A stretch of 64,000 nucleotides of DNA from Nanobdellota archaeon (lineage in GTDB: Archaea > Nanobdellota > Nanobdellia > Parvarchaeales > Parvarchaeaceae): positions 69,400 through 133,399 of the forward strand of contig JAJZNK010000025.1 of NCBI GenBank assembly GCA_021811735.1, read 5' to 3'. The translations under genes were made by a program, and so were the position numbers. The notes under the pieces are model-generated. The model saw only the letters and a list, made by a program, of their open reading frames with translations. It was not told the DNA's origin and ran no database searches. Shown here piece by piece: positions 1 to 64,000 of this stretch. How positions within the stretch are numbered: position 1 is the first letter of the stretch; every line of letters starts with the position of its first letter.

Positions 1-234
1 CAAAGTAAATTTTTATACCGTCCAGCTTTACGTTTCCCATTGCATCTTTTATAAATTGGGGAGGAGTCGTCTCCGTAAACTCCATCGCGGCCTGACTGGG
101 ATTGTAGAAACCTATAGCGAGATAATTATCACCGAATTCTCTTTTCATGTAAGAAGATTTAGAGGTCAAAACGGTCCATATACCCCCCACCTTGTTTCCG
201 GCTTCAAAGGACACTTCGACAAGAAACTTCTCCA
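1..234 (-). CDS. Glycogen(starch) synthase, GT3 (eukaryote-type) family, N-terminal fragment; the gene runs off the window start
   Basis: Reverse-strand translation from ATG (rc of 232-234) gives MEKFLVEVSFEAGNKVGGIWTVLTSKSSYMKREFGDNYLAIGFYNP...GNVKLDGIKIYFG. This matches the GT3 glycogen synthase N-terminus ([22 protein letters not shown]...GDNYFLVGPY...CKVYFGRW). Not in the ORF track because it has no stop within the window. Confidence 0.6.
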
Positions 235-303
235 TTTTATTGATAAGAATCAGCACAATAAAAACCTATAAAAGTTTTAATTCTGCAGCGTGCACTATAG
301 AGT

Positions 304-1224
304 GTGGTAGAAAAAGTTATTATAATAGGCTCCGGTCCAGCAGGTTACACTGCGGCAATATACGCTTCACGAGATGGTCTCAATCCGTTACTTATTCGTG
401 GTTTTGAGGTGGGTGGTCAGCTTATGCTGACTTCAGAAGTCGAGAATTTTCCTGGCTTCAAGTCTATACTCGGGCCGAATCTGATGGATACTCTGGCAGA
501 GCAAGTAAAGGGACTCAAGTGCAATATCGTGGATGATAATGTGTCGAAGGTAGATCTCTCGACCTACCCATACAAGGTCTACGTAGGTGATAAAGTGTAC
601 GAGGGATATTCTGTGATAATATCAACCGGCGCATCGGCAAGATGGCTTGAGTTAGAAAATGAGAAGAGACTCATAGGGAAGGGAGTATCTGGCTGCGCAG
701 TCTGTGACGGTGCATTCTTCAAGAATAAAAAAGTAGTCGTAGTTGGCGGCGGAGATAGTGCAATGGAGGACGCCAGCTATCTTGCAACTCTTACCGATTC
801 AGTCACGTTGATACACAGAAAGCATGAATTCAGGGCGAGCAAAATAATGCAGGATAGGGTACTTTTGAATAAGAAGATAAATGTAATTTGGGACAGTGAA
901 GTGATAGATGTTCTGGGTAAAGAACACGTGGAAGGCGTCAGGATAAGGAATCTACAAACAAAAGAGGAGAAAGACATACCGACAGGCGGACTGTTTCTGG
1001 CCATAGGGCACAATCCAAATACCAAGATTTTCAATGGACAGCTTGATGTTGACGAAGAAGGATACATAAAAACTCACGATCTCACTAAAACTAGCAAGGA
1101 AGGAATCTTCGCAGCCGGGGACGTTCAGGACAGAAAATACAAGCAAGCTGTTATCGCTGCGGGATGGGGAAGCATGTGCGCAATCGATGCAAGAAAATTC
1201 CTCGGCGAAAAAAACTTAAATTGA
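304..1224 (+). CDS. trxB: Thioredoxin-disulfide reductase
   Basis: FAD-binding GSGPAGYTAA N-terminus, redox-active CAVCDG motif, second Rossmann GGGDSAMEDA; 306 aa; ends in TGA. Confidence 0.85.
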   Translation: MVEKVIIIGSGPAGYTAAIYASRDGLNPLLIRGFEVGGQLMLTSEVENFPGFKSILGPNLMDTLAEQVKGLKCNIVDDNVSKVDLSTYPYKVYVGDKVYEGYSVIISTGASARWLELENEKRLIGKGVSGCAVCDGAFFKNKKVVVVGGGDSAMEDASYLATLTDSVTLIHRKHEFRASKIMQDRVLLNKKINVIWDSEVIDVLGKEHVEGVRIRNLQTKEEKDIPTGGLFLAIGHNPNTKIFNGQLDVDEEGYIKTHDLTKTSKEGIFAAGDVQDRKYKQAVIAAGWGSMCAIDARKFLGEKNLN

Positions 1225-2187
1225 GAGTTTGGCTTCCTTGAATTTTTTCGCATATTCTTCTGGCACTGTGGTATTTACGAAGACGTTTTGTCCAAGTTCT
1301 ATTCCTGCGAAATCGGCTAGTCTAGGGTATAACTCTATGTGCATGTGGTAATCCTTTTCGTTTCTGTTTTCATGTATTACAAAATTATAGGAATGTTTCC
1401 CAAATAGTTTTATATTAGTCCTTATTATGCTTTTCAGTGCCTCGACTAGATCCTCTTTTTCCTGTTCGTCCAGGTCCATTATATAGTTTACATGTCTTTT
1501 TGGTAGCAGCATGGATTCTCCAGCTATTCTCGAACCGTATGGGGCTATTGCGGTTATCTTCTCGGTTTCGAACAGAATCCTTTCGCTCTCCTTCTTAAGC
1601 GAGTCTTCATAAAGGCAGGAATTATTTTCATTTTCGTATTTTTTCGCTCTTTCTATTTCCAATGCAGGAGTACCGAGAAGTTCCGGCCATGCTATTATCT
1701 GTGTATGCGAATGTCCTATGCTCGCTCCGCCCTTTGCACCAGAATTCTTGAAGACCATTACATGCTTTATGTAGTTTCTCGAATACAAGTCCTCTTCCCT
1801 TTCTATGAGTGTGTTGAGCCATTCTAGTGATTTTTTGGTGTCCATCTCCTCGAACTTCTCGAAATGATTGGGAGTTTCTATCTCGACTTCGTTGTATCCG
1901 TATCCTGATATTGAAGAAAAAAACCCTTTTTCATATTCTAAAGGGGTGGATCCGCTGAGTTCCGGGAATTTATTTCTTATAACCATCGTGGTCCACGGTT
2001 CGTTGACGTGCATTATCTCCAGGTTCTTTTGATCAACAGTGTCCCTTTCAAACGGACAGTCTTCAAGATTCGAAGAGGCCTCGTCCTTCACTTCCAATTC
2101 TTCGGGCCTGTGCGTCCTGCCCGGCACTATTATGGAATAATATCCCGTTCTATAGTCTGTCCTTATATTGCTCTCCTGAACGTCCAT
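1216..2187 (-). CDS. Galactose-1-phosphate uridylyltransferase-like (GalT/HIT superfamily)
   Basis: Two-half HIT-like architecture with a GHSHTQIIA (HxHxQ) nucleotidyl-transfer motif and VIHENRNEKDYHMHIELYP; 323 aa. Confidence 0.55.
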   Translation of the reverse strand: MDVQESNIRTDYRTGYYSIIVPGRTHRPEELEVKDEASSNLEDCPFERDTVDQKNLEIMHVNEPWTTMVIRNKFPELSGSTPLEYEKGFFSSISGYGYNEVEIETPNHFEKFEEMDTKKSLEWLNTLIEREEDLYSRNYIKHVMVFKNSGAKGGASIGHSHTQIIAWPELLGTPALEIERAKKYENENNSCLYEDSLKKESERILFETEKITAIAPYGSRIAGESMLLPKRHVNYIMDLDEQEKEDLVEALKSIIRTNIKLFGKHSYNFVIHENRNEKDYHMHIELYPRLADFAGIELGQNVFVNTTVPEEYAKKFKEAKLSI

Positions 2188-2281
2188 TTTATTTTAATTG
2201 TCCGCTGATATTTATACCTGAAATACATTTTTCAATCATAGTTTGTTAGGAAAAACAGAGGGGAAGAAAACTTTAAATATG

Positions 2282-2310
2282 ACGTTGATATCTATTACAG
2301 ATATCAGTGT
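2282..2310. promoter_or_regulatory. Near-perfect palindrome ACgTtGATATCT-ATTAC-AGATATCAgtGT between the putative TATA box and the thermosome start; candidate heat-shock operator
   Basis: Seen directly: TGATATCT (2286-2293) and AGATATCA (2299-2306) are exact reverse complements around a 5-nt spacer. The arms extend to 12 bp with 2 mismatches. Lies between the AT-rich box at ~2271 and the SD/start at 2343-2356. Confidence 0.4.
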
Positions 2311-2355
2311 TGCATAACGCTGTATATTATAAAATATCTTATAGGAGGTACAAAT

Positions 2356-3996
2356 ATGGCAGAAGGAATTCAACCAATTTTCATCTTACCAGAAGGTTAT
2401 AACAGAACCAGCGGGAAGGATGCACAGAGAAATAACATAGCAGCAGCCAAGGCGGTAGCCAACGCGGTCAAGTCCACTTTAGGTCCGAGAGGAATGGACA
2501 AGATGCTTGTAGATAATATAGGAGACATAACTATAACAAACGACGGAGTTACGGTTCTAAAGAGCATGGATATAGAAAATCCTGCGGCAAAGATGATAGT
2601 TGAAGTCGCGAAAACCCAGGAAGAGGAGGTCGGAGACGGTACAACGACTGCAGTTATAATAGCAGGTGAACTCCTTAAGAACGCGGAGACTCTTCTCGAC
2701 CAAAGTATACATCCTACGCTTGTTGCAAGAGGATATAGGCTTGCGTCAAATAAATCACAGGAAATACTCGATAAAATCAAGCTGCAGCTTAATCTTTCAA
2801 GCAAAGAGGACCTGGGCAGGATAGTGAAGACTGCGATAATAGGGAAGAGCACAGGTGCAGATTCGCATGTTATCTCTCTTATAGTGGATGCGGTACAGCA
2901 CGTTAAATCCATGTCAGGCAAAAGCGATACTATAGACTTAGATGACATAAAGGTTGAAAAGAAAGTGGGTGGCGGACTCCTCGATTCAAGACTTGTTAGT
3001 GGAGTCATAATAGACAAAGAGAAGGTGCACCCAGATATGCCAGATGAGGTCAAGAACGCAAAGGTAGCCCTGTTGAACCTTGCTCTTGAAATAGAAAAGA
3101 CAAATATCGATGCACAGATAAGGATAGAAAAGCCAGAACAATTACAAGCGTTCCTGGATGAAGAAGAGAACATGCTTAAGGAGATGGTAGAGAAGATAAA
3201 GGCTTCAGGTGCGAACGTAGTGGTAGTACAGAAAGGAATAGACGACGCAGCACAGCACTTCCTTTCAAAAGCAGGGATACTTGCATTTAGAAGAGTATCT
3301 GAAGGAGACATGAAGAAGATTGGTAAGGCAACGGGTGCAAAGATTGTCGCTACTTTAGATGAACTTGGCAAGGATAGTCTTGGCGACGCAGGGTTGGTAC
3401 ACGTTGAAAAGCTTGCCGGCGAAACGCTTGCACTTATAGAGGAATGCAAGAATCCAAAGGCGGTTACGATTTTGATAAGAGGAGGAACCGAGCATGTGGT
3501 CGACGAAATACAGAGAGCAGTGGACGATAGTCTGGGAGACCTAAAATCAGTCATAGAGGATGGCGGGTCTATAGTCGCTGGCGGCGGAGCAGGGGAACTT
3601 GAAGTTTCTAAAGAACTCAGGGACTTTGCAAAGGGACTTGAGGGGAGAGAACAGCTGGCCGTGAATGCGTTTGCAGATGCTCTTGAGGTGGTTCCAAAGA
3701 CGCTATCCGAAAATGCAGGTCTTGATCCTATAGACATATTGGTTGAACTGAGAGCTGAGCATCAGAAGGGAAAAACCTGGGCAGGTGTCAATCTGCTTGA
3801 TGTATACAAGCCACAGGTATCTGATATGTACAAGGAAGGAGTAATCGAGCCTTTAAGGACGAAAAAACAGGCAATAAAGAGTGCAAGTGAAGTTGCAGTT
3901 ATGATCCTTAGAATAGACGATATAATAGCAGCAGGCAAGTCGGCAAGCCAACAGCCGCCGATGCCACCTGGTGGAATGGGAGGTTATGGAGATTAG
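2356..3996 (+). CDS. ths: Thermosome subunit (group II chaperonin)
   Basis: 546 aa. GPRGMDKM, ITNDGVT, VGDGTTT and GGGA motifs; C-terminal GGMGGYGD tail. Preceded by the SD AGGAGGT. Confidence 0.95.
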   Translation: MAEGIQPIFILPEGYNRTSGKDAQRNNIAAAKAVANAVKSTLGPRGMDKMLVDNIGDITITNDGVTVLKSMDIENPAAKMIVEVAKTQEEEVGDGTTTAVIIAGELLKNAETLLDQSIHPTLVARGYRLASNKSQEILDKIKLQLNLSSKEDLGRIVKTAIIGKSTGADSHVISLIVDAVQHVKSMSGKSDTIDLDDIKVEKKVGGGLLDSRLVSGVIIDKEKVHPDMPDEVKNAKVALLNLALEIEKTNIDAQIRIEKPEQLQAFLDEEENMLKEMVEKIKASGANVVVVQKGIDDAAQHFLSKAGILAFRRVSEGDMKKIGKATGAKIVATLDELGKDSLGDAGLVHVEKLAGETLALIEECKNPKAVTILIRGGTEHVVDEIQRAVDDSLGDLKSVIEDGGSIVAGGGAGELEVSKELRDFAKGLEGREQLAVNAFADALEVVPKTLSENAGLDPIDILVELRAEHQKGKTWAGVNLLDVYKPQVSDMYKEGVIEPLRTKKQAIKSASEVAVMILRIDDIIAAGKSASQQPPMPPGGMGGYGD

Positions 3997-3997
3997 T

Positions 3998-4234
3998 ATG
4001 TCAGAAAATGTTTTGAGTAGACCCTTGGATTTATTGAATTCTGCGAAGGGAAAGATGGTATTAGTGGAGCTTAAGAATGGTCACGCCATAACCGGTAAGC
4101 TTATAGCTTTTGATGTCCACATAAACGTTACTCTGGAGAACGCAGAGGAAAAGAAGGATGTTGATACCCTAAGAAAACTTGGAAATGTTTTTATACGGGG
4201 TGACACCATTATCCTTATATCCCCAACAATATGA
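3998..4234 (+). CDS. Sm-like archaeal protein (LSm)
   Basis: Sm fold signature LDLLNSAKGKMVLVELKNGHAITGKLIAFDVHINVTLENAEE. Conserved Lsm-L37e pairing, with the stop overlapping the L37e start (ATGA). I chose the start at the ATG just after the thermosome stop. Confidence 0.8.
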   Translation: MSENVLSRPLDLLNSAKGKMVLVELKNGHAITGKLIAFDVHINVTLENAEEKKDVDTLRKLGNVFIRGDTIILISPTI

Positions 4235-4416
4235 CGACAGCATCGATGGGTTTGCACAATAGAAAACAACCACATGTACGGTGTAGAAGGTGCGGCAAAG
4301 AGTCTTATTTAAAACGAAAGCATTACTGTTCTCATTGCGGGTATGGAAAAACTGCAAAGATAAAGGCTCATGCCTGGAATAATAAGACAGTGAACGGAAA
4401 AAGAAAGGATAATTAA
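4231..4416 (+). CDS. rpl37e: 50S ribosomal protein L37e
   Basis: Zinc-ribbon CRRCGKESYLKRKHYCSHCGYG, 61 aa basic protein, directly downstream of Lsm. Confidence 0.85.
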   Translation: MTTASMGLHNRKQPHVRCRRCGKESYLKRKHYCSHCGYGKTAKIKAHAWNNKTVNGKRKDN

Positions 4417-5133
4417 ATGTCAGCAAAGATAAAGGCGAAAGCTATAATATTTGATTTTGACAACACACTTGTGGATACACATTCCGCTATAAACGGCGCA
4501 TATTCCGTAATAATAACAAGGTTAGCGGAAAGATTCAATCTAGGACACGAACTCTTGAAAGAAAAGCTTTTCGCCGCCCAGAAGGAAGTTATAGATAATA
4601 TACCGCTCGAAAAAAGAAACTATGACCGAAAAAAAGTCGTAAGCAGGCTTAACAAGGACATGAACTTAGGATTGAACGATAAGGAAATAGATGAGCTTGC
4701 AGAACTATTTTATTATTTTATACTCGAAAAGGTAACCTATCCAGAGTATACAGAAAGTGTGCTTGAAGCGCTTAAAACTAAAGGCAAAAAGCTCGGTCTA
4801 CTTACGGATTCAGACGTCAGACCTGGTTTGAAGAAACAGAGACTAAACAAACTGGGATTCATTGGGCTGTTTGATGTGGTAATGATAGCAGGTGAAACGA
4901 TACCACAAAAGAAAAACAGTCCGATACCATTTTTGGAAGTCTCCAGACTTCTAGAGGTAAAACCTGCGGATATTTTAGTGGTTGGGGACAGGATGGACGC
5001 AGATATAGACAACGCCAAAGAAGCCGGCATGATGGCAGCTTTGATTGATAGATTTCTGCCCCCTAATACCGGAGTACACCAGCCCGACGTTCATATACAT
5101 GATATAAAGGAGTTGCTAGATATAGTTGAGTAG
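4417..5133 (+). CDS. HAD-superfamily hydrolase
   Basis: Motif I IIFDFDNTLVDT at the N-terminus; motif IV VVGDRMDADIDNAKEAGM. Confidence 0.7.
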   Translation: MSAKIKAKAIIFDFDNTLVDTHSAINGAYSVIITRLAERFNLGHELLKEKLFAAQKEVIDNIPLEKRNYDRKKVVSRLNKDMNLGLNDKEIDELAELFYYFILEKVTYPEYTESVLEALKTKGKKLGLLTDSDVRPGLKKQRLNKLGFIGLFDVVMIAGETIPQKKNSPIPFLEVSRLLEVKPADILVVGDRMDADIDNAKEAGMMAALIDRFLPPNTGVHQPDVHIHDIKELLDIVE

Positions 5134-5181
5134 GTCTGTTTTTACCCCAATCTTAATAAATACTAATATCCTTAATCTCTA

Positions 5182-6324
5182 ATGGAAGAGCTCAAGATGA
5201 CGCCTTGGGATGTAAGCGGCGAACTGAATGACAGCGCTTACACAAAGCTGGTTGAAAAATTCGGCGTCGATCTTATAAATGAGAAGTTAATAGAAAGGAT
5301 TGGAAAAATAGCAAAAGGCAAAATTCATCCGTTTCTAAAACGAAGTATATTCTTCGCACATAGAGAGCTTAATCTGGTTTTGGACGATTATGAAAAAGGC
5401 AGGCCGTTTTATTTATACACCGGAAGAGGTCCGTCCGGAAAGATGCATATAGGACACTTATTGCCATTCTCATTTACACTTTGGCTGCAGAAGACCTTCG
5501 ACGTTCACCTGCTGATACAGCTAACTGATGACGAGAAGTTCATGGTTAAAGACATCTCTAAAACTGCAATAGAAAAGTATACAAATGAAAACATAATCGA
5601 TATACTGAGTCTCGGGTTCGATCCTAAGAAAACTCATATTATAAAGGATTACGAAAGCGCAAAAATGATGTATTACTACGCGACAGATGTCGCTAAGCAC
5701 GTGACGTTTTCAACAGTAAAGGCGGTTTTCGGTGTAACTGACAGTGACAATATAGGCAAGGTTTTTTTCCCTTCGATGCAGATCGTTCCGGCTTTTCTTC
5801 TTTCAGCATTAACCGGCCAGAAAATGCGTTGTCTAATACCTTACGCAATAGATCAGGATCCGTATTTCAGGGTTGCAAGGGACGTTCTTCCAAAGCTTGG
5901 ATATTACAAACCATCCGCTATAATCTCAAAATTCCTTCCCGCGTTGCAGGGCAGCTCAGCAAAGATGTCCTCCTCAAAGGAGGAAAGTGCAATATTTCTA
6001 GATGATAGTAGAGAAGTAGTACGAAAGAAGCTCATGAAATACGCATTTTCCGGTGGAAAGGACACTGCTGAAGAGCAGCGGAAGTACGGTGCAAATCCAG
6101 ATATGGATTTTTCATTCCTTGAATACAGCTTTTTGGAAGAAGACCAGAAAAAGGTAGATCAAGTCTACAACGATTATAAGTCGGGAAAGATATTAAGCGG
6201 CGAGATGAAAGAGATTGCAGCCAACAAGATATCCTCATTTTTGGAAACATTGTCTGATAACAGGGAGAAAGTAAAAGATAGAATAGATGATTATATACTT
6301 GATCCGAAAAAAATAAAGTTATAA
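5182..6324 (+). CDS. trpS: Tryptophanyl-tRNA synthetase (class I, archaeal/eukaryotic type)
   Basis: YTGRGPSGKMHIGHLLPF (HIGH) and KMSSSK (KMSKS variant); 380 aa, which fits archaeal TrpRS rather than the shorter TyrRS. Confidence 0.7.
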   Translation: MEELKMTPWDVSGELNDSAYTKLVEKFGVDLINEKLIERIGKIAKGKIHPFLKRSIFFAHRELNLVLDDYEKGRPFYLYTGRGPSGKMHIGHLLPFSFTLWLQKTFDVHLLIQLTDDEKFMVKDISKTAIEKYTNENIIDILSLGFDPKKTHIIKDYESAKMMYYYATDVAKHVTFSTVKAVFGVTDSDNIGKVFFPSMQIVPAFLLSALTGQKMRCLIPYAIDQDPYFRVARDVLPKLGYYKPSAIISKFLPALQGSSAKMSSSKEESAIFLDDSREVVRKKLMKYAFSGGKDTAEEQRKYGANPDMDFSFLEYSFLEEDQKKVDQVYNDYKSGKILSGEMKEIAANKISSFLETLSDNREKVKDRIDDYILDPKKIKL

Positions 6325-6517
6325 CTTATTAAAATCAATACTATTCTAACAAAGGTGTCAGATACTCACCATTATACTGCATGTTTATATAAGTGTCTTT
6401 TAATTTTATTTAATTGACATAGTGTGCCTCAGCTATAGGCTTTGCTAACAAAGTAACTTAATTAGCGGACTTTAGGAGCAGAATAAAGACTTTATTAGCA
6501 AACTGCTTCTAGACCTA

Positions 6518-7267
6518 ATGATAAAATATACGCTTTATTTAGATGCAAGTGGTGACTTTGGTTGGAGACCTCCTTATGGCAATAGTCAGTCTAAATTTTA
6601 TGTACTTGCTGGTTTAGCTCTCACACCAGAAGCCGAGTATAAAGCAAAAACAGAACTGCCAAATATAGTGGATAAATATTTTACATCTAAACCTAAGGAA
6701 TTGAAATATACCTACATAATTTCAAATAAAATAGAACCTTTCAAATCTTTAGATGAAAATCAGCGTAAGGCATTGTCTGATGATATCTTTACTCTAATCT
6801 TAGAGATGTCCCCTATATTATTCGCTACGGTTGTTGATAAAGAGAAGTTAAAAGAAAGATATGGAGATAGAGCATATGACCCAAAATATTTATCTCTTAT
6901 TTCTACAATCTCTAGGTTTTCAATGATGTTAAAACGGAATTCAGACACGGGGCAGGTTATAATGGATGATGAACATGCTAGAAAGGATAAAGATTTGCAA
7001 AAAACAATACATAAATTACGTGCGAATGACACAATTATTAGAAGTAGGAATTATAACCCTCCTTCTATAGAACGTTTAGAGAGGATTACTAATAGCATTC
7101 TATTTAGCCATTCGGAAGCTAGTGAAGGAATACAGTTAGCAGATTTTATAGCAAAGGTAGTCTGGATTAAATATACACATGCAAAAATTAACAGATTCAT
7201 GCAAATAGAAAAACTTTTTGACCATAATGAATATAGATATTTCGACCCTTGTTTAATACCAAAATAG
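6518..7267 (+). CDS. DUF3800-family protein
   Basis: N-terminal YLDASGDFG (the DESG-like start typical of DUF3800) and C-terminal EGIQLADFIAKV (QxAD-like). 249 aa. First gene inside the inserted element. Confidence 0.5.
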   Translation: MIKYTLYLDASGDFGWRPPYGNSQSKFYVLAGLALTPEAEYKAKTELPNIVDKYFTSKPKELKYTYIISNKIEPFKSLDENQRKALSDDIFTLILEMSPILFATVVDKEKLKERYGDRAYDPKYLSLISTISRFSMMLKRNSDTGQVIMDDEHARKDKDLQKTIHKLRANDTIIRSRNYNPPSIERLERITNSILFSHSEASEGIQLADFIAKVVWIKYTHAKINRFMQIEKLFDHNEYRYFDPCLIPK

Positions 7268-7327
7268 AATAGAAGGAAAGGTGGTTACCTTTCAGCAACC
7301 AACGAGGTCAAGCAACCTCTCCTTTGC

Positions 7328-7954
7328 CTAATGATTCGAATTCTTCGTTAAATTTAAATCTATCCCTAACTCATAAATTGCACTTATTAGCACCGTAATA
7401 TTATAGGCTATTAGCTTGCACAGCAACTCATTAACCTGCGCTATCTGGTTCTTGCTCTTTAGCATAGCACCGAACTTAGCCTTTATGGCAAAGAATGTGG
7501 TCTCCACATTAGATCTCTTGTGGTAATGCTCTAGAAATACCTCTTGATTAAGCTGGAAATAATGGTACATCTTACGCCATAACCACGCCTTACTACCACT
7601 ACGATAATTTGCAACAGTACTCTTCTTGAAAGGAATGTAAGGTACAGCTCCAACAGCATCAACAGCATTGAAATTGGCGAAAGAATTGTAAGCCTTATCC
7701 GCACTCATATTTTGAATGTCAAAGCCTAGTCTTGCGGTTTCATTGACAAGAGGTATAAACTGCGGACTATCCGCACCATGTTCATCGGTTATTACTGCAG
7801 TAGTTACTATATTGGTATTGTTTCCAGTCAAAGCGTGGCACTTGATCCATTTATGCTGTTTGTTTAATTTGTGCTTTATGTTGCAGTATTCGCTGAACTG
7901 AGTTGTCTCGAATCCCGTAGAATCCACACTAAAACTAGTCTCTACCGATTTCAA
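7328..7954 (-). pseudogene. IS5-family (IS4/IS5 DDE) transposase, N-terminally truncated remnant
   Basis: SVDSTGF (first D of DDE), ADKAY, and the C-terminal HYHKRSNVETTFFAIKAKFG signature of the IS5 family. Only 208 aa; the N-terminal DNA-binding region is missing and no in-frame upstream continuation exists. Confidence 0.6.
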
Positions 7955-8251
7955 ATGCCAAATCTGTGGGACGCAGTTAAAGAAAGAAGGCTGGTCTGCG
8001 GAAATGTCCAGAATAAAAAATGGGGTTATCTATATGCAGAAACTGCGCATATAAAGAATATATCGCATTTCCCCCGATATGATGTGAAGGAGAATATGTT
8101 GTGTTTGTGCGCAAATTGCCATAAAAACTTAGATAATAAAATTTATAAATTATCCGAATCAAGCGGTAGATTCGTATGTGATGACATAATCAGCCATGTA
8201 AATTATAGTCTTGATGTAAAACCACAGCATGAATTGACTTTATTCCCGTAG
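7871..8251 (+). pseudogene. HNH endonuclease fragment
   Basis: HFPRYDVKENMLCLCANCHKNLDN resembles the HNH beta-beta-alpha motif. Short, no convincing N-terminal domain, overlaps the transposase remnant. Confidence 0.3.
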
Positions 8252-8267
8252 TTAGTGGATGCGCCTC

Positions 8268-8615
8268 ATAACTCATGTTCCCATATTCTTACAACAGTCC
8301 AGCCTCCATCTTTCAAGGTTTTGGACACTTTTTCATCACGCACCTTATTTTTCTTTATTTTATTATCCAATAAATGGCATTGCTTTTCGGCCTTTTAAAA
8401 TGCCTAGGACATGCATGCCAGAAGCAACCATCTATGAAAACAGCGATTTTGTGCTTTTTATCAGCAAAGTCAGGATGCCCATATATACCTTCAGGATGGA
8501 AGACGAATCCTAGGCGCTTTAATATGTGCTTAAGGTGCTGTTCCGGAGCAGTGTTTTTGTTTTTTATCCTAGACATAGTATAACTTCTTTGTTTTTTTGT
8601 AAGATTATCAACCAT
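8268..8615 (-). pseudogene. vsr: Very-short-patch-repair endonuclease (Vsr), frameshifted
   Basis: N-terminal ORF (8355-8615) has RSYTMSRIKNKNTAPE...GHPDF...AVFIDGCFWHACPRHF...SNAIYWIIK and then stops. After a 1-nt frame change in an A/T run around 8350-8358, the next frame continues KNKVRDEKVSKTLKDGGWTVVRIWEHEL*, which matches the Vsr C-terminus. No partner Dcm methyltransferase is seen. Confidence 0.65.
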
Positions 8616-8766
8616 TATTTTATAAATAATTGAAGTAATTAATATCTGTTACGATGAAGCTGCAGCCCTGAACGGTTACAAGATATAGTAAGGTAAGGAT
8701 TAAGTAGCTAAATTTATTAGTAAAGCCATCTAGATAATAATATGAAATACCGTATAACCTATATAA

Positions 8767-9300
8767 TTGGATTTGGAAAGTTCGCTAATTGATATGGACA
8801 TATTAACTATATTGGGACAGGTCGGTCCGCTAATTTTAGCAACAGCAACTGCATTCATGGCTTATTTTACATATCTAGTCGTAAAAGAAGGTCGTAAACA
8901 AGATAATGTGCGTTTCTTAGAGAAGAGTCTCGAAGAGTTTTATGAACCATTAATAAATACTTTAAGAAATGGCCCATATTACGGTATAATGGATAAGGAT
9001 TTAAGTGAAGTAATACGCATTTTTATAAGCAAAAGATATTTGTGCAGTGCACAACTTGCGAATATACTGCCTTATACTGTAACTGATGTGTTTAGCGGTA
9101 CTCCTGTTTCAAGCATTGACAAGGGAACTGTATATACTTTTACAAAAGAAGAAGATTTTGATAAATGGAGACATGCTGCTGATAAGATATGGGAAGAGTA
9201 CTTAGAGAAAATAGAAGAATACTCAAAATCAGTGGGAACAACAATAGATATAAGTAAATTTAGTAAGCCAAGTTGGGCATCTCTGAAGCTAAAAAAGTAA
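8767..9300 (+). CDS. Hypothetical protein with an N-terminal TM helix
   Basis: 177-aa ORF; hydrophobic segment ILTILGQVGPLILATATAFMAYFTYLVV; no recognisable domain. Confidence 0.4.
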   Translation: MDLESSLIDMDILTILGQVGPLILATATAFMAYFTYLVVKEGRKQDNVRFLEKSLEEFYEPLINTLRNGPYYGIMDKDLSEVIRIFISKRYLCSAQLANILPYTVTDVFSGTPVSSIDKGTVYTFTKEEDFDKWRHAADKIWEEYLEKIEEYSKSVGTTIDISKFSKPSWASLKLKK

Positions 9301-9357
9301 CAATTTAATTGTTAGCCAACTCACAACATCCTAAAATCAAAAGATACCCAAAGATTA

Positions 9358-9434
9358 GTGACTTTATTAGCAACTCGTCCTACTTTATTAGCAACTCGTC
9401 CTACTTTATTAGCAATGAGACTTTGTTAGCAAAG
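9358..9434. repeat. Tandem direct repeats: 21-bp unit ACTTTATTAGCAACTCGTCCT x2.5, then ACTTTGTTAGCAAAG; core ACTTTRTTAGCAA x4 at 9361, 9382, 9403, 9420
   Basis: Read directly. A related copy GACTTTATTAGCAAACTG lies at 6488-6505 near the left end of the element. The array lies 55-130 bp upstream of the RHH gene start (9489). Confidence 0.6.
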
Positions 9435-9488
9435 CCTCAGCTATAGAAAAGTATTTATACTTATAATTATATATAATTATTAGTAATT

Positions 9489-9710
9489 ATGGAAGAACAA
9501 AAATTTACAACAGTTTCAATACCAAAACCGTTAGCGGACAAGGTAAAAAAGTTTACAGAGAAAACAGGTTTTACTTCTCTTTCCAGTTTCGTTGAATATC
9601 TTCTGAGGGAGATAATATCCGAAAGTAAGGAAGAAAAAATTGGAAAAACAGAAAAAGACGAAAGAGTTCTTGATTTGGAGGACAAATTAAGAAGATTGGG
9701 GTATATGTAG
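9489..9710 (+). CDS. Ribbon-helix-helix (CopG/Arc-like) DNA-binding protein
   Basis: TTVSIPKPLADKVKKFTEKTGFTSLSSFVEYLLREII fits the RHH beta-strand + two-helix pattern. 73 aa; ends ...DKLRRLGYM. Confidence 0.6.
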   Translation: MEEQKFTTVSIPKPLADKVKKFTEKTGFTSLSSFVEYLLREIISESKEEKIGKTEKDERVLDLEDKLRRLGYM

Positions 9711-9719
9711 GAGGTAACA

Positions 9720-10550
9720 ATGGAAAATAAAGAATATTCGGTTAAAAAACAGAGGATAGAAGGAGGGCTGAGCTTAGCTACAAAGGAAGAAATCGCTTTG
9801 GCGGTCATAAAGGACGCATTGAAAAGATATACCAGGCCAACAGTAGTGTGGAGTGCTGGAAAGGACAGCACAGTTGTTTTGGATCTTGTTAAAAGGGCGT
9901 GTAAGGACCTTGGAATGCAACTTCCTCCTGCGCTTTTTATAGATCATGGGCAGCATTATGATGAAACGATGAAGATGCTTGAGGATATAAGCAAGGAATG
10001 GGGCTTCAAAGTGATATATGCAAAAAACGAAGACGTACTGAAAAATGTTGGTAAAAATAACAAGATAAAGTTCAGTGATATGAACAAGTTAAACCAAGAC
10101 GAAGCAAGAAGGATAGGTTTCGATGGGGACGAATTTGAATATAGCCTTGAGACTGAGGTTGGAAATCATCTGTTGAAAACCGTCGCAATGAATCTTTTTG
10201 TAGAAAAGTACAGGTTTGACGCTCTTTTCACTGGTGTAAGGTGGGATGAAAATGAGGCCAGGTCAATGGAGGTCTTCATAAGCCCAAGAAGCCATCCAGA
10301 TCACGTAAGAGTGCAGCCTATACTTCCCTTCACCGAAAGAAACGTATGGGAATACATGTTTAAGTACAATCTTCCAGTTCATCCACTCTATAAATTAGGA
10401 TACAGATCGATTGACGGAAAGCTTGATTCTAAAAAAACAAGTGATTTGCCTGCATGGGAACAGGATCTTGAGCACACGAAGGAGAGAGCAGGAAGATCAC
10501 AAGATAAAGAGGGAGTAATGGAAAAGCTAAGGCTTTTCGGTTACATGTAA
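9720..10550 (+). CDS. PAPS-reductase-family PP-loop ATP pyrophosphatase (CysH/DndC-like fold) lacking the C-terminal catalytic Cys
   Basis: PP-loop VVWSAGKDSTVVLDLV; FTGVRWDENEARS; ILPFTERNVWEYMFKYNLPVHPLYKLGYRSIDG (CysH-like W...Y...GY.SIG); ERAGR. No ECGLH-type Cys; ends ...EKLRLFGYM. An RBS-like GGAGGT precedes it, 9 nt after the RHH stop. Confidence 0.65.
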   Translation: MENKEYSVKKQRIEGGLSLATKEEIALAVIKDALKRYTRPTVVWSAGKDSTVVLDLVKRACKDLGMQLPPALFIDHGQHYDETMKMLEDISKEWGFKVIYAKNEDVLKNVGKNNKIKFSDMNKLNQDEARRIGFDGDEFEYSLETEVGNHLLKTVAMNLFVEKYRFDALFTGVRWDENEARSMEVFISPRSHPDHVRVQPILPFTERNVWEYMFKYNLPVHPLYKLGYRSIDGKLDSKKTSDLPAWEQDLEHTKERAGRSQDKEGVMEKLRLFGYM

Positions 10551-10551
10551 A

Positions 10552-10950
10552 ATGGAAAAATTATTGGATATCTGCTTCGATAGTGAGATAGCATCTTCCT
10601 CAAAAAAGCATTACACTTACAACATATGCGACAATGGGAAAAGAATGGCTTTTTTCTATCCTCACTCATATGATAGAGGCTTCATAAATTCCGTGGACAG
10701 AATACTTTCAAAAATCTACAAGATGGAGAGAAGTCTATTCGGGCGCGTTAAAGCGGATGAATACTCTATAGTCGTGCCAGATGGGAAGAAGGCAGATGAG
10801 CTCTATGAATATATAAAAGACCTGAATTCGAAAATAATTACACATTATACAGAATCTGGGTTTATCGACACACCTTATCTTAGCAAAAGAAAGAGGGATA
10901 TACTGGAAAACAAACTCAGTATAGTGCTTACACCTTGTTGTAACAGATAA
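10552..10950 (+). CDS. Hypothetical protein, third gene of the RHH/PAPS-reductase-like operon
   Basis: 132 aa; starts 2 nt after the previous stop; no recognisable motif; C-terminal ...TPCCNR. Confidence 0.4.
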   Translation: MEKLLDICFDSEIASSSKKHYTYNICDNGKRMAFFYPHSYDRGFINSVDRILSKIYKMERSLFGRVKADEYSIVVPDGKKADELYEYIKDLNSKIITHYTESGFIDTPYLSKRKRDILENKLSIVLTPCCNR

Positions 10951-10991
10951 GTTTAAAATAAATAAAAAGCTCCTAATATAGATATGTCTAT

Positions 10992-11088
10992 GGCCTAGTA
11001 GCTTAGCCCGGTGGAGCACTGCTCTTATAAGAGTTTGCTCTAACATTAAGTAAAGCAGGGGTCGGGAGTCCAAATCTCCCCTAGGCCA
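10992..11088 (+). tRNA. tRNA-Ile (anticodon UAU) with a 23-nt intron after position 37
   Basis: Acceptor GGCCTAG/CTAGGCC (7 bp), D-arm GCTT..GAGC, anticodon stem CTGCT/AGCAG, loop CTTATA|intron AGAGTTTGCTCTAACATTAAGTA|A, T-arm GGGAG-TCCAAAT-CTCCC, discriminator A. Anticodon read as TAT. Folded by hand. Confidence 0.55.
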
Positions 11089-11150
11089 CTTTCTTCAGTA
11101 AGTTTTAAATACTGTGACTGACAAAAAAGGTTTTTGTAAAGGAGGTAATA

Positions 11151-11450
11151 ATGGAAAAAATATTTTTGGAAAGAATAATAGATACGATAAAATTATCGGA
11201 TTGCGGTGATTTTTCGAACAATTTGGCAGATTTGACAAATGCATACGAGAAACAAGATATTGCAAACGCAGTCAAAATAGCATACAATACTCTTAAGGAT
11301 ATGTCCGGCAAAGTGTTGACTTCTAGTAATCTAAAGACTGTGGCGGGAACTGCAAAAATAATAAATTACATAAATTTATACAACGAAGTCGGAACTTTTC
11401 TAAACCTTTACACCAATACTACGGCTGAAAAAACGGACAGACACGAATAA
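11151..11450 (+). CDS. Hypothetical protein
   Basis: 99-aa ORF preceded by AGGAGGT; no recognisable domain. Confidence 0.35.
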   Translation: MEKIFLERIIDTIKLSDCGDFSNNLADLTNAYEKQDIANAVKIAYNTLKDMSGKVLTSSNLKTVAGTAKIINYINLYNEVGTFLNLYTNTTAEKTDRHE

Positions 11451-11472
11451 AACCGTTTTTAATGAAACGATA
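11436..11472 (+). terminator. Hairpin AAAACGG-N16-CCGTTTT followed by a T-run after the 99-aa ORF
   Basis: Read directly: 7-bp stem, then TTTTT. Confidence 0.25.
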
Positions 11473-11622
11473 AAGTCTATTTCCCAAAAAAGATAGCTTT
11501 ATAAACAGACCGTTTCTTATAATAAAATAGAGGAATGAATGTCAGGATGTTCTATTGAGAGTTTGTTTTGTTTTTAAATAATCTCTTGTGGAAATTCTAA
11601 ACTTCATTCTTAAAGGAGGAAT

Positions 11623-11760
11623 ATGGCAAAATTCGAAAGAAGAATGTATAAAGCTGTATGCTCTGATTGTGGGAAAGAAACGGAAGTTCCTTTTCAGCCA
11701 CAGGACGGCAGACCAGTTTACTGTAGAGAATGCTATAGCAAGAGAAAGGGAACTCAGTAA
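11623..11760 (+). CDS. Small zinc-ribbon protein (CxxC-x17-CxxC), 45 aa; absent from the ORF track because it is under 60 aa
   Basis: ATG at 11623 preceded by AGGAGGAAT; MAKFERRMYKAVCSDCGKETEVPFQPQDGRPVYCRECYSKRKGTQ*; two CxxC pairs. Confidence 0.5.
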   Translation: MAKFERRMYKAVCSDCGKETEVPFQPQDGRPVYCRECYSKRKGTQ

Positions 11761-11807
11761 TTCCTAATTTTAGCTAAGTAACTCAAAAATTTATTTTTTT
11801 TATTATT

Positions 11808-13238
11808 TTAATCTTCAAGTGTTCTCAATTGCGGGAACGGTATAACTTCTTTTATGCTTTTGGAGTCTGTCCCAAGCATTTGCAAACGATCTATCCCTAT
11901 TCCGACTCCTCCTGCCGGTGGCATTCCATATCCCATCGCTTCTATAAAATCTTTATCAAACTCCTGTGTTTCATCTATTCCTCTATTTTTCCTTTTTGCT
12001 TCTTCTTCAAACCTGTTTATCTGATCTATAGGATCATTCAGCTCAGAAAAAGCGTTTGCTATCTCCATACCGGCTATGTAAAGCTCAAATCTGTAAACAA
12101 ATCTTGGATCATCTTCCATCTTTTTAGCCAATGGTGACACCTCAATAGGATATCTGGTCACAAAGACCGGGTCTACGATATGATCAGAGACTTCAGCCTC
12201 AAATATTGTATTGATTGCCTCCCCGTATGAACTTACTTTGCTGTCAAGCTGTTTTCCACGTTTTATTATCTCCTCTTCACTCGTCAGCTTAGTTTTCTCC
12301 TTTACCATCTCTTCCATAGTCCTTATCTTTGGCTTTGATAAGTCTATAATCTTTTCCCCAAATTTTATCTTATAAGTGCCGTTTGCAGCGAAAATCGATT
12401 CCTTCACTATCTCTTCCGTAAGCTCAAGCATACTACTCAGGTCTGCGTAGGCCTGGTAAGCCTCAAGCATAATGAATTCTGGGTTGTGTCGCGTATCTAC
12501 ACCTTCATTCCTAAAGTTCTTGCTTATATCAAAGACTTTTTCAAATCCTCCTACAAGGAGTCTTTTAAGATATAGCTCCGAAGCTATCTTAAGGTAAAAA
12601 TCTCTGTCAAGCGAATTGTAATGAGTTATAAACGGTTTTGCATTTGCCCCGCCAGGTATTGCTTGGAGTATAGGGACAATGACTTCTGTGTAACCTTTGT
12701 TTTTAAGGATATCCCTGATCTTTGAGACCATTACGCTGCCCTTTTTTATCTTTTCCAGAGAATCCCTATTTATTATAAAGTCTAGATATCTCTTTCTGTA
12801 TCTTTTCTCCGTGTCCTCAAGTCCATACCATTTTGGTGGAAGTGGCAGCAATGATTTACCGAGTAATGCAATCTTTTTGGCATCGATAGATATTTCGTTT
12901 GTCTTGGTTTTTATCACAGTACCCTCAACACCGATAATGTCTCCGACGTCCAATAATTCTGCTATTTTAAGTGATTCCTTATCTGCATGTTTCTCGGAAA
13001 AATATACCTGTAGCGTGCCTTGTTCATCCTGTACATCTATGAATTTTATCGCTCCGTGGTCCCTTTTCGCCGTTATTCTGCCGGCAATCTTTTCATCTTT
13101 TCCTTCTAGTCTTGCGAAGTCCTTCTTTATTTTTAATGCATCGGACGTTTGGTCAAATCTGTTGCCATAAGGAGCTATTCCCTCCTTAATCAAACCGTTT
13201 AGCTTATCCAATCTTTCTTTGTCAAATTCAAATTCCAT
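11808..13238 (-). CDS. lysS: Lysyl-tRNA synthetase, class II
   Basis: OB anticodon-binding N-domain; class II motif 2 FRNEGVDTRHNPEFIMLEAYQAY; motif 3 GYGMPPAGGVGIGIDRLQMLGT; NRFD element. I chose the start at MEFEF (13238), which avoids overlap with the upstream gene. Confidence 0.85.
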   Translation of the reverse strand: MEFEFDKERLDKLNGLIKEGIAPYGNRFDQTSDALKIKKDFARLEGKDEKIAGRITAKRDHGAIKFIDVQDEQGTLQVYFSEKHADKESLKIAELLDVGDIIGVEGTVIKTKTNEISIDAKKIALLGKSLLPLPPKWYGLEDTEKRYRKRYLDFIINRDSLEKIKKGSVMVSKIRDILKNKGYTEVIVPILQAIPGGANAKPFITHYNSLDRDFYLKIASELYLKRLLVGGFEKVFDISKNFRNEGVDTRHNPEFIMLEAYQAYADLSSMLELTEEIVKESIFAANGTYKIKFGEKIIDLSKPKIRTMEEMVKEKTKLTSEEEIIKRGKQLDSKVSSYGEAINTIFEAEVSDHIVDPVFVTRYPIEVSPLAKKMEDDPRFVYRFELYIAGMEIANAFSELNDPIDQINRFEEEAKRKNRGIDETQEFDKDFIEAMGYGMPPAGGVGIGIDRLQMLGTDSKSIKEVIPFPQLRTLED

Positions 13239-14484
13239 GATATTGTATGAACAATGTAACCAAAACTGCAAGCCCTACTACTGTAGAATAGCCGAAGACC
13301 GCTTTTCTGGTATATTTATCCTTTGAAATTAATCCAATAAATCCTTTTTCTATTATCGCTGCAAACACAGATACTCCCATCAGCATAGCCGTATAGCTTG
13401 CACTTAATTGATGTCCCATATAAAGGGTTCCCAGTGCAAAAGTCGCACCCACTATATTCGCAAGTGCGGAAAGGAACATGTCAACTATAAGAAGGTTAGG
13501 GGCGACCGTCGCAATGATTCTAGAAACCGATATGACAACGAAAAACACCGCAGCAAACTCAAGAGTTTTCACCAATGGGAAAGGATTATCTGGTCTTTCC
13601 GCATGCGTGTTGATGTGTTTCTTCCCTATGAGGAACAATATCAGAAATCCTATCATCGAGACTGAAACCACAGGTAACATATAATAAACTATGCTTGAAG
13701 ATAGCGTTACTATATATATGACTAAAAGGGCCTGTATAAGAACCATAGGGATGTTGGCTGCAGAAACAATATTGTACACGACGGATTTCCCAAGTCTCCT
13801 AAATTTATTTCCTAAGCTTATAAGTGCAAAAGTTATCGTCGTCCCCGTTATAAGGCTACCTACTATAGTAGATAAGAGCAAGCCCGATTTAGACACCCTT
13901 AAGATGGCGTACTGTAAGAAAAATACTGTTCCCACAAGTGCCAATAGCAGCCAGAATTGGAAGGGGTTAAAGAAATTATACGGGCCCATATACGTATTAG
14001 GAAGTAGGGGCAATATTACAAAAGCTATTATCAGAAGGTTAATAGCGGCTATCATCTCACTTTTTTGTATCGAATTTATGAAGTATAGAAATTCCCGTTT
14101 GTAAAAGCTTATAGCAGTGATAAGTATTGTTATAACAATTGCATATTCATAATAGCCTAGGCCGACGAGCAGGCCAGCAAGAAACAATATCATAGAGCTT
14201 ATGTAAGTTGTCGCACCAGGATTCTTTGTTTTAATGCTCTTTTCTAGGTATATCGCAGTCGAAAACGTAATCATAACGGCAAAACCGACAATCAATATCG
14301 GTATATACGTGAAAATCCCGTAGAAAACAGCGAACAGATCTCCAAGTAGGGCTATAAATATCGAAGTCCTAAAACCCATGAATATTTTAACGCCTTTCTG
14401 CATTCTATATTCATTTTCTAGTCCAAAAATGGCGCCTAACGCTATTGAAAGAATTATGTACTCAAAATTCACGTCAAGATTCAT
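13228..14484 (-). CDS. MgtC/SapB-family + DUF4010 integral membrane protein
   Basis: N-terminal ALGAIFGLENEYRMQKGVKIFMGFRTSIFIALLG (MgtC signature), then about 10 TM helices. Confidence 0.5.
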   Translation of the reverse strand: MNLDVNFEYIILSIALGAIFGLENEYRMQKGVKIFMGFRTSIFIALLGDLFAVFYGIFTYIPILIVGFAVMITFSTAIYLEKSIKTKNPGATTYISSMILFLAGLLVGLGYYEYAIVITILITAISFYKREFLYFINSIQKSEMIAAINLLIIAFVILPLLPNTYMGPYNFFNPFQFWLLLALVGTVFFLQYAILRVSKSGLLLSTIVGSLITGTTITFALISLGNKFRRLGKSVVYNIVSAANIPMVLIQALLVIYIVTLSSSIVYYMLPVVSVSMIGFLILFLIGKKHINTHAERPDNPFPLVKTLEFAAVFFVVISVSRIIATVAPNLLIVDMFLSALANIVGATFALGTLYMGHQLSASYTAMLMGVSVFAAIIEKGFIGLISKDKYTRKAVFGYSTVVGLAVLVTLFIQYHGI

Positions 14485-14522
14485 TATTATTCTAAAAGAT
14501 GTAAATTAATAAAGGTTATTTA

Positions 14523-15653
14523 TCACCGTTCATACAGTCTTATAAATTCGTCCGCAGCCTTTTCCCAACTAACCTTACTTAATTCTTCGTATGCGTGAGT
14601 GGATAGCTCTTCCTTTATCCCGCCATATTTCAGTATACCGATGATCATGTCTGCCATTTGGTGTATATCCCAAAAATCCACTTTTAGAGTGTTTTTTATG
14701 ACTTCTGAAACTCCAGATTGCGAAGAGATGATTGTCGGTACTCTAGCAGACATCGCTTCCAGCGCCACTATTCCGAAAGGCTCAGAAACAGACGGCATAA
14801 CGAATACCTTTGCGATGGAGTAAAGTCTCTCCACTTCTTTTTCCGGTGCTCTGCCGAGAAAGATTACCTTATCTGCAAGTTCAAGATTTATTGAGAGGTC
14901 TATGAGGTTTTTCATCTCTGAACCCTCACCGACTACGTATAAAACTGCGCCCTTGTCCTTTTCTGAAACCAGTTTGAACGCCTTTATCAGATTATCAATA
15001 CCTTTTTGTACAGACAGTCTTCCAATATACAGTACAACTTTTCTTTCTATGTTTTTTTTCTTCACAGAAGCCCCATCCTCCCTGTTTATAGCATTATAAA
15101 TAACGTTTATCTTTTTTTCATCAGTTCCGTAAATCTCCATTATCTCGGATTTTAGTCTGTTGCTAACTGTCACTACCCTATCTGCTCTATCTATCAGTCT
15201 TTTTTCTTCCTCCGATATCCTTTTCCACGGTTTTCCAGCGGTTCTGTCATATTCTGTGCTGTGTATTGTAGCTATCAGTTTCTTTCCGGTTCGGTTTTTT
15301 ATCTCTATTGCGGCTCCTCCAGTGACCCAGTCATTCGCGTGTATTACATCAAAATCAGTTTTGGATGAAAGTTCAATAGCTTTATTCTTGTATTCCTCAA
15401 CCTCGTTGAAGATATCTCTGTAAAGCACATCATTTTTATTATCTGCAGCCTCGCTTAAATTGTAAACACTGCTAGCTCTTGATTCAAACGTAAGGAACTC
15501 AACTCCTTCCATTTTCAAGTGATTTGTGAATGGCAATATTATACTTACCTGCACGCCCCTTTTTACAAGCGCCTTGATAATATTGTAAGAGTGAGTTCCT
15601 AGACCCCCTACCGAACGTGGAGGAAATTCCCAACCTAAGAATAAAACTTTCAT
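14523..15653 (-). CDS. Glycosyltransferase family 4 (GT-B fold)
   Basis: MKVLFLGWEFPPRSVGGLGTHSYNII N-terminus and a C-terminal EPFGIVALEAMS motif (the GT4 E-x7-E region). Confidence 0.75.
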   Translation of the reverse strand: MKVLFLGWEFPPRSVGGLGTHSYNIIKALVKRGVQVSIILPFTNHLKMEGVEFLTFESRASSVYNLSEAADNKNDVLYRDIFNEVEEYKNKAIELSSKTDFDVIHANDWVTGGAAIEIKNRTGKKLIATIHSTEYDRTAGKPWKRISEEEKRLIDRADRVVTVSNRLKSEIMEIYGTDEKKINVIYNAINREDGASVKKKNIERKVVLYIGRLSVQKGIDNLIKAFKLVSEKDKGAVLYVVGEGSEMKNLIDLSINLELADKVIFLGRAPEKEVERLYSIAKVFVMPSVSEPFGIVALEAMSARVPTIISSQSGVSEVIKNTLKVDFWDIHQMADMIIGILKYGGIKEELSTHAYEELSKVSWEKAADEFIRLYER

Positions 15654-15721
15654 GGTTTTTATCTTACATTGTATAATTATAAGTGTAATATGTTTTTTAT
15701 TCCTTAAATACTAAGTATCTA

Positions 15722-17842
15722 ATGGAAGATTTAAGTGGTTTCAATGGTCTGATACCGGAGAAAATATACGAGAAACTAGCCTTAAAGATAGAACACTTCA
15801 CTCCTCCACAGTCTTCCGCCATCCAAAAAGGGTTGTTTGAAGGCAAGAATATGATAATATCCGCACCAACGGCATCGGGCAAGACGTTGATTGCCGAGAT
15901 GGCGATAATGAATTCTTTATTGGCAGGTAAAAAGGCAATTTATCTCGCACCCTTGAGAGCACTGATATCCGAAAAGTATGAGGATTTTTCCAGGGAAAAC
16001 CGTGACGTGAAATGTCTGCTTTCCATAGGAGACTATACTGATAAAGACTACAACATTGACAAATATGATGTAATATTTGCGTCCACAGAAAAATTTGACA
16101 GCATAATAAGGAATTCATTGAATAAAGTTGGGAATATAGGGTGCGTAATATATGATGAGATCCATCTTCTTTCTGACATCGGGAGAGGACCAACGCTCGA
16201 GTTTCTAGTAACAATCAACAGGAGGTTGTTTCCCAACGCGCAGATAATCGGATTAAGCGCCACCATAGGTAACGCGGATGAACTTGCAGAGTGGCTGTCA
16301 GCTGAATTGGTAGAAAGCGATTTTCGCCCGGTTAAACTCTCAAAGAAGAAATATTTTGACGGCGAACTGATAAACGGAAAAGCGGAGAAAATAACCAGTG
16401 GGTATGATGATCCTCTGTCAAATCTATCTTCATGGCTTTTCAAGGAGCGGAGACAGGCACTGGTTTTTTCACAGAATAAAAGGACAGTAGTTGCAAATGC
16501 AAAGACTATTGCGTCTATTATAGGCGGTAAACTCTTCAAAGAGGAAAAAGAAAAATTGCTTGCCGTTTCTAAGGACATACTGGGTGTTCTGGAAAGACCA
16601 ACAACACAATGTGAAATCTTGGGAGATCTGGTGAAAAATGGCGTTGCATTCCATCACGCAGGATTGGTAAATAAACAGAGAAAGCTTGTAGAAGACAGTT
16701 TCAAGTCAGGATTAATCAAGTTTATAGTAGCTACACCCACTCTCGCAATGGGCGTCAACCTTCCTGCCAATACCGTAATTATAAACTCCATAAGAAGGTA
16801 CGGGGGTTCTGGGATGGAATTACTTCCATCAATAGAAGTTGAACAGATGATGGGGAGGGCTGGCAGGCCAAAATACGACAAGGAGGGGAATTCTATAATA
16901 GTTGCAAGGAACGAATCAGAATTGGACTTGATAGACGAAAAGTATCTGAGCGGTTTTATAGAGCCGATAACTTCGAAGTTTAACAGCGAAATGGCGATAA
17001 GGAAGTACACTTTGAACTTATTCTGCCTCGGCATATATGACAAATCCGAAAAAATATCTGACTTTTTTGACGGGACCTTTATGCATTTCACAGGTATAGA
17101 CGTTTACGATAAGATAAGCGATGCGGTTTCTTTCCTTCAGGAGAACGGCTTTATAGAGGAAAGATTCGGGAAAATAGAAGTCACAAGGATGGGAAAATTG
17201 ATAAATTCATTGTATATAGACCCCTTAACAGGTTCGTTATTCATAAATTTCGTTGAAAAGGCAAAGAAAAAGGACGAAATCGAGGAACTTGACCTGCTGC
17301 ACGTGATATTCTGTAGTGAAGAATTCAGAAATGTCAGGACTAACCAGAAGGAATTCCAGAAATACGAAGAGGAAAGCTACGAATTGAGTCTTTCTGCCGA
17401 CGAGAACATGGTCGATTATGATAGATTCGTTTCAGCCATAAAGATGGCCCATGTCATGCAAGACTGGGTTTCGGAAAAAAACGAAAAATATATGGAAGAG
17501 GAATATGGTCTATTACCAGGAGAATTTTATAATGTCTTGGAGAACACAAAATGGCTTGTATATTCATTGAAGGAAGTTGCCAAAGTACTTAATTTCAAGA
17601 AAAAAGACATCTTGGAGATGGAAATACGTGTTAAGAACGGCGTCAAGAAAGAACTGATCCCCCTCATATCCGTCCCTGATATTGGAAGAGTAAGAGCCAG
17701 AAAACTTTACGGTTCTGGGATAGTCTCCTTAAAACTGCTTAAAGATCAGAGGGTGGAAAGACTCTCAGCTCTTTTAGGTAAGGCTGTGGCGGCAAAAGTC
17801 TACTCCTATCTGCATAAGACTGAAAACTTGTTAACAGAATAG
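15722..17842 (+). CDS. hel308: Hel308/Hjm Ski2-like DNA helicase
   Basis: Motif I APTASGKT, DEIH box, motif VI QMMGRAGRP, C-terminal winged-helix/ratchet/HhH domains; 706 aa. Confidence 0.9.
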   Translation: MEDLSGFNGLIPEKIYEKLALKIEHFTPPQSSAIQKGLFEGKNMIISAPTASGKTLIAEMAIMNSLLAGKKAIYLAPLRALISEKYEDFSRENRDVKCLLSIGDYTDKDYNIDKYDVIFASTEKFDSIIRNSLNKVGNIGCVIYDEIHLLSDIGRGPTLEFLVTINRRLFPNAQIIGLSATIGNADELAEWLSAELVESDFRPVKLSKKKYFDGELINGKAEKITSGYDDPLSNLSSWLFKERRQALVFSQNKRTVVANAKTIASIIGGKLFKEEKEKLLAVSKDILGVLERPTTQCEILGDLVKNGVAFHHAGLVNKQRKLVEDSFKSGLIKFIVATPTLAMGVNLPANTVIINSIRRYGGSGMELLPSIEVEQMMGRAGRPKYDKEGNSIIVARNESELDLIDEKYLSGFIEPITSKFNSEMAIRKYTLNLFCLGIYDKSEKISDFFDGTFMHFTGIDVYDKISDAVSFLQENGFIEERFGKIEVTRMGKLINSLYIDPLTGSLFINFVEKAKKKDEIEELDLLHVIFCSEEFRNVRTNQKEFQKYEEESYELSLSADENMVDYDRFVSAIKMAHVMQDWVSEKNEKYMEEEYGLLPGEFYNVLENTKWLVYSLKEVAKVLNFKKKDILEMEIRVKNGVKKELIPLISVPDIGRVRARKLYGSGIVSLKLLKDQRVERLSALLGKAVAAKVYSYLHKTENLLTE

Positions 17843-17876
17843 AAAAGTATTTCTTTTAACGTTTTTATAAAAGAGT

Positions 17877-18488
17877 ATGAAAATATTAGCAGCTTCTGAT
17901 ATACATGGGGACATTAAAGCAGCTGAGTCGCTTGCGAAAAGGGCGAAGAAAGAAAAGGCTGATCTAATAATACTAGCAGGTGATTTATCTGTGTTCGGTA
18001 ACGGTCTAGAGGGCCTTTTGAAGCCATTCAAGGATGCGAACAAAAAAGTTGCAATCATACCTGGGAACCACGATAGCGAGGCTGACATATTCATGCTAAA
18101 GAAAAGATATCCTGATACTATTTATGATCTCCATGGGTATTCATTTAAGATGGGAGACATAGGCTTTTTCGGTTGCGGTCTGGCAAATATCGGGCCAAAT
18201 GAACTTTCAGAGGAGGAAATAAAGGATAGAATACAAGCGTCTTATAATTACATAAAAAGTGCAAAGAAGAAGGTAATGGTCGTGCATGTTCCACCTTATA
18301 ACACAAAATTAGATACTCTTGGGAAGAATATGAAGATTGGTAGCACCGCTGTGAGAGAAATGATAGAAAAAACAAAACCAGATACTTGTATCTGTGGGCA
18401 TATACATGAGACTTTCAGTCTAGAAGATAAGCTGGGAAACACAAGGGTTATAAATGCCGGCCCGAAAGGGAAGATAATAGAGATATAG
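17877..18488 (+). CDS. Calcineurin-like metallophosphoesterase
   Basis: SDIHGD, LAGDL, GNHD and GHIHE motifs; 203 aa. Confidence 0.75.
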   Translation: MKILAASDIHGDIKAAESLAKRAKKEKADLIILAGDLSVFGNGLEGLLKPFKDANKKVAIIPGNHDSEADIFMLKKRYPDTIYDLHGYSFKMGDIGFFGCGLANIGPNELSEEEIKDRIQASYNYIKSAKKKVMVVHVPPYNTKLDTLGKNMKIGSTAVREMIEKTKPDTCICGHIHETFSLEDKLGNTRVINAGPKGKIIEI

Positions 18489-18549
18489 CGGATAAGATGT
18501 TTATTCTTACGTCTTAAAGATATAAAAATGATGTCTTCTTACCTCATTA

Positions 18550-19053
18550 ATGACCAGGAATCTGGATAGTATAGTAGACGATAAAAATTCCAGCGGCTTT
18601 AGAAAGCTATTTAATGGAATTAAAAGTCTGTACGGCGAGTACGTGCCAGAGATAAGAGCTTATCTGGCTTCTATGGCAGGATTGTCCATAGGCGTAGCGA
18701 ACTGGAGTAAGGATTTTGGATATGACCACTCTGTAGGTCTCCCCTTTCTATATACCAATCTGGCAATCAATGGACCTATGTGGTATAATCTAGCCATGCT
18801 TCAGGAAGGTCTTACGGTGGCCACAGTGGCCGGATTGTCTAAAAACAAGCTAAAGGCAGCAGCCTATGCGTTTGCGTACGAAGCCGGAAGCGTTTTAAAT
18901 GCAATCCTGTATTATTCTGCGTTCTCCAATGAAACAGTCAACAATTACTACGGTAGAGCATGGAATACAGTTTTCTTTTTTTACCAAATCCCCATGTTTT
19001 TCATGCTGCTGAAACAGTATTTCGGTGCAAAGAAAAATAAGGATGGGGATTAA
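18550..19053 (+). CDS. Hypothetical membrane protein
   Basis: 167-aa ORF with several hydrophobic segments; no recognisable domain. Confidence 0.35.
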   Translation: MTRNLDSIVDDKNSSGFRKLFNGIKSLYGEYVPEIRAYLASMAGLSIGVANWSKDFGYDHSVGLPFLYTNLAINGPMWYNLAMLQEGLTVATVAGLSKNKLKAAAYAFAYEAGSVLNAILYYSAFSNETVNNYYGRAWNTVFFFYQIPMFFMLLKQYFGAKKNKDGD

Positions 19054-19661
19054 CCCAAAGATTTCCGATTTTTCCAAAAACTATCAAAGTCACAGAAGTG
19101 CATTTCACCACCAGCTATACAAGGGGCGGTTTTCTTCAATCCTAACCTTTGTAGAACGTTAAGGCCTGCAGAGGTGTAGGCATTTGCACCTATTTCCGAA
19201 AAGTAAACACCTTTTTGTTCTAATTCTTCAATCCTGGTAAAGAATGCATTAAGTAGAGGGTGTAGAAAACCCTTATGTTGCATTTCATCAATTATCCCTA
19301 TCATTATTATATAGAGAAAATACCTGCCAGGTTTGTTAATGTCGTCTAGGGTCTCGATGTTTATCAGCCCCTCAGGAAACGCACCGGTCTTGGCGATCTC
19401 AAAATATTTTTTCTTCATCGCTACGAATCTCAAGTATCCTATTATCTTATTTTCATTGTTTATCATCAAGACAAGACTATCAGGATATTTTTTTGTTATT
19501 TCTATCCAGTCTTCTGGGCTTCCTTCACTATCATAATTAAGATTTGGTATCAATTTGTAATCAAGCTGTACAAGTTTGGTTACTAATGAAGAAATCGTAA
19601 AGCCAATGCCGTGTATCTCTTTCAAAGGTATGCTTCTTACATTTTTCATGCTGCTATCCAT
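19050..19661 (-). CDS. Hypothetical protein, possibly a GNAT-fold acyltransferase
   Basis: IIMIGIIDEMQHKGFLHPLLNAFF weakly resembles GNAT motif A (Q/RxxGxG/A). Confidence 0.3.
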   Translation of the reverse strand: MDSSMKNVRSIPLKEIHGIGFTISSLVTKLVQLDYKLIPNLNYDSEGSPEDWIEITKKYPDSLVLMINNENKIIGYLRFVAMKKKYFEIAKTGAFPEGLINIETLDDINKPGRYFLYIIMIGIIDEMQHKGFLHPLLNAFFTRIEELEQKGVYFSEIGANAYTSAGLNVLQRLGLKKTAPCIAGGEMHFCDFDSFWKNRKSLG

Positions 19662-19832
19662 TATGCAGGGTCCTCCGATTAAATCACTGCAATTGTATTA
19701 AATAGCGTTTCTGAATAAATATTAAGATATCTTGTATTTTTGATTAGTCTGATTTGTTAATTAGTCTGTAAAAAGTTTATATAATAGATATCATCATCAA
19801 TTTTGATTAAAGAGGAGAGTTATTTTAATTGT

Positions 19833-21206
19833 ATGGAAAAAATACCGTACTGGGAAATTTGTAATAGTCTAATCGGTAAGAAAGGAGCCCCTCTGCCAGT
19901 ATATCTTGTAGAATATCAGATTACACCGGATAAAGTAACTAAGAATCCGCTGCTTAACGTTGGAAAGGATTACATCGGTTATTTTTACGTAAACGCTATG
20001 CAGGTAATAGGTAAGAAAAATGGCGTGGCGAACGGGCCGATACTTGCAAAACCTTATGGTGGTAGGGCAATCTCGCTGGCGGGGGAAGACAACATTACTC
20101 TTGGGAACAACGAATATACTCTAAACGTCAAAGGCGCCGGAACATTGGCATTCATGGAAGGTTTTAAGTATGAGGACAATGGATACAACAAAATGAGATT
20201 ATACAACGATGATGAGGACATCGATGGTCACGACCACATTGTATGGACAAGAGAAACAGGAATGCCCGGGTTTTCTTATATTACCGATAGTGGGAAGTTC
20301 AAGTTGACATCATTGATAACCGATTTGGATTTCGATAGTGGTAGCAGGGGAGCACATAGACCAATAGGCGGACAAGACCCCTATATAGCCAGTGAGGCTC
20401 TGAAAAGCTCCATATCAATGAAAAAAGACAAAGTAAAGATAAATTTTTGCCCTGTGTTATCAACAGTCGAAATGGATCTGCAAGATTACACAAAAACGAT
20501 GTGTAACGATGAAAAAGACAAATGCCAAACGATAAAAAAGCCCAGATATGCACAGGAGATACGGTTGGTGCCTTCCAATGTTAGGATAGATTCCCCAGAT
20601 TATCCAGTTGGGATACTTTCCATTAATAAACATTCAGATGCCATAAGGCAGGATCTCGCAGATAAATCAGTAGATATCAACGAGTTCGTTAAAAATGTAG
20701 TGGATACTTCAAAGCAAATATATTTTTTACCATATTTTTCGAGAGAGGAAAGTTCGTTCAATAGGTATAACTCTTATACCTTCTCCCATTCTGATGTACC
20801 TTCGGATACTTCTCTTGATAGCAAAGGGAACGCCTTCTACACTGATTTAGAGAGTATAGACAGAACAGACATATCGAAGCTTGAACTTCTTCTCAAGACA
20901 GCAGGAGTAGTATACGACACCGCTGATGAAGGGATACCCGCATTCATCTATACGCTTCTTATAGCAAATCGTTTGTGTTACAGTGAAAAGGCAGGAAACG
21001 TTAGGGAGACGTTAAAGAGGGCAAAAGAAGACTATGGAAATAGTTTTGACGGGTTCCTTTCACCAGAAAGTTATATAAAAATAAATCCTGACGATAAAAC
21101 AATCATTTCACACGTAGAAATCGACGGTGAAGGCATAACAGTAAAAACCAGGTTCAACGGGAAAAAGTTGCAATATCATTCTATGATAATAAACGACAGT
21201 TTCTGA
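19833..21206 (+). CDS. Large orphan hypothetical protein
   Basis: Long ORF (457 aa from MEKIPY; an alternative start at 19803 gives 467 aa). No motif I can name. Lies next to the tRNA-Arg gene. Confidence 0.4.
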   Translation: MEKIPYWEICNSLIGKKGAPLPVYLVEYQITPDKVTKNPLLNVGKDYIGYFYVNAMQVIGKKNGVANGPILAKPYGGRAISLAGEDNITLGNNEYTLNVKGAGTLAFMEGFKYEDNGYNKMRLYNDDEDIDGHDHIVWTRETGMPGFSYITDSGKFKLTSLITDLDFDSGSRGAHRPIGGQDPYIASEALKSSISMKKDKVKINFCPVLSTVEMDLQDYTKTMCNDEKDKCQTIKKPRYAQEIRLVPSNVRIDSPDYPVGILSINKHSDAIRQDLADKSVDINEFVKNVVDTSKQIYFLPYFSREESSFNRYNSYTFSHSDVPSDTSLDSKGNAFYTDLESIDRTDISKLELLLKTAGVVYDTADEGIPAFIYTLLIANRLCYSEKAGNVRETLKRAKEDYGNSFDGFLSPESYIKINPDDKTIISHVEIDGEGITVKTRFNGKKLQYHSMIINDSF

Positions 21207-21238
21207 TAAAGATTCAATAAAAAGTGATTAAAGATTTA

Positions 21239-21330
21239 TGGGCCCACTGGGATTTGAACCCAGATCAGATGGTTACTTCCATCTGAGGCATTCGAAGCCA
21301 TCGATTCTATCCAAGTTAGACTATGGGCCC
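21239..21330 (-). tRNA. tRNA-Arg (anticodon UCG) with an ~18-nt intron; alternative reading tRNA-Ser(CGA) with a long variable arm
   Basis: Reverse complement: acceptor GGGCCCA/TGGGCCC, anticodon stem GATGG/CCATC, loop CTTCGA|intron ATGCCTCAGATGGAAGTA|A, T-arm CTGGG-TTCAAAT-CCCAG, discriminator A. The intron pairs CAGATGG with exon CCATCTG. Confidence 0.55.
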
Positions 21331-21456
21331 ATAGAATTCCTATGCAGTAAACGTATTTAGCTTTAGCATCTATTCTCGAATCAAATACGTTTTTATGTTA
21401 TATAACGGCAAATACGGACTTTAAGCTTTTTATACTAGTTAAAATCTAAGACTTTA

Positions 21457-21969
21457 ATGGAAACCGATGAAAAATCGGATGTGAGATGGGAAGCATATTA
21501 TCTATTGAAGCTAGTCATTGGTGACAAACTAGAAGGATTGTCGTCCATAAATGCAATAACAAATAAAATTTATTCCAATATATTTGAAGAGCGGAAGAAA
21601 TATGGGAAAAAATATGGTTTACAGAGTTCCCTGGAAGGTATAGCATTCGAACTGCAAGATTATATCGAAAAATGTGATGAGGCATCATTTGATAGCGGGA
21701 AAAATTTCAGAAAATATTCAGTGCGGCCCTATCTATCTGAGGAGGTTTTTGATATGTTAGAGACCTTCATAGACTATTCTTTTGATGTATATGGTATAGA
21801 CAACGTTTCTGTAAAGGTCTTACCATCTAGGAATGCGGAACAGAGGAAAGCGGTCAAAGTAAAGCAAGGTCTTGACAGTATACTCGATGCAATGTGTTCT
21901 ACAGAATTCGTTTTTGATACGGAGGATTGCGTGTCATTCTCCGATAAAAACAAACTCATAAAGTTATAA
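21457..21969 (+). CDS. Hypothetical protein
   Basis: 170-aa ORF, acidic, no recognisable domain. Confidence 0.35.
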   Translation: METDEKSDVRWEAYYLLKLVIGDKLEGLSSINAITNKIYSNIFEERKKYGKKYGLQSSLEGIAFELQDYIEKCDEASFDSGKNFRKYSVRPYLSEEVFDMLETFIDYSFDVYGIDNVSVKVLPSRNAEQRKAVKVKQGLDSILDAMCSTEFVFDTEDCVSFSDKNKLIKL

Positions 21970-22003
21970 AAAAATATAAATACTCTGTTATTATCTGATA
22001 GTT

Positions 22004-22279
22004 ATGGTTTCAAAGGACGATTCGAGAGATAGTGTAAATAAATTGTTCTTGCATGATAAGCCATTTCTTCTTTTGAAAGTCATAAACGATAGCCGCTCTC
22101 CAGTATACGCCGCTAGTATCTCTAAAAAGATAGATTGCAGTTATGCCTACATAGTCAGGCTGATAAAGATAATGAATAAGATGGATATAACTTACTTTGA
22201 AGGAAATAATCATAAAAAGATTATAAACCTCACTCCAAAGGGCAAAAAGATATTCAAGCTATTATCAGAAATAAACTAA
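22004..22279 (+). CDS. Small winged-helix DNA-binding protein
   Basis: 91 aa; RSPVYAASISKKIDCSYAYIVRLIKIM helix-turn-helix-like, then a wing (INLTPKGKK). Confidence 0.4.
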   Translation: MVSKDDSRDSVNKLFLHDKPFLLLKVINDSRSPVYAASISKKIDCSYAYIVRLIKIMNKMDITYFEGNNHKKIINLTPKGKKIFKLLSEIN

Positions 22280-22747
22280 TCAATTCCCTTTTTCTACGGC
22301 TTTAGCATACTCTTCTATTTTACTCAAAGTTCTGTCTATTATGTATGGTTTTACGAAGCTCGTCATTATCTCATCTAGTTTCATATTCTCCCTAACTCTG
22401 TAAAAACTGTTTCGCCGTTCGACGATGCCAACCGAAATAAGTTTTCTCAGGTCCCTGAGTATGTTGGCGTAGACTATTCTCACCTTCTTTTTATAAAGCT
22501 CTTTTATAATCTCATAACTATCCATCCCATTAGGTCTTTTTTTTCTTGCTTTAAGAAGAATATCAAGTATGTAAACTATAGCTATCCTGCTTTCTCCAGG
22601 TCTTACAAGACCGAGTGAAATGCATAGTCTCCTTATATTCGTGTTATAATCATTCGTTGGTCTTTCAAACTCATTCAACGAAATACCACTCAAAGGCCTG
22701 TCTTTGTACAGCCTCTCTGTTATTTTTTTGGTTCCTTTACTGTCCAT
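22280..22747 (-). CDS. Winged-helix transcriptional regulator
   Basis: 155 aa; MDSYEIIKELYKK...RIVYANILRDLRKLISVGIVERRNSFYRV, typical of PadR/MarR-like wHTH. Confidence 0.4.
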   Translation of the reverse strand: MDSKGTKKITERLYKDRPLSGISLNEFERPTNDYNTNIRRLCISLGLVRPGESRIAIVYILDILLKARKKRPNGMDSYEIIKELYKKKVRIVYANILRDLRKLISVGIVERRNSFYRVRENMKLDEIMTSFVKPYIIDRTLSKIEEYAKAVEKGN

Positions 22748-22750
22748 GGA

Positions 22751-24046
22751 TTATTTTTTATCTTCCGAGTCTTTAGAATACAGTTTATTCTGCATTTCAA
22801 TTATCTCATCTTTTGTAGCGAAAAATGACAGGCTATTACTGATTTTATTTACAGTTCCATCAAGTTCTGTTATACGCTTGTTTAGTTCATTCATTTTTCC
22901 GCTGAAGTCTATAAATCTGTTCATACTTGAACTTACTTGATTAAACATAACCTCCATCTTCGATGTCTGAGCATTTATCCTATTCTCACTTTCTTCCATG
23001 TTCTTATAGACATTTTCTACATTTTCAAATAGTTTTGCCGCGTTTTTGACTACCGCTAGAGAATTCACTCTATTTGATAGTTCGGTAAGAGATTTTGAAA
23101 AATTGCTGCTTGTGTCAACCAGTTTCTCCACCTCTCCAGCTACGACCTCTGTTTTGTCTTGGGTTTTTCTTAGCTCTATAGCAAATTCCGTTGGATTATA
23201 AGTGGTTATAGAAGAAAGAGTTGATCTTGCGCTATTCATAAAATCGTTTATATGGTTCTGGGTATCAGTTACTCCTTTTTGTATATTTTCAAATTCATTA
23301 CTTACAGTTTCTATCTTTAGATTTATACCATTTATTTCAACAGTAAGGGAATTTGCAGTGTTTATTATCTTATCAAATTTGCCCTCTGCATCGACTCTAT
23401 ATTTCTTTAGATCGTTTATATCATCAGAAAAAGAGCTAATAGCAGGTAAAGAAGAGGATATAGTCTCATTCAGTTTGTCTATTTTCTGCTGCATTTCATT
23501 ATCCACACCAGATAGATTCGAAGCCATTTCCTTTACATTTTGTATTGTTACTTCATATTGGTGATTTAGTTCGCTAATGCCATCTCCTAGTCTTTTTAAG
23601 TTATCACTATAATCTTTGTCCTTAATGTTTATTGCCCTTGCAACGCCGTTGAAGTTCTCCACAGATTTATTTATGCTATTGGATGTTTCTTCAATGTTAG
23701 ACTTTAGAACGTCTACTGCCTTATTCAACTGGTCTATCTTTGAGGCCGAGTCATTGTATGCATTATTCATCTTTCCTATCGAAGAATTAAATGCTTCTAT
23801 CGCGTTGTTCAATGCGTTTGAAAGCGAATTTACATCAGAACTTATTCTTGATACGTTGGCTTTTAAATCTTCTACTTGCTCATTATTATTTATTTTCCTG
23901 TCAAGCATTATATTTTGCTGGTTCAGTGTGCTTATCTTACTATACAGATCAGATATAAGGGCGCTTATAGAATTACTAGATTTATCAACATCCTTTATGT
24001 AAGATTCGTAATTCATAGGCGAATTTTGACCGGGATTTACTTCCAT
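22751..24046 (-). CDS. Long coiled-coil protein (N/S/K/E-rich heptad repeats), function unknown
   Basis: 431 aa, almost entirely alpha-helical heptad pattern (..N..S..L..) with internal quasi-repeats. No signal peptide, TM segment, ATPase motif or MCP signalling motif. Confidence 0.5.
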   Translation of the reverse strand: MEVNPGQNSPMNYESYIKDVDKSSNSISALISDLYSKISTLNQQNIMLDRKINNNEQVEDLKANVSRISSDVNSLSNALNNAIEAFNSSIGKMNNAYNDSASKIDQLNKAVDVLKSNIEETSNSINKSVENFNGVARAINIKDKDYSDNLKRLGDGISELNHQYEVTIQNVKEMASNLSGVDNEMQQKIDKLNETISSSLPAISSFSDDINDLKKYRVDAEGKFDKIINTANSLTVEINGINLKIETVSNEFENIQKGVTDTQNHINDFMNSARSTLSSITTYNPTEFAIELRKTQDKTEVVAGEVEKLVDTSSNFSKSLTELSNRVNSLAVVKNAAKLFENVENVYKNMEESENRINAQTSKMEVMFNQVSSSMNRFIDFSGKMNELNKRITELDGTVNKISNSLSFFATKDEIIEMQNKLYSKDSEDKK

Positions 24047-24169
24047 AAGGTTTACTGCTCTTTTTTATATTTAAATCTTTAAATGACTTATGATTACTTT
24101 ATGAACGTGAAATAGGCAGACCGCACAGTTTATAGGCGATATCTTTAATGAGCTTATACTTACTAACAT

Positions 24170-25081
24170 CTATACTGCATGAGTATTTTGCAACTCAATT
24201 TTGAGTTTACAAGCTTCACAAGTCTCCATAACTGATGGAAAGCCACAATGTTTGCACTTATTTATTTTCTGTGCTGTAATAGTCTTCCTGCTTTCCTTTA
24301 TTTTTAGCATAGTATCTATAACACTTCTCTTTGATCCAGAATACTCTGTTTCAAACCGTTTTACGTTTCTTGATATCATACCACGAAAGCCATAACCAGC
24401 GTAAGGACACGGAGTATGTATTGCGTCTATGCCATTTAGAATAGAAAACAGCATAGTTTCTTTCTCGCTCAGAAATATAAAAGGTTTTATCCTCGGGACA
24501 AAATCTTCGTCCCTTACAACGCCAGAATACGCGCCTAATCTAATCATTTTCTGTACGTCATTTTGCACGAGATTCATTATTACATTCTCAGCCTCATCAT
24601 CCATATTATGCGCTGTTGCCACTTTGTCTGCTTTGGCTTCCTTAGCAGCGTAGTTTATCAAGTATCTTCGAAGGACCCCACATGTTGAACATGGTATGCC
24701 TTTTTTAATGGTTGCTATCGAATCCATAGTCTTCCCAGTTAATTCTTTGTAAGTGTATATCTGGTAGTCTACGCCGAACTGATTGCAGTATCTTTTCATT
24801 ATTTCTATAGTTTTATCTCTATATCCAGTTATTCCTTCGTCTATAGTTATAGAGATTATATCATTGGAGCTTTTGAAATATTTAGACAGTATATACAGGA
24901 GGGAGAGTGAATCTTTTCCACCCGAGTTAGCCACTGCAATCTTTTCCCCATTTTTTATAAGTTCATATCTTTTGATGGTTTCCAGCGTTAGTTTCTCAAA
25001 ATTATCCTTGAAATGGTCTGCACAGAAGGTACCGTTATTAGTTGATATTACAGCTACGTTGTCACACGTTTCGCATTCCAT
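24170..25081 (-). CDS. ncsA: tRNA 2-thiolation PP-loop ATPase (NcsA/TtuA/Ctu1 family)
   Basis: N-terminal Zn finger CETCDN...CADH, PP-loop SGGKDS, central CSTCG, C-terminal CKHCG...CEAC. Start overlaps the SAMP stop (TAATG). Confidence 0.8.
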   Translation of the reverse strand: MECETCDNVAVISTNNGTFCADHFKDNFEKLTLETIKRYELIKNGEKIAVANSGGKDSLSLLYILSKYFKSSNDIISITIDEGITGYRDKTIEIMKRYCNQFGVDYQIYTYKELTGKTMDSIATIKKGIPCSTCGVLRRYLINYAAKEAKADKVATAHNMDDEAENVIMNLVQNDVQKMIRLGAYSGVVRDEDFVPRIKPFIFLSEKETMLFSILNGIDAIHTPCPYAGYGFRGMISRNVKRFETEYSGSKRSVIDTMLKIKESRKTITAQKINKCKHCGFPSVMETCEACKLKIELQNTHAV

Positions 25082-25284
25082 TATCCTCCAGAGAATACTT
25101 CTATTACGCTTATTTCCTCGTTTTTGTCTAAGATCTCATCCTTTGTATATATCTTGCCATCCTTCCCTATCAATATAACAGAATCATCGTTTAATTCTAG
25201 TTTTTCTATTAATTCTTCCGCTTTTCCCAAATTCAAATGGACCATTTTATCCCCGAAATTTACGTTTTTTACTTTTATTTCCAT
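25081..25284 (-). CDS. Ubiquitin-like small archaeal modifier protein (SAMP/MoaD/ThiS beta-grasp), C-terminal Gly-Gly
   Basis: 67 aa ending ...VIEVFSGG*, immediately upstream of and translationally coupled to ncsA. Confidence 0.7.
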   Translation of the reverse strand: MEIKVKNVNFGDKMVHLNLGKAEELIEKLELNDDSVILIGKDGKIYTKDEILDKNEEISVIEVFSGG

Positions 25285-25285
25285 T

Positions 25286-27628
25286 TTACTCTATATTATG
25301 CATTTTTATGAGGTCCTCTCCAAAAAGTTTAAGCCCTTCAGGCACGTCCATGTTTATTTTTTCTCTCAAAGATATACCTTTTTCCTTTTTTATGGCCCAT
25401 ACTCTACTATCAAACTCCATGAGTTTCTCTCCCAAACTAAGCATCTCATCGTCCACACTTGAATTTTCAGGCATTTTTTGGTAATGCACTGGCTCATTTG
25501 AATATAATTCTTTCCATATGGTGTCGGATATAAACGGTGTGATAGGAGCAATCAAAAGTAATGTCCTCTTTAATACATAGTTAAGCGTATAGATTGCTGA
25601 TTCTTTTTCCTCCGCTGAGAACCCCTCACCATATGCCCTTGCCTTGACCAATTCGACATAATGTGGTGCGAAAACGTTCCATACGAATTCTCTTACTTTA
25701 TTAGCAGGGATAAACGGATTAAGTTTTGTATATCCCTCCTTACATTCTTTTATGAGTTTGTTAGTATAAGCTATTATCCACCTATCACTGTAATTCTTTA
25801 TTTCTATTTCTTTGCCGTCAAAAGGAAACTGGCTTATCAGTCTAGCAACATTCCATAACTTAGTCAAGAATTTCGAGCTTCCCTGCAGTCTACTTTCTGA
25901 AAACATAAAATTGCTGCCAGGCATCGCTTCCGACGCGGCCCAGAACCTGAATGCATCAGCCCCATATTTTTCGATGACATCCGTTGGGTCTATACCATTT
26001 CCCTTTGATTTTGACATCTTCTCACCATGTTCATCCAGTCCCATTCCGTCTATCCATGCCGTTTTCCAAGGTAGTTTATCAGTAAGCAGATAATTTCTGA
26101 GTATGCTATAATTGAGCCAGGTTCTTATTATGTCTATACCTTGTGGTCTTAATGTCATAGGATAAGTCTTACTGAAAAATTTCTTGTCATATAAGTATTT
26201 TGTTACATAAAGCGAGGACACACTCGAATCCATCCAAGTATCGAAAGTTCTTTCATCTCCGGTAAATTCTTTTCCGCCACATTTTCTGCACACTGCAGTC
26301 TCCGGAGGTTTTTCTTTCCAAGGCCTGTAATATTTTCCTTCTTCCGGGACAAAAGGTTCACCACAGTTATTACAATACCAAAGTGGTATTTCAGTTCCGT
26401 AATATCTCCTTCTAGAAATTGGCCAGTCATTTGAGACTTTCAGCCAGTTTATGAGTATTTGACGATGTTGTTCTGGGATTATCTCCAACTTTTCTGCCAA
26501 TTCAAGCAACTTGCTCCTTATGTCTATAACTTTTACGTAGTATTCATCTAAAGGTATTATCTCTATAGGAGTCTTGCTTCGGTCACAGATTGGTGTTCTG
26601 TGCTTTATTCTTTCTATCTTTTCTACACAACCGTCATCTTGAAGTAGTTTTATTATCTCTTCCCGTGCTCTGTTTATCTTTAGCCCGTTAAGGCGTTCGC
26701 CAGTATTCTCATTCATTTTACCATTGGTGTTTATGAGAATCGTCTCCTTCAAACCCAACTCCTTTATTATCATTATATCGTTGTAGTCTCCATAACTGCA
26801 TATCATGACTGTGCCACTGCCGAATTCCGCTTTTGCATAGCTATGTTGGATTATTTTTACTTTTTTGCCATAGATGGGAGTTATTGCGGTTTGGCCTGCA
26901 AAGTCCTTAAACCTTTCATCCTCTGGGTTTACTAGAATAGCAGAGCAAGACGCCAAAAGTTCTGGCCTAGTGCTGGCAACTAATATTTTCTTGTCAGAAC
27001 CTTCAATATTGAAATAGAAGTATACTAAGTTTGTATCCATTTCCTTGTATTCTATTTCTGCATCCGCTATTGTGGTTCCACAGTCTATACAGTAGTTACT
27101 TGGCCTAGTTCCTCTAATTATCATCCCTTTATTCCACATTTCTATAAAAGTGCTTTGGGTGAGTGCTCTATAATTTTCGGAATCTGTTCTGTACATACTC
27201 TTAAAATCTCCTGAGTATCCAAACGATCTGAGTATCTCTAGCATTTCATTTTCAAGTTCATCAAGGGACTCCTTACACATTTTAAGGAAGTCCTCCCTTG
27301 GCGTGTCCCTCATCCTTATATTATGTTTTTTTTCAGTGTATCTTTCCACAGGTATTCCATTCCTATCCATTCCGACGGGAAATAGGACTGCCTTTCCTAG
27401 CATTCTTTGGGATCTGCCAATCATATCTATCTTAGAGTATTGTGCAGCTGCCCCTAGGTGCCATGGTCTACCGGAAGTATAAGGGGGTGGTGTATCAATC
27501 GAAAAAATCTCTTTGTCGGAAGATACAGAGAAATCCCATGTAAGGTCGTTTATGCTCACTATAACTTCTTTCTCAAGGTCTCTACTCCAGTTCTTTGCAT
27601 CACCTTTCAGCTTCTCGTGTTCGACCAT
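25286..27628 (-). CDS. valS: Valyl-tRNA synthetase
   Basis: Class I: PPPYTSGRPWHLGAAAQY (HIGH region; the second His is Ala, confirmed in the DNA as CAC CTA GGG GCA GCT). CP1 editing motif ASTRPELLASCSAILVNPEDERFK. KMSKSKGNGIDP...GADAFRFW...TKLWNVARL. 780 aa. Confidence 0.75.
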   Translation of the reverse strand: MVEHEKLKGDAKNWSRDLEKEVIVSINDLTWDFSVSSDKEIFSIDTPPPYTSGRPWHLGAAAQYSKIDMIGRSQRMLGKAVLFPVGMDRNGIPVERYTEKKHNIRMRDTPREDFLKMCKESLDELENEMLEILRSFGYSGDFKSMYRTDSENYRALTQSTFIEMWNKGMIIRGTRPSNYCIDCGTTIADAEIEYKEMDTNLVYFYFNIEGSDKKILVASTRPELLASCSAILVNPEDERFKDFAGQTAITPIYGKKVKIIQHSYAKAEFGSGTVMICSYGDYNDIMIIKELGLKETILINTNGKMNENTGERLNGLKINRAREEIIKLLQDDGCVEKIERIKHRTPICDRSKTPIEIIPLDEYYVKVIDIRSKLLELAEKLEIIPEQHRQILINWLKVSNDWPISRRRYYGTEIPLWYCNNCGEPFVPEEGKYYRPWKEKPPETAVCRKCGGKEFTGDERTFDTWMDSSVSSLYVTKYLYDKKFFSKTYPMTLRPQGIDIIRTWLNYSILRNYLLTDKLPWKTAWIDGMGLDEHGEKMSKSKGNGIDPTDVIEKYGADAFRFWAASEAMPGSNFMFSESRLQGSSKFLTKLWNVARLISQFPFDGKEIEIKNYSDRWIIAYTNKLIKECKEGYTKLNPFIPANKVREFVWNVFAPHYVELVKARAYGEGFSAEEKESAIYTLNYVLKRTLLLIAPITPFISDTIWKELYSNEPVHYQKMPENSSVDDEMLSLGEKLMEFDSRVWAIKKEKGISLREKINMDVPEGLKLFGEDLIKMHNIE

Positions 27629-27660
27629 CCTAAATTAATATCCTTACAGCTTTTATCTTT

Positions 27661-28992
27661 TTATTCGAGCGTTATCTCCTGTCCATCAAGAAGGATGTGC
27701 GAATTTTTGTTAAGTTCATATCCAAATTCCCTGGCAAGCTCTATGTTTGCGCTTAGTTTTTCTATACCACCATGCGAAGGTATAAGGTGTTTTGGCATAA
27801 GCATCTTTATTAGTAGTTTATGGTCGTTCTTAGAGGCGTGTCCTGAAACGTGTACATTATCAGCAACATTTACGTTTAGGCTTTCCAGCGCGCTTTTCAA
27901 CATCCCTTTATTGGCTTCATTTATCGGTGTAGGTATCGTCCTAGAAGAGAATATGACTGCATCTTCGCCTGACAATCTATACTGGTACTGTCCAGTAATT
28001 AGTTTATCTAAGAAGGCACCTCTTTCACCCTGGTGTCCGGTGCATATTACGACGTACTTTCCTGGTCTATCATATACATGCTTTAGTAATCCGTTTATTT
28101 GTTCCCTTCTGAAAGCCACCTCTGGTAGGGCCCCCTTATTTATAACATTCGTATTTATGGCGGCTTTTATGTACATATCCATACTCCTTCCAAATATCAT
28201 TGTATTTCTGTTAAGTTTCCTACTTATCTCAACAATGTTCTTTATTCTTGCAATATGCGAAGAGAATGTGGATATAAAGATTGTCTTGTTATCCAGTGTC
28301 TTTTTTACTATATCTTCAAGCATTGTCTTTACTATACTTTCAGAAAATGTATATCCATCAACTTCTGCGTTCGTAGAGTCTGATATTAGTAAGAAAATCC
28401 CCTCTTTTCTTAGTTGTTCAAGTTTTTCATAGTCTGGTTTCCTTCCGAGAGTGGGAGTATTGTCGAATTTCCAGTCATTTGCATATATTATGGCACCATA
28501 TTTTGTGTGCAGTGCTATCATTGAGCTGTTAGGGATAGAATGTGTTACGTTTACCAGTTCAAGTTTTATGTTATCTGATATATTATACGGCGTTCCAGTG
28601 TTCAATGGTATTAGTCTAAGGGATTTTGCTCTGAAATTTTTCATAAGGTTTTCTATTACCTTTATGGAAAATGGTGTGGCTATAACAGGACACTTGTATT
28701 TTTGGCTTAGAAACGGCACTGCCCATACATGATCCAGGTGACCATGTGTTAGTACTATCGCCTTGACCTTTTTTCCTTCTTTCATGAAGAAATCTCTGTC
28801 ATCAGGTATTACATTGTTATCTATTAGGGCAGTAAGATCATTTACTGTTATATCATTTTTGTCCTCTTCAAAATTCACAAGTTTCTCTATGTCTGCACCC
28901 ATATCTGTGATTATTATTTCACCGTCGATATCGATGGCAGTCATACTTTTTCCTATTTTACTATATCCTCCAAATGCTTTTACTTTTATCAT
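27661..28992 (-). CDS. Archaeal RNase J (metallo-beta-lactamase/beta-CASP ribonuclease)
   Basis: HxHxDH motif LTHGHLDHVWA, beta-CASP region, about 440 aa. Confidence 0.75.
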   Translation of the reverse strand: MIKVKAFGGYSKIGKSMTAIDIDGEIIITDMGADIEKLVNFEEDKNDITVNDLTALIDNNVIPDDRDFFMKEGKKVKAIVLTHGHLDHVWAVPFLSQKYKCPVIATPFSIKVIENLMKNFRAKSLRLIPLNTGTPYNISDNIKLELVNVTHSIPNSSMIALHTKYGAIIYANDWKFDNTPTLGRKPDYEKLEQLRKEGIFLLISDSTNAEVDGYTFSESIVKTMLEDIVKKTLDNKTIFISTFSSHIARIKNIVEISRKLNRNTMIFGRSMDMYIKAAINTNVINKGALPEVAFRREQINGLLKHVYDRPGKYVVICTGHQGERGAFLDKLITGQYQYRLSGEDAVIFSSRTIPTPINEANKGMLKSALESLNVNVADNVHVSGHASKNDHKLLIKMLMPKHLIPSHGGIEKLSANIELAREFGYELNKNSHILLDGQEITLE

Positions 28993-29891
28993 ATTCCTTT
29001 TATTAACTCACCTACCTTTTCATGTTTTTTTCTGGAAAGAGTCCTCAGCAGTTTAACAACTCCGCTGCCATACTGCATTGCTTTTTTATTTCTTTCCGTT
29101 ATTACCTTGCTCAGCCCTACGCTTCTTCCAGCAGAGCGTAGCAAGATTTTATCGTTATATTCTTTTTTTACTTTCGCTGACGCTAGATTAACCATCTTGT
29201 CATCCAAATACGGCAGTAAGATTGAAACTTTAAAATATGATGCTATTGAATTTATTCTCCAGGCATCAAATGCTGGCATATAAAAAAGTTTCTTATCCCT
29301 ATATTCAGCCAATTCTTTTCCAGTCATTTTTTGATGTTTGTAAAATCCGAAGAAAAGTTCATCACTTCCAAGTCCACTCATGAGCCGTTTACATCCCATT
29401 TCAGCAGCTTTTTTAATGGCGATAAATTCCGTTACTCCCATTATAATATTGTAATCATCCAAGTGCATGACCCTTAAACACTTTATTGCTTCATATACAT
29501 CAGTTTCCATTATATTTGCAATATGGAGTTTTTCATTCAAATCCTTAGCAAGGATTCTTGAAAAGTATAAATCCTGACTGTCTTCAGTCCCTGCAGATAC
29601 AAGTTTTATCTCGCCGAGTTCTTTTTTTGCTATCGCTGCTAGGAGCGAAGAGTCTATACCGCCAGAGACGAGTGCACAATCTGGTTTTGTTCTTATTATA
29701 TAATTGGAAAGTTCTTTTACCACACTACTGGTTTTTTTGTTTATAGAATCCAAAACTTTAAGGCTTATCTTATTTCCAGATACTTTCACATCTGAGTTTC
29801 CTGGAAATATGAATCTCCAGTTCAGAATCATCTCATTTTTTGATTGGGAGTTTACTTTGTCTGTTCTTATGTTTTTACTGCTTGTTTTCAT
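28989..29891 (-). CDS. Asparagine-synthetase-domain PP-loop ATPase (AsnB C-terminal-like; no glutaminase domain)
   Basis: PP-loop ALVSGGIDSSLLAAIA; 300 aa. Confidence 0.55.
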   Translation of the reverse strand: MKTSSKNIRTDKVNSQSKNEMILNWRFIFPGNSDVKVSGNKISLKVLDSINKKTSSVVKELSNYIIRTKPDCALVSGGIDSSLLAAIAKKELGEIKLVSAGTEDSQDLYFSRILAKDLNEKLHIANIMETDVYEAIKCLRVMHLDDYNIIMGVTEFIAIKKAAEMGCKRLMSGLGSDELFFGFYKHQKMTGKELAEYRDKKLFYMPAFDAWRINSIASYFKVSILLPYLDDKMVNLASAKVKKEYNDKILLRSAGRSVGLSKVITERNKKAMQYGSGVVKLLRTLSRKKHEKVGELIKGI

Positions 29892-30231
29892 ATATTTTGA
29901 TTTTTAGTTTGTCCCCTACTTTTATATTATATGTCCTGTCTGTAGGGAGCTCAAGAACATGATGCGCTCCTTCTGGGCCATTATATAGTCTCCATTTTCT
30001 AGCTATTGTTTGATGCAGCACTCTGAAGTTTTTGTCAAGCCATATAACTTTCAATTCGAACCTGACAAAGTTCATGTGTATATCTTTCACATCTGGCAAA
30101 AACGCTCCATTTTTCGGATCCGATACAAACATCAGTCCTAGTATCTTACTTGACAGTTTTCTGCAGTATTTTACTCCCTTTACGAGGATTTTACCATTCT
30201 TATAAAAATCACAATTCTCTTTCATATTCAT
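29875..30231 (-). CDS. DUF192 (COG1430) protein
   Basis: 118 aa; conserved LDVKDIHMNF...YNGPEGAHHVLELP pattern. Confidence 0.5.
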   Translation of the reverse strand: MNMKENCDFYKNGKILVKGVKYCRKLSSKILGLMFVSDPKNGAFLPDVKDIHMNFVRFELKVIWLDKNFRVLHQTIARKWRLYNGPEGAHHVLELPTDRTYNIKVGDKLKIKIYENKQ

Positions 30232-30278
30232 CTCTTCTTTCTCTGGTAGGACATTCTTTTGAAACTTTACTCATAAAT

Positions 30279-30878
30279 TTAAAATTCTAACTCCTTTGAC
30301 ACAAAGTCTTCCAGGCTTATCTTATCAATTTTCTCTCTCTCCTCTTTTCTGGACATATTCACGGCGAGCAGGAAAAGTATTAGCCCTATACTATTACCGC
30401 TTTTGTTGTTACCAGGTATTATTATGTCAAGAAATGATGTGCTATTGTCTGTATTCGCTATGCCGACTATTGGGATATTGATCTTTTTCGCATCATTTAT
30501 CGCGCGCCTATTGGCCTTTGGGTCAGTTATAAGGAGCGCTTTCGGCTCGAAGAAATTTTTATAGCTTACATTCGTCATGGAACCTGCGAGATATCTTCCG
30601 AAATTCACGCTTACGTTCATTAGTTTTGAAAAGTTGTACACTGCATAATAAGCGCTGTCAAGCGTAGAAACCAAAAGTATATCCTTTCTCTTGTAGCCGC
30701 TTAGGAATTTTGCAGCCAATTTTATTCTTTCATCTATAAGTTTTATGTTGAGTATAGTAAATTTGTTTGGTATTTTCTTGAATACGAACCTCTCAAATGC
30801 CTTATTATTGGCGTTTGCACCAATCCTCGTTCCGTACGTTTTATACGCTTCCAATTTATCTATTTTTTTAAACACCAT
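30279..30878 (-). CDS. rps2: 30S ribosomal protein S2 (uS2)
   Basis: Archaeal uS2 pattern: ...PKALLITDP...IPIVGIANTDNSTSFLDIIIPGNNKS; 199 aa; directly downstream of enolase, as in many archaea. Confidence 0.85.
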   Translation of the reverse strand: MVFKKIDKLEAYKTYGTRIGANANNKAFERFVFKKIPNKFTILNIKLIDERIKLAAKFLSGYKRKDILLVSTLDSAYYAVYNFSKLMNVSVNFGRYLAGSMTNVSYKNFFEPKALLITDPKANRRAINDAKKINIPIVGIANTDNSTSFLDIIIPGNNKSGNSIGLILFLLAVNMSRKEEREKIDKISLEDFVSKELEF

Positions 30879-30879
30879 A

Positions 30880-32046
30880 TCAGTTTAACTCAATTAGCCT
30901 ATTTATTTTCTCTATCCTTTCTCCTCTATTAATTCCAACTTTTAAATACTTTGCGTTTAGGCCGGAAGCGAGGTCTGCTATTATTGGGATACTTGTCTCC
31001 TCAGATCTGTGAGATACCACTTTGTCTATTTTAAATTTCTCAGCAAGATCTGAATATTCCTTCACTTTATGCATCAATGCTATTTGGTTCGGTTTTATGA
31101 GTGTGGCATTTATATTGGAATGGACTTTTTTGAGTCTTTCAGGTGTCGTAGCGGTAAGGTCATCCCCAACAATTAGTGCACCTTTTACTCCTTTCAGTAT
31201 TTCACCATAATCCTCAGGTAGAGTTTCATCTACTGGGTCCTCTATAAAGAACAAGTCGAATTCATCGGCTAACTTTTTCGTTAGGTCTATTTGTTCACCT
31301 CTATTAAGTTCTTTTTTGCCGTAAATCGGTCTTTTATACGTATATTTTTCGTTTTTATAAAATGTCGAAGCGGCGAAATCAAGGCCCAACCTTACATCCA
31401 TACCAGTCTCTTGTATCACTGTTTCAATGGCATTTTTTACTATTTTTATAGACTCGTAATTATCTAGTCCGCTTATAAATCCCCCTTCTGGGTCTACACC
31501 TCCGAGAAAACTATCAGTTTTATCTTTAAGGAGTTCTCTTACCTTATTATAAACTTTCAAAGTGGTGTTTATACTTTCATTGTTTGTGTCCGCAATAGTA
31601 GTCACGAGCACTTCCTGTATGTCCATTCCCAATCCTGAGGCATGCATTCCCCCTCCTATCATTTTACAGACTGGCATAACACTGTTTTTCTTCCCAAAAA
31701 GCTGATATGGCTCAATTTTCATTTCATTACTTAGTCCATATATTAGTGCGTATGAAAGTGATAGAGAAGGGCCCCCTATAAACTCGGCAGGTATTTGTCT
31801 TTCTATAGAGAATATATCTTCCAGACTGCTAACCTTTCGAGCGATAAGAGTTTTTAAGTATTCATTGAAAGCAGATATCTCTGCTTCCACACCTTTGCTA
31901 AACTGGTTTACTTCATACCTACTGTTGCTTTCACCTTTTGGAGATGAACCGCGGAATTTTCCGCGTTCGGTTTCCAGTATGACTTCCACGGTCAGGTTCG
32001 AATTAGCATTCAGTATTTGTATGGCTTTTAAGCCCTCTATTTTCAT
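30880..32046 (-). CDS. eno: Enolase (phosphopyruvate hydratase)
   Basis: 388 aa; enolase N-terminus (ILNANSNLTVEV), metal-binding region, C-terminal SHRSEET motif (SHRSGETED-like). Confidence 0.9.
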   Translation of the reverse strand: MKIEGLKAIQILNANSNLTVEVILETERGKFRGSSPKGESNSRYEVNQFSKGVEAEISAFNEYLKTLIARKVSSLEDIFSIERQIPAEFIGGPSLSLSYALIYGLSNEMKIEPYQLFGKKNSVMPVCKMIGGGMHASGLGMDIQEVLVTTIADTNNESINTTLKVYNKVRELLKDKTDSFLGGVDPEGGFISGLDNYESIKIVKNAIETVIQETGMDVRLGLDFAASTFYKNEKYTYKRPIYGKKELNRGEQIDLTKKLADEFDLFFIEDPVDETLPEDYGEILKGVKGALIVGDDLTATTPERLKKVHSNINATLIKPNQIALMHKVKEYSDLAEKFKIDKVVSHRSEETSIPIIADLASGLNAKYLKVGINRGERIEKINRLIELN

Positions 32047-32066
32047 TTTTATTATAAAAGCTCAAT

Positions 32067-32576
32067 TTATTTAAACATTTTTTCCACCGTGGTTATTTTC
32101 GAAGAAAAATCCACGCGGTCGCCTCCCCCTTTACCGTTTATTACATTTATTACCTTTTTGACGGTTTTTTCCAGGTTTTTGCTGTTGTCTATCTGGAAAG
32201 TCCTTTTTCCACTAATTGTTGCCTCTATAGTCGTCCCATCTATCGCCTCGAACATTGCATTATCGTATATCTTTGATTTGTTATAACCTCTCTTTTCAAG
32301 TCTTTTTATGAGTATGACAGGGTCTGTTCGCAGTATTATTGTAAGCTTTATGCTTTTTGATGTTATAAAATGTGAGAGGTGCGAAACAACTATTGAATTG
32401 TCTTTTTTCAGCCGCTGGAAAGCAGTGTTTATTTCGTCGATGGTAACATCTTTTTCAGTTTTTCCATCCGTTAGTGCTTTCCCCAGATCTATTATGTTAT
32501 AACCTCTGATTTTTGCAAGTCTTTCTGCAAGCGTGTGTTTACCAGTACCTGGCGTTCCGGATAAGGCTATTATCAT
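32067..32576 (-). CDS. Fap7/AK6-like nucleotide kinase (COG1936, putative adenylate kinase)
   Basis: P-loop ALSGTPGTGKHTLA; RLEKRGYNKSKIYDNAMFEAI; 169 aa. Confidence 0.55.
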   Translation of the reverse strand: MIIALSGTPGTGKHTLAERLAKIRGYNIIDLGKALTDGKTEKDVTIDEINTAFQRLKKDNSIVVSHLSHFITSKSIKLTIILRTDPVILIKRLEKRGYNKSKIYDNAMFEAIDGTTIEATISGKRTFQIDNSKNLEKTVKKVINVINGKGGGDRVDFSSKITTVEKMFK

Positions 32577-32761
32577 ATTATCTACAGCAAATGGGCCGTT
32601 TAATATTTATAGTAATCATAATGATCATAGTTTACTAAATCGTATTTAAACTAAACTCAGCACACACCAAAGTAAGACAGTATTCTCCTTTTTAAGGCTA
32701 AAGACTCCTGCAGCCCATAGTAAAACCTTTTAATTTTATATACGCTATCTTTATTTGTAAG

Positions 32762-34288
32762 ATGGAAGATGAAAATACCATAAGACTGTTGAACAAGGCA
32801 GATAAACAAGTATTGCGTTCACTGGAAAAAGGAGATAAGTTCTCGGACGAATTAGAGTTATCAACCGGTTTGGAAAGATCTGCAGTTATAAATTCTGGAA
32901 GAAAAATGCTTTCCCTCGACTTAGTTAAAATGGATGGAATAACTGGAGAAGAAATCTTGCTTACGGAGTTAGGAAAGAAATATTTGTCAGAGGGCCTACC
33001 AGAATATAGGGTCTTTGAGTTTATAAAAAGAAACGGAAGCGTAGAATACCGTCAGATATTTTCAGATATTGGAATGGAGAAAGATGAGATAAGTGCAGCA
33101 ATAGGGTACTTGAAGAAATATTCTATTATAATCGATAGAGGGGGGAAACTAACTACAGATAAGGACAAGGAAAAACAAATCTATGGAAGGAATTCTATGC
33201 TATCTCAGATAAAGGAGGGTAAAAGTATAGACGAAGGAAGTGCCGATGATTTATTTAAGAGAGGAATACTAGAGAGAATGTCCAAATTGAGAGAAAAATT
33301 CTCTATAACCTCTGCTGGAAACAGAGTAATCAATAACAAAGAATTTAATGTTGATCTCGTGGACGTGCTTTCGTCAGAGAATATAAAAGAGTGGGAAGGC
33401 CTGAAATTCAGGGAGTACAGCAGGAATCCAGAGATATTAAATTCCCTTTCTGGTAAATTGAACGTAAAAACGATGTTCTCTTCCTTTATAAAAGATGTGA
33501 TGGTATCAATGGGCTTCAAGGAAATGCACAGCAATTACGTCGAATCAGTTTTCTGGAATTTTGATGTCATGATGTTTCGACAGGACCATCCAGATAGAGA
33601 CATCCAGGACACAGTTCACCTGTTGGGTGGGGAAGGAAAAATACCCAATGATGTACTTTCAAAGGTGAAAAAAATATATGAGACAGGATTCAGGCTTTCG
33701 AAGTATAATGAATCGACAGGATACCAGAGGGAGTTTGACGAGTCAAAATGCAACTCACTCATAATGAGAGGTCACACTACCGCAACAACTTTTAGATATA
33801 TCTATGATGTTATATCAAAGAATAAGGACCAACCTGTGAAGTTGTTCTCAGTTGACAAATCTTTCAGGAACGAGACAATGGACAGCACGCACCTTCTAGA
33901 ACTTTACCAGATCGAAGGCGTCGTATATGGTGATAATCTGACTGTCGCGGATCTGATAGGTTACATAAAGCAATTTTACAGTAAAATAGGTATAGAAAAA
34001 ATAAGACTTAAGCCGACTTATAATCCGTATACCGAACCTAGTCTTGAGATACAAGCTTTCAGCCCAAAACTTAAAAGATGGATAGAAGTAGGAAATTCAG
34101 GTGTTTTCCGTCCGGAGACATTGCTTCCGTTCGGTATAACTAAGAACGTAGTCGCATGGGGTTTCGGTATGGAAAGAATGCTAAATCTCAAGTTGGAAAT
34201 GGCGGATATACGCGATCTATATGGGGCGTATACAGATATAGATCTCTTAAGGGATCTTGAATCTGCCAAAATATTCAGTGAGATATAA
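32762..34288 (+). CDS. pheS: Phenylalanyl-tRNA synthetase alpha subunit
   Basis: Class II motifs: FRNETMDSTHLLELYQIEG, GFGMERMLNLKL; 508 aa, archaeal length. Confidence 0.9.
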   Translation: MEDENTIRLLNKADKQVLRSLEKGDKFSDELELSTGLERSAVINSGRKMLSLDLVKMDGITGEEILLTELGKKYLSEGLPEYRVFEFIKRNGSVEYRQIFSDIGMEKDEISAAIGYLKKYSIIIDRGGKLTTDKDKEKQIYGRNSMLSQIKEGKSIDEGSADDLFKRGILERMSKLREKFSITSAGNRVINNKEFNVDLVDVLSSENIKEWEGLKFREYSRNPEILNSLSGKLNVKTMFSSFIKDVMVSMGFKEMHSNYVESVFWNFDVMMFRQDHPDRDIQDTVHLLGGEGKIPNDVLSKVKKIYETGFRLSKYNESTGYQREFDESKCNSLIMRGHTTATTFRYIYDVISKNKDQPVKLFSVDKSFRNETMDSTHLLELYQIEGVVYGDNLTVADLIGYIKQFYSKIGIEKIRLKPTYNPYTEPSLEIQAFSPKLKRWIEVGNSGVFRPETLLPFGITKNVVAWGFGMERMLNLKLEMADIRDLYGAYTDIDLLRDLESAKIFSEI

Positions 34289-34289
34289 T

Positions 34290-35933
34290 ATGGTAATGCT
34301 AACTTATACAATTGATGAAATGAACAAGCTCCTCGGTAAAAAGCTTAGTGAAGAGAAATATGAGAATATCGCATTCAAATACGGTTTGGATCTAGAAGTC
34401 GGAGAAAGCGCACTGAATTTTGAACTTACATCTGATAGGACTGACATTGTGTCAAAATATTCTCTTGCGTGCATTTTTGCCTCAGAACTTGGAATAAAAT
34501 TAAAAAGAGATATATCTATAAAGACAGAGAATCCCGGAATTTTCGTAGAGAAAACTGGAAGGCCTTTTGTTAATTTACTTCATGTCAGTCTCAATGGACA
34601 ACTTGGTGACAACTTAGATGAAGTAATAAAGATACAAGAAAGACTTGATAAGAACGTTGGAAGAAATAGGAAAAAGGCAGCAATAGGCTTATTTGATTAC
34701 GGCAAAATAAACTTCCCAATAAAATATCACGAGGAGATAGGTGACAATATAACTTTCGTGCCGTTAGGGTATTCTACCAAAAAGAATTATAAAGATATAA
34801 TCGGCGAAATCAAACAAGGACACGAATACGGCGACCTTCTTCCAGAAAAACCAGTAGTATGGTCTGACAAAACTGGGAGCATAATAGCTTTACCTCCGAT
34901 TATAAACTCAGATTATCATTCCATAAACAAAACCACTAATGAGCTTCTGGTGGATGTAACAGGGAACGATCCTGTGACGGTAAACACTGTGACAAAGATA
35001 CTCGCATATAATCTCCAGTTCCTTGGTCATGTATCATTACTGAAAGTAAATTACAGTTCAAAATCTATCTCTACTAATATTTCCTTTGACACGCATGCTT
35101 TTAGTCTAAATGAAGATACAGTTGAGTCATTGCTAGGTTTAAGGGTCAACAAAGGGGAGATAAAAAATATCTTATCTAAGATGGACTATTTTGTTAGGGA
35201 AAATTCAAAAGACTTGGTGGTGAAACCACCGTTTTATCGCCAGGATGTCATGCATCAAGTGGACATAATAGATGACATAATGAGGTGTATAGGTATTGAC
35301 AAAATCCCAAAAATACCTCCTAATTTTTATACAGAGGGAGGATTCTTGAAAAATCACTATACTTTAAATAATATTCGGGAGATTCTAGTGGGATTCGGAT
35401 ACCAGGAGATTGACGTAAATGTGCTTACAAACGAGAAATATCAGTTTGAGAATACTTTTTTAAAAGGAAAGCAGTACGTTAGCCTATTACATTTGAAAAG
35501 TGGAGATGTAACTATGACAAGCAAGAATGTATTTCCAGAACTTTTGAGGTTAGTATCAAACAATCTACACAAGAAATTTCCGCAGAATCTGTTTTCGTTG
35601 TCTGAAATCACGGAGAAAGGTGATTCTGATACGGTGTTCGAAAATCGGACAAAACTCTGTGTGTTATCATGCGGTAAAGATGTAAATGTTACGTATCTTC
35701 TTTCGATTATTAAAAAAGTATTGGGAGATTCGCTCCTTATTAAAGATATAAGTGCGGGTTATTCTGGGCAAGAATTTTCAATGACCTTTATACCTGGTAG
35801 GGGATATAATATATATTTCGGCGAGAAGACAATAGGAATCGCGGGAGAACTTCATCCTAGAGTTATTAATTCATTCGGTATAGAACTGCCGGTTACATTC
35901 GCAGAAATCTACATTGACGAGCTTTCAGCATGA
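34290..35933 (+). CDS. pheT: Phenylalanyl-tRNA synthetase beta subunit (archaeal type)
   Basis: B3/B4 and B5 domain organisation; about 550 aa; immediately downstream of pheS. I chose the start at MVMLTY (34290) rather than the overlapping 34257. Confidence 0.85.
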   Translation: MVMLTYTIDEMNKLLGKKLSEEKYENIAFKYGLDLEVGESALNFELTSDRTDIVSKYSLACIFASELGIKLKRDISIKTENPGIFVEKTGRPFVNLLHVSLNGQLGDNLDEVIKIQERLDKNVGRNRKKAAIGLFDYGKINFPIKYHEEIGDNITFVPLGYSTKKNYKDIIGEIKQGHEYGDLLPEKPVVWSDKTGSIIALPPIINSDYHSINKTTNELLVDVTGNDPVTVNTVTKILAYNLQFLGHVSLLKVNYSSKSISTNISFDTHAFSLNEDTVESLLGLRVNKGEIKNILSKMDYFVRENSKDLVVKPPFYRQDVMHQVDIIDDIMRCIGIDKIPKIPPNFYTEGGFLKNHYTLNNIREILVGFGYQEIDVNVLTNEKYQFENTFLKGKQYVSLLHLKSGDVTMTSKNVFPELLRLVSNNLHKKFPQNLFSLSEITEKGDSDTVFENRTKLCVLSCGKDVNVTYLLSIIKKVLGDSLLIKDISAGYSGQEFSMTFIPGRGYNIYFGEKTIGIAGELHPRVINSFGIELPVTFAEIYIDELSA

Positions 35934-36367
35934 ATTGCGAAATTTGTGGTGCGTTTGAGGAAAATCTAGTAAACGTCCAAGTAGAGGGAGCTTTTATGAA
36001 TCTTTGCAAGGCGTGTTCAAAATATGGGAAGGCGTCAGCTGGGTATGGAGTTGCCCAGGGAGATAATAAAAAAATGCAGTTATATGAAAGATCTTTAAAG
36101 GACAATTTTTCCGATATAATAAGAGAAGGATCCGAAAAGAAAGGGTTGTCTCCGGAAGAACTTGCAGATAGAATAAAATGCTCTCCAAATGACATTAAAA
36201 AGATAACTAGTGGCAAGCTTTTACCAGATGGAGAAACTATCAGAAAATTGGAGCGGTTTCTAGATATACAGTTATATGAAACTGAATCTGCCTCTAATAA
36301 GATGTTCACAGGCAAAGATGAAAAGCTTTCATTTGGAGACATAGTAGATATTAAAAGAAAAAAATAA
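35930..36367 (+). CDS. mbf1: Multiprotein bridging factor 1 (aMBF1): Zn-ribbon + HTH
   Basis: N-terminal CEICG...CKAC zinc ribbon and C-terminal XRE-type HTH (GLSPEELADRIKCSPNDIKKITSGK). Confidence 0.7.
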   Translation: MNCEICGAFEENLVNVQVEGAFMNLCKACSKYGKASAGYGVAQGDNKKMQLYERSLKDNFSDIIREGSEKKGLSPEELADRIKCSPNDIKKITSGKLLPDGETIRKLERFLDIQLYETESASNKMFTGKDEKLSFGDIVDIKRKK

Positions 36368-36371
36368 TTTT

Positions 36372-36454
36372 GCAGGGGTAGCGAAGCGGTCAAACGCGTA
36401 AGGCTTAGGACCTTATGGCTTAGGCCTTCGAGGGTTCGAATCCCTCCTCCTGCA
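36372..36454 (+). tRNA. tRNA-Leu (anticodon UAG), type II with a long variable arm
   Basis: Acceptor GCAGGGG/CTCCTGC, 3-bp D stem, anticodon stem TAAGG/CCTTA with loop CTTAGGA, variable arm GGC-TTAG-GCC, T-arm GAGGG-TTCGAAT-CCCTC. Confidence 0.8.
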
Positions 36455-36486
36455 TCTATTTATATTTTGTAGGATCTCTGGTTATT

Positions 36487-36960
36487 ATGACATTGAAAAA
36501 ACTAATGGAAAAAACGCTTTATGGCTTATTAAACGAGGAAAAAAGCCACCCTAATTCGAAATTGTCATATTATCTAAGAATACATTTTCCAGAAAAGCTT
36601 GATGAAAACTCATTAAAGCAGATAATGGATGAATCTGCGGAAGCTAATTATATGCGAGTTTCTTATCTGCCGTCCGGATCAAAAATATTCTACGGATTAA
36701 AATCGGGATCCACTATGATGATATTATCAAAGAATAAGACTAGGATTGGTCGGGTTTTTACTAACGGTGTCTTTTTTAGTAGATGGTTGATGGTAAGTTA
36801 CTCTTTTCCATCTGGTGAGGATATTTCTGAGATAACCTTTGAAGTAGACAAATATGAATCCTACAAAAAAGAAGTATCAGATTTCATTGCAAGCATATAC
36901 AAGTGTGTATTCTCTGATAACGGGGAAAATGTGAACAGTTTCCTTGAACTCAGATATTAA
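36487..36960 (+). CDS. Hypothetical protein
   Basis: 157-aa ORF, no recognisable domain. Confidence 0.35.
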   Translation: MTLKKLMEKTLYGLLNEEKSHPNSKLSYYLRIHFPEKLDENSLKQIMDESAEANYMRVSYLPSGSKIFYGLKSGSTMMILSKNKTRIGRVFTNGVFFSRWLMVSYSFPSGEDISEITFEVDKYESYKKEVSDFIASIYKCVFSDNGENVNSFLELRY

Positions 36961-37071
36961 CAGAGCAATCCCGCAGATATGCAACGATTTTATCTCGTTT
37001 CATTAATGATAACCTTAAATACTAAAATTTACTTATTTTGTTAAGGATTAAAGTTAGGTGAGGTGTGAAAT

Positions 37072-37476
37072 ATGGTAAGTCTTCCGTTTGATAATTTCTT
37101 GAATATATTCAAGAAAAATGTAAATGTAGATTCTTCGAATCAAGGCAGTGATTATATCGAGCTTGAGGTAGATCAAGGCGATAAACCAATGCCGAAAATT
37201 TTCGTTAAATACTATAATATGAATAAATTCGAGGACGCTAGTCCGATTTTAAACGACATACGTTCAGGATACACCCTTTCATTTATAAAAGTCAAAGAAA
37301 TAAGAGAAAAAGGAGGAGTTGAAGAGCTCAAGAGAACGATATCAAAATTGAAGAAGAGTGCTGACGCTGCCGAAGCGCAAATAATCGGGGTAGACGAGGA
37401 TTATCTTTTGGTAGTTCCTGATTTTGTGAAAGTAGAAAAGGGAGAAATACTGGGTAACCAGGACGCTAAATTCTAG
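37072..37476 (+). CDS. sepF: SepF-like (DUF552) cell-division protein
   Basis: KIFVKYYNMNKFEDASPILNDIRSGYTLSF..ELKRTISKLKK...IIGVDEDYLLVVPDFVKVE follows the SepF C-domain pattern (V..P..f.da..i...l+.G..vi.nl...L.G....igv...flv.P..V.v). 134 aa. Confidence 0.45.
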   Translation: MVSLPFDNFLNIFKKNVNVDSSNQGSDYIELEVDQGDKPMPKIFVKYYNMNKFEDASPILNDIRSGYTLSFIKVKEIREKGGVEELKRTISKLKKSADAAEAQIIGVDEDYLLVVPDFVKVEKGEILGNQDAKF

Positions 37477-37477
37477 T

Positions 37478-37783
37478 TTAAGCGTAATAAGCGGCGTTTA
37501 TAGCATTCTTATCCGAATCCTTGGTTATGCTGAGCATAGTAAGTGACTTTACCGCCTTGCCATCCTCCTTTCCACCGTCAACCTTTACTGCGTTAAAGGA
37601 AAAGGATATATCATCAAAGAATTCCGCTGCGCTTCTGTCGACACCTATAATTTCAGGCTTTGCTGTGTTCAGTATCTCTTTCGCCTCATTTAGTGTCTTT
37701 ACTCTGTGAACCTGCACAGAATTATTTATTATCACTGCAATTATCAATCTTCCGTCATTTACCGCTATTCCTGCCTTTGCCAT
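37478..37783 (-). CDS. Hypothetical small protein
   Basis: 101 aa; GIAVNDGRLIIAVIINN at the N-terminus; no confident assignment. Confidence 0.3.
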   Translation of the reverse strand: MAKAGIAVNDGRLIIAVIINNSVQVHRVKTLNEAKEILNTAKPEIIGVDRSAAEFFDDISFSFNAVKVDGGKEDGKAVKSLTMLSITKDSDKNAINAAYYA

Positions 37784-38351
37784 AAAATATCTTTATAAGA
37801 AAAAGCTTTTCGAAGAAAAAATTTATCGAATACAGCCTTCTAAAACTAAGTTTTAAATGCTTTATCTCTTTATATACCTTATCCGTGTCATAAACACTTG
37901 AAATTACAATAAACGCCGTGCCGTTCCTCTTTAAGTGACTTTTTAACCCTCTTATTATCCTCAATGTGATTTCACTGCCATCTTTTCCGCCGTTTAGAGC
38001 ATAGTCCATCCAATCCCCATTTCTTTCCCCTGGTAGATAGGGTGGATTTGAATATATAACATCAAATTTTATCTTACCTAAGTTTGAAAATACGTCTGAT
38101 TTCATGCACTTTAGGTTTTTTATACTGTTTATCTTAGCATTGTGTTTTACCGCCCTTATTGCAAATGGATTTATGTCGACTGCCATGACTTCCTTTGCAA
38201 TTCCCGCAGCATTTATCGCTATTATACCGCTGCCCGTGCACATATCCAGCACTTCTCCTCTCGCATACTTCACGGCCCTAAGAAGGAGTGCACTGTCCTC
38301 TGCAGGAGGATACACGTTTTCGAATTCAGTTATATTGAGCATACGAAACAC
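37755..38351 (-). CDS. HemK/Mtq2-family methyltransferase (NPPY motif)
   Basis: SAM motif VLDMCTGSGIIAI; catalytic NPPY in VIYSNPPYLP. Confidence 0.7.
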   Translation of the reverse strand: MFRMLNITEFENVYPPAEDSALLLRAVKYARGEVLDMCTGSGIIAINAAGIAKEVMAVDINPFAIRAVKHNAKINSIKNLKCMKSDVFSNLGKIKFDVIYSNPPYLPGERNGDWMDYALNGGKDGSEITLRIIRGLKSHLKRNGTAFIVISSVYDTDKVYKEIKHLKLSFRRLYSINFFFEKLFLIKIFYGKGRNSGK

Positions 38352-38374
38352 TTATTAATATGTAATTAATTTAA

Positions 38375-38842
38375 ATGATAAATATGAAAGAATGGAGGAT
38401 ATATTTATTGCTTGCACTTCTAATAGTTCTACTGCTTGGTTTTATCGTCGCAGGTAAATCTTCTCCAGTTTATAACCTGCAGGTTCCGCAGTCGGTAAAC
38501 TGTAATTCTGTTAACCTTGGATTCACAACCCTGACAGGTAAAACTTTCAGTGCGCCAGAAGGTACAAACACGTTTTCAACGATATTGGTCAACAATACCG
38601 GAAACGTGACCGAAAGTATAGATTTGAACGTAGTTCCAAACGGAAATGTACCCTTTACAATAGAGTCTGCAAAACTATTCCAACTCAATTCCAGCACGAG
38701 CGGACACACTGAATTTGGAGTTTACTCTCCAACGAAGACTGGAAATTATAGTGTGGTTGCAAATTTGTCTGCCAGTTATCTTAATTGCGTCAATTATAAA
38801 CTTATACCCATGAATATCACAGTGGTCAATGCTACTGGCTGA
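38375..38842 (+). CDS. Secreted/membrane-anchored protein with multiple N-glycosylation sequons
   Basis: N-terminal hydrophobic signal/anchor (IYLLLALLIVLLLGFIVAG); at least 8 N-x-S/T sequons. Confidence 0.4.
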   Translation: MINMKEWRIYLLLALLIVLLLGFIVAGKSSPVYNLQVPQSVNCNSVNLGFTTLTGKTFSAPEGTNTFSTILVNNTGNVTESIDLNVVPNGNVPFTIESAKLFQLNSSTSGHTEFGVYSPTKTGNYSVVANLSASYLNCVNYKLIPMNITVVNATG

Positions 38843-39174
38843 TGGAAAATCAAGTAATAACCGACACCAAAATTGGGGAAATAAAGCAGGATAATATAAG
38901 GGTCAGAATAGTCGGAAGGGTAGTTTCATTCGATGAAAAAACTGGCATTTTTGAGCTGGAAGACGACGAACAAAAAATCACATGTATGGCAAATATGAGC
39001 GAATCCCACACCAGCCCACAAGATCTTGTGCTTGTAACAGGTAGGGCGATAGCGGCAGATTCCTCATTCGAAGTCAGGGCGGACAGCGTTGAAAGTATAA
39101 ATATAAAAGATTACAATAACTATAAGAAGTATTTAAAAATAAGAAACAATTTATTAAATAATAATGGAAGCTGA
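38842..39174 (+). CDS. OB-fold nucleic-acid-binding protein (RPA-like small subunit?)
   Basis: 110 aa; VRIVGRVVSFDEKTGIFELEDDEQKITC resembles an OB-fold core. Immediately upstream of PCNA, with overlapping stop/start. Confidence 0.3.
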   Translation: MENQVITDTKIGEIKQDNIRVRIVGRVVSFDEKTGIFELEDDEQKITCMANMSESHTSPQDLVLVTGRAIAADSSFEVRADSVESINIKDYNNYKKYLKIRNNLLNNNGS

Positions 39175-39904
39175 ATTTAAGGATGCGGAGACATTCAAGA
39201 AAATGATGGATTCTATCGGAAGTCTAATGTCTGATGTTTCTATTGATTTTAATGAGGAAGGATTTGCGATAAAGGCGATGGATCCTGCCAATATTGCGAT
39301 GGTCTTATTTGAGGCTAAAAAGTCAATATTCTCCAGTTTCAACGTTGACAAACCGGTAAAAATTTCCGTGTCACTAGACGATCTTGGAGGGATATTAAAG
39401 CTTGTAAAAAAAGATGACAAGCTTAAGATTTCCGATTCGAAGAATAAGCTTGTCCTTGATATAGCTGGGAAGAATAAACAGCACTTTGCAATCCCTCTTA
39501 TAGATGAGAATTACACGGCACAAAAGATTCCACAGTTGAAGTTTACCTCAGAAGTGACGGTTTTAAGCTCATTGATAAGAGATTCAATAAAGGCGGCGGT
39601 CTTAGTGGACGATTCTGTTTATTTCATGGTTGATAGACCAAGATTCATAATAAGTTCGAAGAGTGAGGAAAAAGAGTTTTCACAGGAACTTTCTATAAAT
39701 GATAACAGAGAAATCTTTGATATGAAGGCAGAATCAACCACGAGATCGAAGTATTCCATAGAATACCTCACAAAATTTCTTTATACTGCGGATCCTGATA
39801 AACCTATTAAGCTCTCATTTTCAAACAATTACCCGCTCAAATTGGATTATGAGATAAACTCAGATGCTTCTATGTCATTTATACTTGCAAATAGGCTTGA
39901 GTAA
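39164..39904 (+). CDS. pcn: DNA polymerase sliding clamp PCNA
   Basis: 246 aa; archaeal PCNA N-terminus (FKDAETFKKMMDSIGSLMSDVSIDFNEEGFAIKAMDPANIAMV); two-domain length. Confidence 0.85.
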   Translation: MEAEFKDAETFKKMMDSIGSLMSDVSIDFNEEGFAIKAMDPANIAMVLFEAKKSIFSSFNVDKPVKISVSLDDLGGILKLVKKDDKLKISDSKNKLVLDIAGKNKQHFAIPLIDENYTAQKIPQLKFTSEVTVLSSLIRDSIKAAVLVDDSVYFMVDRPRFIISSKSEEKEFSQELSINDNREIFDMKAESTTRSKYSIEYLTKFLYTADPDKPIKLSFSNNYPLKLDYEINSDASMSFILANRLE

Positions 39905-40342
39905 TCAAAACGTGAACAGTTCGCTTTCGTAAATTTCTATATCTCTTAGCAGCGTTGGGAGGGAGTTGTAATCGACCGAAAATATCTTTCCATTACCCTC
40001 GTTGTGTAGGGCCAATGAATTTGTTCGGTGTTTAGTGACCAGCAATATTATATTTTTGATATCTTTTGTTTGTTTCTCATCGATAAAGTTTTCTGCCCGT
40101 TTTAGTTGCATTTTCGCGAAGTTGTATTCCTTTTCTGGAGGTATATATGCATGATTCTTACAATCTACAAAGAACCTTCTCTTGTCATTTTTTGCTATGA
40201 AATCTATTTGGAATCGTCTCGTAGTTTTAAATCTGACGTCTCTATAAACAGTGTAGTCAAATCCTTCGAAAACGTCCGCAGTATCATTTTCAAACTTTTT
40301 CCATTCATTTTTACCCTTTTCAAATTTTACATCAAAATACAT
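39905..40342 (-). CDS. PD-(D/E)xK-fold nuclease, possibly Holliday-junction-resolvase (Hjc)-like
   Basis: QIDFIAKNDKRRFFVDCK resembles the D...(D/E)xK core, with a candidate upstream Glu (ADVFEGF). 145 aa; adjacent to PCNA. Confidence 0.3.
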   Translation of the reverse strand: MYFDVKFEKGKNEWKKFENDTADVFEGFDYTVYRDVRFKTTRRFQIDFIAKNDKRRFFVDCKNHAYIPPEKEYNFAKMQLKRAENFIDEKQTKDIKNIILLVTKHRTNSLALHNEGNGKIFSVDYNSLPTLLRDIEIYESELFTF

Positions 40343-40379
40343 AAAATATATAAAAGAGGTGTATTAATAAGTTGTATTA

Positions 40380-40450
40380 GCATCGGTAGTCCAGTGGTAA
40401 GACACTACCCTGCCACGGTGGAGACCCGGGTTCGAATCCCGGCCGATGCA
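40380..40450 (+). tRNA. tRNA-Gly (anticodon GCC)
   Basis: Acceptor GCATCGG/CCGATGC, anticodon stem CTACC/GGTGG with loop CTGCCAC, T-arm CCGGG-TTCGAAT-CCCGG. Confidence 0.8.
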
Positions 40451-40768
40451 TTACTTGGTTTTTTTCGATATCTTCTTCAAATAGATCCAGCTTTCTAGGT
40501 TGTTTAGTGGTCGGAGTATGGATCCTCCACCCATTAGAGAGAGAATTAGCAATGTCAAGCAGACAGCGGACAATGCGTATGTGAATGGGTAGAACATACC
40601 AGAGTACCCTAAGAATGAAGATACAGTCGCAGTCATTATAAACCCTACTTCTTTTCTATAGAAATACGTTATTCCTACTCCTATCGCTATCATCGCGAAG
40701 AAAAGATATGCTATGTAAGGATCTGTATTCAGCAACGAAGTAATTATTATAAACATTATATTTGTCAT
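40451..40768 (-). CDS. Small hydrophobic membrane protein
   Basis: 105 aa, 3 predicted TM segments. Confidence 0.35.
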   Translation of the reverse strand: MTNIMFIIITSLLNTDPYIAYLFFAMIAIGVGITYFYRKEVGFIMTATVSSFLGYSGMFYPFTYALSAVCLTLLILSLMGGGSILRPLNNLESWIYLKKISKKTK

Positions 40769-41133
40769 AAAAGCTTGAGTTTTGCAGTAATCCGGTTTAT
40801 TTCATCAGAGGCGTATGGTCCTATCCCTATAGCAGTCTCACTACCTGCCGGTACCTGTGTCTGCCCTGCATCTCTCACGATTTGATAAGGTATCTTGCTT
40901 TTTTTCAGTTTCAGTTTGATATCCTCAAATTCTTCAGGTCTGCTTATTTTCAGGACAATCTTTGTCTCACCTTCAGAAAGCCATTTTTCTGCGATATCTG
41001 GATATCTCTTTTCCACAGTCATGAAGCTCATTAGGCTAGCGTGGGATCCCTGTGCAACCATCTTGCCTGTTCCCATTCCCAAGTCTTTTCTTATTATTAT
41101 TATCTGTTTTATTTCTTTTCTTGATTTTTCCAT
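40765..41133 (-). CDS. pth2: Peptidyl-tRNA hydrolase, archaeal type (Pth2)
   Basis: 122 aa; GKMVAQGSHAS...QIVRDAGQTQVPAGSETAIGIGP matches the Pth2 family. Confidence 0.8.
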   Translation of the reverse strand: MEKSRKEIKQIIIIRKDLGMGTGKMVAQGSHASLMSFMTVEKRYPDIAEKWLSEGETKIVLKISRPEEFEDIKLKLKKSKIPYQIVRDAGQTQVPAGSETAIGIGPYASDEINRITAKLKLL

Positions 41134-41226
41134 ATATTAACGGCCTCTTATCAATATTATATGAGCCCATATTAAATATGTTTTAAATGATAATCCTCAT
41201 AAATCTGTCGATAGAAACGTATAAAT

Positions 41227-41433
41227 ATGAATCTGGCAATTAACTTACAAATGGCAGAAGCTGTGGTTGAGGAGAAAAATTTCTGTTCTTCATGCGATAG
41301 AGATATAGCGATAATTACAGACTCAGTGCTTTTCAACTGTCCAAATTGCGGATCTAAGATTTCAAGATGCGGTAATTGCAGAGGTAGAGGAGTGACTTAT
41401 ACTTGCAGAGTATGCGGTTTTGTGGGGCCTTAG
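41227..41433 (+). CDS. Zn-ribbon protein (COG2888-like), conserved neighbour of aEF-1beta
   Basis: 68 aa with CSSC...CPNCGSKISRCGNCRGRG...CRVCG (four Cys pairs). Confidence 0.55.
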   Translation: MNLAINLQMAEAVVEEKNFCSSCDRDIAIITDSVLFNCPNCGSKISRCGNCRGRGVTYTCRVCGFVGP

Positions 41434-41434
41434 T

Positions 41435-41704
41435 ATGGGAAAAGTCGTAATAAAAATAAAGGCGCTTCCAAAAGATACAGCTGTAGATATAGATAGACTT
41501 GTATCAGACATTAAGCAATTCCTTTCAAAATACGGTTCGGTATACAAATCAGATGTTCAGCCACTCGCCTTTGGGTTGACAGTGATAATGATAACTTTGG
41601 TAGCCGATGAAGATGAAGGAACCTCAAAACTTGAAGATGCATTTCCATCTTTTAAAGATGCAAGTCTTAACATCTCTGAAGTTAGCAGGGCGCCGGATTT
41701 TTAA
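41435..41704 (+). CDS. Elongation factor 1-beta (aEF-1beta)
   Basis: MGKVVIKIKALPKDTAVDIDRL...QPLAFGLTVIMITLVADEDEGT..LED matches aEF-1beta. I placed the start at the MGKV Met. Confidence 0.8.
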   Translation: MGKVVIKIKALPKDTAVDIDRLVSDIKQFLSKYGSVYKSDVQPLAFGLTVIMITLVADEDEGTSKLEDAFPSFKDASLNISEVSRAPDF

Positions 41705-42763
41705 TCAGTTTACATTCTTTACTTCTTCAAGAAAAAGTTTTTTGAATTTTCCCATATCTTTATAAGCTATAGATCCACCAGAGGCTTTGTCATGTCCGCC
41801 GCCTTCTCCATTCATCTTGCTGAATATACTCTGGAGTATTACCTGAAGGTGTATATCGACGCCGTTTGCCCTCAAGTTGAGACGCATAGTCCTACCATTT
41901 ATTTTTGTCATAAAAACCAAGATGTTGCCATAATACATTTTGTCGAAACTAAGTTCAGTTACAAGTGTCGACGAATACCGCTTCTTTTTAGGGTCTAGTT
42001 CAAAAAAGTATACCTTCCCTATCTTTTCCGCACCGTTTTTAAAGTCATTTTTTAGCTTTTCAAGTTCTTCTCTTACTTTTTTGTCAGCATATATGAACCT
42101 CTGGTTGGTTAACACGTCATTCAAGGACTCTGCATTTATTAGTATACCAAGGGCTTCATCTGCGCCATCTCTGTTATATACAGATGTCATGGATCCAACC
42201 ATACCAGCGGCCTTTCCGAAATCGTTGTCGTACATATATTCATCTTCTCCCAGCTTTATCCCATATCTCTTTGCGGCTTTCGTCACGGCTTCGCCGTTTT
42301 CTTTTCCACCCGAATCCCCTACAAGCCCAATCGTTGACAGCCAATCAAGCTCTCCTATCTCCTTTTCAAAAATATTATACATTAATAATGAACAGGGAGT
42401 ATAGGTATTATCACCCCATACTTTTGGATTTGCATAGGCAAAACCTTCTGCGTTTATTATCTGGTGGTGGTCTATAATGCAAAGATTTTTCTTTTTAAAT
42501 AGGTCAAGCTGAGTTTCTCTTATTTGCATATCACATACTATAATATTTTTGCTATATTCCTGCATGTCAAGTTTTTCATAATCTTCATAGTTCGTCGGCC
42601 TGTAGTAATAAACTCCTTTTTTCATTGTTTTTAGGACGGCTGACAGTAGTGCAGCGCTTACTATTCCATCCGTGTCGAGGTGATAGAAGATAGTGAAATC
42701 ATTGTTTTCCGAAACAAAGTTCCTGACGCTAGCTATGCTCATTTCTTGTTTGTTCGAATCCAT
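41705..42763 (-). CDS. DHH/DHHA1 phosphoesterase (RecJ-like/nanoRNase family)
   Basis: HLDTDGIVSAALL (DxD), IIDHHQ (DHH), C-terminal GEGGGHDKASGG (DHHA1 GGGH); 352 aa. Confidence 0.7.
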   Translation of the reverse strand: MDSNKQEMSIASVRNFVSENNDFTIFYHLDTDGIVSAALLSAVLKTMKKGVYYYRPTNYEDYEKLDMQEYSKNIIVCDMQIRETQLDLFKKKNLCIIDHHQIINAEGFAYANPKVWGDNTYTPCSLLMYNIFEKEIGELDWLSTIGLVGDSGGKENGEAVTKAAKRYGIKLGEDEYMYDNDFGKAAGMVGSMTSVYNRDGADEALGILINAESLNDVLTNQRFIYADKKVREELEKLKNDFKNGAEKIGKVYFFELDPKKKRYSSTLVTELSFDKMYYGNILVFMTKINGRTMRLNLRANGVDIHLQVILQSIFSKMNGEGGGHDKASGGSIAYKDMGKFKKLFLEEVKNVN

Positions 42764-42798
42764 TCAACATCTTATATGTCTATCCAATAAAAAGGCTC

Positions 42799-44970
42799 TC
42801 AATCATGGCCTAATTTCTTAATGATGCCATCAATGGCTTTGTAATATCTTGATCCACCGGAAGAATCTATTTCTGATTGCATAGACTGAGCAGGTATCAT
42901 TTTATACTTCATGTAAGACGTACCAATTTCTGGGTCCACAGGTACATAAAGCGAGCTTATACCTTTTGTAAACGCTGGTTTATGCAATATATGCAGTTCA
43001 AATTGTGTATGTCTTTGCAGTGCCGGAAGGGTGATTGCAGCTCTCGTTCCCCATTCATCGTCGCGCCTATTAGCTGCGAATTTTATACCGGCCTCATGGC
43101 AGTCACCTGCTATTGCGATATCGACTAAATCATAACCCATACTACTGAGTTCTTTTAGAAGAGCGCTTCTTGCGTCAAAACCTCCCCTATATCCTGCACT
43201 GTGTACTAGATACAGTCCATAATTATCAAGGTAGGGAATTTCGTTCCTCATAAGCATAGGATCCACATTTACTACATTGGGAGTATTCCAGCTCTGGAAT
43301 TTGGATGAAACCAAATAGCCTTCACTTCCGTTCCCAGTAGCTTTCTCAGCATGGTTTCCTCCGACAGAGTATACTCCAGAAACCAGTGGTGCAATCGGCT
43401 TTAAATAAGTATCAAGTCTTGATTCCTGTCTGAAAATATCAGAATCGGATCCTTTATATAAAAGGTCACCAATAATACGATAAAATTCTTCTTTTAGATT
43501 GTTCTTCGCATTTGATTGATATTGTGAATCAGCTTTTAAAATGTCTTCTAGCTTTTCTATCAACTTTTCAGGGGCATCATATCTGGTCAGTGACATCTTA
43601 GTACGCTGGAGCTTATCGTTGCCCCCATCAATCATATCTCCATTAGAAGTCAATTTTTTTTGCTGAAAAGGAGTTTCGCTGCGTTTTATAATTTTAGGTA
43701 TAACTTCCATATGTTCATACATAGCGTCCGGACTTCCAACATGCCAGTCAGAAATACCAAATATCTCATACATAGATCCTTTGCTTATGTTTTTCTCAAG
43801 TTTGGCTATATCAGTGCCCTTTTTTAGGGCAGTATAATCTACGTGTTCTATTTCAGCACTTCCATCCTCATTTATAGAAAAGAACGACACGGAACTGTCC
43901 TCCTGTTTATTCATCCTTTTTGAAACGCTGGTCTTGTTAAAGCTGCTTCTAAGTCTAAGTTGTTTATCCATATCCAGAAGTGGTCCTTGATTCATTATCC
44001 ATACCGGGTCTTTCCTGCCTTGTTTATCAATAGCCGTAAATTCCGTTGTCGATCCACGTCCTGTTATGTATATATCTCCAAGTCGTTGATCAGTATTTAC
44101 ATAGTCTATTATTAGGTTCAGGTTTCGATCGCTTGGCATCCCCTCATTGAAGCCCACAGTAAGTCCGTTGATAGCGTGGAAAACCTTAAGTTTGAATCCA
44201 TTTATGGTTATATCCTCAGTCTTATCATTATTGTCATTACCAACATAGTTTTCGAATCTTTTGTATATTTTAACATTCGTGGATGCTGATCCAGGTTTGT
44301 CTTTGAATATCGTTTCTATGGTATGGTTGTAAATCTCTATTGCTTTATCCTTTATCCCTTGTTTATCTGCACTCTTCCATTTTGACGCCTTGAAAGCATA
44401 GCCATCTGGAATCACCGATAGAATCTTTTCAACCTCATCATCTGGTACATTGTTTTTCTTCCTTTTCTGGTTCTCATATTTCAGATTCGTTTTGTTTAGT
44501 TTCTCTAATACTTCTATTATCATCTTAACGTTCTTGTAATCAGTGTCGCCGTATACATAATAAATTGGTATATTTTTTTTCTTGGCTTGTAGGTAAATGT
44601 TTCGCATTTGTACCTTGGCAAGTCTCGCTGCTTCCACGATGTCATCTACAGAGTCACTTTCGTTTCTTCTCTTGTTAACTTCATCATATACCTCCTTTCC
44701 ATATCTCTCAAGAAGCCGATCTTCCATCAGATCAAGCCTCTCACCGCGCCATCTGCTATATCTATCAGGCACATATGCAAGACCACCGTTTATTATTATA
44801 GCATCTATCTTTTTCTCATCGTTTTTTATCAGGTTTCCAACGTTGTTTAGGACTTCAGGATCGCTCACTTTCGTTGCCAATTCAAGTTCAGACATTAGAA
44901 GAATTCTTAATTTTTGTCCATTGACCATTTTTTGTTCAGACTGCAGAACACTCTCAAGTTTACTTACCAT
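42799..44970 (-). CDS. Large (723 aa) calcineurin-like metallophosphoesterase with a second, degenerate N-terminal phosphoesterase-like half
   Basis: C-terminal half: ISDWHVGS (DxH), NGDMIDGG (GDxxD), VGGNHAEKA (GNHE), LVHSAGY, AGDCHE. N-terminal half has look-alike but mutated motifs (LLMSELELA, IINGGLAYV, YVYGDTDY). Confidence 0.45.
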   Translation of the reverse strand: MVSKLESVLQSEQKMVNGQKLRILLMSELELATKVSDPEVLNNVGNLIKNDEKKIDAIIINGGLAYVPDRYSRWRGERLDLMEDRLLERYGKEVYDEVNKRRNESDSVDDIVEAARLAKVQMRNIYLQAKKKNIPIYYVYGDTDYKNVKMIIEVLEKLNKTNLKYENQKRKKNNVPDDEVEKILSVIPDGYAFKASKWKSADKQGIKDKAIEIYNHTIETIFKDKPGSASTNVKIYKRFENYVGNDNNDKTEDITINGFKLKVFHAINGLTVGFNEGMPSDRNLNLIIDYVNTDQRLGDIYITGRGSTTEFTAIDKQGRKDPVWIMNQGPLLDMDKQLRLRSSFNKTSVSKRMNKQEDSSVSFFSINEDGSAEIEHVDYTALKKGTDIAKLEKNISKGSMYEIFGISDWHVGSPDAMYEHMEVIPKIIKRSETPFQQKKLTSNGDMIDGGNDKLQRTKMSLTRYDAPEKLIEKLEDILKADSQYQSNAKNNLKEEFYRIIGDLLYKGSDSDIFRQESRLDTYLKPIAPLVSGVYSVGGNHAEKATGNGSEGYLVSSKFQSWNTPNVVNVDPMLMRNEIPYLDNYGLYLVHSAGYRGGFDARSALLKELSSMGYDLVDIAIAGDCHEAGIKFAANRRDDEWGTRAAITLPALQRHTQFELHILHKPAFTKGISSLYVPVDPEIGTSYMKYKMIPAQSMQSEIDSSGGSRYYKAIDGIIKKLGHD

Positions 44971-45064
44971 TATCCCCCCCTTAATTATGGTTATGAAACC
45001 TTAATCACATCTATTATTACCCATTTTTACTTTTAAAATAAAACAAAGTATTACTATAGTATTA

Positions 45065-46375
45065 CTATATTTCACTGAAACCAGTGTATTTTCTAAGAAC
45101 CTCTGGTATTATTATTGTCCCGTCAGCTTGCTGGTAAGTATCCATTATCGCGATTATCGTTCTCTGTATCGGCAGTCCAGTCCCATCTAGTGCATTGACA
45201 TAATGTTTATTGCCTTCCTTATCGATATACTTTATATTCAGTCTTCTTGAGATCCAGTCTGTCGTGTTATCAAATGAACCCACCTCTCTGTATTTTTCTT
45301 GTGAATACAAGTAAGCTTCTATATCATACTGCTTTATGTCTCTTACCCCCATATCTCCTGTGGAGCAGTTGACTACTCTATAAGGTATACCAAGTTCCTG
45401 CCATATCTCCTCCATGTTTGCAAGAATCTCTTCGTGGAATTTTTTCGAGTCTTCTGGTTTGCATAGGACTATTTGCTCAGTCTGATTAAACTGATGTAAT
45501 CGGAATATCCCTTTTGTATCTTTTCCATGGGCTCCTGCTTCTTTTCTAAATGCAGGACTTGCTCCTACAAGCTTTATAGGAAGCTCACTTTCATTAAGAA
45601 GGCTATTTGTATATTGTGCTATTAAGGGGTGTTCTGTTGTAGATATAAGAAATCTTTCCTCTTCTCCTTCTTCCTCTACTCCTGTTACTTTATAGAGTGC
45701 ATCCTCGAACGTAGCCATATGGGCTATTCCGCCATAGATATCTCTTTTTATCATAAATGGTGGCATTACTGGAGTGAAACCCTTCGATGCAATTTTTTCT
45801 ATAGAATAGATCTCAAGTGCTAGTTCAAGCTGCACGAGCTTTCCTTTTAGGTAGGAAAAACGGCTTCCAGCGACCTTTGCCGCGCTTTCCATATCTATTA
45901 TTTTTTTCTCTTGCCCTAAGTCTATGTGGTTTTTAGTCTCAAAATTCCTTTTTTCTATACTTCCGTGTTTCCTTATCTCGACATTATCGTTGTCGTCCTT
46001 TCCTTCAGGTGCATCTTGGCTTACTATATTTGGTAGCCATAAGAATAGTTCGTTTGCTTCCTTCTCATATTTTTCTATATTGTCCTCTATGATCTTAATC
46101 TGTTCCATAATATCTCTTACTTTCCTTCTCTGCTCTTCCTTGCTATCCAGTTCGTCTTTATTCTTGGAAAAGTCCTTACTTATCACGTTTCTCTCATGTC
46201 TAAGTGCATCCGATTTTGACCGGTCTTTTTTGATCATCTCATTAAGTTCTATAAGTCTTTTTACAACGTTATCCACTGGTTGTTTAAGATACCTTTTTTT
46301 AATCGACAGCTCTAGGGCTTCCTTATTTTCATTCACATAGTCTAGATTGTATTTCATACATAATCTACCAAGCAA
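45065..46375 (-). CDS. serS: Seryl-tRNA synthetase
   Basis: N-terminal coiled-coil arm; class II motifs FRKEAGAHGKDTKGIFRLHQFNQTEQ and GTGLPIQRTIIAIMD; 436 aa. Confidence 0.85.
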   Translation of the reverse strand: MLGRLCMKYNLDYVNENKEALELSIKKRYLKQPVDNVVKRLIELNEMIKKDRSKSDALRHERNVISKDFSKNKDELDSKEEQRRKVRDIMEQIKIIEDNIEKYEKEANELFLWLPNIVSQDAPEGKDDNDNVEIRKHGSIEKRNFETKNHIDLGQEKKIIDMESAAKVAGSRFSYLKGKLVQLELALEIYSIEKIASKGFTPVMPPFMIKRDIYGGIAHMATFEDALYKVTGVEEEGEEERFLISTTEHPLIAQYTNSLLNESELPIKLVGASPAFRKEAGAHGKDTKGIFRLHQFNQTEQIVLCKPEDSKKFHEEILANMEEIWQELGIPYRVVNCSTGDMGVRDIKQYDIEAYLYSQEKYREVGSFDNTTDWISRRLNIKYIDKEGNKHYVNALDGTGLPIQRTIIAIMDTYQQADGTIIIPEVLRKYTGFSEI

Positions 46376-46437
46376 ACGAATAAAAAGCTTTTTTATAGAG
46401 TGAGTTTTTAATATTTATAATATAAATTTAGAAAAGA

Positions 46438-46510
46438 GGGCCCGTGGTCTAGTGGTTATGACGTCTGCTTGACGTGCAGAAGGTCAAGGGTTCGAACCCC
46501 TTCGGGCCCA
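46438..46510 (+). tRNA. tRNA-Val (anticodon GAC)
   Basis: Acceptor GGGCCCG/CGGGCCC, anticodon stem TCTGC/GCAGA with loop TTGACGT, T-arm AAGGG-TTCGAAC-CCCTT. Confidence 0.8.
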
Positions 46511-46600
46511 ATTTATTGGTATTATATAAACATAGTGGGTTATCATAAATTCAGCACAATAACGTTCCGTTTAACTCTAGATTTTTGCGTCCGCTGAGAT

Positions 46601-47101
46601 TTATATCCTTTTTTTAAGTTCTTCACAGCTTTTGATCATGTTTTTATAGTTATAGCCAAATTCCGCGGCGAATGATTCGAGTTGAAAAGGGGAAAGAAGC
46701 TCATACTGGTTTTCAGCAAGACTTGAATAGATGCAGTTTATGCTGTAATCATTGCATAGTTTGCCGTTAATTAATAGGTTCTTGTAAATACTGAAGATAT
46801 TCTCTTTTTTAATGAGTGATGAAAAAGAGAAAACGACAAACATATTATTTTCCTTGAGTTTGCTGCACAATCCCTTATTTAATAAAAAGCCCTCGTTTTC
46901 CAGTCCGTATATGATGTCTGCCTTCCCTTTTCTTATGACAAAATCGTAATTCTTTCCGGAATAAGCCTTCAAGCCGGTTTCGCCACCAGAAAAAACATCG
47001 ATGACTACCTCATTCTTCAACGAAATAGCCGTTTCAAATCCCAATTCTCCGAGATTTTTTTTCATCTCGTCCGAGTATTCTTTTATAACATCCATCTTCA
47101 T
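46601..47101 (-). CDS. Hypothetical protein, possibly an RNase P protein subunit Rpp30-like (weak)
   Basis: 166 aa; weak resemblance to the Rpp30 C-terminal region (...VFSFSSLIK...NLLINGKL...S.A...ELLSPFQLESFAAEFG). Confidence 0.25.
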   Translation of the reverse strand: MKMDVIKEYSDEMKKNLGELGFETAISLKNEVVIDVFSGGETGLKAYSGKNYDFVIRKGKADIIYGLENEGFLLNKGLCSKLKENNMFVVFSFSSLIKKENIFSIYKNLLINGKLCNDYSINCIYSSLAENQYELLSPFQLESFAAEFGYNYKNMIKSCEELKKRI

Positions 47102-47165
47102 AAATTATAGTTAATTCCGATGTAAATAAAACTTTATATATAAGGAAATAGAAAGCTATAAGAAT

Positions 47166-47354
47166 ATGGCAGAGAGATCTAATCCAGTAGCTGATAGAAG
47201 ATTGTTCTACAATGTTTACGTATGCAGAAACTGCAATGCAAAAATACGTGTTTCTAGTCAGAAGGTTCTTAGAAACAATAAGGTGAGATGCAGGAACTGC
47301 GGATCCTCAGCATTGAGGCCAAAGCACAAAGAGTTAAGAAAGTTAAAGGTGTAA
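47166..47354 (+). CDS. rpl40e: 50S ribosomal protein L40e
   Basis: 62 aa; CRNCNAKIRVSSQ...CRNCGSSALRPKHKELRK follows the L40e C4 zinc-ribbon pattern. Confidence 0.65.
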   Translation: MAERSNPVADRRLFYNVYVCRNCNAKIRVSSQKVLRNNKVRCRNCGSSALRPKHKELRKLKV

Positions 47355-47361
47355 ATATAAA

Positions 47362-48615
47362 ATGTCTGTTGTAAGCATGTTGTTAGCCAACGGTGATAAC
47401 CTATTATTAACGATAATAGTGCTCGTGTTTTTCGGGCTTTTCGTGGTCATTAAACGAAAAAGGTTTGACGTAGATGGCAAAGTGGTCTTTCTTTACAAAA
47501 CTAAGATAGGTTTGAAGTTGATGAAGAGACTGGCGAAATTCAAAAGACTTATCAATATATACTCTACGGCGGGTGTTTTCGTTTGTATTCTAGGGATAGG
47601 CTTTGCTCTGTACTTGTTTCTGCCTTATTTATATCTCATGATTACTCATCCGACGACTACCTTCCCAGCCGTGGCTCCACTATTTCCGATTTCAATATCC
47701 TTACATGGTATACCTATCTTAGTGGGAGTACCAATATTATACATACTTCTATCGATAATCGTTTTGGCTACATTACATGAGGCCTCTCATGGTGTAGTGG
47801 CCCTATCAAAAAACATAAAGGTCAAATCCACTGGGTTCGGCTTTCTTTTTGGAGTTCTTCCGCTTGCATTTGTAGAGCCAGACGAGAAACAGATACTCAA
47901 GGCGAAGAGGATAGATCGCTTAAGAATATTCTCCGCAGGGGCATTTACAAATGTGGTTCTCGGTTTTCTGTTTTTAGGAGCATATATCGCTCTTTCACAT
48001 TTTATAGTTTCATCTGGCATGGTATCTTATTCCCCATATTATCTGGATGTTTCTGCAGTTATCAACAACAGTCCTGCAAGCACCGTGGGATTGCCTGCCA
48101 ACTCCACGGTTTCAGAAATAAATGGCCACGAATTTTACAGTCAGTCACAGGCGCTGTCGTATCTGAACGTTAAACCTGGAGAGTATGTCAATTTCACCCT
48201 TGTCAACGGTTCCATCTATTCAATGAAAACAACATATAATTCTTCTATAAATAACACGAATCACAGTTACATAGGTGTAAGTGGATTTTTAGCGCTAGCA
48301 AGGCCACCATCTTTTTTGATAGAACCAGTATCAATCACAGCTTATCCAAACAGTTCATTTTCGTCACAGTCCATTTACTGGGTAGATGGGCTTTTCCTAT
48401 GGATGTGGATAATATCGTTTAGTCTTGCCATCGTCAATATACTACCACTTTCTTATTTAGTGGATGGGGGTAAAATCTTCTTTGACGCCATCGGGTACGT
48501 AGTAAAAAGTGAGAAAAAGGCCCTTATGATATTAAATACTGTGGCATTCCTGTTCATACTTCTACTAGTTCTTCTAAGTCCGATAGGCTCGGTAATATTT
48601 GCTTCATTGAAGTAG
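47362..48615 (+). CDS. Site-2 protease (M50 family) with a PDZ domain
   Basis: HExxH in a TM helix (LHEASHGVVAL), PDZ-like SPASTVGLPANSTVSEINGHEF, LDG-type motif LSYLVDGGKIF. Confidence 0.65.
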   Translation: MSVVSMLLANGDNLLLTIIVLVFFGLFVVIKRKRFDVDGKVVFLYKTKIGLKLMKRLAKFKRLINIYSTAGVFVCILGIGFALYLFLPYLYLMITHPTTTFPAVAPLFPISISLHGIPILVGVPILYILLSIIVLATLHEASHGVVALSKNIKVKSTGFGFLFGVLPLAFVEPDEKQILKAKRIDRLRIFSAGAFTNVVLGFLFLGAYIALSHFIVSSGMVSYSPYYLDVSAVINNSPASTVGLPANSTVSEINGHEFYSQSQALSYLNVKPGEYVNFTLVNGSIYSMKTTYNSSINNTNHSYIGVSGFLALARPPSFLIEPVSITAYPNSSFSSQSIYWVDGLFLWMWIISFSLAIVNILPLSYLVDGGKIFFDAIGYVVKSEKKALMILNTVAFLFILLLVLLSPIGSVIFASLK

Positions 48616-48657
48616 AGGAGTGGAAAGGGTTAAATTCAATGTTTACTTAAGATAAAA

Positions 48658-49317
48658 ATGGCATCAAAGAAAACCCGGAAGATTATCAAAAAAAGTAAGA
48701 TTAGCAAGAAGAGCGTAAAAAAAAGCGTTAAGCCAAAGAATAAACACCAAAAGATAGTAAAAGTAAAAAAACTACAGGTGGATTCGAAAAAGCTATTGCG
48801 CCTTGATGAAGCAAGAAAATACGTGATAGATGTATCCGGGGAAAAAGGTTTAGAAGTATTTCAATTTCTGATATCGCGTGGCGAAATGGAAGAGAATCTC
48901 CTTGCTAGGAAATTAAAATTTGAAAAGGCGAATGCCATAAGAAAATTCCTTTATAGGTTGTATAATAAGAACTTGGTTTCTTATAGAAAGGTAAGGAAAA
49001 ATAACAAGGCATGGTATACTTATTTCTGGAGCGCAAATCCGGAAAAACTCGCCTTAATAATAAGTCAGATATACGAAGAGGAGATAAAACAGACAAAAAA
49101 GTCGATGGAACTGAATAAGGCTGAGGATTTCTATGTTTGTGATATATGTAATAGGAGATACGAAGTAAATGAGGCCCTGCAAAACGATTTTAGGTGCAAA
49201 AACGATGGCGGAATATTGAATCACGTCGAACCAGAAAAGATACTCGAAGATAAGCAGAGTAGAATAGACTTTTTGAACAAGAAACTTGAAAACGTAGCAA
49301 AGTTAATAAAAAAGTGA
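48658..49317 (+). CDS. tfe: Transcription factor E (TFE, TFIIE-alpha homologue) with a ~40-aa Lys-rich N-terminal extension
   Basis: Winged helix (LEVFQFLISRGEMEENLLARKLKFEKANAIRKFLYRLYNKNLVSYRKV) + Zn ribbon (YVCDICNRRY...FRCKNDGG). The N-terminus MASKKTRKIIKKSKISKKSVKKSVKPKNKHQKIVKVKK is unusual. Confidence 0.7.
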   Translation: MASKKTRKIIKKSKISKKSVKKSVKPKNKHQKIVKVKKLQVDSKKLLRLDEARKYVIDVSGEKGLEVFQFLISRGEMEENLLARKLKFEKANAIRKFLYRLYNKNLVSYRKVRKNNKAWYTYFWSANPEKLALIISQIYEEEIKQTKKSMELNKAEDFYVCDICNRRYEVNEALQNDFRCKNDGGILNHVEPEKILEDKQSRIDFLNKKLENVAKLIKK

Positions 49318-49608
49318 CTACTTAACTGTCTGAAGTCCGCAATTATAATTTAGGTTTATTTCATTTGCATTCGAACACGTTATAGCGGATTGAGAGGACA
49401 CGACAGCACATGAATACCCAAAACTTGCATTTTCATTTATGCAGGTGTTACTGGTAAAAGTGGAGTTCGTTATTATATGATGACAGTCAAGTTCGCAGAT
49501 CCCTATAGCAACCTGTCTATGGTTCTCATATGGGTTAGTGTAGAAAAGTGCCGCACCTATAATTAGTGCAACAATCACTAGCAAAACAGCGTAATAACTC
49601 TTATCCAT
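49318..49608 (-). CDS. Small Cys-rich membrane-anchored/secreted protein
   Basis: Start taken at internal MDKSYYAVLLVIVALIIGAALFY (TM/signal). 8 Cys in 97 aa. The longer 185-aa ORF would overlap the convergent Nudix-like gene. Confidence 0.35.
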   Translation of the reverse strand: MDKSYYAVLLVIVALIIGAALFYTNPYENHRQVAIGICELDCHHIITNSTFTSNTCINENASFGYSCAVVSSQSAITCSNANEINLNYNCGLQTVK

Positions 49609-49672
49609 ACGATAAATATACTGTCGATGTTTATATAAAAAGTGTTTAAAACTATGAGTTACATTAATCTTT

Positions 49673-50077
49673 ATGCCTAAAAGAGTATCAGCACTGGTTA
49701 TACGGGATAACAAGGTGTTAATGGTGAAACTTAAAGAGCAAGACAGGTATATGCCGAGAGCATCTTGGGTTTTTCCATTTCTTGAATTAGGTGAGGAGAA
49801 CAGTCCAAGGAGAGAGATACTGTCTCTCATGCAGAAACTATCAGTTGAGGTCAGGTTAATCGGAAAGGTTTTCAACTACTATCCGAGCGAAAACCCTAAA
49901 CTGCATTATTTTTTATACGTTATGGACTACGTAAACGGGGAACCAGAAGTCCTGTCATTTTTCCAGAGTTACAAATGGGTACAGATTTCGGATATAACCT
50001 CCTACTCTACGTCGTTCATGGACAACAATGTATCAAAATTTCTGGAAGAAAGGGCAAGGCAGTACAGTACAAATTAA
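49673..50077 (+). CDS. Nudix-like hydrolase (degenerate Nudix box)
   Basis: ALVIRDNKVLMVKLKE...WVFPFLELGEENSPRREILSLMQKLSVE; GX5EX7REUXEEXGU is only partly conserved. Confidence 0.35.
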   Translation: MPKRVSALVIRDNKVLMVKLKEQDRYMPRASWVFPFLELGEENSPRREILSLMQKLSVEVRLIGKVFNYYPSENPKLHYFLYVMDYVNGEPEVLSFFQSYKWVQISDITSYSTSFMDNNVSKFLEERARQYSTN

Positions 50078-50745
50078 ACGTACATATTCTGTTCTTCTTT
50101 CTTAGGTGGCTGACTTATTCTCTTTAACATGCTGTTTATTTGATTTAGAGTTTTTTTGTATTCTGATACAAGCTCAGAGGTGTCTACCTTTGTATCTATG
50201 AAGCTTTCTAGCACGGATATCAGCGCTGCAGCAGCAAGTCCATCAGGTATGTTAGCATGCGTTTCCGCCATCAATACAATAAAGGGTATTTTCATCTTTC
50301 TGCAAGTATGTGCAATAAAAGAGTTAAATCCCATCATAGCACCTTCCGGTAGTTTCTTGCAATTTCTAACCTCCTTTTCAGCATATGTACTCGCGAAATA
50401 AACGTCGCTTTTATCCTTCGACTCGTCGATAGCCAACCCATCAAGCGCTATTATCTGATCTGCCTTTTTCTCTTTATACAGCTCAAGTACTTTATTCGAC
50501 AATTCATTTACCGAGTTAATAGGCAAAGGTATCTGAGAAGTGATTATTGTGAAATTTTTTCCGTCAAGAACTCTTATTGGAGAAAGCATTTCTCCATCTT
50601 TTACGACTGAAAACTGCGAAAGCTCATCTATATCAATTCCTCCAACGTCCTTTACTACTCCCTTCTCTTCAAGAAATTTCGCGGCTAGAATTGATATATA
50701 TCCTGCAGTCTGAAATGCGGTTATCAGTTTGTTTTTTCCTGCCAT
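50074..50745 (-). CDS. PAC2-family proteasome assembly chaperone (COG1938)
   Basis: 223 aa; ...PEGAMMGFNSFIAHTCRKMKIPFIVLMAETHANIPDGLAAAALI matches the PAC2 core. Confidence 0.5.
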   Translation of the reverse strand: MAGKNKLITAFQTAGYISILAAKFLEEKGVVKDVGGIDIDELSQFSVVKDGEMLSPIRVLDGKNFTIITSQIPLPINSVNELSNKVLELYKEKKADQIIALDGLAIDESKDKSDVYFASTYAEKEVRNCKKLPEGAMMGFNSFIAHTCRKMKIPFIVLMAETHANIPDGLAAAALISVLESFIDTKVDTSELVSEYKKTLNQINSMLKRISQPPKKEEQNMYV

Positions 50746-50791
50746 TATTATCTTAAGACATCCTTGTTTAAATAAATGTTGTAAATCTTTT

Positions 50792-51616
50792 TTAAAGACC
50801 TACTACTCCAAGTACGGGGATATACCCTAGGTATATCAAAACTGTAATCGCAACAGGAATGATGAAAAACACTGCCCAATATATTTTGTTCCACATCCAT
50901 ACTTTATATCCATCTAAACCTATGAAGGATATTGAGCCTATCGGAAGCATATTGAAAGCGGCTAGATAAAAACTTATGAAAGTTCCCAAACCTGTTACAG
51001 TGTATCCAAATGCCGTAAGCAGGCTTATCGAAGACGTTCCTACTAGGTTATATATTAGAAAGAATAGTCCTAGAAATACAAATCCAGCGACTATATCTAT
51101 AAGCGGGCCAGCAAGAGATATCTTACCATACCTCTCTGTAAAGCCTTTAGGGTCTGTGTAAGGTTCCCTTGGATCCGGTTCAAATATAGTAGCACCAGGA
51201 AGCGCAAACACGAGTCCTACTAAGAGTGCCATGACTACTGCGAGCACTAGGAAAAATGGAAACATCCTAAATTGTGCTTCATATCCATAGCTTTGTGCTA
51301 TAAACTTGTGCATAAGTTCGTGCAGTATAAATGCGGCACCAAGCACTATGAAGGCTGCAAAAAAATAAAGCAAAAATCCACGGTTTTCAATAGGATAAAG
51401 CACTATTGCAAATGCAAAGCTAAGGGCAACCCATGCTATAAGTATATCTTCAATCTCTTTCATGGAGAACCTAGCAGCGAAGTTTCTGAATCTTTTTTTG
51501 TTTCCGGTTTCAAATCCAAGGTTGGATTTAAATGGTATAAATTCCCATGGTTTTTTCTTCCTGTATATTCTGACAGATGGATTTCCTCTCTTGACTATCT
51601 TCACATCTTTTTGCAT
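50792..51616 (-). CDS. Membrane zinc metalloprotease, M50/S2P-like
   Basis: HELMHKF in a TM helix; downstream FIGLDGYKV (LDG motif); 274 aa polytopic. Confidence 0.55.
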   Translation of the reverse strand: MQKDVKIVKRGNPSVRIYRKKKPWEFIPFKSNLGFETGNKKRFRNFAARFSMKEIEDILIAWVALSFAFAIVLYPIENRGFLLYFFAAFIVLGAAFILHELMHKFIAQSYGYEAQFRMFPFFLVLAVVMALLVGLVFALPGATIFEPDPREPYTDPKGFTERYGKISLAGPLIDIVAGFVFLGLFFLIYNLVGTSSISLLTAFGYTVTGLGTFISFYLAAFNMLPIGSISFIGLDGYKVWMWNKIYWAVFFIIPVAITVLIYLGYIPVLGVVGL

Positions 51617-52389
51617 ATTCCTAATTCCAGCATCTCATCATATATATCTTCTAGTTCAGCTATTTCCAGGTAAAAAACCTTCTCTTTCAGAAGTTCTTTT
51701 TTCTTGTAAGCTACCAATCTCTCCCGAAGTTGGTCCTTAGAAAGGTTTAATGCGCTTCTGCTATCAATAAGTGCAGAATACATGTTCTTTTTCTTGTGCT
51801 GGAACAACAGTCTGGTAAATTTCAAAAAGCCCTCATCTACTATTATTTTTTTGGGAGTAAGTCGGATTATGATTGATTCTACCGCTGGTTTTGGCCTAAA
51901 AGAATTCTTGCTTACCTTCGAGATAAATTCCACTTTGGAGGTGTATTGTGTGAAAACAGAAATCATGGAATAGTCTCTTATACCTGGAAATGCAAGCATT
52001 CGTTCTCCAAATTCAAGTTGGTACATCAAAACGGCAAGACTATCCGGTCTTTTATTTAGAAAATATACTATCTTTTCTGTTATAGGAGAAGAAATTGCGT
52101 AAGGTAGGTTAGATATTATTTTATTTGCTTCTTTTGGGAATTCTATTTTTAATGCGTCTGCATTTATGAATTCTATATTTTTTAAGTCTATTAATGTCCT
52201 AGAAGAATCAAAGAGATTTGTATCAAGTTCAATAGCATAAACTTTTTTAACAAGTGGAGCTATTCGCTTTGTAAGTCTTCCGTCTCCGCTGCCTATCTCT
52301 ATCACTACATCGTCTTTTTCTAGTTCAGATGCATCGATTATTTTATTGAAGACATTTTCATCTTTTAGGAAAACTTTAGTATTGTTCAT
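51601..52389 (-). CDS. rsmA: 16S rRNA (adenine1518/1519-N6)-dimethyltransferase KsgA/Dim1
   Basis: SAM motif VIEIGSGDGRLT; ISNLPYAISSPI. Confidence 0.8.
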   Translation of the reverse strand: MNNTKVFLKDENVFNKIIDASELEKDDVVIEIGSGDGRLTKRIAPLVKKVYAIELDTNLFDSSRTLIDLKNIEFINADALKIEFPKEANKIISNLPYAISSPITEKIVYFLNKRPDSLAVLMYQLEFGERMLAFPGIRDYSMISVFTQYTSKVEFISKVSKNSFRPKPAVESIIIRLTPKKIIVDEGFLKFTRLLFQHKKKNMYSALIDSRSALNLSKDQLRERLVAYKKKELLKEKVFYLEIAELEDIYDEMLELGICKKM

Positions 52390-53525
52390 ACTAATATTTT
52401 TATGACTTGCCCGTTTTTAACCGGTGCGTCATTTTTTATTTTCAGCCCTGTGTCGCAGTCTATTGCACCTTTATAGTTTTTCGCTATATCTGAGTGTACC
52501 ATCGCAGCAACATCCTTTGGGTTTGATGTTCCTTTTACTAAGTAAGCATCAGGTAAAATTCTCCCGAATCCATCTGCAAGTTTCTTTTCATCCTCAACCG
52601 GAAAGACGGTTTTGTATCCCTTAATCCCAAAAACTAACCGGTTTATTGCCTCTTTCACACCAGTTCCACCATTCTTTTGTGTTATTTTTTCAATTATTGT
52701 TATTGCCCTTTCCTGATCTACGCTTAGGGGTTTTAGTCTCTCTATCTTAGAACCTGTTGATTTTATGAACCCTTTTTTCTCTGCTTCTTTTATAGTCAGT
52801 TCAGCCGCTGCCGAACACGGCATAAACTCATAATCAAATCTTTTTCTAAGTCTGTCTATCTTTTCGTTTATATCTTCTACCGAATCCATTTTATTGCATA
52901 GTATCAGCATCGGCTTCTCCTTCTTCATTATCAATGAAGCAAGTGCTATAGCAGTTTGTTCATTTATCTCCTTTACATTCAGTTCCTTCACCGCTGCCTT
53001 TACCGTTTCTAAACTAATGTTTACACCAGACAGGTTTCTAGATATTACTTCTGAGATCTCGTCTTTTCCGACATATCTTGATCTTTGTATTATAGACGCA
53101 AGCCATCTTTTGATTTCGTTATCGACCATTTCCACATCCTTTGCAGGATCGAAGTTCTTCGTCCGACCTCCGTCAGAATCCGTATTTCCGGAGATATCTA
53201 TGACTTCTATGATTGCATCTGCCTCCATTATCTCACTTAAGAATTTATTTCCCAGTCCTTTTCCTTCACTGGCGCCTTCTATCAGCCCTGCAACATCTAT
53301 TAGATTTATCGGCACAAGTCTTGTTCCGTCGACGCACGGTGCATTGTGCGGGTTACATTTTACGGAAAACCTTTTTTCAGGACATTCAATAGTAACATAC
53401 CCTACTCCTTTATTAGGTTCTATCGTTGTGAATGGTCTGTCCTCAATCTGTACTTCCTCGAGCGTGAGTGCCTTGAAAAGCGTGCTTTTTCCGACATTGG
53501 TTCTTCCTATTATCCCTATTTTCAT
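52386..53525 (-). CDS. ychF: Obg-family GTPase of YchF/OLA1 (or DRG) type with a C-terminal TGS domain
   Basis: G1 IGRTNVGKSTLFKALT, G3 DVAGL, G4 NKMD; C-terminal TGS-like domain; 379 aa. Confidence 0.65.
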   Translation of the reverse strand: MKIGIIGRTNVGKSTLFKALTLEEVQIEDRPFTTIEPNKGVGYVTIECPEKRFSVKCNPHNAPCVDGTRLVPINLIDVAGLIEGASEGKGLGNKFLSEIMEADAIIEVIDISGNTDSDGGRTKNFDPAKDVEMVDNEIKRWLASIIQRSRYVGKDEISEVISRNLSGVNISLETVKAAVKELNVKEINEQTAIALASLIMKKEKPMLILCNKMDSVEDINEKIDRLRKRFDYEFMPCSAAAELTIKEAEKKGFIKSTGSKIERLKPLSVDQERAITIIEKITQKNGGTGVKEAINRLVFGIKGYKTVFPVEDEKKLADGFGRILPDAYLVKGTSNPKDVAAMVHSDIAKNYKGAIDCDTGLKIKNDAPVKNGQVIKILV

Positions 53526-53878
53526 ATTATGATAATAGCGCCGATTATTAAAGTAGGTATAAGAAATGATACAGTATATGCTAGAATTCGTTGCAAATCT
53601 GATTTTTCGGCTGAATAAAGAGTTGAAAGAACAATATTTATGACTATCAGTATGCCACCTGTTAAAAAATAGAATAAATTCAACGCTCCAAGCACAGTCG
53701 AAATTACTATTATTTCAGCTATTATAAGAGGGAAATTGAATATTTTTGTCACAAACAACTTTTTTGATAAAGTTTCTATTTCATCCTGCACAGTTATCCC
53801 TATCATATATCCAATTGGTATAGATATGGCTACAAGTACACTCAGTGCGATTTCCTGTGACAGTAAAATCATATTCAA
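53522..53878 (-). CDS. Small membrane protein
   Basis: 118 aa, 3-4 TM helices. Confidence 0.35.
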   Translation of the reverse strand: MNMILLSQEIALSVLVAISIPIGYMIGITVQDEIETLSKKLFVTKIFNFPLIIAEIIVISTVLGALNLFYFLTGGILIVINIVLSTLYSAEKSDLQRILAYTVSFLIPTLIIGAIIII

Positions 53879-53937
53879 TTACTATGAGTAAACTATTATT
53901 TAAATATACAAATTCAGTCCATTATATATAAATTTAA

Positions 53938-55482
53938 ATGGAACAACCTTTGCAGAATGAAGAGATAAATGTAGAGGAAGAACAAGGGTTAGTGGCTTCT
54001 AACAGCATTTATGGTTTTTTGAGGTCAGGATCAAAGTTTTTCGTTTCATTTCTTATAAGTGTACTTCTAGTAAGGTTTTTGGGGCCTACGAATTACGGTT
54101 ATTATACAGTTGTAATCCTTTATTGGGGCTTTGCATCAACCCTGGCCGGAATAGGAGCAGGTGCGGTTGTTCAGTACGCAGTATCTAAATACCGGGCACA
54201 GAACTCGAACCATAAATTGATGTGGGTTGTTAAACATTACTTTTTCATCGTAACGGTGTCATCCCTTATAGCTTCTGTCGTTTTTTTCCTTCTTTCAGGA
54301 GTGATTGCGTCGATTTATCATTCTGCAGAAGTAGGCTATCTTATAAGGATATTGGCTTTTGGACTAGTGTTCTATTCAATTTCCGGTAATTTTACCGAAC
54401 CTTCTTTTATAGGTTTTCAAAAAATGAATAACAGTTTCATTACAGGCGTTCTTTATGATTTCCTTAGAATAGTGCAACTTGCCGTTATATACTTCGGTTT
54501 TGGGTTAGTGGGTGCGATAAAATTTTACGACGTAATATATCTTGTGATTTCAACGGTCGGGATTTGTTTGCTGTATCGTTCTATACGGGGATTTCCAAAG
54601 TCAGTGAAACCTGGGAAAGATGAAATAGCACATTTTTACAGTTACAGGAATTTTTCGTATATTATTTCAGTTATCTCACTTTCTTATGGGTCCGTTATAG
54701 TGCTTTTTCTAGGTGTAGTATCACCAAACATCTCTTCAGTAAGTTTTTACAGAGTTGGTCTCATAATGGCTGGAATGCTAGCCCTACCGTCTTCAGCAGT
54801 CGGTTCGGCATTTTTTGCTTCTATAACCAAATTTTTTGAAAAGAAAGATTTTGAAGGTTTTTACCGCATACAACATAGCCTTGTAAAATACTCGTTTATT
54901 CTAACCTCTCCGCTTGTTGTAGCCTCTATAATATCTGCACCACGCCTTATATCTTACTTGTATAAATCCTCTTTTTTGGGAGTGGAGACTCCATTTATAA
55001 TTTTGCTGGTTCCAGTTCTAATCTCAAGCATTTTTGGTCCGATGACTCAGATACTGAGTGCGACAGGAAAACAAAAATATACAATGTATTCTGTTGTGAC
55101 CGGGGCGATAGTGGGGATAGTTTTGATGGTCACGCTAGTTCCAAGGTTTTACGCAGTAGGTGCTGCGATAGCCTATTTCTCTGTGACAATTGCGACTCTC
55201 GCAATCAATCTTGTATTTGTATCAAAATACATAAAGATAAGGTTACCATATAAGGAGATTATGAGGAGCATTCTGGCACTTATAGCAATGTCAATTTTAC
55301 TTTACGTCATGTTGATCTTTATAAAACGACTAGCATATCTCCCCCTTATACTTATAGCTTCTCTCGTTTTCTATGCGGTTATGCTTTATTTGACTAAGAC
55401 AATAAATAGCAGCGAGATACGTTTTATAATAAAACTTGTGAAAGCTGATAAATTTGTCAGAATGTTTTATAAAAAGTATTAA
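53938..55482 (+). CDS. Oligosaccharide/polysaccharide flippase (MOP superfamily, Wzx-like)
   Basis: 514 aa, about 12-14 TM helices, typical Wzx/MATE-like pattern; adjacent to aglB. Confidence 0.6.
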   Translation: MEQPLQNEEINVEEEQGLVASNSIYGFLRSGSKFFVSFLISVLLVRFLGPTNYGYYTVVILYWGFASTLAGIGAGAVVQYAVSKYRAQNSNHKLMWVVKHYFFIVTVSSLIASVVFFLLSGVIASIYHSAEVGYLIRILAFGLVFYSISGNFTEPSFIGFQKMNNSFITGVLYDFLRIVQLAVIYFGFGLVGAIKFYDVIYLVISTVGICLLYRSIRGFPKSVKPGKDEIAHFYSYRNFSYIISVISLSYGSVIVLFLGVVSPNISSVSFYRVGLIMAGMLALPSSAVGSAFFASITKFFEKKDFEGFYRIQHSLVKYSFILTSPLVVASIISAPRLISYLYKSSFLGVETPFIILLVPVLISSIFGPMTQILSATGKQKYTMYSVVTGAIVGIVLMVTLVPRFYAVGAAIAYFSVTIATLAINLVFVSKYIKIRLPYKEIMRSILALIAMSILLYVMLIFIKRLAYLPLILIASLVFYAVMLYLTKTINSSEIRFIIKLVKADKFVRMFYKKY

Positions 55483-55504
55483 TTGAATACCTCTATATAA
55501 TTTT

Positions 55505-56284
55505 ATGAAGTTAAACGTAAATGCCGTAGACTTGGAATTTAATGAAGACGAAAGAAAGCTTTTCGCCGATGGAAAGGAGGTCCCGTTCTCCGTAAGGAGC
55601 GTCGGTGAAATGAAAGATGTTATATTCAATAAAGAATTTATAACTTCTAAGAACAAAAATGATATAATCTATAGAATGTACCGCGGTGCTGGAGTAGACA
55701 AGAATTCAACGGTATTCTCCGCCCATAATATAAGATATGATATTACTGTGATAGAAAATTATGATTTGGGAGGAGAATTCACTAAAACGCTGGGCCATTA
55801 TCATCCTATGGTAAGGAACGGGCTTGCATACCCCGAACTTTATGAAATTATAAGTGGTGAGGCCGTTTATCTGCTGCAAAAGAAGAATGAAGATGGGAGC
55901 TTTGACCTACAACTGGTTCACGCGAAGAAAGGTGACAAGGTAATAATGCCACCGAATTACGGCCATTTTTCCATAAATATTGGAAGTGGCTTGCTTATAG
56001 AAGCAAACCTTGTAAATTCGACATTCGAGTCGGATTACAAATCGATACAGAAAATGGGCGGCGGAGCAATATTTTTACTTAGAAATGGTAACGCTGTACT
56101 GAACAGAGGTTACCGTGAAACTACATTAAAACACGGTGATGCGGAAAAGATACCATTTCTGGATTATTCAAAGAGTATCTACGACGAATATATCTCACAT
56201 CCAGAACATTTTATATTCTTAAATAAGCCGGAGTTCCTTCTTTCTAAGCATGATCAGTGGGATATAGAAACACAGAATTTTTAA
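55505..56284 (+). CDS. Cupin-type glucose-6-phosphate isomerase (archaeal cPGI)
   Basis: TLGHYHPMVRNGLAYPELYEIISGEAVYLLQ and MPPNYGHFSINIGSG match the cPGI TxGHxH...E.Y / PP.WAH.. metal-binding signature. Confidence 0.55.
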   Translation: MKLNVNAVDLEFNEDERKLFADGKEVPFSVRSVGEMKDVIFNKEFITSKNKNDIIYRMYRGAGVDKNSTVFSAHNIRYDITVIENYDLGGEFTKTLGHYHPMVRNGLAYPELYEIISGEAVYLLQKKNEDGSFDLQLVHAKKGDKVIMPPNYGHFSINIGSGLLIEANLVNSTFESDYKSIQKMGGGAIFLLRNGNAVLNRGYRETTLKHGDAEKIPFLDYSKSIYDEYISHPEHFIFLNKPEFLLSKHDQWDIETQNF

Positions 56285-56332
56285 ATCAGAAAGGTTTAAT
56301 ACTCATGAACAGTTGTTTTATATATTTGAATT

Positions 56333-59300
56333 ATGGCAGAAAATGATGCTTTGAACGATGTCCGTGATGCTGCCGCAAAAGAAGAACACAAATTAGAGGA
56401 ACAGATTAAAAAAGAGGAAAGAGAAGTGCGGCGGGAAGAGAAAGAGCTAAAAAAAGAAGAAAAAAGCATAGAAGCGCTTAAGAATGAGGAAGAAAAGCTC
56501 GAAAGAATAAGCGAGGAAGTCTCCAAAAAAAAGATAAGTGAAATCGAAATAGAACTTAATTTTTCTGGTCTTAAAAAGTTTGGGGAAACTGCTTATGATG
56601 TACTCATCAAGAAAAGAGTTCTTTTTTACATTTTGCTTGTTTTGGCCGTGACGGTCGGGTTTGGTTCGTTTATTCCTGGTGGATGGGCTGTGCATACAGC
56701 AAGTGTCCCAGCTCTGTTGAATCCTCTTCATTCAAATTTTTCAGTTATAGGTAGCAATTATCTTGGGATGGGAGGATCCCTCTCTGGTTTGGATCCGTAT
56801 ATCTTTTATATCCAGATGGAAAATGTACTGAAAACTGGAAATGTGCCTGTCATCAATTATATGCAATACTTACCACTAGGTTTATCGTCAAGAACGGACG
56901 AATTAATGGTTTCATTTTTTGGTGCATATTCTGCAAGGCTTATTGACCCTATGGTAAAAGGTGCAGTACCAATGACTTCTTTTATGTTTTTACCTGCTTT
57001 TTTCGCAGTATTCTCGGCGCTGCTTCTATTCTTGATTTTACTTGAGTTGTTCGGAGATTACTGGATGGCGAGCATAAGCGCTTTTATACTGCCTGCGTTT
57101 CTTACGTTTTTAAGTCGTTCGACCGCCGGATTCTCACAGAAAACTTCAATGGGATTTATGTTCATTCTTCTGGCCATATTTTTCCTGTCAAAATCGTTAA
57201 AGTCAAAAAGAACAAGGAGCAAAATGATTTACGGGCTGGCAACAGGTATTGCAACTGGTTTAGCGTCTGCAGCAAGCGGATACAGCGAGTATCTAATTTT
57301 GGTTATACCTATAATATATATTGTCATTATCCTCCTCGGATACGCAAAGAAAGGAGATATGTTTGCCTATTTGTTATTTGCTATATGGGTTCCAATAAAG
57401 GTCAGTTTTGTGACATTCACTTTTTCGGATGTAATACACAGCGCGCTTTATTATCCTATGCTGTTTTCTTATGTTCTGGTTCTCTTCAAGCTTCTAGTAT
57501 ATGACAAATATCATACGAAACTAAAAATTCCACTTGTAAGCAATGGGTTTTCGGTAGTCATATACGGCGCTATAATTTCATTAGCAGTTCTGGCGCTCAC
57601 TGGCCTAAACACGCTAAAGCATGCATTTCTCAAGCTCTCGTCTCAGTTCACACATCCTTTGGGTGTAGGAATAGTGAATCCAGTAACGCAGACAATAGCA
57701 GAATATGCCCCTTTAAATCTATCACAGAGAATTCAGGATTTTAACTTTTTAGTAGGTTCTCTAGGCATAAACTTCTTATTTTTCTGTGCGGGAGCAGGCA
57801 TATTATTATTTATTGTGTTAAAAAGGTTTAAGCACTGGTACATACCTTACCTATTTGGTGTTCCATTTATATTGATGTTGAATGGGGGAACATTCAGTTA
57901 TAATTCCAGCTCATACCTATTCCTTTCCGTGTTTTTAGCGCTCGAATTCATGCCTCTTGGTTATTTATTTTTACATAAAACTGAAATCGAGTCAAAAAGA
58001 ATCTTCAGCTTGGTAATCTTTCTTACTATGATTTCGCTTATAATGACTATAGTGTTATGGACAATGAATTCTTCCACCAATAATTATAAGTACGGTGCGG
58101 TGGCGTTGGTGATAATATTTGTACTAGAATTCGCATTTGATAAACAGCAAGATACAAATATCATATCTTTACTTGCTATAATACCATTTTTCTTTTTCAT
58201 TACAACGGTATTATTATCTAATGTAGAGAGTAGACTTCTTGAGCCAACAGAACTTGGAGCAGCCATAATAATACCATTTGCATTTGTTTATCTTTTCAGA
58301 GGCTCGATAGACATAGTTAAAAGATTTACTGGATCAACAAACACAAGAAACATCCTCTCAGCTGTAATAATCATAATAGCAATTGCCTTAATGGTAGCGG
58401 ATTTGCATTCAAGCCTTGTTTTGTCTTATCACGTTGCACAATCGAGTGGAAGTGGCCTTTTGCTCTGGGGTCCTACGATGCAGTGGATTAATCAGAATAC
58501 TCCCACTAATACTTCCATAATTTCGTGGTGGGATTACGGCTATTGGGAAGAAGCTATAGCAAATAGAACCGCGGTTGCAGATGGAAGTAATGCATATGGT
58601 TATCAGTCTATGATTGCGAAGTACTTCTTTGAAGCAACATCTCCTTACACTTATTCTACTTACCTTCATTTTATACACCAACCTACTTACGCCGTAATAA
58701 GCGGGAGCGAGATACAAAAGTTTTCAGCAATATCCACCATAGCTCTTAACCCAACCTCATTCACTCCGATGCAAGAAGTAAATGCAACAATTAATTCACA
58801 GAATATAGGAAACAAAAGCTACAAATACTTGATTTCATTCGGCGATACAAACGGTCAGATTGCTCCTCTTTATTCAAATGCGGCAGTAAAAGGTCTACCC
58901 GGAAACGCGAACAATGATCTTCTGGTCGAGGTGATGATACCTGTAAATGCTACAAATAATGGGGTGATAACCTCAACCGGCAGTCCTTATGGTGTATTAT
59001 ATAGCGAACTGACCGCCACATTCTCATCCCCAATGCCACTCGATTACAATTGTGTCTATAGTTTAGGTTGTAATTATGTTACCAATAGTGGTATCCCTGG
59101 AGCAGTCATGCTTCTCAACGCTACAAATTCGGTAAATCTTCACATTGGTGGAATACCACAGGCACCAGGGGGGTACAGCAATCTTCCGATAAATTTGTCA
59201 CAGTTTGGAAACGCCCCTTCATTGCTTTACATGCCGAATGAAACTTTGAACACTCTGTTTGATAAACTTTATCTTTTGAATGAAAGTGTTCCAGGTTTCA

Positions 59301-59530
59301 AACTTCTATATTCCGATAATTTACCAGTTAATTCTCTTTTGAGTATTGAAAATCAAGTTTTGACTAACATAAATGTCTACAAAATAAATTATACTGAATT
59401 AAGCAAGTACGTGCTCACTGGAGAATGCTCAGTTTCACCCTCCGCAGCCAATTACTGTGATAACTTAAACTATCTGCCAGTGGTTTTCGCAAACAATAGC
59501 AAACTTATAAATGATACTCCTATTAATTAA
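56333..59530 (+). CDS. aglB: Oligosaccharyltransferase AglB/STT3 with a ~95-aa E/K-rich N-terminal extension
   Basis: WWDYGYW motif (SIISWWDYGYWEEAIA), 13 or more TM helices, large C-terminal soluble domain; 1065 aa. The first ~95 aa are charged coiled coil (KEEHKLEEQIKKEEREVRREEKELKKEEKSIEALKNEEEKLE) before TM1. Confidence 0.8.
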   Translation: MAENDALNDVRDAAAKEEHKLEEQIKKEEREVRREEKELKKEEKSIEALKNEEEKLERISEEVSKKKISEIEIELNFSGLKKFGETAYDVLIKKRVLFYILLVLAVTVGFGSFIPGGWAVHTASVPALLNPLHSNFSVIGSNYLGMGGSLSGLDPYIFYIQMENVLKTGNVPVINYMQYLPLGLSSRTDELMVSFFGAYSARLIDPMVKGAVPMTSFMFLPAFFAVFSALLLFLILLELFGDYWMASISAFILPAFLTFLSRSTAGFSQKTSMGFMFILLAIFFLSKSLKSKRTRSKMIYGLATGIATGLASAASGYSEYLILVIPIIYIVIILLGYAKKGDMFAYLLFAIWVPIKVSFVTFTFSDVIHSALYYPMLFSYVLVLFKLLVYDKYHTKLKIPLVSNGFSVVIYGAIISLAVLALTGLNTLKHAFLKLSSQFTHPLGVGIVNPVTQTIAEYAPLNLSQRIQDFNFLVGSLGINFLFFCAGAGILLFIVLKRFKHWYIPYLFGVPFILMLNGGTFSYNSSSYLFLSVFLALEFMPLGYLFLHKTEIESKRIFSLVIFLTMISLIMTIVLWTMNSSTNNYKYGAVALVIIFVLEFAFDKQQDTNIISLLAIIPFFFFITTVLLSNVESRLLEPTELGAAIIIPFAFVYLFRGSIDIVKRFTGSTNTRNILSAVIIIIAIALMVADLHSSLVLSYHVAQSSGSGLLLWGPTMQWINQNTPTNTSIISWWDYGYWEEAIANRTAVADGSNAYGYQSMIAKYFFEATSPYTYSTYLHFIHQPTYAVISGSEIQKFSAISTIALNPTSFTPMQEVNATINSQNIGNKSYKYLISFGDTNGQIAPLYSNAAVKGLPGNANNDLLVEVMIPVNATNNGVITSTGSPYGVLYSELTATFSSPMPLDYNCVYSLGCNYVTNSGIPGAVMLLNATNSVNLHIGGIPQAPGGYSNLPINLSQFGNAPSLLYMPNETLNTLFDKLYLLNESVPGFKLLYSDNLPVNSLLSIENQVLTNINVYKINYTELSKYVLTGECSVSPSAANYCDNLNYLPVVFANNSKLINDTPIN

Positions 59531-59532
59531 TC

Positions 59533-60093
59533 ATGAAAGTGATAGTCTCCGGTTTAACAGCCTCAGGCAAATCAAGCGTTTCTAAAGATATAGCATCTAA
59601 TCTAGGTATAGACTACTTCTCAGCAAGTTCCAAACTTAAAGAGATTCTTCCAAAAAAAGATTTCGAGGTTTGGGAGTCTAAAAAGGGGATAGACGCAGTA
59701 AAATTTAGGCTAAAATACCCTCAGTATGACAAAAAACTCGATTCGTTTATAAGCTCTCTATTTAAAAAGAGAAGTAACCTTGTAATGGACAGTTGGGTTG
59801 CGGCCTGGAAAATAAAGGATAAAAATATTATTAAGATCTACATAAAAGCAGATGAGAAAACAAGAGCATTACGTGTAGGAGTTAGAGATAGACTGAGCGT
59901 TAAGCAGGCGCTGGCGTTTATGCGGGAAAAAGACAGACTAACCCAACAAATCTACAAAAATATTTATGGGATAGAAATAGATATAGACTTTACTCCATTT
60001 GACTTGGTTATCGACTCATCAAATCTGGATTTAAAGGATACGATAAAATTATGTTTGGATTTTATACATAAACAGAAAAAGGTAAAGTTTTAA
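59533..60093 (+). CDS. cmk: Archaeal-type cytidylate kinase (COG1102)
   Basis: P-loop VSGLTASGKSSVSK; ...YGIEIDIDFTPFDLVIDSS. Conserved cmk-cbf5 adjacency. Confidence 0.6.
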   Translation: MKVIVSGLTASGKSSVSKDIASNLGIDYFSASSKLKEILPKKDFEVWESKKGIDAVKFRLKYPQYDKKLDSFISSLFKKRSNLVMDSWVAAWKIKDKNIIKIYIKADEKTRALRVGVRDRLSVKQALAFMREKDRLTQQIYKNIYGIEIDIDFTPFDLVIDSSNLDLKDTIKLCLDFIHKQKKVKF

Positions 60094-60116
60094 TTCTTAC
60101 CTCGCAATTTAATAAA

Positions 60117-61127
60117 ATGAAACTGCCATTGGAAGGTTTAAAGCAGGAAGTTTTCTCTATAAGGTCAGAGGAAACCGACACAAAATACGGCAGATTTCCG
60201 AAAGAAAGAAGCATAGAAGAGAGAATGAATTACGGTTTTATTCTGTTGGACAAACCAGCAGGTATAAGATCAAAGACGGCTGCGCATATAGCAAAAAAGG
60301 TTATGGACAGTTTTGCGGTAAAAAAGATAGGATACTCAGGGACTTTAGAAGATTGAAGAAATCCCAACGTAACCGGTCTTCTACCACTCGCCATAAACAA
60401 TGCTACCAAGGCGCTTTCGGTGCTTCTTTTCGGCGGAAAGGAATATGTGGCTCTCATGCACCTGCACAACGAAGTAGGGGAGCAATTACTTAGGGATACG
60501 TTCAATAAATTTATAGGTAAGATTATGCAGCTTCCTCCCGTTAGATCACATGTAAAACGTCAGTATCGACAGAGAGAAATATATTATTCCGAAATACTCG
60601 AAATAGAAGGAAAGGACGTGCTCTTTAAGGTTGGAGTGGAATCTGGTACATATATACGAAAGTTAATACATGATATTGGGCAAGATTTGGGGGTTGGTGC
60701 TCATATGACAGAACTGAGAAGGACTAAAGTTTCGACTCTTTCTGAAAAGGACAGCATGGTTACTTTGCAAGATTTGGATGATGCAGTTTATTTGTACAGG
60801 AATGATGGAGATAAAAGGCTACTAGAGAAATGCCTTGGTAACATAGAATCTGCCATAGATTTCCTCCCAAAAATATTTGTTTCGGATGGAGCCGTAGATC
60901 CTGTATGTCATGGATCACCTCTTGCAATTCCTGGCGTTGTAAAGCTTACAGAATTCCAAAAAGATGAAACCGCTGCAATAATGTCTTTAAAAGGGGAGCT
61001 AATAGCCTTAGGGAAAACTGTTCTGTCATCCGATGAGATTAAATCATTTAAAAAAGGTGTGGCTGTAAAGACTGATAGTGTTATAATGAACACAGGAACT
61101 TACCCAACATATAAAAAGATTAATTAG
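60117..61127 (+). CDS. cbf5: tRNA pseudouridine synthase Cbf5/TruB (H/ACA RNP catalytic subunit), interrupted by one in-frame TGA at 60354-60356
   Basis: The two track ORFs (60117-60356 and 60420-61127) are in the same frame. Translating through the TGA gives ...IGYSGTLED*RNPNVTGLLPLAINNATKALSVLLFGGKEYVALMHL..., which covers the catalytic GTLD..VTG motif. Read-through length is 336 aa, typical for Cbf5. A PUA domain sits at the C-terminus. Confidence 0.8.
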
Positions 61128-61172
61128 TATCAGAGAGGTAATATAGTAATTATAAAACTAGTTTTATCATGC

Positions 61173-61246
61173 GGGGTGGTGATCTAGCTTGGTATGATGC
61201 TAGCTTCGGGGGTTAGTTGACCTGGGTTCAAATCCCAGCCACCCCA
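61173..61246 (+). tRNA. tRNA-Pro (anticodon CGG)
   Basis: Acceptor GGGGTGG/CCACCCC, anticodon stem CTAGC/GTTAG with loop TTCGGGG, T-arm CTGGG-TTCAAAT-CCCAG. Confidence 0.7.
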
Positions 61247-61270
61247 ATTTTGTCTCAGAACCAACACGAC

Positions 61271-62428
61271 TTAACCTCTTAGAAATGTCGTCGCTATTAT
61301 CGAGATAATTATTGTAGAAAGTATTGCTACTGAGTAGGCTAAGCTAGTTATTACTCCTGTGCTTAATGCCACAGTTGCTATTGCTATTCCAACTGCTCCC
61401 CTACCATTTAGTATCGCACTTACTTTTATTCTCCAGTTTTTCTTCTTTGTTTTCATTATAATTTTTGAAAAATAGAAGTTTATAATTAGGGAAAAAGAAA
61501 TTACTAAAATAGAAATTATTACTATTGGAATTATAAAATTTTGAATGGAATGAAAACTAGAGACAGCAATTCCAGCTACGCCGAAAAACATCGGTATAAA
61601 AAATCCGTCATTCATTCTTCTTAATGTTTTCTTGATTTTTCCAAATAGATTTCTTCCTATAAGCCCCTCATGTATTATGAGTCCTGCGAAGAATACTCCT
61701 ATTATATAGTTTATTCCTATGAATTCTGAGACAGCCCCCATAAGTAAACCAATTACAATTATCATAGCATATCCAAAGTGTTCGCTTTTGAGAATCTGTC
61801 CAGATCTCTTAAGATGCATTCTAAGACTGTGTTTTCCTTTATTAAGTATCTTGTCTACGTTCATGAATATCACCAAGAAAGTTACGAAGTATACAATCAC
61901 TAGTATCGCATTTAGTGTGGTTTTGTAAGATATACCCAATAAAAGGAAAGCAAGTACATCAGTTATAATCACCGAAGCCACTATAGTTATACCCCTTGGA
62001 TCTCTTTCAAGCCTATATCTCATAACAAGCACAGAAATTATTGATATAGACGGTACTGCTATTGACAGTGAAATTATAAAATCTGCTTGTAGTCCAAATC
62101 TGAGCAAAAACATAGAGGAAACTGATGCTAGTATAAGCGGCATGATAAAACTAGTCATCGTCATTTTTATTCCAGGTTTAAGGTATTTCACAACGGATTC
62201 AGTTTTCATTTCTATTCCCAGAAGGAATATTATAAAGAAAAGTGAAATAGATGAAATCGTCTGTAGTCCGTTGCTTTCCTGAATCATGTTAAGAAAGAAA
62301 GGTCCTGTTATGAGTCCTGCCATAAGGTAACCTACGACCGATGGAAATCTCAGTTGTTCAAATATCTCCCCCATTATTATGGATACCGAGAGAATTATGA
62401 GTATCTGTATTATTATATTTAATGCCAT
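61271..62428 (-). CDS. Cation:proton antiporter (CPA family, NhaP/Kef-type membrane domain)
   Basis: 385 aa, 11-12 TM helices; N-terminal LSVSIIMGEIFEQLRFPSVVGYLMAGLITGP is typical of CPA1/2 exchangers. Confidence 0.65.
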   Translation of the reverse strand: MALNIIIQILIILSVSIIMGEIFEQLRFPSVVGYLMAGLITGPFFLNMIQESNGLQTISSISLFFIIFLLGIEMKTESVVKYLKPGIKMTMTSFIMPLILASVSSMFLLRFGLQADFIISLSIAVPSISIISVLVMRYRLERDPRGITIVASVIITDVLAFLLLGISYKTTLNAILVIVYFVTFLVIFMNVDKILNKGKHSLRMHLKRSGQILKSEHFGYAMIIVIGLLMGAVSEFIGINYIIGVFFAGLIIHEGLIGRNLFGKIKKTLRRMNDGFFIPMFFGVAGIAVSSFHSIQNFIIPIVIISILVISFSLIINFYFSKIIMKTKKKNWRIKVSAILNGRGAVGIAIATVALSTGVITSLAYSVAILSTIIISIIATTFLRG

Positions 62429-62529
62429 TTTTTTGCTTATATTAATTATATTATAAATACTTGCGGTTAATAAAGATGATACAGATACTGAGAAGTCTTT
62501 TTATTTGAAAGTTAACTCTAAACTATAAT

Positions 62530-62612
62530 GCAGAGGTAGCGAAGCGGTCAAACGTGTAAGGCTAAGGACCTTATGGCTCAGGCCTTCGAGGGTTCAAATC
62601 CCTCCCTCTGCA
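62530..62612 (+). tRNA. tRNA-Leu paralogue; the anticodon loop reads CTAAGGA, giving an apparent AAG anticodon (unusual A34)
   Basis: Acceptor GCAGAGG/CCTCTGC (compensatory changes relative to the Leu-UAG gene at 36372), stem TAAGG/CCTTA, loop C-T-A-A-G-G-A, T-loop TTCAAAT. Confidence 0.6.
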
Positions 62613-62715
62613 GTTTTATTGCTATTCTATTAAAGCAATAGACCCTATACAGAACCGGCAAAGTAATGTTTGAATACAAAAGTATAAATACTAAGCAAAT
62701 TTATAGAATAGAATT

Positions 62716-63009
62716 ATGTCGATAACCGGTAATGGTCTTCACAAGCGTTCTAGGAAGCGCTTAAGACTTGATGTAAGTGAAAGAGGGAAGATTGATATAA
62801 AAAAGGCCCTTCAGTTGTTTGAGGTTGGAGACAAGGTTGTAGTTGATCCGGATTCAAGGGTGCAGAAAAATCTACCTCAGAGAAGTTTTTTTGGTTCGGT
62901 TGGAGTAGTGTTGCAAAAAAAGGGGAAGGCATATACTGTCGAAGTAAAACAACAGGGTAAAAGTCCTAAAAAAATAGACCTACTACCCGTTCACATGAAG
63001 AGGCTATAA
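62716..63009 (+). CDS. rpl21e: 50S ribosomal protein L21e
   Basis: GNGLHKRSRKRLRLDVSERGKIDIKKALQLFEVGDKVVVDPDS... fits L21e; 97 aa. Confidence 0.8.
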   Translation: MSITGNGLHKRSRKRLRLDVSERGKIDIKKALQLFEVGDKVVVDPDSRVQKNLPQRSFFGSVGVVLQKKGKAYTVEVKQQGKSPKKIDLLPVHMKRL

Positions 63010-63013
63010 ACAA

Positions 63014-63337
63014 ATGGAATATGAAGTTATAGACGAGAAGTTTTTGAATGAAACGGAAGTAAGGGATAATTATGCTGATTTTATAGATAATGGGATTGAG
63101 CATGGCAAAAAACTGCTAGAGCATATACAAAAGAATGTAAAAATAGATAATTTCGAGAAAACTTTTGAGGAGTTGTCCGCATTAAATCTTAATATAAGGG
63201 ATGACTATTTGAGAATGATAATTGATGTTTCACCGTCTTCCACTGACCAAGTTAGGGCAATAATAGCACCTTTGAAATTGAACATAAAAGAAGAAGACTT
63301 AAAATCGATAGTTTCTGTGCTAAAAAAGCATTTATAA
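63014..63337 (+). CDS. rpoF: DNA-directed RNA polymerase subunit F (Rpo4)
   Basis: 107 aa; position between rpl21e and DUF655 matches the conserved archaeal L21e-rpoF-DUF655 order; helical HRDC-like pattern. Confidence 0.5.
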   Translation: MEYEVIDEKFLNETEVRDNYADFIDNGIEHGKKLLEHIQKNVKIDNFEKTFEELSALNLNIRDDYLRMIIDVSPSSTDQVRAIIAPLKLNIKEEDLKSIVSVLKKHL

Positions 63338-63359
63338 CTCTGGAGCAATCCTTTATAAT

Positions 63360-63890
63360 ATGGGAAAAGATGAATACGCATATGTTTTAGAGTACCTTCC
63401 TTTTGGATTGTCGGATTCAAAGGATAGAAAGGCTGCAGCAGTAATACTAACTGATTCTCTAGGTCTCTTATTAGTAGCACTTAAAAAAGATGTAAAAGTT
63501 GAAGTTGGATTAAAGGTTTACATTGGCGAAAACAAGAGAGAAGAAGTTCACCACATAATCCAGAGAATAACTCCTGACAAGTTGAGTGGTAATGGGATGA
63601 TTTCATTGAGTGAGAGGATATCAGTTATAGTTGGAGAGAACGAGGAAAAATATATCGATATAATAAACAAGCTAGGCTCAATAAACGTACGTCTTCATTC
63701 TCTTAGCCTTATCCCTGGTGTCGGAAAGAAAATGGTCCAAAAAATCTTGGAAGAGCGAAATAAGGGCCCATTTAAGTCATATTCTGATTTTGACAGCAGA
63801 GTAGGGTTTACCTCTGGAATATCTAAAAGCATAGAGGATAGGATAGAGGAAGAGCTTGCAGGAAGTGACAAGTATAGGATATTTACTTAA
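63360..63890 (+). CDS. DUF655 (COG1491) predicted RNA-binding protein
   Basis: N-terminal EYAYVLEYLPFG signature; C-terminal HhH-like LIPGVGKKMVQKILEER. Confidence 0.6.
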   Translation: MGKDEYAYVLEYLPFGLSDSKDRKAAAVILTDSLGLLLVALKKDVKVEVGLKVYIGENKREEVHHIIQRITPDKLSGNGMISLSERISVIVGENEEKYIDIINKLGSINVRLHSLSLIPGVGKKMVQKILEERNKGPFKSYSDFDSRVGFTSGISKSIEDRIEEELAGSDKYRIFT

Positions 63891-63891
63891 A

Positions 63892-64000
63892 GGGGTTGTA
63901 GTCTAACCAGGCAGAATCAGCGGCTCCAGCTTGACTGGAAAAATGACGTTAAGGATGATTAAGAAGAAACCGCTTGATCCAGGTTCAAATCCTGGCAACC
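63892..64000 (+). tRNA. tRNA-Trp (anticodon CCA) with a 39-nt intron after position 37; the 3' end is cut by the window edge
   Basis: Acceptor GGGGTTG/CAACC.., anticodon stem AGCGG/CCGCT, loop CTCCAG|intron 63930-63968|A, T-arm CCAGG-TTCAAAT-CCTGG. Intron CUUGACUGG pairs with the loop CCAG. The intron contains UGAUU/UGAC/UGA box-C/D-like fragments. Confidence 0.6.

What the first reader, a model, noticed from the sequence alone, without database searches (positions are those of the whole stretch)
6426..9447. 3-kb cargo element with 13-bp direct repeats and perfect 15-bp terminal inverted repeats
Seen in sequence: GCCTCAGCTATAG occurs at 6426-6438 and again at 9435-9447 in the same orientation. 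Immediately inside each copy lies CTTTGCTAACAAAGT (6440-6454) and its exact reverse complement ACTTTGTTAGCAAAG (9420-9434). This is the geometry of a transposon with TIRs plus a target-site duplication. It also fits an integrated element whose excised attP would be a lox/FRT-like site of 15-bp inverted arms around a 13-bp core. The interior carries DUF3800, a truncated IS5-family transposase, an HNH fragment, a frameshifted vsr and a 177-aa orphan. There is no intact recombinase, so it is probably immobilised. A 13-bp duplication is long for IS5-type elements, which usually give 3-4 bp, so the mobilising enzyme may not be the resident transposase remnant. Subterminal ACTTTRTTAGCAA repeats (6488; 9361, 9382, 9403, 9420) look like recombinase or transposase arm-binding sites.
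Basis: seen in the sequence. Interest (0 to 1): 0.7.

Follow-up and report, generated by a model that had tools for sequence, protein, structure and literature searches.

The report
Decayed IS903-like cargo transposon copy
The 3-kb segment is a worn-out copy of a DDE transposon that carries passenger genes; it belongs to a widespread, seemingly undescribed group related to IS903, whose members carry restriction and defence genes and stack up side by side at one spot in this archaeon.

Summary
The repeats are real. Comparison with relatives changes the geometry: 17-bp terminal inverted repeats GGCTTTGCTAACAAAGT (6438-6454 / 9420-9436) and a 9-bp target duplication TCAGCTATA (6429-6437 / 9437-9445). 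The other 4 bp of the '13-bp repeat' are flanking bases that happen to match the transposon tips.

The host is an uncultured Thermoplasmatales archaeon. In other strains of the same species up to three different elements sit in tandem at this 9-mer. Each one carries a diverged full-length homologue (385-409 aa) of the transposase that survives here only as its C-terminal half.

Related elements were found in archaeal and bacterial genomes and metagenomes. In 22 of 29 candidate end pairs the flanks are perfect 9-bp duplications, each a different sequence. The ends start GGCTTTG as in IS903, which also duplicates 9 bp. Each end has three 13-bp sites at fixed spacing, and the cargo is mostly restriction-modification genes.

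So this is a DDE transposon, not a lox/att-type integrated element, and the resident remnant belongs to the mobilising enzyme family. The copy is defective: truncated transposase, frameshifted vsr, broken HNH gene. Why elements pile up at one site is unresolved.

The parts
6429..6437 (.). Left copy of the 9-bp target-site duplication, TCAGCTATA
   Evidence: Read directly from the sequence. The 9-bp length is set by 22 relatives with perfect 9-bp duplications next to GGCTTTG.../...CAAAGCC ends.
6438..6454 (+). Terminal inverted repeat at the transposase-proximal end, GGCTTTGCTAACAAAGT; it contains the terminal 13-bp site (6442-6454)
   Evidence: It has the same GGCTTTG tip as all sister elements and as an IS903-type element in plasmid pLVPK.
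6469..6481 (+). Degenerate subterminal 13-bp site, ACTTTAGGAGCAG, 31 nt from the tip
   Evidence: Read from the sequence. It lies at exactly the offset (31) where relatives have their second site.
6489..6501 (+). Subterminal 13-bp site, ACTTTATTAGCAA, 51 nt from the tip and inverted relative to the terminal site
   Evidence: Offset 51 is conserved across the family.
6518..7267 (+). Passenger gene: DUF3800 protein, 249 aa, apparently intact
   Evidence: Pfam PF12686, E 1.7e-16. One more DUF3800 gene was found among 19 related elements.
7328..7954 (-). Transposase remnant: the C-terminal ~200 aa of a DDE_Tnp_1 enzyme. The D, D, E residues and the YREK motif are present; the N-terminal ~200 aa, including the Zn finger, are missing.
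   Evidence: Pfam PF01609, E 2.7e-20. 37-55% identity to the C-terminal halves of full-length transposases in sister elements. Alignment. No N-terminal piece anywhere in the window.
7960..8251 (+). HNH endonuclease fragment, split over two reading frames (approximate start)
   Evidence: Pfam HNH_2, E 1.2e-4. Three-frame translation.
8255..8615 (-). Frameshifted vsr (very-short-patch repair endonuclease) pseudogene
   Evidence: Pfam PF03852, E 1.1e-19, for 8355-8615. The C-terminal motif GWTVVRIWEHEL lies in another frame.
8767..9300 (+). Passenger gene: AF_0924-family protein, 177 aa, with a hydrophobic N-terminus
   Evidence: Pfam PF22185, E 7.3e-15.
9361..9415 (+). Three direct subterminal 13-bp sites (9361, 9382, 9403) in a 21-bp tandem array. 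One unit is an extra duplication specific to some strains.
   Evidence: Other strains of the species have one unit fewer. Relatives have terminal plus two direct sites at +5, +23, +43.
9420..9436 (+). Terminal inverted repeat at the distal end, ACTTTGTTAGCAAAGCC
9437..9445 (.). Right copy of the 9-bp target-site duplication, TCAGCTATA. It sits directly upstream of the conserved 43-bp stretch (inferred promoter) before the RHH gene (ATG at 9489).

Best explanation
The element spans window 6438-9436 (2999 bp). It is a defective, non-autonomous member of a family of passenger-carrying DDE transposons whose nearest named relatives are the IS903 group of the IS5 family.

How the family works, by analogy with IS903-type DDE enzymes:
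- A ~400-aa transposase (N-terminal Zn finger or SWIM domain plus a DDE_Tnp_1 catalytic domain) binds 13-bp sites, three at each end. The sequence of these sites is element-specific. The first 7 bp of the tips, GGCTTTG, are shared by the whole family.
- The enzyme cuts at the tips and joins them to target DNA cut with a 9-bp stagger. Repair of the gaps produces the 9-bp duplication, here TCAGCTATA.

The cargo lies between the ends. In the family it is mostly restriction-modification and other defence genes. Here it is DUF3800, an AF_0924-family gene, and the wreck of an HNH/vsr module.

This copy has lost the N-terminal, DNA-binding half of its transposase. It is found in every sampled genome that has the identical TrpRS, so it cannot move by itself.

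The site is a hot spot. It lies just upstream of the conserved 43-bp stretch (inferred promoter) of the RHH/PAPS-reductase genes. In other strains, further intact elements of the family are inserted at the 9-mer copy on the promoter side of element A, forming tandem arrays.

Shown: the ends, the 9-bp duplication, the family relationship, the arrays and the decay. Inferred: binding of the transposase to the 13-bp sites, the chemistry, and the reason for same-site stacking.
For: 1. The ends are real and non-random.

2. Same-species contigs from independent assemblies show arrays at this site. They read TrpRS-T-A-T-(C...), T-A-T-B'-T-(D...) and T-A-T-B-T, where T = TCAGCTATA. Every internal junction reads CAAAGCC-TCAGCTATA-GGCTTTG.

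3. All five elements (A, B, B', C, D) carry homologues of one transposase, at 36-64% identity between the different elements; the two fetched copies of B are identical. No IS-sized inverted-repeat pair encloses the transposase genes on their own.

4. The catalytic domain is typical: DDE_Tnp_1 with conserved D, D, E and Y-2-R-3-E-6-K. The best NCBIfam model is NF033579. That is the model an IS903-type transposase hits at 350 bits. BLASTP of the remnant against the IS903-type enzyme gives E 2e-12.

5. The IS903-type element in pLVPK ends GGCTTTGTTGAATAAATC.../...CAAAGCC. IS903B makes 9-bp direct repeats (PMC9769513).

The metagenome scan confirmed 61 relatives. Among 29 candidate end pairs with GGCTTTG.../...CAAAGCC and matching inverted repeats, 22 have perfect 9-bp duplications, all of different sequence. 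Element lengths are 1.8-7.6 kb for the 22 and up to 8.4 kb among all 29 pairs.

7. The end architecture is conserved: sites at +5, +23, +43 at one end, and a terminal site plus sites at 31 and 51 at the other. The window element matches it.

8. The cargo of 19 elements is dominated by methyltransferases and restriction endonucleases. Element C carries IetA/IetS.

9. Three sister species at 79% TrpRS identity keep the flanking gene order without any transposon. One of them gives a clean empty site.
Against: - No empty-site allele of this exact species was found. Element A is present in every contig that carries the identical TrpRS, so its insertion is inferred from the duplication, the family pattern and the sister species, not from a presence/absence pair.
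- The transposases score below the curated IS5 cut-off (110-120 bits against 140). Identity to the IS903-type enzyme is only 23-27%.
- ISfinder could not be consulted.
- No biochemical data exist for this group.
- Seven of the 29 candidate end pairs lack a perfect duplication. Six have mismatched flanks; the seventh spans its whole contig, so no flanks were available.
- Repeated use of one identical 9-mer, and the same orientation of all five elements here, is unusual for a transposase with loose target choice and is not explained mechanistically.
Confidence: 0.88

Rival explanations
1. Integrated element moved by a tyrosine or serine site-specific recombinase supplied in trans. The joined ends would form a lox/FRT-like site: inverted arms around an asymmetric core within GCCTCAGCTATAG. 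Tandem arrays would arise by repeated integration into the regenerated att site.
For: - The same sequence is reused by at least five elements at this locus, and all five have the same orientation.
- Internal junctions are palindromic around an asymmetric centre, CAAAGCC-TCAGCTATA-GGCTTTG.
- No element-encoded function other than the DDE enzyme is needed if a host recombinase acted.
Against: - No integrase or resolvase domain turned up in the family searches run on these elements: Pfam on the ORFs of A and on the called ORFs of B, B' and C, with NCBIfam and PADLOC on subsets; of D only one small ORF was scanned.
- Relatives with the same tips sit at 22 different 9-mers, each exactly duplicated. 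That is the signature of staggered-cut transposition, not of an att core.
- Element B in a sister-species background abuts a different 9-mer, ATAGTAAAG.
- The chromosomal site has no symmetric arms.
Confidence: 0.04
2. A sub-question, given that these are transposons: how do they come to stack at one 9-mer?
(a) A positional hot spot set by the DNA or by bound proteins just upstream of the inferred RHH promoter, so that each newcomer enters the promoter-side copy of T.
(b) Targeting directed by the resident end.
(c) Excised circles carrying a T spacer integrate by homologous or conservative recombination at resident junctions.
For: For (a):
- Element B in the sister-species background and the elements here sit at exactly the same distance, with the 9-mer at -52 to -44 from the RHH ATG, although the two 9-mers differ.
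- Homology between species starts exactly at this boundary.
- The leftmost element, A, is the decayed one and is present in all same-species contigs. Those to its right are intact and vary between strains.

For (b):
- Abutted ends separated by one TSD-length spacer occur in four unrelated genomes: L064, L098, L104 and L135.

For (c):
- All five elements here have the same orientation.
Against: Against (a): selection against insertions that disrupt promoters in compact genomes could place survivors at the same boundary. The test of ORF distances in relatives is only suggestive.

Against (b): no preference for tip-like flanks is seen in single insertions.

Against (c): only 23 bp are shared between junctions, and arrays in other genomes include oppositely oriented elements (L102, L104).
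Confidence: 0.5
3. Casposon-like or other self-synthesising element, or a composite transposon made of two insertion sequences.
For: Terminal inverted repeats with a longish apparent duplication (13 bp) and tandem same-site arrays recall casposons. This is a resemblance from memory only.
Against: - No Cas1 or PolB matches in the family scans of elements A, B, B' and C; of D only one small ORF was scanned.
- The real duplication is 9 bp.
- There is only one transposase gene per element and no internal IS-sized repeats.
Confidence: 0.01

Closest known systems
IS903 / IS903B (IS5 family, IS903 group)
   Same: - DDE_Tnp_1 catalytic domain with the YREK signature.
- Best match to the same NCBIfam model, NF033579.
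- Inverted repeats of about 17-18 bp that begin GGCTTTG. Element C's end GGCTTTGTTTAATAAGTG matches IS903's GGCTTTGTTGAATAAATC at 15 of 18 positions.
- 9-bp target duplication (PMC9769513).
   Different: - Here the elements are 1.8-8.4 kb and carry passenger genes, against about 1.06 kb and one gene for IS903.
- The transposase is about 400 aa with an extra N-terminal Zn-finger or SWIM region, against about 307-322 aa.
- There are three binding-site repeats per end instead of one inverted repeat.
- Protein identity is only 23-27%, and scores fall below the curated family cut-off.
- Hosts are mostly archaea and environmental bacteria.
Insertion sequences with passenger genes ('transporter IS', tIS) and unit transposons
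   Same: One transposase gene and the cargo lie inside a single pair of inverted repeats, flanked by a short duplication.
   Different: - The cargo here is defence and restriction-modification genes rather than resistance genes.
- The family is abundant in archaea. A 2019 survey stated that passenger-carrying DNA transposons had not been detected in archaea (PMC6563490).
- Whether ISfinder already lists members could not be checked.
Transposon-like restriction-modification units (Furuta et al. 2010, PMC2853133)
   Same: Restriction-modification genes flanked by inverted repeats and a short target duplication, which suggests that these systems move as transposon cargo.
   Different: Those cases were individual loci, for example 8-bp duplications in Xanthomonas oryzae. 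No shared transposase family or conserved end architecture was reported for them.
Mu, Tn7 and Tn402-type transposon ends
   Same: Several transposase-binding repeats at each end, arranged asymmetrically between the two ends.
   Different: Those use an unrelated class of transposase (RNase H-fold, rve-type) and make 5-bp duplications. Here there are no accessory ATPase or target-selector genes.
Tandem same-site arrays of casposons, tycheposons and integron cassettes
   Same: Several different cargo units lie head to tail at one chromosomal spot, separated by the same short repeat, and together build a small defence island.
   Different: Those use Cas1, tyrosine recombinases or IntI with specific att or attC sites. 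Here each unit has its own DDE transposase and inverted repeats, and the family otherwise inserts at varied 9-mers.

Membership tests
IS5 family, IS903 group | DDE_Tnp_1 catalytic domain with conserved D, D, E and the Y-2-R-3-E-6-K motif | tested here: met
   PF01609, E 2.7e-20 for the remnant and 1e-20 to 1.7e-23 for full-length sister copies. Invariant D217, D293, E356, Y349, R352 and K363 in an alignment that includes an IS903-type enzyme.
IS5 family, IS903 group | Score above the curated cut-off of the NCBIfam IS5 model that recognises IS903-type enzymes (NF033579, 140 bits) | tested here: not met
   It is the best-scoring model, but at 113.7 bits for the remnant and 109.8-120.4 bits for full-length sisters. 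The IS903-type enzyme scores 350 bits.
IS5 family, IS903 group | Terminal inverted repeats of about 18 bp beginning GGC(TTTG) | tested here: met
   17-bp perfect inverted repeat GGCTTTGCTAACAAAGT. The IS903-type ends in pLVPK read GGCTTTGTTGAATAAATC.
IS5 family, IS903 group | 9-bp target-site duplication | tested here: met
   TCAGCTATA on both sides. 22 of 29 related end pairs have perfect 9-bp duplications. IS903B makes 9-bp direct repeats (PMC9769513).
IS5 family, IS903 group | Compact insertion sequence of about 1 kb, a single gene, one binding site per end | tested here: not met
   Elements are 1.8-8.4 kb with cargo. There are three 13-bp sites per end. The transposase is about 400 aa with an N-terminal Zn finger or SWIM domain.
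Passenger-carrying transposon (tIS / unit transposon), defective copy | Transposase gene and unrelated genes inside one pair of inverted repeats with a target duplication; the transposase is inactivated | tested here: met
   Gene content. The remnant lacks about 200 N-terminal residues, and no N-terminal piece exists in the window.
Integrative element using a tyrosine or serine recombinase | An integrase gene, or a demonstrable trans-acting one, and an identical att core at independent integrations | tested here: not met
   No recombinase domains in the ORFs scanned from A, B, B' and C; of D only one small ORF was scanned. The flanking repeats of relatives are 22 different 9-mers. A trans-acting host recombinase cannot be formally excluded.
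Casposon | Cas1 casposase plus family B polymerase; 14-15-bp duplication | tested here: not met
   No such domains in elements A, B, B' and C. The duplication is 9 bp.
Integron cassette array | IntI integrase next to attI; cassettes bounded by attC sites | tested here: not met
   The junctions are inverted repeat - duplication - inverted repeat. The flanking genes are TrpRS and an RHH/PAPS-reductase pair.

The most novel reading that the evidence does not exclude
The element is one worn-out member of a large, so far unnamed group of transposons that carry defence genes. The group's features are IS903-like tips, a 9-bp duplication, three binding sites per end, and a DDE enzyme with a Zn finger or SWIM domain. 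It spans archaea (Thermoplasmatales, Micrarchaeota and other DPANN lineages, Methanoperedens) and bacteria (Dehalococcoidia, Acidobacteriota). Its members insert in a targeted way, at a fixed position next to a promoter or next to a resident end. They thereby build small defence islands by adding new units one after another at a single 9-mer.
Probability: 0.35. Interest if true: 0.65.

Novelty: new variant of a known kind. Interest (0 to 1): 0.45.

Why it matters
The 3-kb copy by itself is an ordinary dead transposon. What it led to is more useful.

It points to a coherent family of DDE transposons shared by archaea and bacteria. The family has a defined end architecture and mainly ferries restriction-modification and other defence systems such as IetAS.

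In this family, tandem arrays sharing one target duplication recur in unrelated genomes. That offers a concrete route by which defence islands could be assembled, and a possible vehicle for moving defence genes between the two domains.

A 2019 review stated that passenger-carrying DNA transposons had not been detected in archaea (PMC6563490).

The same-position insertion in two species, at different 9-mers, gives a directly testable case of positional target choice by an IS5-type enzyme.

Tried and rejected
- Viral-contig scans. The 18-mer end gave two hits inside coding regions, which look like chance matches. The two-site pattern gave none.
- Plasmid BLASTN of the whole element: no match.
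- tRNA-gene integration: no tRNA gene lies near the element.
- Xer/dif-type or integron-like cassette array. I considered this after finding the palindromic junctions CAAAGCCTCAGCTATAGGCTTTG. I rejected it once every element proved to carry the same transposase family and relatives showed varied 9-bp duplications.
- A separate small IS nested inside each cassette: no IS-sized inverted-repeat pair around the transposase genes.
- Target consensus GCC-N9-G: not seen in 16 other insertions.
- Closer or intact copies of element A's own transposase: the best metagenome relatives are only about 68% identical.
- An exact empty site in the same species: not found among the 22-23 contigs read in each look-up.
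- Literature searches for a named family with these features: nothing found in the held library.
- The promoter-distance test in relatives is only suggestive.
- PADLOC and NCBIfam gave no function for DUF3800 or the AF_0924-family protein.
Full report
**1. The observation**

- The 13-mer GCCTCAGCTATAG occurs exactly twice in the window, at 6426-6438 and 9434-9446.
The perfect inverted repeat actually runs 18 nt (6437-6454 / 9420-9437) and overlaps the direct repeat.
- ACTTTRTTAGCAA occurs at 6442(-), 6489, 9361, 9382, 9403 and 9420. That is 7 matches at up to 1 mismatch against 0.42 expected, and 0 of 100 shuffles reached 7.
- 9361-9415 is a perfect 21-bp tandem array.
- A perfect inverted repeat of 15 nt or more arises in 36 of 2000 shuffles of the region. 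An 18-nt one with an adjoining exact direct repeat is not a chance product.
- The 177-aa protein is not an orphan. It belongs to Pfam AF_0924.

**2. Host and population context**

- The flanking genes are TrpRS on the left and a small RHH protein plus a PAPS-reductase-like protein on the right.
- TrpRS homologues place the organism among uncultured Thermoplasmatales. The window comes from a 108-kb JGI metagenome contig.
- Look-ups of the identical TrpRS and PAPS-reductase proteins returned contigs of the same species from many independent assemblies.
- All of them carry the 3-kb element, here called A, with the same truncated transposase. They differ to its right.
  - Some read T-A-T-promoter, as the window does (T = TCAGCTATA).
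  - One type has a second, unrelated element C directly after A.
  - Another has B' and then D.
  - One MAG has B.
- Every internal junction reads ...CAAAGCC TCAGCTATA GGCTTTG....
- The assemblies used k = 141 and the junctions share only 23 bp, so these arrays cannot be assembly chimeras (inference).
- The 21-bp array has two or three units in different strains.

**3. The turning point**

The palindromic junctions first suggested a lox-like site and a cassette array. An all-against-all comparison of the ORFs changed that view.

- A, B, B', C and D each carry a homologue of one protein, at 36-64% identity between the different elements. It is 385-409 aa long and consists of an N-terminal Zn finger or SWIM domain plus DDE_Tnp_1.
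- A retains only the last ~200 residues. These include the D, D, E residues and the Y-2-R-3-E-6-K signature. No N-terminal piece exists anywhere in the window.
- No IS-sized inverted-repeat pair surrounds these genes. The transposase therefore belongs to the whole cargo-bearing unit.
- All ends begin GGCTTTG and then differ from element to element:
  - A: GGCTTTGCTAACAAAGT
  - B: GGCTTTGCACATAAATTAA
  - C: GGCTTTGTTTAATAAGTG
  - D: GGCTTTGTTTATAAAGTAG

**4. Relation to IS903, and the true geometry**

- From memory, IS903 ends in GGCTTTGTTGAATAAATC and duplicates 9 bp. I tested both points.
  - That 32-mer retrieves thousands of enterobacterial plasmids.
  - In pLVPK it bounds a 1056-bp element encoding an 'IS5 family transposase'. 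The other end reads ...ATTTATTCAACAAAGCC.
  - IS903B is reported as an IS5-family element with 9-bp direct repeats (PMC9769513).
- The IS903-type enzyme hits NCBIfam NF033579 at 350 bits. The archaeal enzymes have the same best model, but at 110-120 bits, below the cut-off of 140.
- BLASTP against the IS903-type enzyme gives 23-27% identity, with E values of 5e-10 and 2e-12.
- Reading the window with these rules gives:
  - inverted repeats at 6438-6454 and 9420-9436 (17 bp);
  - duplication TCAGCTATA at 6429-6437 and 9437-9445;
  - element length 2999 bp.
- The remaining 4 bp of the '13-bp repeat' are GCC on the left and G on the right. They are chromosomal bases that happen to match the transposon tips.

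**5. Test on independent insertions**

- A profile of the archaeal transposases was used to scan one genome per species. The relatives occur in Micrarchaeota and other DPANN lineages, Thermoplasmata, Methanoperedens, Dehalococcoidia, Acidobacteriota and others.
- A metagenome scan with the remnant found 61 relatives. The closest is about 68% identical.
- A protein search scored 5117 clusters at E <= 1e-20. Where they are named at all, the name is just 'transposase'.
- In the fetched loci I searched for GGCTTTG...CAAAGCC pairs with matching inverted repeats. Of 29 candidates, 22 are flanked by perfect 9-bp direct repeats, every one a different sequence. Element lengths are 1.8-7.6 kb for the 22 and up to 8.4 kb among all 29 pairs.
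- The flanks show no GCC...G preference.
- This fixes the duplication at 9 bp. It also shows a loosely specific, staggered-cut transposition mechanism rather than att-site recombination.

**6. End architecture**

- In about 20 of these elements the 13-bp inner part of the inverted repeat recurs at fixed offsets.
  - At the end far from the transposase gene there are three direct copies, at +5, +23 and +43.
  - At the end next to the 3' end of the transposase gene there is the terminal copy plus two copies of opposite orientation, at 31 and 51 from the tip.
- The window element fits this layout.
  - Its right end has sites at 9420, 9403 and 9382. The fourth site at 9361 comes from the strain-specific 21-bp duplication.
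  - Its left end has 6442-6454, a degenerate site at 6469-6481 (offset 31) and 6489-6501 (offset 51).
- The position of these sites is conserved while their sequence is element-specific. This is good indirect evidence that they are the binding sites of each element's own transposase.
- This layout is unlike IS903, which has a single inverted repeat per end.

**7. Cargo**

- I scanned 89 ORFs from 19 elements against Pfam. Apart from the transposases they are mainly:
  - DNA methyltransferases (N6_N4, C5, D12, N6, type I S subunits);
  - restriction endonucleases (MvaI/BcnI, BglI, MunI, Eco47II, SfiI);
  - two Vsr genes and one more DUF3800.
- Element C carries the IetA/IetS defence pair. B' carries a Lamassu LmuB fragment.
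- The broken HNH and vsr genes of element A therefore look like the remains of a restriction-modification-type cargo.
- DUF3800 and the AF_0924-family gene are intact. Their function is unknown.

**8. Is it an insertion?**

- Sister species with 79% TrpRS identity keep TrpRS-...-RHH-PAPS reductase without any transposon. Two of them have other small genes in the gap.
- Their homology to the window resumes exactly at the base after the right-hand duplication.
- A third sister species gives a clean empty site: TrpRS stop, 44 bp including ATAGTAAAG, then the conserved 43-bp stretch and the RHH ATG.
- Contig L016 has the same left flank, but there ATAGTAAAG is followed directly by the end of element B.
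- An empty allele of the window species itself was not found.

**9. The stacking problem**

- At this locus at least five elements use the same 9-mer, and all have the transposase on the minus strand.
- Abutted ends separated by one duplication-length spacer also occur in unrelated genomes: L064, L098, L104 and L135. Sometimes the 9-mer is repeated two to four times between the ends. Tandem accumulation is therefore a trait of the family.
- B in the sister background and the elements here lie at exactly the same distance from the RHH start, with the 9-mer at -52 to -44, although the 9-mers differ.
- The decayed element A, present in all same-species contigs, is the one furthest from the inferred promoter. 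The intact, polymorphic elements lie between it and the promoter.
- My preferred reading is a positional hot spot immediately upstream of the BRE/TATA-like gaaaagTATTTATA. Newcomers would enter the promoter-side copy of the 9-mer and push older units away. This is inference.
- Alternatives remain open: targeting by resident ends, integration of excised circles by recombination, or simple survival of insertions that spare the promoter. A crude ORF-distance test in relatives was only suggestive.

**10. Comparison with known systems, and novelty**

- The mechanism class is known: a DDE transposon with inverted repeats and a 9-bp duplication, nearest to the IS903 group.
- Membership in that group is only partial. 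The catalytic motifs, tips and duplication length are met. The curated score cut-off, the compact single-gene structure and the single binding site per end are not.
- Passenger-carrying insertion sequences and transposon-like restriction-modification units have been described in general terms (PMC2853133).
- A 2019 survey stated that passenger-carrying DNA transposons had not been seen in archaea (PMC6563490).
- I found no description of this family in the held literature. ISfinder could not be searched.
- I rate the finding a new variant of a known kind. The specific 3-kb copy is a dead element of modest interest. The family and its tandem arrays are worth a follow-up.

Noticed in passing
L174 2030-2110; L016 230-280; window 9437-9488: A sister species has an empty TrpRS-RHH spacer. 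In contig L016, element B sits after the 9-mer ATAGTAAAG. That is exactly the same distance from the RHH start codon (-52 to -44) as TCAGCTATA in the window species, although the 9-mers differ. The 43 bp between the 9-mer and the ATG are conserved in four species.
   Followed up: partly
L098 7368-7413 and 11759-11789; L104 10421-10453: Between abutted transposon ends the 9-bp duplication is itself repeated: GGGACTTGG two to four times, GTCAGAACG twice. These could be excision footprints or slippage.
   Followed up: no
L064 10895-11025: A 131-bp mini-element consisting only of two family-type ends sits inside a tandem array in a Binatia bacterium, like a MITE derivative of the family.
   Followed up: no
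window 9361-9415 versus L004 10165-10198: The 21-bp subterminal repeat varies in copy number between strains of the same species. Counting the terminal site, there are three or four 13-bp sites. Three is the layout seen across the family.
   Followed up: yes
L024 14229-21128; L025 14247-18135; L016 262-7866: The sister elements at this site carry defence cargo. C has a Dam-type methylase plus IetA/IetS. B' has an N4/N6 methylase, an MvaI/BcnI endonuclease and a LmuB C-terminal fragment. B has two methylases, MvaI/BcnI, an SDH-type protease and three proteins with no family match.
   Followed up: partly
L016 283-1440 versus L026 14271-15131: Element B's transposase is 100% identical in two contigs whose TrpRS flanks differ: one has the window species' TrpRS, the other a sister-species-like TrpRS 3' end. 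This means recent transfer between species, recombination, or a chimeric contig joined through B.
   Followed up: partly
L024 414-662 (-); L025 343-1902 (both about 8-10 kb upstream of TrpRS, outside the window): There is a second variable spot. One strain has a fragment 75% identical to element C's transposase there. Another has a Peptidase_M78 + DUF4411 gene pair in place of the sequence seen in other strains.
   Followed up: no
window 25695-25707: A lone near-match to the 13-bp site (ACTTTATTAGCAG, one mismatch), far from the element. No transposase homology lies nearby, so it is probably chance.
   Followed up: partly
22 related loci: In 7 of about 17 relatives with enough flank, an outward-reading ORF starts 33-46 bp beyond the duplication at the distal end (43 bp in the window). 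This hints at insertion just upstream of promoters, or at survival of such insertions.
   Followed up: partly

What the first reader, a model, noticed from the sequence alone, without database searches (positions are those of the whole stretch)
9489..10950. Uncharacterised three-gene operon: RHH protein, PAPS-reductase-like PP-loop enzyme lacking the catalytic Cys, and an orphan, with a shared C-terminal GYM tail
Seen in sequence: the three ORFs are tightly spaced (gaps 9 and 1 nt). The middle protein has the PAPS-reductase/CysH/DndC-type PP-loop (SAGKDS) and CysH-like C-terminal region (PILPF..NVWEY…PLYKLGYRSIDG…ERAGR). It has no Cys in the last ~200 residues, so it cannot be a thioredoxin-dependent sulfonucleotide reductase. 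It is more likely an adenylating ATP pyrophosphatase acting on an unknown substrate. Free-standing PAPS-reductase-like enzymes occur in DNA-modification and defence contexts (Dnd phosphorothioation DndC, BREX type 4 BrxP, phage DNA-modification modules). The RHH and the enzyme both end in (D/E)KLR(R/L)(L/F)GYM-COOH (…DKLRRLGYM and …EKLRLFGYM). A shared C-terminal tail in adjacent proteins suggests a common docking partner or a local duplication. A penultimate Tyr is reminiscent of, but does not match, the HbYX docking motifs. The operon lies between a decayed mobile and defence island and an intron-containing tRNA-Ile gene, a typical position for horizontally acquired modules.
Basis: partly seen in the sequence, partly recalled or inferred. 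Interest (0 to 1): 0.65.

Follow-up and report, generated by a model that had tools for sequence, protein, structure and literature searches.

The report
Self-regulated sulfate-activation operon, Parvarchaeum
The three genes are not a DNA-modification or defence module: they are most likely a small operon for activating sulfate in a tiny acid-mine archaeon, made of a repressor, a CysD-like enzyme that works without its usual G-protein partner, and a small lineage-specific protein, and the tail shared by repressor and enzyme is real, ancient and still unexplained.

Summary
Three tightly packed ORFs sit at 9489-10950. The middle protein has a PP-loop (SAGKDS) and no C-terminal Cys. Both the RHH protein and the enzyme end in LR..GYM.

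The defence and DNA-modification reading is not supported. The window comes from a Candidatus Parvarchaeum (ARMAN-like) genome, and the operon sits in a conserved housekeeping block. The mobile island upstream is the insertion, not the operon.

Relatives of the RHH protein lie directly upstream of sulfate-activation operons across Archaea: Sat-pApase-APS kinase-sulfotransferase, or CysD-CysN. 84 of 91 such loci carry the same operator, TAATTA-like boxes spaced 10 bp apart between the TATA box and the start codon. In the window these boxes are at 9464-9489.

The enzyme belongs to a CysD-like clade. It lacks the insertion found in every CysN-linked CysD compared. Outside Parvarchaeota it is followed by, or fused to, a sulfatase-like protein with Thr at the nucleophile position, usually inside glycosyltransferase clusters.

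The GY[FM] tail is a hallmark of the CysD-like superfamily (112 of 150 representatives). The RHH family carries a similar tail of about 16 residues even where Sat replaces CysD. Why they share it remains unknown.

Most likely function: a self-repressed, GTPase-independent ATP:sulfate adenylyltransferase module. It is a new variant of a known kind, of moderate interest.

The parts
9452..9459 (+). TATA-box-like element (TATTTATA) of the operon promoter
   Evidence: Read from the sequence. The block AAAGTATTTATAC is conserved at the same place upstream of the RHH gene in other Parvarchaeota loci. Its role as a promoter is inferred.
9464..9489 (.). Predicted RHH operator: three palindromic TAATTA boxes at exactly 10-bp spacing (9464, 9474, 9484). 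The last box overlaps the ATG.
   Evidence: TRF reports period 10, 3.1 copies. The triple box occurs once in the 64-kb window against 0 expected. 84 of 91 RHH-family loci from many archaeal lineages have at least 3 TA[AG][TC][TG]A boxes upstream, against 4% of shuffles, and 241 of 270 spacings are exactly 10 bp. Binding by the RHH protein is inferred, not shown.
9489..9710 (+). RHH (CopG/Arc/MetJ-type) regulator, 73 aa. Residues 6-40 form the strand-helix-helix core (FTTVSIPKPL...GFTSLSSFVEYLLREI).
   Evidence: Pfam and NCBIfam hits are weak (RHH_1 E 0.027, NikR-like), as is the profile match to the NikR RHH domain. There are 73 homologues. In 80 metagenome loci the gene lies directly upstream of Sat or CysD genes.
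9663..9707 (+). C-terminal tail of the RHH protein (residues 59-73, ERVLDLEDKLRRLGYM region)
   Evidence: L67, L70, G71 and Y72 are invariant in 17 diverse homologues. hhalign aligns this tail to the enzyme tail (16 columns, E 8.6e-4).
9720..10550 (+). CysD-like PP-loop adenylyltransferase, 276 aa (PAPS_reduct fold), CysN-independent type
   Evidence: PF01507 E 9e-32. The best NCBIfam models are CysD, at 104 bits, below the cut-off. The AF2 model has pLDDT 85.7, and its best PDB fold matches are APS reductase, FAD synthase and CysD. Homologues are 60-91% identical in Parvarchaeota, Thermoplasmata, Nitrososphaeria and Thermoprotei.
9852..9869 (+). PP-loop SAGKDS (residues 45-50)
   Evidence: Read from the sequence. 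S45, G47, K48, D49 and S50 are invariant in alignment A1. CysD proteins have the same motif, whereas the best-matching reductase, 4bwv, has no such motif at the aligned position.
10500..10547 (+). CysD-type C-terminal tail (residues 261-276, QDKEGVMEKLRLFGYM)
   Evidence: The tail ends in GYM in all 120 close homologues. It is present in 112 of 150 superfamily representatives. It aligns to the P. syringae CysD C-terminus. AF2 predicts a low-confidence helix not packed on the core.
10552..10950 (+). Small protein of unknown function, 132 aa. It occupies the slot that holds a sulfatase-like gene in other lineages.
   Evidence: No Pfam, NCBIfam, PADLOC or PDB match. It has 15 homologues; those with a source name or locus title are Parvarchaeota, and in L021 the gene lies directly downstream of the enzyme gene. 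It is not a sulfatase remnant. AF2 gives pLDDT 71 with no significant fold match.

Best explanation
This is a self-repressed sulfate-activation operon in a Candidatus Parvarchaeum genome.

The 73-aa RHH protein is the dedicated repressor. It is inferred to bind, as dimers, the three TAATTA boxes spaced one helical turn apart between the TATA box and its own start codon, and so to control the whole operon.

The 276-aa protein is a CysD-type PP-loop enzyme. It is inferred to use ATP to adenylylate sulfate, giving APS and pyrophosphate, without the CysN G-protein. In related archaea the product is inferred to pass to a sulfatase-like protein with a Thr nucleophile. That protein is encoded next to the enzyme or fused to it, inside glycosyltransferase clusters, which points to sulfation of surface glycans. 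In Parvarchaeum a small lineage-specific protein sits in that slot instead, and its role is unknown.

The GYM tail is the family-wide C-terminal segment of CysD-like enzymes, probably a mobile lid. The RHH family carries a look-alike tail whose purpose has not been established.

Shown here: homology, gene contexts, operator conservation and tail conservation. Inferred: DNA binding, the substrate, and any hand-over of product.
For: 1. Regulator. 73 homologues share the RHH core and the tail. In 80 metagenome loci, the gene right after the RHH gene is Sat (about 50 loci, mostly RHH-Sat-DHH pApase-APS kinase-sulfotransferase) or a PAPS_reduct/CysD gene, often followed by CysN, TauE or APS kinase. 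A paper on Pyrococcus yayanosii already notes a copG gene heading the ATP sulfurylase/pApase/type I phosphodiesterase/APS kinase cluster (PMC8268124).

2. Operator. 10-bp periodic TA[AG][TC][TG]A boxes occur in 84 of 91 loci against 4% of shuffles. The triple box is unique in the window, with 0 expected.

3. Enzyme. It has a full PP-loop. CysD models are its best NCBIfam hits. It has the CysD-type tail. It is 30% identical (E 9e-34) to an archaeal CysD that is paired with CysN next to AglB.

4. GTPase independence. No CysN, Sat or CysC gene lies within 6 kb in any of 76 loci, or anywhere in the window. The window family and all fusion proteins compared lack the ~23-aa insertion present in every CysN-linked CysD compared.

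5. Partner. A sulfatase-like gene lies nearby in 36 of 76 loci, directly downstream in about 18 and fused in 6. Many 640-850-aa fusions are found in the representative library. The partner has T-x-P-x-H where sulfatases have C/S-x-P-x-R. Sulfatase-like Agl30 and Agl31 act as N-glycan sulfotransferases in Halobacterium (PMC11980604).

6. Same slot. A syntenic DPANN locus has RHH, a different PAPS_reduct subfamily, and a sulfatase-like gene.
Against: - No biochemistry exists for this clade. The enzyme scores below the curated CysD cut-offs (104 vs 195 bits).
- By fold it is as close to APS reductase and FAD synthase as to CysD.
- It has a family-specific insertion of about 35 residues (roughly 105-145) that CysD lacks. 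This could bind an acceptor larger than sulfate.
- APS synthesis is thermodynamically unfavourable without GTP hydrolysis or a coupled consumer (established knowledge of CysDN). In Parvarchaeum no consumer is encoded nearby: no sulfatase-like gene, APS kinase or sulfotransferase is found in the 64-kb window.
- Some Thermoplasmatales that gained a 'PAPS reductase' also carry a Sat (PMC10354927), which would make a second sulfurylase redundant.
- A Thr nucleophile is typical of phosphodiester-handling members of the alkaline phosphatase superfamily.
Confidence: 0.62

Rival explanations
1. The enzyme adenylylates something other than sulfate, such as a phosphorylated sugar, alcohol or cofactor (as FMN adenylyltransferase does). 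The Thr-type alkaline-phosphatase-family partner then transfers the phospho-group onto a glycan or lipid. The RHH link to sulfate operons would then reflect only shared regulation.
For: Fold and sequence similarity to FAD synthase is as strong as to CysD. A ~35-residue family-specific insertion is absent from CysD. The partner's nucleophile is Thr, as in phosphodiesterases and phospho-transferases of the superfamily (superfamily knowledge). Glycosyltransferase and GDP-mannose dehydratase genes are neighbours.
Against: The gene occupies the position, right behind the same regulator and operator, that Sat or CysD-CysN occupies elsewhere. It has the CysD-type tail. The partner is closest in sequence to S1 sulfatases (E 5e-35). 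Sulfatase-like proteins are the known archaeal glycan sulfotransferases.
Confidence: 0.17
2. The enzyme consumes APS or PAPS made elsewhere rather than making it. It would be a Cys-less reductase-like protein that hands the sulfo group to the sulfatase-like partner or to an external thiol.
For: The best structural and PDB sequence hits include APS/PAPS reductases. Some carriers also encode Sat.
Against: The canonical SxGKDS PP-loop is invariant, whereas the best-matching reductase, 4bwv, has no such motif at the aligned position. No Cys is conserved anywhere. NCBIfam reductase models score lower than CysD models.
Confidence: 0.08
3. One reading: a DNA-modification or anti-phage module of the DndC or BrxP type, acquired horizontally.
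For: The enzyme belongs to the PAPS_reduct superfamily. A partial BrxP model hit covers residues 26-104 (E 2e-11). A decayed mobile island lies upstream.
Against: DndC models are not significant. No Dnd, BREX, ParB or methylase gene appears in any of 76 loci. The chromosomal position among housekeeping genes is conserved. The regulator family is tied to sulfate activation.
Confidence: 0.03

Closest known systems
CysD, the catalytic subunit of the CysD-CysN GTP-regulated ATP sulfurylase (e.g. Pseudomonas syringae, PDB 1zun)
   Same: PAPS_reduct fold, SxGKDS PP-loop, ERxGR motif and the terminal M.x(L/K)(R/K)x.GY[FM] tail. CysD models are the best-scoring curated models.
   Different: About 25-35% identity. 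It scores below the curated cut-offs. It has no CysN partner and lacks the insertion shared by CysN-linked CysDs. It lacks the LGCxPCT motif and has YRSIDGKxDS instead. It carries its own ~35-residue insertion. It is typically paired or fused with a sulfatase-like protein.
Archaeal copG / ATP sulfurylase / DHH pApase / type I phosphodiesterase / APS kinase gene cluster (Pyrococcus yayanosii PYCH_17520-17560; PMC8268124)
   Same: A small RHH (copG) gene heads a sulfate-activation operon. An alkaline-phosphatase-superfamily gene accompanies the sulfurylase.
   Different: Here the sulfurylase slot holds a CysD-like enzyme, not Sat. There is no APS kinase or pApase in the operon. The operator and the CysD-like tail of the regulator are not mentioned in the parts of that paper I read (term searches only).
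Agl30 and Agl31 of Halobacterium salinarum, sulfatase-like N-glycan sulfotransferases (PMC11980604)
   Same: Sulfatase-like alkaline-phosphatase-superfamily proteins encoded in glycosylation clusters. This is the same kind of protein that follows, or is fused to, the enzyme in other lineages.
   Different: No such gene is present in this window. The partners seen here have Thr in place of the formylglycine Cys/Ser. The active-site residues of Agl30 and Agl31 were not compared. The sulfate donor was not found by term searches of that paper, nor in its discussion.
Tail mimicry on CysK: the C-terminal peptide of serine acetyltransferase CysE, copied by the CdiA toxin, plugs into the CysK active site (recalled from memory, not checked here)
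   Same: A precedent in sulfur metabolism for unrelated proteins sharing a short C-terminal peptide in order to dock on one enzyme.
   Different: Different motif (GDGI/GYGI) and different enzymes. No docking has been shown for the LGY[MFL] tail.

Membership tests
CysD (sulfate adenylyltransferase subunit 2) | PAPS_reduct domain with an intact SGGKDS-type PP-loop | tested here: met
   PF01507 E 9e-32. SAGKDS at residues 45-50 is invariant in the clade.
CysD (sulfate adenylyltransferase subunit 2) | Score above the curated NCBIfam/TIGRFAM CysD cut-offs | tested here: not met
   PRK05253 scores 104 bits against a cut-off of 195. TIGR02039 scores 78 against 397.
CysD (sulfate adenylyltransferase subunit 2) | C-terminal ERxGR ... 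M.x(L/K)(R/K)..GY[FM]-COOH segment | tested here: met
   It aligns to the 1zun C-terminus and to archaeal CysDs. It is present in 112 of 150 representatives.
CysD (sulfate adenylyltransferase subunit 2) | Partnership with the EF-Tu-like GTPase CysN, and the insertion shared by CysN-linked CysDs | tested here: not met
   No CysN gene lies within 6 kb in 76 loci, or in the window. The insertion F.W..K.Q..E.WD.Y is absent.
CysD (sulfate adenylyltransferase subunit 2) | Catalyses ATP + sulfate -> APS + PPi | not testable with these tools
   Requires an enzyme assay.
(P)APS reductase CysH | Catalytic Cys in the C-terminal ECG(L/I)H tail | tested here: not met
   The only Cys is at residue 61 and it is not conserved.
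(P)APS reductase CysH | Score above the curated reductase cut-offs | tested here: not met
   PRK02090 scores 72.7 against 154. TIGR00434 scores 60 against 165.
DndC / BrxP (DNA phosphorothioation, BREX type 4) | Full-length match to DndC or BrxP models, with Dnd or BREX partner genes nearby | tested here: not met
   TIGR03183 scores 15 bits against 290. The BrxP match covers only residues 26-104 of a 779-position model. No partner genes appear in 76 loci.
FMN adenylyltransferase (eukaryotic FAD1 type) | PAPS_reduct fold with a flavin-binding region and FAD synthesis | tested here: inconclusive
   Fold and sequence similarity are present (8ron, 3g5a) but no stronger than to CysD. No flavin-pathway neighbours were found.
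RHH (CopG-type) regulators that head archaeal sulfate-activation operons | RHH DNA-binding core | tested here: inconclusive
   Pfam RHH_1 E 0.027, below the cut-off. The profile match to the NikR RHH domain has E 0.07. Sources name the homologues as RHH/CopG.
RHH (CopG-type) regulators that head archaeal sulfate-activation operons | Located directly upstream of the sulfate adenylyltransferase gene, behind 10-bp periodic TAATTA-like boxes | tested here: met
   In the window the boxes are at 9464, 9474 and 9484.

The most novel reading that the evidence does not exclude
The ~16-residue tail is a docking or lid peptide that the repressor copied from the enzyme family. In the enzyme it would close over the active site. 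On the repressor it would let the protein sense the same ligand (APS or sulfate), or plug into the adenylyltransferase, so that the enzyme's occupancy feeds back directly on transcription. This would be a tail-mimicry circuit like CysE/CdiA on CysK. Together with the Thr-type sulfatase-like partner, the clade would define a sulfation route for archaeal glycans that needs neither GTP nor an APS kinase.
Probability: 0.15. Interest if true: 0.75.

Novelty: new variant of a known kind. Interest (0 to 1): 0.48.

Why it matters
- It removes a candidate defence system from the list and replaces it with a concrete metabolic assignment.
- It predicts a widespread archaeal regulator-operator pair for sulfate activation: an RHH protein plus TAATTA boxes at 10-bp spacing. 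This can be tested directly by gel shift.
- It points to a CysD-like clade that has dispensed with the CysN G-protein and is repeatedly fused to sulfatase-like proteins. That offers a testable route to an open question: how archaeal sulfatase-like sulfotransferases such as Agl30 and Agl31 obtain activated sulfate.
- The tail shared by an enzyme family and its repressor family is an unexplained feature that deserves a structural look.

Tried and rejected
- **The 132-aa ORF as a decayed sulfatase gene.** No similarity to four sulfatase-like partners (tblastn and blastp). Rejected.
- **Tail identity caused by a recent DNA duplication or a shared nucleotide element.** The codons differ at synonymous sites. 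Rejected.
- **The RHH protein as CdrS, the cell-division regulator.** Only a weak NCBIfam hit (E 0.022). CdrS is linked to ftsZ2 and is reported absent from DPANN. Rejected.
- **HbYX proteasome docking.** The same tail is found in bacterial CysD (most bacteria have no proteasome, from memory). Unlikely, but not testable here.
- **The tail as a CysN-docking element.** CysN-less enzymes and all fusions compared keep the tail, while a different insertion tracks with CysN. Rejected.
- **Fold assignment of the small protein.** No PDB fold match better than E 0.02. No Pfam or PDB profile hit.
- **Literature.** Searches for this clade, or for an RHH/PAPS-reductase pair, found nothing specific.
Full report
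**1. Checking the observation**

An SD-like GGAGGT precedes the second gene.

The middle protein matches PF01507 (E 9e-32). It has SAGKDS at residues 45-50, and its single Cys is at residue 61. The two C-termini read ...DLEDKLRRLGYM and ...GVMEKLRLFGYM.

The tail is not a common ending. Among 76 plausible genes in the window only these two end in GY[MLIVF], and L[RK]..GY[MLIVF] occurs in no other window protein. Among 868 genes in 76 related loci, only two unrelated genes end this way. The two tails use different synonymous codons.

**2. Origin and setting**

The closest homologues (89-91% identity) come from Candidatus Parvarchaeum (ARMAN-4/5) and related acid-mine bins.

The flanking genes are housekeeping genes: thermosome, LSM, HAD hydrolase, Trp/Tyr-tRNA synthetase, then LysRS, MgtC, a GT4 glycosyltransferase and a Hel308-like helicase. 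Their order is shared with other Parvarchaeota loci.

Only the stretch 6518-9300 is variable. It holds a DUF3800 gene, a transposase fragment, a truncated Vsr and an AF_0924-like gene. So the island is the insertion, and the operon is resident.

**3. The regulator**

The 73-aa protein has 73 homologues with an invariant core, FTTVSIP...TGFTS.SS.V..LRE, and an invariant L..LGY near the C-terminus. Its RHH nature rests on weak model hits and on a NikR-like profile match.

The contexts of its relatives are decisive:
- In Bathyarchaeota it precedes Sat, a type I phosphodiesterase and APS kinase.
- In another archaeon it precedes CysD and a CysN-like GTPase, next to AglB and GT4 genes.
- In a DPANN locus syntenic with this window it precedes a different PAPS_reduct subfamily and a sulfatase-like gene.

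A metagenome scan found at least 397 loci. Of the 80 fetched, about 50 show RHH-Sat, mostly followed by a DHH phosphoesterase, APS kinase and a sulfotransferase. About a dozen show RHH-CysD, with CysN, TauE or APS kinase. A paper on the Pyrococcus yayanosii pAp phosphatase already lists a putative copG regulator at the head of such a cluster (PMC8268124).

**4. A conserved operator**

Between a TATA-like box and the RHH start codon, the related loci carry three to five TA[AG][TC][TG]A boxes. 84 of 91 loci have at least three, against 4% of shuffled controls. 241 of 270 successive spacings are exactly 10 bp.

The window has TAATTA at 9464, 9474 and 9484. The last box overlaps the ATG, and TATTTATA lies at 9452-9459. 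This triple box occurs once in 64 kb, with none expected.

Tandem sites one helical turn apart over the core promoter are what RHH repressors typically use (general knowledge). Binding itself has not been shown.

**5. The enzyme**

The best curated models are CysD, but the scores fall below their cut-offs. Reductase models score lower, and DndC is not significant. PADLOC gives only a partial BrxP hit over the PP-loop region.

The AF2 model is confident (pLDDT 85.7) except for residues 254-276, a floppy helix. By fold it matches APS/PAPS reductases, FAD synthase and CysD about equally.

Three features place it with CysD-like adenylyltransferases rather than with reductases:
- the intact SxGKDS loop, which the best-matching reductase, 4bwv, lacks at the aligned position;
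- the absence of any conserved Cys;
- the C-terminal segment ERAGRSQDKEGVMEKLRLFGYM, which aligns to ...[24 protein letters not shown] of P. syringae CysD and to archaeal CysDs.

It differs from true CysD in three ways. It lacks the ~23-residue insertion (F.W..K.Q..E.WD.Y) found in every CysN-linked CysD compared. It has no CysN, Sat or APS kinase gene within 6 kb in any of 76 loci. It carries its own ~35-residue insertion.

**6. The usual partner**

The clade is patchy and mostly found in archaea from acidic habitats: Parvarchaeota, Thermoplasmata including Oxyplasma, Nitrososphaeria, Conexivisphaera, Thermocladium and Vulcanisaeta. Identities between phyla are 60-73%.

Outside Parvarchaeota the gene is followed, often with overlapping stop and start codons, by a ~450-aa sulfatase/phosphodiesterase-family gene. 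Alternatively it is fused to one, with the sulfatase-like domain at the N-terminus and the tail still at the extreme C-terminus. Fusions of 640-850 aa are frequent in the representative library.

The neighbours are GT4 and GT2 glycosyltransferases and GDP-mannose dehydratase.

In sequence the partner is closest to S1 sulfatases (E 5e-35). However, it has T-x-P-x-H where sulfatases have C/S-x-P-x-R, so it cannot form formylglycine.

Sulfatase-like Agl30 and Agl31 have been shown genetically, and by transfer into Haloferax, to sulfate N-glycans in Halobacterium. The sulfate donor was not found by term searches of that paper, nor in its discussion (PMC11980604).

A CysD-like activator coupled to a sulfatase-like transferase is therefore a coherent model. 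Each step of it remains inferred.

**7. The third gene**

It is not a sulfatase remnant. It has 15 homologues, and those carrying a source name or a locus title are Parvarchaeota. In L021 the gene lies directly downstream of the enzyme gene. The family diverges quickly, at 15-30% identity.

No family, solved structure or fold matches it. Some Parvarchaeota lack it. One has a sulfatase-like gene upstream and no RHH gene (L020).

**8. The tail**

In the enzyme superfamily, M.xLRxLGY[FMWLI]-COOH ends 112 of the best 150 representatives, including all the long fusions examined. Most of the remaining 38 are short sequences without the tail and are probably incomplete.

In the RHH family the consensus is EDEExVKxRLRALGY[LIM], with or without one more residue. 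A profile-profile comparison of the two full-length alignments picks out exactly these tails: 16 columns, E 8.6e-4, probability only 24% because the match is short.

The RHH protein keeps the tail where Sat replaces CysD. The enzymes keep it with or without CysN. So the tail is neither a CysN-docking device nor a local duplication.

In the CysDN crystal only 204 of 325 CysD residues are modelled, so the structure does not settle where the tail goes.

Possible explanations are:
- a mobile lid, like the Cys-bearing tail of CysH, that the repressor copied;
- a common docking peptide;
- a membrane-targeting helix;
- a generic helix cap; the APS kinases of these operons end in ...LEEQGYIK.

None of these was tested.

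**9. Verdict**

The defence and DNA-modification interpretation is not supported.

The best-supported reading is a self-repressed sulfate-activation operon built around a G-protein-independent CysD-like adenylyltransferase (confidence about 0.6). The main rival is adenylylation of a different acceptor.

This is a new variant of a known kind. The general theme (a copG gene plus sulfate activation in archaea) is already in the literature. I found no description of the operator, of the CysN-less clade fused to Thr-type sulfatase-like proteins, or of the tail shared by enzyme and repressor.

Noticed in passing
window 9361-9415 (plus a degenerate copy at 9420-9433): A perfect 21-bp tandem repeat, ACTTTATTAGCAACTCGTCCT x2.6, lies upstream of the operon promoter. 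Related ACTTT(A/G)TTAGCA repeats occur upstream of the RHH gene in L009, L016 and L019. It could be a second regulator's site or a scar of a mobile element.
   Followed up: partly
window 10992-11088 (+): A 97-nt tRNA gene found by Rfam (50.8 bits) but missed by ARAGORN. By eye, the anticodon loop CTTATA is followed by an intron of about 23 nt, giving tRNA-Ile(UAU). That is an unusual way for an archaeon to read AUA codons.
   Followed up: partly
window 6518-9300: A variable island holds a DUF3800 protein, a DDE transposase fragment, an HNH-like ORF, a truncated Vsr endonuclease (86 aa) and an AF_0924-family protein. Other Parvarchaeota have two unrelated small ORFs at this spot.
   Followed up: partly
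L026:6795-8165, L082:6082-7410 and other partners (alignment A2): The sulfatase-family proteins next to, or fused with, the enzyme have T-x-P-x-H in place of the formylglycine motif C/S-x-P-x-R, though they are closest to S1 sulfatases in sequence.
   Followed up: partly
L080, L101, L149, L086, L119 versus the window enzyme: Every CysD encoded next to a CysN-like GTPase carries a ~23-residue insertion (F.W..K.Q..E.WD.Y) after the FSPR motif. All CysN-less relatives and fusions compared lack it. It is a candidate marker for G-protein coupling.
   Followed up: partly
L108:4477-8059 and about 30 similar metagenome loci: A compact archaeal sulfation operon: RHH, Sat, a DHH phosphoesterase (pAp phosphatase type), APS kinase and a ~195-aa sulfotransferase. 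All sit behind the same 10-bp periodic operator.
   Followed up: partly
L082 / L084 (syntenic DPANN locus): At the same chromosomal position as in the window, the orthologous RHH gene is followed by a different PAPS_reduct subfamily (33% identity, tail ...KLRELGYN) and a sulfatase-like gene. This suggests the enzyme was replaced in situ.
   Followed up: no
window 11623-11760 (+): A 45-aa treble-clef zinc-finger protein (PF23477, E 3e-21) lies between the tRNA and LysRS.
   Followed up: no
window 41705-42763 (-): A DHH/DHHA1 phosphoesterase, 25% identical to the pAp phosphatases of the RHH-Sat operons. It could be the cell's pAp/nanoRNase enzyme.
   Followed up: no

What the first reader, a model, noticed from the sequence alone, without database searches (positions are those of the whole stretch)
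60117..61127. In-frame TGA inside the catalytic motif of an otherwise intact cbf5 (pseudouridine synthase) gene
Seen in sequence: the two Cbf5 ORFs share one reading frame and are separated only by TGA at 60354-60356 (…GGG ACT TTA GAA GAT TGA AGA AAT CCC AAC GTA ACC GGT… = G T L E D * R N P N V T G). Both the upstream TLxD and the downstream PxVTG of the conserved GTLDPKVTG motif are present. Sequence conservation continues unbroken downstream, and the total length (336 codons) is normal. Cbf5 is essentially universal and essential in Archaea. TGA is an ordinary stop elsewhere in this window (trxB, lsm), so a global reassignment is unlikely. The stop lies in a 9-nt segment (TGAAGAAAT) that looks like a slipped near-duplicate of the preceding GAAGATT. 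Possible explanations are a sequencing or assembly artefact, a very recent inactivating micro-duplication, or local recoding such as read-through, bypass or Sec-like insertion. All three are worth knowing about.
Basis: partly seen in the sequence, partly recalled or inferred. Interest (0 to 1): 0.8.

Follow-up and report, generated by a model that had tools for sequence, protein, structure and literature searches.

The report
12-nt splicing intron inside cbf5
The stop codon inside this essential pseudouridine-synthase gene lies in a 12-base archaeal intron that is very probably cut out of the mRNA by the tRNA-splicing enzymes, so the gene is intact; it is the shortest example found here of a known cbf5 intron, in an archaeal group (Parvarchaeota) where none had been reported.

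Summary
In detail: cbf5 (60117-61127, +) has an in-frame TGA at 60354-60356 inside the catalytic GTLDPxVTG motif. It is not an artefact, a pseudogene or a recoding site. The TGA lies in a 12-nt bulge-helix-bulge (BHB) type intron, AAGATTGAAGAA (60349-60360), which interrupts the catalytic Asp codon (G|AT). Cutting at the canonical bulge positions gives GGG ACT TTA GAT CCC, i.e. GTLDP. Evidence: every Parvarchaeota relative keeps the insert while synonymous sites are saturated. Nine of its 12 bases are invariant and only three loop bases vary. Other lineages carry 13-39-nt inserts at the same codon, many not a multiple of three, always with both helices paired and with compensatory changes. Both exons are under strong purifying selection. 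Intron-less relatives read GYSGTLDPNVTG. The same site is known for the crenarchaeal cbf5 intron (16-44 nt). What is new is the lineage (DPANN, reported to have a "strict" alpha4 endonuclease), the minimal size with a degenerate 5' bulge, and a near-universal in-frame stop inside these introns. Splicing itself was not observed, because no cDNA evidence was found.

The parts
60117..60348 (+). cbf5 exon 1 (77 codons plus the first base, G, of the catalytic Asp codon)
   Evidence: dN/dS 0.07-0.15 against relatives
60349..60360 (+). 12-nt BHB-type mini-intron AAGATTGAAGAA. Removing 60350-60361 gives the identical product. It contains the in-frame TGA.
   Evidence: Removal gives GGG ACT TTA GAT CCC = GTLDP (sequence). 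9 of 12 bases are invariant in 15 Parvarchaeota sequences, against 4% of fourfold sites. Homologous inserts of 12-39 nt sit at the same codon elsewhere.
60354..60356 (+). In-frame TGA, third codon of the unspliced reading (G|AA GAU UGA). It terminates translation of unspliced mRNA after 79 residues.
   Evidence: In-frame stops occur in 41/41 in-frame introns of the family, against about 30% expected.
60361..61127 (+). cbf5 exon 2 (AT of the Asp codon through the TAG stop at 61125-61127)
   Evidence: dN/dS about 0.06 with dS saturated. No in-frame start codon before GTG 60420, although 60361-60419 encodes the conserved PNVTGLLPLAINNATKALSV.
60339..60342 (+). Outer helix h, 5' strand GGGA (exon 1), pairs with 60362-60365
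   Evidence: 100% paired in 19 sequences and in 115 metagenome cases. Needs the codons GGG/GAT/CCY: 17/17 intron-bearing genes against 2/42 intron-less genes.
60343..60346 (+). Central 4-bp helix H, 5' strand CTTT (exon 1, Thr/Leu codons), pairs with 60355-60358
   Evidence: 100% paired. Compensatory U-A to C-G changes at two pairs. 12 H5/H3 combinations, all complementary.
60347..60349 (+). 5' bulge B1 (A G | A); 5' splice site between 60348 and 60349
   Evidence: Canonical cut between the 2nd and 3rd bulge nucleotide (rule as stated in PMC2738675). B1 is AGA in 74 of 105 unique introns.
60350..60354 (+). Remnant of inner helix h': invariant A60350 and U60354 flanking a variable triloop (60351-60353)
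   Evidence: Per-site conservation 1.0, 0.67, 0.87, 0.80, 1.0. h' shrinks with intron length: 4 bp at 20 nt, 3 bp at 16 nt, 2 bp at 15 nt, 1 bp at 12 nt.
60355..60358 (+). Central helix H, 3' strand GAAG (intron)
60359..60361 (+). 3' bulge B2 (A A | A); 3' splice site between 60360 and 60361
   Evidence: A 3-nt AAA bulge appears in the minimum-energy fold and is invariant in all homologues.
60362..60365 (+). Outer helix h, 3' strand TCCC (exon 2)
60330..60335 (+). Extended outer helix, 5' strand GGATAC, pairs with GTAACC at 60369-60374 across a 3x3 internal loop
   Evidence: In the fold. 84% of cells paired, one compensatory change. Weaker support than for h and H.
60369..60374 (+). Extended outer helix, 3' strand GTAACC
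10992..11088 (+). tRNA-Ile(UAU) with a 23-nt intron (11030-11052). This is another substrate of the same splicing enzymes in this genome. Its 3' bulge is canonical, and its 5' site lies in an asymmetric internal loop.
   Evidence: Rfam tRNA hit, sequence, fold

Best explanation
The 12 bases at 60349-60360 are an archaeal bulge-helix-bulge type intron in the cbf5 pre-mRNA. In the transcript, exon bases GGGA (60339-42) pair with UCCC (60362-65). Exon bases CUUU (60343-46) pair with intron bases GAAG (60355-58). An AAA bulge (60359-61) is left on the 3' side, and the 5' splice site sits at the start of an 8-nt loop (AGA + AGAUU). The tRNA-splicing endonuclease (EndA) cuts between the 2nd and 3rd nucleotide of each bulge, and the RNA ligase (RtcB) joins the exons. 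This recreates the Asp codon (G + AU) and the canonical catalytic motif GYSGTLDPNVTG in a 332-residue Cbf5. Unspliced mRNA is translated only to the TGA and gives a 79-residue fragment. Shown here: the structure, its conservation and covariation, the exact restoration of the motif, purifying selection on both exons, and homology of position and architecture with cbf5 introns in other archaea. Inferred: that EndA and RtcB carry out the reaction in this organism, and that the in-frame stop has a protective role.
For: (1) Geometry: the minimum-energy folds of the 51- and 91-nt contexts give GGGA/UCCC, an AAA bulge and CUUU(A)/(U)GAAG. The canonical cut positions remove exactly 12 nt and give GTLDP.
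(2) All 15 or more Parvarchaeota relatives (59-83% protein identity) keep the insert. 9 of 12 bases are invariant, against 4% of fourfold-degenerate sites. Only the three triloop bases vary.
(3) Covariation: h and H are paired in 100% of 19 sequences, with U-A to C-G double changes in H that track synonymous Thr/Leu codon changes. Slid controls pair in 31-48% of cells.
(4) Related lineages carry 15-, 16- and 20-nt inserts at the same codon. The 16- and 20-nt ones have full canonical hBHBh' motifs and shift the frame, so only excision can yield Cbf5.
(5) A metagenome scan found 115 genuine cbf5 genes with inserts of 12-39 nt, all with h and H paired 4/4. Five chance hits had 1-3/4.
(6) Helix h needs the codons GGG, GAT and CCY: 17/17 intron-bearing genes against 2/42 intron-less genes.
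(7) dN/dS is 0.06-0.15 on both sides of the stop, with dS at or near saturation. The conserved motif-II segment lies between the TGA and the first in-frame start codon.
(8) Intron-less Parvarchaeales-like Cbf5 proteins read GYSGTLDPNVTG, the predicted product.
(10) Archaeal tRNA introns as short as 11 nt are known (PMC2738675).
Against: There is no direct evidence of the spliced RNA. No full-length protein more than about 70% identical exists in the 5.8-billion-protein collection, and the exact spliced junction was not found in the metagenome collection. Both results are uninformative if no suitable metatranscriptome is held. The 5' bulge is not a clean 3-nt bulge: h' is at most one A-U pair, so the motif is a relaxed bulge-helix-loop. 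ARMAN-4/-5 are reported to have only a 'typical alpha4' EndA without the specificity loops (PMC3239211, PMC5829648), a class said to cut only strict BHB motifs. Folding energy alone is not significant for the short contexts (z = -0.5 and -0.9; -2.1 for 91 nt). No endA or rtcB gene lies in the window.
Confidence: 0.9

Rival explanations
1. Pseudogene: a micro-duplication or insertion inactivated cbf5, and the lineage does without it or uses another copy.
For: The gene is called as two ORFs of 79 and 235 aa by all pipelines. GAAGA is repeated 7 nt apart. DPANN genomes are reduced.
Against: The insert is conserved in more than 15 species while synonymous sites are saturated. dN/dS is 0.06-0.15 in both halves. 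9 of 12 insert bases are invariant. No further lesions have accumulated. The first GAAGA copy varies in relatives.
Confidence: 0.02
2. Translational recoding: the TGA is read through (Sec, a suppressor tRNA or near-cognate decoding), giving a Cbf5 with a 4-residue insertion in the active-site loop.
For: The insert is in frame (12 nt) in this organism, and a hairpin surrounds the stop.
Against: The would-be Asp of 'ED*' changes to N, H, Y or A in relatives, so the read-through protein would lack a conserved catalytic Asp. Other lineages have TAA, not TGA. Homologous inserts of 13, 14, 16, 17, 19 and 20 nt shift the frame. No tRNA-Sec is in the window. TGA ends 19 of 60 genes. Solved Cbf5 structures have no such insertion.
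Confidence: 0.02
3. Ribosomal bypassing (hopping) over the 12 nt, as in phage T4 gene 60.
For: It is a short untranslated gap containing a stop codon and flanked by a hairpin. GAA occurs both before and inside the gap.
Against: The Asp codon is assembled from G (60348) plus AT (60361-62), which whole-codon take-off and landing cannot achieve. A GAA-to-GAA hop would land out of frame and give no Asp. The conserved features are exactly those of a BHB motif, with a 3-nt bulge, a 4-bp helix, and cut sites that give the right product at every length from 12 to 39 nt.
Confidence: 0.02
4. Split gene: the 79-aa and 235-aa products are made separately and assemble into an active enzyme.
For: Split genes are common in DPANN, and both ORFs are conserved.
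Against: The first in-frame start after the TGA is GTG 60420. A separate C-terminal product would therefore lack the conserved PNVTGLLPLAINNATKALSV, which is nevertheless under strong purifying selection in this frame. Neither piece would carry a conserved catalytic Asp.
Confidence: 0.02
5. Sequencing or assembly artefact.
For: None beyond prior probability.
Against: An identical ORF occurs in at least 23 contigs from Logan, ENA and JGI samples. The same insert is in 12 GTDB species representatives, including ARMAN-4.
Confidence: 0.005

Closest known systems
cbf5 pre-mRNA intron of Crenarchaeota (Desulfurococcales and Sulfolobales; Watanabe et al. 2002 FEBS Lett 510:27; Yoshinari et al. 2006 BBRC 346:1024; Yokobori et al. 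2009, PMC2738675)
   Same: Same gene and same site (it interrupts the codon of the catalytic Asp). Same type of exon-intron structure, often a relaxed BHB. Same predicted cut between the 2nd and 3rd bulge nucleotides. Too short to encode anything. The distribution is patchy, with intron-less relatives.
   Different: The published introns are 16-44 nt and were reported only in two crenarchaeal orders, and their splicing was linked to hetero-oligomeric (alpha-beta)2 endonucleases. This one is 12 nt with h' reduced to at most one pair. It is in a DPANN lineage (Parvarchaeota/ARMAN-4-like) reported to have an alpha4 EndA. Splicing here is inferred, not shown.
Archaeal pre-tRNA BHB / BHL introns
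   Same: Same motif logic (helix, 3-nt bulge, 4-bp helix, bulge or loop) and presumably the same enzymes. tRNA introns go down to 11 nt. The window's own tRNA-Ile(UAU) intron has the same 4-bp helix plus 3-nt 3' bulge arrangement.
   Different: It lies in a protein-coding mRNA with no tRNA body to help recognition. Exon bases of the helices are also constrained by codons, which gives the GGG/GAT/CCY codon signature.
BHB intron in the 5' UTR of Haloferax volcanii HVO_1309 (Schwarz et al. 2020, PMC7714728)
   Same: A non-tRNA, non-rRNA substrate of the archaeal splicing endonuclease in an organism without an (alpha-beta)2 enzyme.
   Different: That intron is in an untranslated region and does not interrupt a codon, and it is in a different gene and lineage.
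12-bp putative introns or indels in archaeal rudivirus genomes (Peng et al., as cited in PMC2738675)
   Same: The same 12-bp length, inside protein-coding genes of archaeal genetic elements.
   Different: Splicing was never shown for them and they may simply be translated. There is no evidence here of mobility or of a sequence relationship, and I did not examine those sequences.
UGA recoding (selenocysteine insertion or programmed read-through)
   Same: An in-frame UGA within a conserved gene next to a hairpin.
   Different: The stop identity is not conserved (TAA in other lineages), the frame is not conserved, the upstream codon is not conserved, and there is no Sec machinery in the window.

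Membership tests
cbf5 pre-mRNA BHB intron (Watanabe 2002 / Yokobori 2009) | Insert lies within the codon of the catalytic Asp of Cbf5 | tested here: met
   G|AT split at 60348/60361. [quoted passage not shown]
cbf5 pre-mRNA BHB intron (Watanabe 2002 / Yokobori 2009) | Cutting between the 2nd and 3rd nucleotide of each bulge yields an uninterrupted, canonical reading frame | tested here: met
   The product is GGG ACT TTA GAT CCC = GTLDP. The same rule works for all 115 metagenome cases of 12-39 nt. Intron-less relatives read GYSGTLDPNVTG.
cbf5 pre-mRNA BHB intron (Watanabe 2002 / Yokobori 2009) | Spliced mRNA demonstrated (cDNA) and cleavage by the splicing endonuclease | not testable with these tools
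   I attempted this indirectly. There was no full-length close homologue among proteins and no spliced junction in the metagenome contigs. Neither result is informative without a metatranscriptome.
Archaeal BHB motif, strict form (hBHBh') | Two 3-nt bulges on opposite strands separated by a 4-bp helix and flanked by helices h and h' | tested here: not met
   h, H and the 3' bulge are present. The 5' bulge opens into an 8-nt loop, and h' is at most the single pair A60350-U60354. Relatives with 16- and 20-nt introns do meet the strict form.
Archaeal BHB motif, relaxed form (hBH / bulge-helix-loop) | One intact 3-nt bulge, a 4-bp helix and an outer helix, with the other splice site in a loop at the symmetric position | tested here: met
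   h and H are 100% paired, there are compensatory changes in H, and the AAA bulge is invariant.
Archaeal BHB motif, relaxed form (hBH / bulge-helix-loop) | Organism has an endonuclease type known to cut relaxed motifs ((alpha-beta)2 or epsilon2, or an alpha4 with the L3 loop) | not testable with these tools
   No endA in the window. The literature says ARMAN-4/-5 have a typical alpha4 EndA of 177 aa without the L3 loop, which argues against this feature being met. The window's tRNA-Ile intron also has a non-strict 5' site.
Selenocysteine / UGA recoding site | Conserved UGA in frame, a conserved reading frame across it, and Sec machinery | tested here: not met
   TAA in L014 and L043, a frame shift in L070 and L071, and no tRNA-Sec in the window.
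Pseudogene | Relaxed selective constraint (dN/dS approaching 1) and accumulation of further lesions | tested here: not met
   dN/dS is 0.06-0.15 on both sides, and there are no other stops or frameshifts in 15 species.

The most novel reading that the evidence does not exclude
The Asp-codon intron of cbf5 is an ancient, actively maintained checkpoint rather than a passive insertion. It sits at one codon in DPANN, Bathyarchaeia-like and crenarchaeal lineages. It almost always carries an in-frame stop, so that unspliced mRNA cannot produce an active-site-disrupted, possibly dominant-negative Cbf5. It makes synthesis of the H/ACA pseudouridine synthase depend on the tRNA-splicing endonuclease and ligase. 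In Parvarchaeota it is processed, in a non-tRNA context and in a minimal bulge-helix-loop form, by an alpha4 endonuclease that current models say cannot do this.
Probability: 0.2. Interest if true: 0.75.

Novelty: new member of a known kind. Interest (0 to 1): 0.55.

Why it matters
Annotation: every pipeline splits this essential gene into a 79-aa and a 223-260-aa ORF. NCBI names the C-terminal piece 'Cbf5' although it lacks the catalytic Asp. This affects marker-gene completeness estimates and metabolic reconstructions for Parvarchaeota and, judging from the metagenome scan, for many Bathyarchaeia-like and Woesearchaeota genomes.

Biology: reviews up to 2023 describe the cbf5 intron as confined to a small group of Crenarchaeota and tied to (alpha-beta)2 endonucleases. 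The data here show the same codon interrupted in at least DPANN and Bathyarchaeia-like lineages, with a continuous length series from 12 to 39 nt.

Enzymology: if ARMAN-4/-5 really have only a loop-less alpha4 EndA, the 12-nt bulge-helix-loop substrate challenges the accepted link between enzyme architecture and substrate range, and it offers a 40-nt test substrate.

Function: the near-universal in-frame stop gives a concrete hypothesis for the still-unknown role of this intron.

Tried and rejected
- Folding energy as a test. The z-scores for the 27- and 51-nt contexts are not significant, so I relied on comparative evidence instead.
- Looking for a spliced (cDNA-derived) form. The protein search gave no full-length close homologue, and the exact-junction DNA search gave 0 hits. 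This is inconclusive rather than negative.
- Looking for endA or rtcB in the window. There was no hit among 20 size-matched ORFs.
- Rfam at gathering thresholds found only tRNAs in the window, so no curated family covers this element.
- A genome-wide style scan of the window for other BHB mini-introns. I considered it and dropped it, because the expected chance matches (thousands of 8-bp-compatible arrangements) far exceed what could be checked without homology evidence.
- The micro-duplication idea was rejected because the first GAAGA copy is not conserved.
- Single-linkage clustering of the metagenome Cbf5 fragments did not resolve independent lineages well (1 cluster at 50%, 8 at 60%, 28 at 70%). 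The 41/41 stop-codon count therefore includes related sequences.
- The NJ tree is rough and midpoint-rooted. I used it only to show the patchy distribution.
Full report
**1. The observation**

The window encodes a Cbf5 (H/ACA pseudouridine synthase) gene at 60117-61127 on the + strand. Read in one frame it is 336 codons with a single internal TGA at 60354-60356, giving ...GYSGTLED*RNPNVTG.... Pfam recognises DKCLD, TruB_N, TruB_C_2 and PUA. Solved Pyrococcus and Methanocaldococcus Cbf5 structures align from residue 8 to 331 (E about 1e-85) with one gap of four residues, exactly at 'ED*R'. TGA terminates 19 of 60 genes in the window, so it is an ordinary stop. The exact 79-residue upstream ORF occurs in at least 23 contigs from independent Logan, ENA and JGI assemblies.

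**2. What the sequence shows directly**

Deleting 12 bases, AAGATTGAAGAA (60349-60360), turns GGG ACT TTA G|AAGATTGAAGAA|AT CCC into GGG ACT TTA GAT CCC, i.e. GTLDP, the canonical motif. The bases around the insert form the architecture recognised by the archaeal tRNA-splicing endonuclease:

| Element | Coordinates | Sequence |
|---|---|---|
| Outer helix h | 60339-42 / 60362-65 | GGGA / UCCC |
| Central 4-bp helix H | 60343-46 / 60355-58 | CUUU / GAAG |
| 3' bulge B2 | 60359-61 | AAA |
| 5' splice site (start of an 8-nt loop) | 60347-54 | AGA + AGAUU |

The minimum-energy folds of the 51- and 91-nt contexts return this arrangement. Yokobori et al. state that the cut falls between the second and third nucleotide of each bulge (PMC2738675). 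That rule removes exactly these 12 nt. Energy alone is weak evidence (z = -0.5, -0.9 and -2.1 for 27, 51 and 91 nt), so the case rests on comparison.

**3. Close relatives**

The organism is a Parvarchaeota (ARMAN-4-like) archaeon. The twelve best genome hits are Parvarchaeota or 'Nanoarchaeota' MAGs, including Ca. Parvarchaeum acidiphilum ARMAN-4 (66-83% protein identity). All of them, and three further lineages reached through truncated protein hits (L068, L069, L072), keep a 12-nt insert with the TGA at the same place.

- Synonymous divergence between these genes is at or near saturation, and dN/dS is 0.06-0.15 on both sides of the stop. Both halves are therefore translated in this frame and are under strong purifying selection.
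- Against that background, 9 of the 12 insert bases are invariant in 15 sequences, while only 4% of fourfold-degenerate sites are invariant.
- The three variable bases (60351-60353) lie between the invariant A60350 and U60354. This is the pattern expected for a one-pair remnant of the inner helix closing a triloop.
- Because of this variation the 'D' of 'ED*' becomes N, H, Y or A, so it cannot be the catalytic Asp.
- The first in-frame start after the TGA is GTG 60420. The 21 codons before it encode the conserved PNVTGLLPLAINNATKALSV, which rules out a separately translated C-terminal protein.

**4. More distant relatives**

| Loci | Lineage | Insert | Central helix H | Inner helix h' |
|---|---|---|---|---|
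| L070, L071 | Parvarchaeales-like (59-62% identity) | 16 nt, UGUGAUUCACAAAGAA; shifts the frame by +1 | CUUU/AAAG | GUG/CAC (3 bp), loop AUU; full canonical hBHBh' |
| L014 | labelled Woesearchaeota | 15 nt | CCUU/AAGG | 2 bp |
| L043 | Cbf5 groups with Woesearchaeota | 12 nt | CUCU/GGAG | none |
| L052, L053 | Thermoproteota | 20 nt | CUCU/GGAG | GGGC/GCCC (4 bp); textbook hBHBh' |

In every case the same cut rule gives GTLDPxV(T/S)G. On an alignment of 19 distinct sequences, h and H are paired in 100% of cells. Two H pairs show U-A to C-G double changes, where synonymous Thr/Leu codon changes in the exon are matched by changes in the intron. Sliding the 3' partners by 1-3 columns drops pairing to 31-48% (earlier 14-sequence version). 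Helix h requires the codons GGG (Gly), GAT (Asp) and CCY (Pro). That combination is found in 17 of 17 intron-bearing genes but in only 2 of 42 intron-less ones. Intron-less Parvarchaeales-like proteins read GYSGTLDPNVTG, the predicted spliced product. The DNA of one of them (L067) reads GGT ACC TTA GAT CCA, free of the helix constraint.

**5. Breadth**

I ran a pattern scan of JGI metagenome contigs for GGGACNNTNG-N(9-39)-GAAATCCNNNNGTNANNGG. It fixes only one of the four H pairs.

- 115 matches are genuine cbf5 genes with inserts of 12 to 39 nt at this codon. All have h and H paired 4/4.
- The five chance matches have 1-3 of 4 H pairs and no Cbf5 context.
- Among the 105 unique introns analysed, twelve H5/H3 sequence combinations occur and all are complementary. 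Lengths fall about evenly into the three frame classes (41, 30 and 34). The inner helix grows with intron length, from 1 bp at 12-13 nt to 4-7 bp at 20-26 nt.
- The largest group is 72-80% identical to proteins that NCBI names 'Candidatus Bathy...', i.e. Bathyarchaeia.
- The scan could not detect inserts shorter than 12 nt, so 12 nt is the shortest found, not a proven minimum.

**6. The stop codon is part of the design**

All 41 unique in-frame introns contain an in-frame stop. So do 26 of 30 and 26 of 34 introns in the two frame-shifting classes. After shuffling the free part of each intron, 23-32% would be expected to. The first stop is most often the third codon, as in the window (G|AA GAU UGA). 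The sequences are not phylogenetically independent, so the count overstates the number of events, but stop type and position differ among lineages. My inference is that unspliced mRNA is made to terminate early rather than produce a full-length protein with a disrupted active site.

**7. Mechanism and its weak points**

The best-supported mechanism is endonucleolytic excision by EndA at the two bulge positions and ligation by RtcB, as shown experimentally for the crenarchaeal cbf5 intron (literature). Three points remain open.

- No spliced RNA was observed. No full-length close homologue exists in the protein collection, and the exact spliced junction has no match in the metagenome contigs. 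This shows only that no cDNA-like assembly is held.
- The 12-nt form is a relaxed bulge-helix-loop, not a strict BHB.
- ARMAN-4/-5 are reported to possess only a typical alpha4 EndA of 177 aa without the L3 loop (PMC3239211, PMC5829648). That class is described as restricted to strict motifs, and archaeal pre-mRNA splicing has been tied to hetero-oligomeric enzymes.

The window's own tRNA-Ile(UAU) intron (11030-11052) also has a non-strict 5' site. This suggests that the enzyme is more tolerant than assumed, but only in a tRNA context. No endA or rtcB lies in the window.

**8. Comparison with what is known**

The cbf5 intron was discovered in Aeropyrum and Sulfolobus (Watanabe 2002). It was surveyed by Yokobori et al. 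(2009), who found 16-44 bp introns only in Desulfurococcales and Sulfolobales, none in Thermoproteales, Thaumarchaeota, Korarchaeum or Nanoarchaeum. [quoted passage not shown] Reviews from 2020 and 2023 still describe it as limited to a small group of related archaea. Full-text searches combining cbf5 with intron and ARMAN, DPANN or Parvarchaeota found no report outside Crenarchaeota.

The element in the window is therefore a member of this known family: same gene, same codon, same structural logic. It occurs in a new phylum-level lineage, is shorter than any published example, and has the inner helix almost gone.

**9. Verdict**

The finding is real and explained. It is a mini-intron, not a recoding event, a pseudogene or an artefact. 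I rate it a new member of a known kind, with moderate interest. The interest comes from the systematic mis-annotation of an essential gene, the much wider distribution of this intron than the literature states, the tension with the reported alpha4 endonuclease, and the stop-codon regularity.

Noticed in passing
All 41 unique in-frame introns carry an in-frame stop, as do 76-87% of the frame-shifting ones, against 23-32% expected after shuffling.
   Followed up: partly
L137 and similar loci; The largest environmental intron-bearing group is 72-80% identical to Cbf5 proteins named 'Candidatus Bathy...' (Bathyarchaeia). The closest database proteins are full-length, so both intron-bearing and intron-less forms seem to exist in that group.
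   Followed up: partly
L052:3175-3209 and L053:3157-3191: Two Thermoproteota MAGs (one isolate is named 'Kor1') have a textbook hBHBh' 20-nt cbf5 intron. Their class within Thermoproteota was not determined, so they may or may not lie outside the published Desulfurococcales/Sulfolobales range.
   Followed up: no
window 10992-11088: tRNA-Ile(UAU) with a 23-nt intron at 37/38 (11030-11052). Rfam found it but ARAGORN missed it. The 3' bulge is canonical (UA|A), and the 5' site lies in a 2x5 asymmetric internal loop.
   Followed up: partly
window 62529-62613: tRNA-Leu with anticodon AAG (A at the wobble position). This matches the unusual A34 tRNAs that Fujishima et al. 2011 reported for ARMAN-4/-5.
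   Followed up: no
P0018, P0021, P0059: NCBI annotation names the 248-aa C-terminal ORF of intron-bearing genes 'RNA-guided pseudouridylation complex pseudouridine synthase subunit Cbf5', although it starts after the catalytic Asp. The 79-aa N-terminal ORF is called separately. This is a systematic mis-annotation across Parvarchaeota MAGs.
   Followed up: partly
window 56333-61127; L061-L072: The gene order STT3/AglB-like 1060-aa membrane protein, cytidylate-kinase-like protein, cbf5 is conserved across intron-bearing and intron-less Parvarchaeales-like contigs.
   Followed up: no
window 7328-7954 (-): A 208-aa ORF with a DDE transposase domain (PF01609), i.e. an IS element or a fragment of one, in an otherwise compact region.
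   Followed up: no
window 19803-21206 (+) and several 150-200-aa ORFs: A 467-aa ORF and seven smaller ORFs (18550-19053, 19050-19661, 21457-21969, 22280-22747, 35893-36393, 36487-36960, 38375-38842, 49318-49875 among them) have no Pfam match at E <= 0.001.
   Followed up: no
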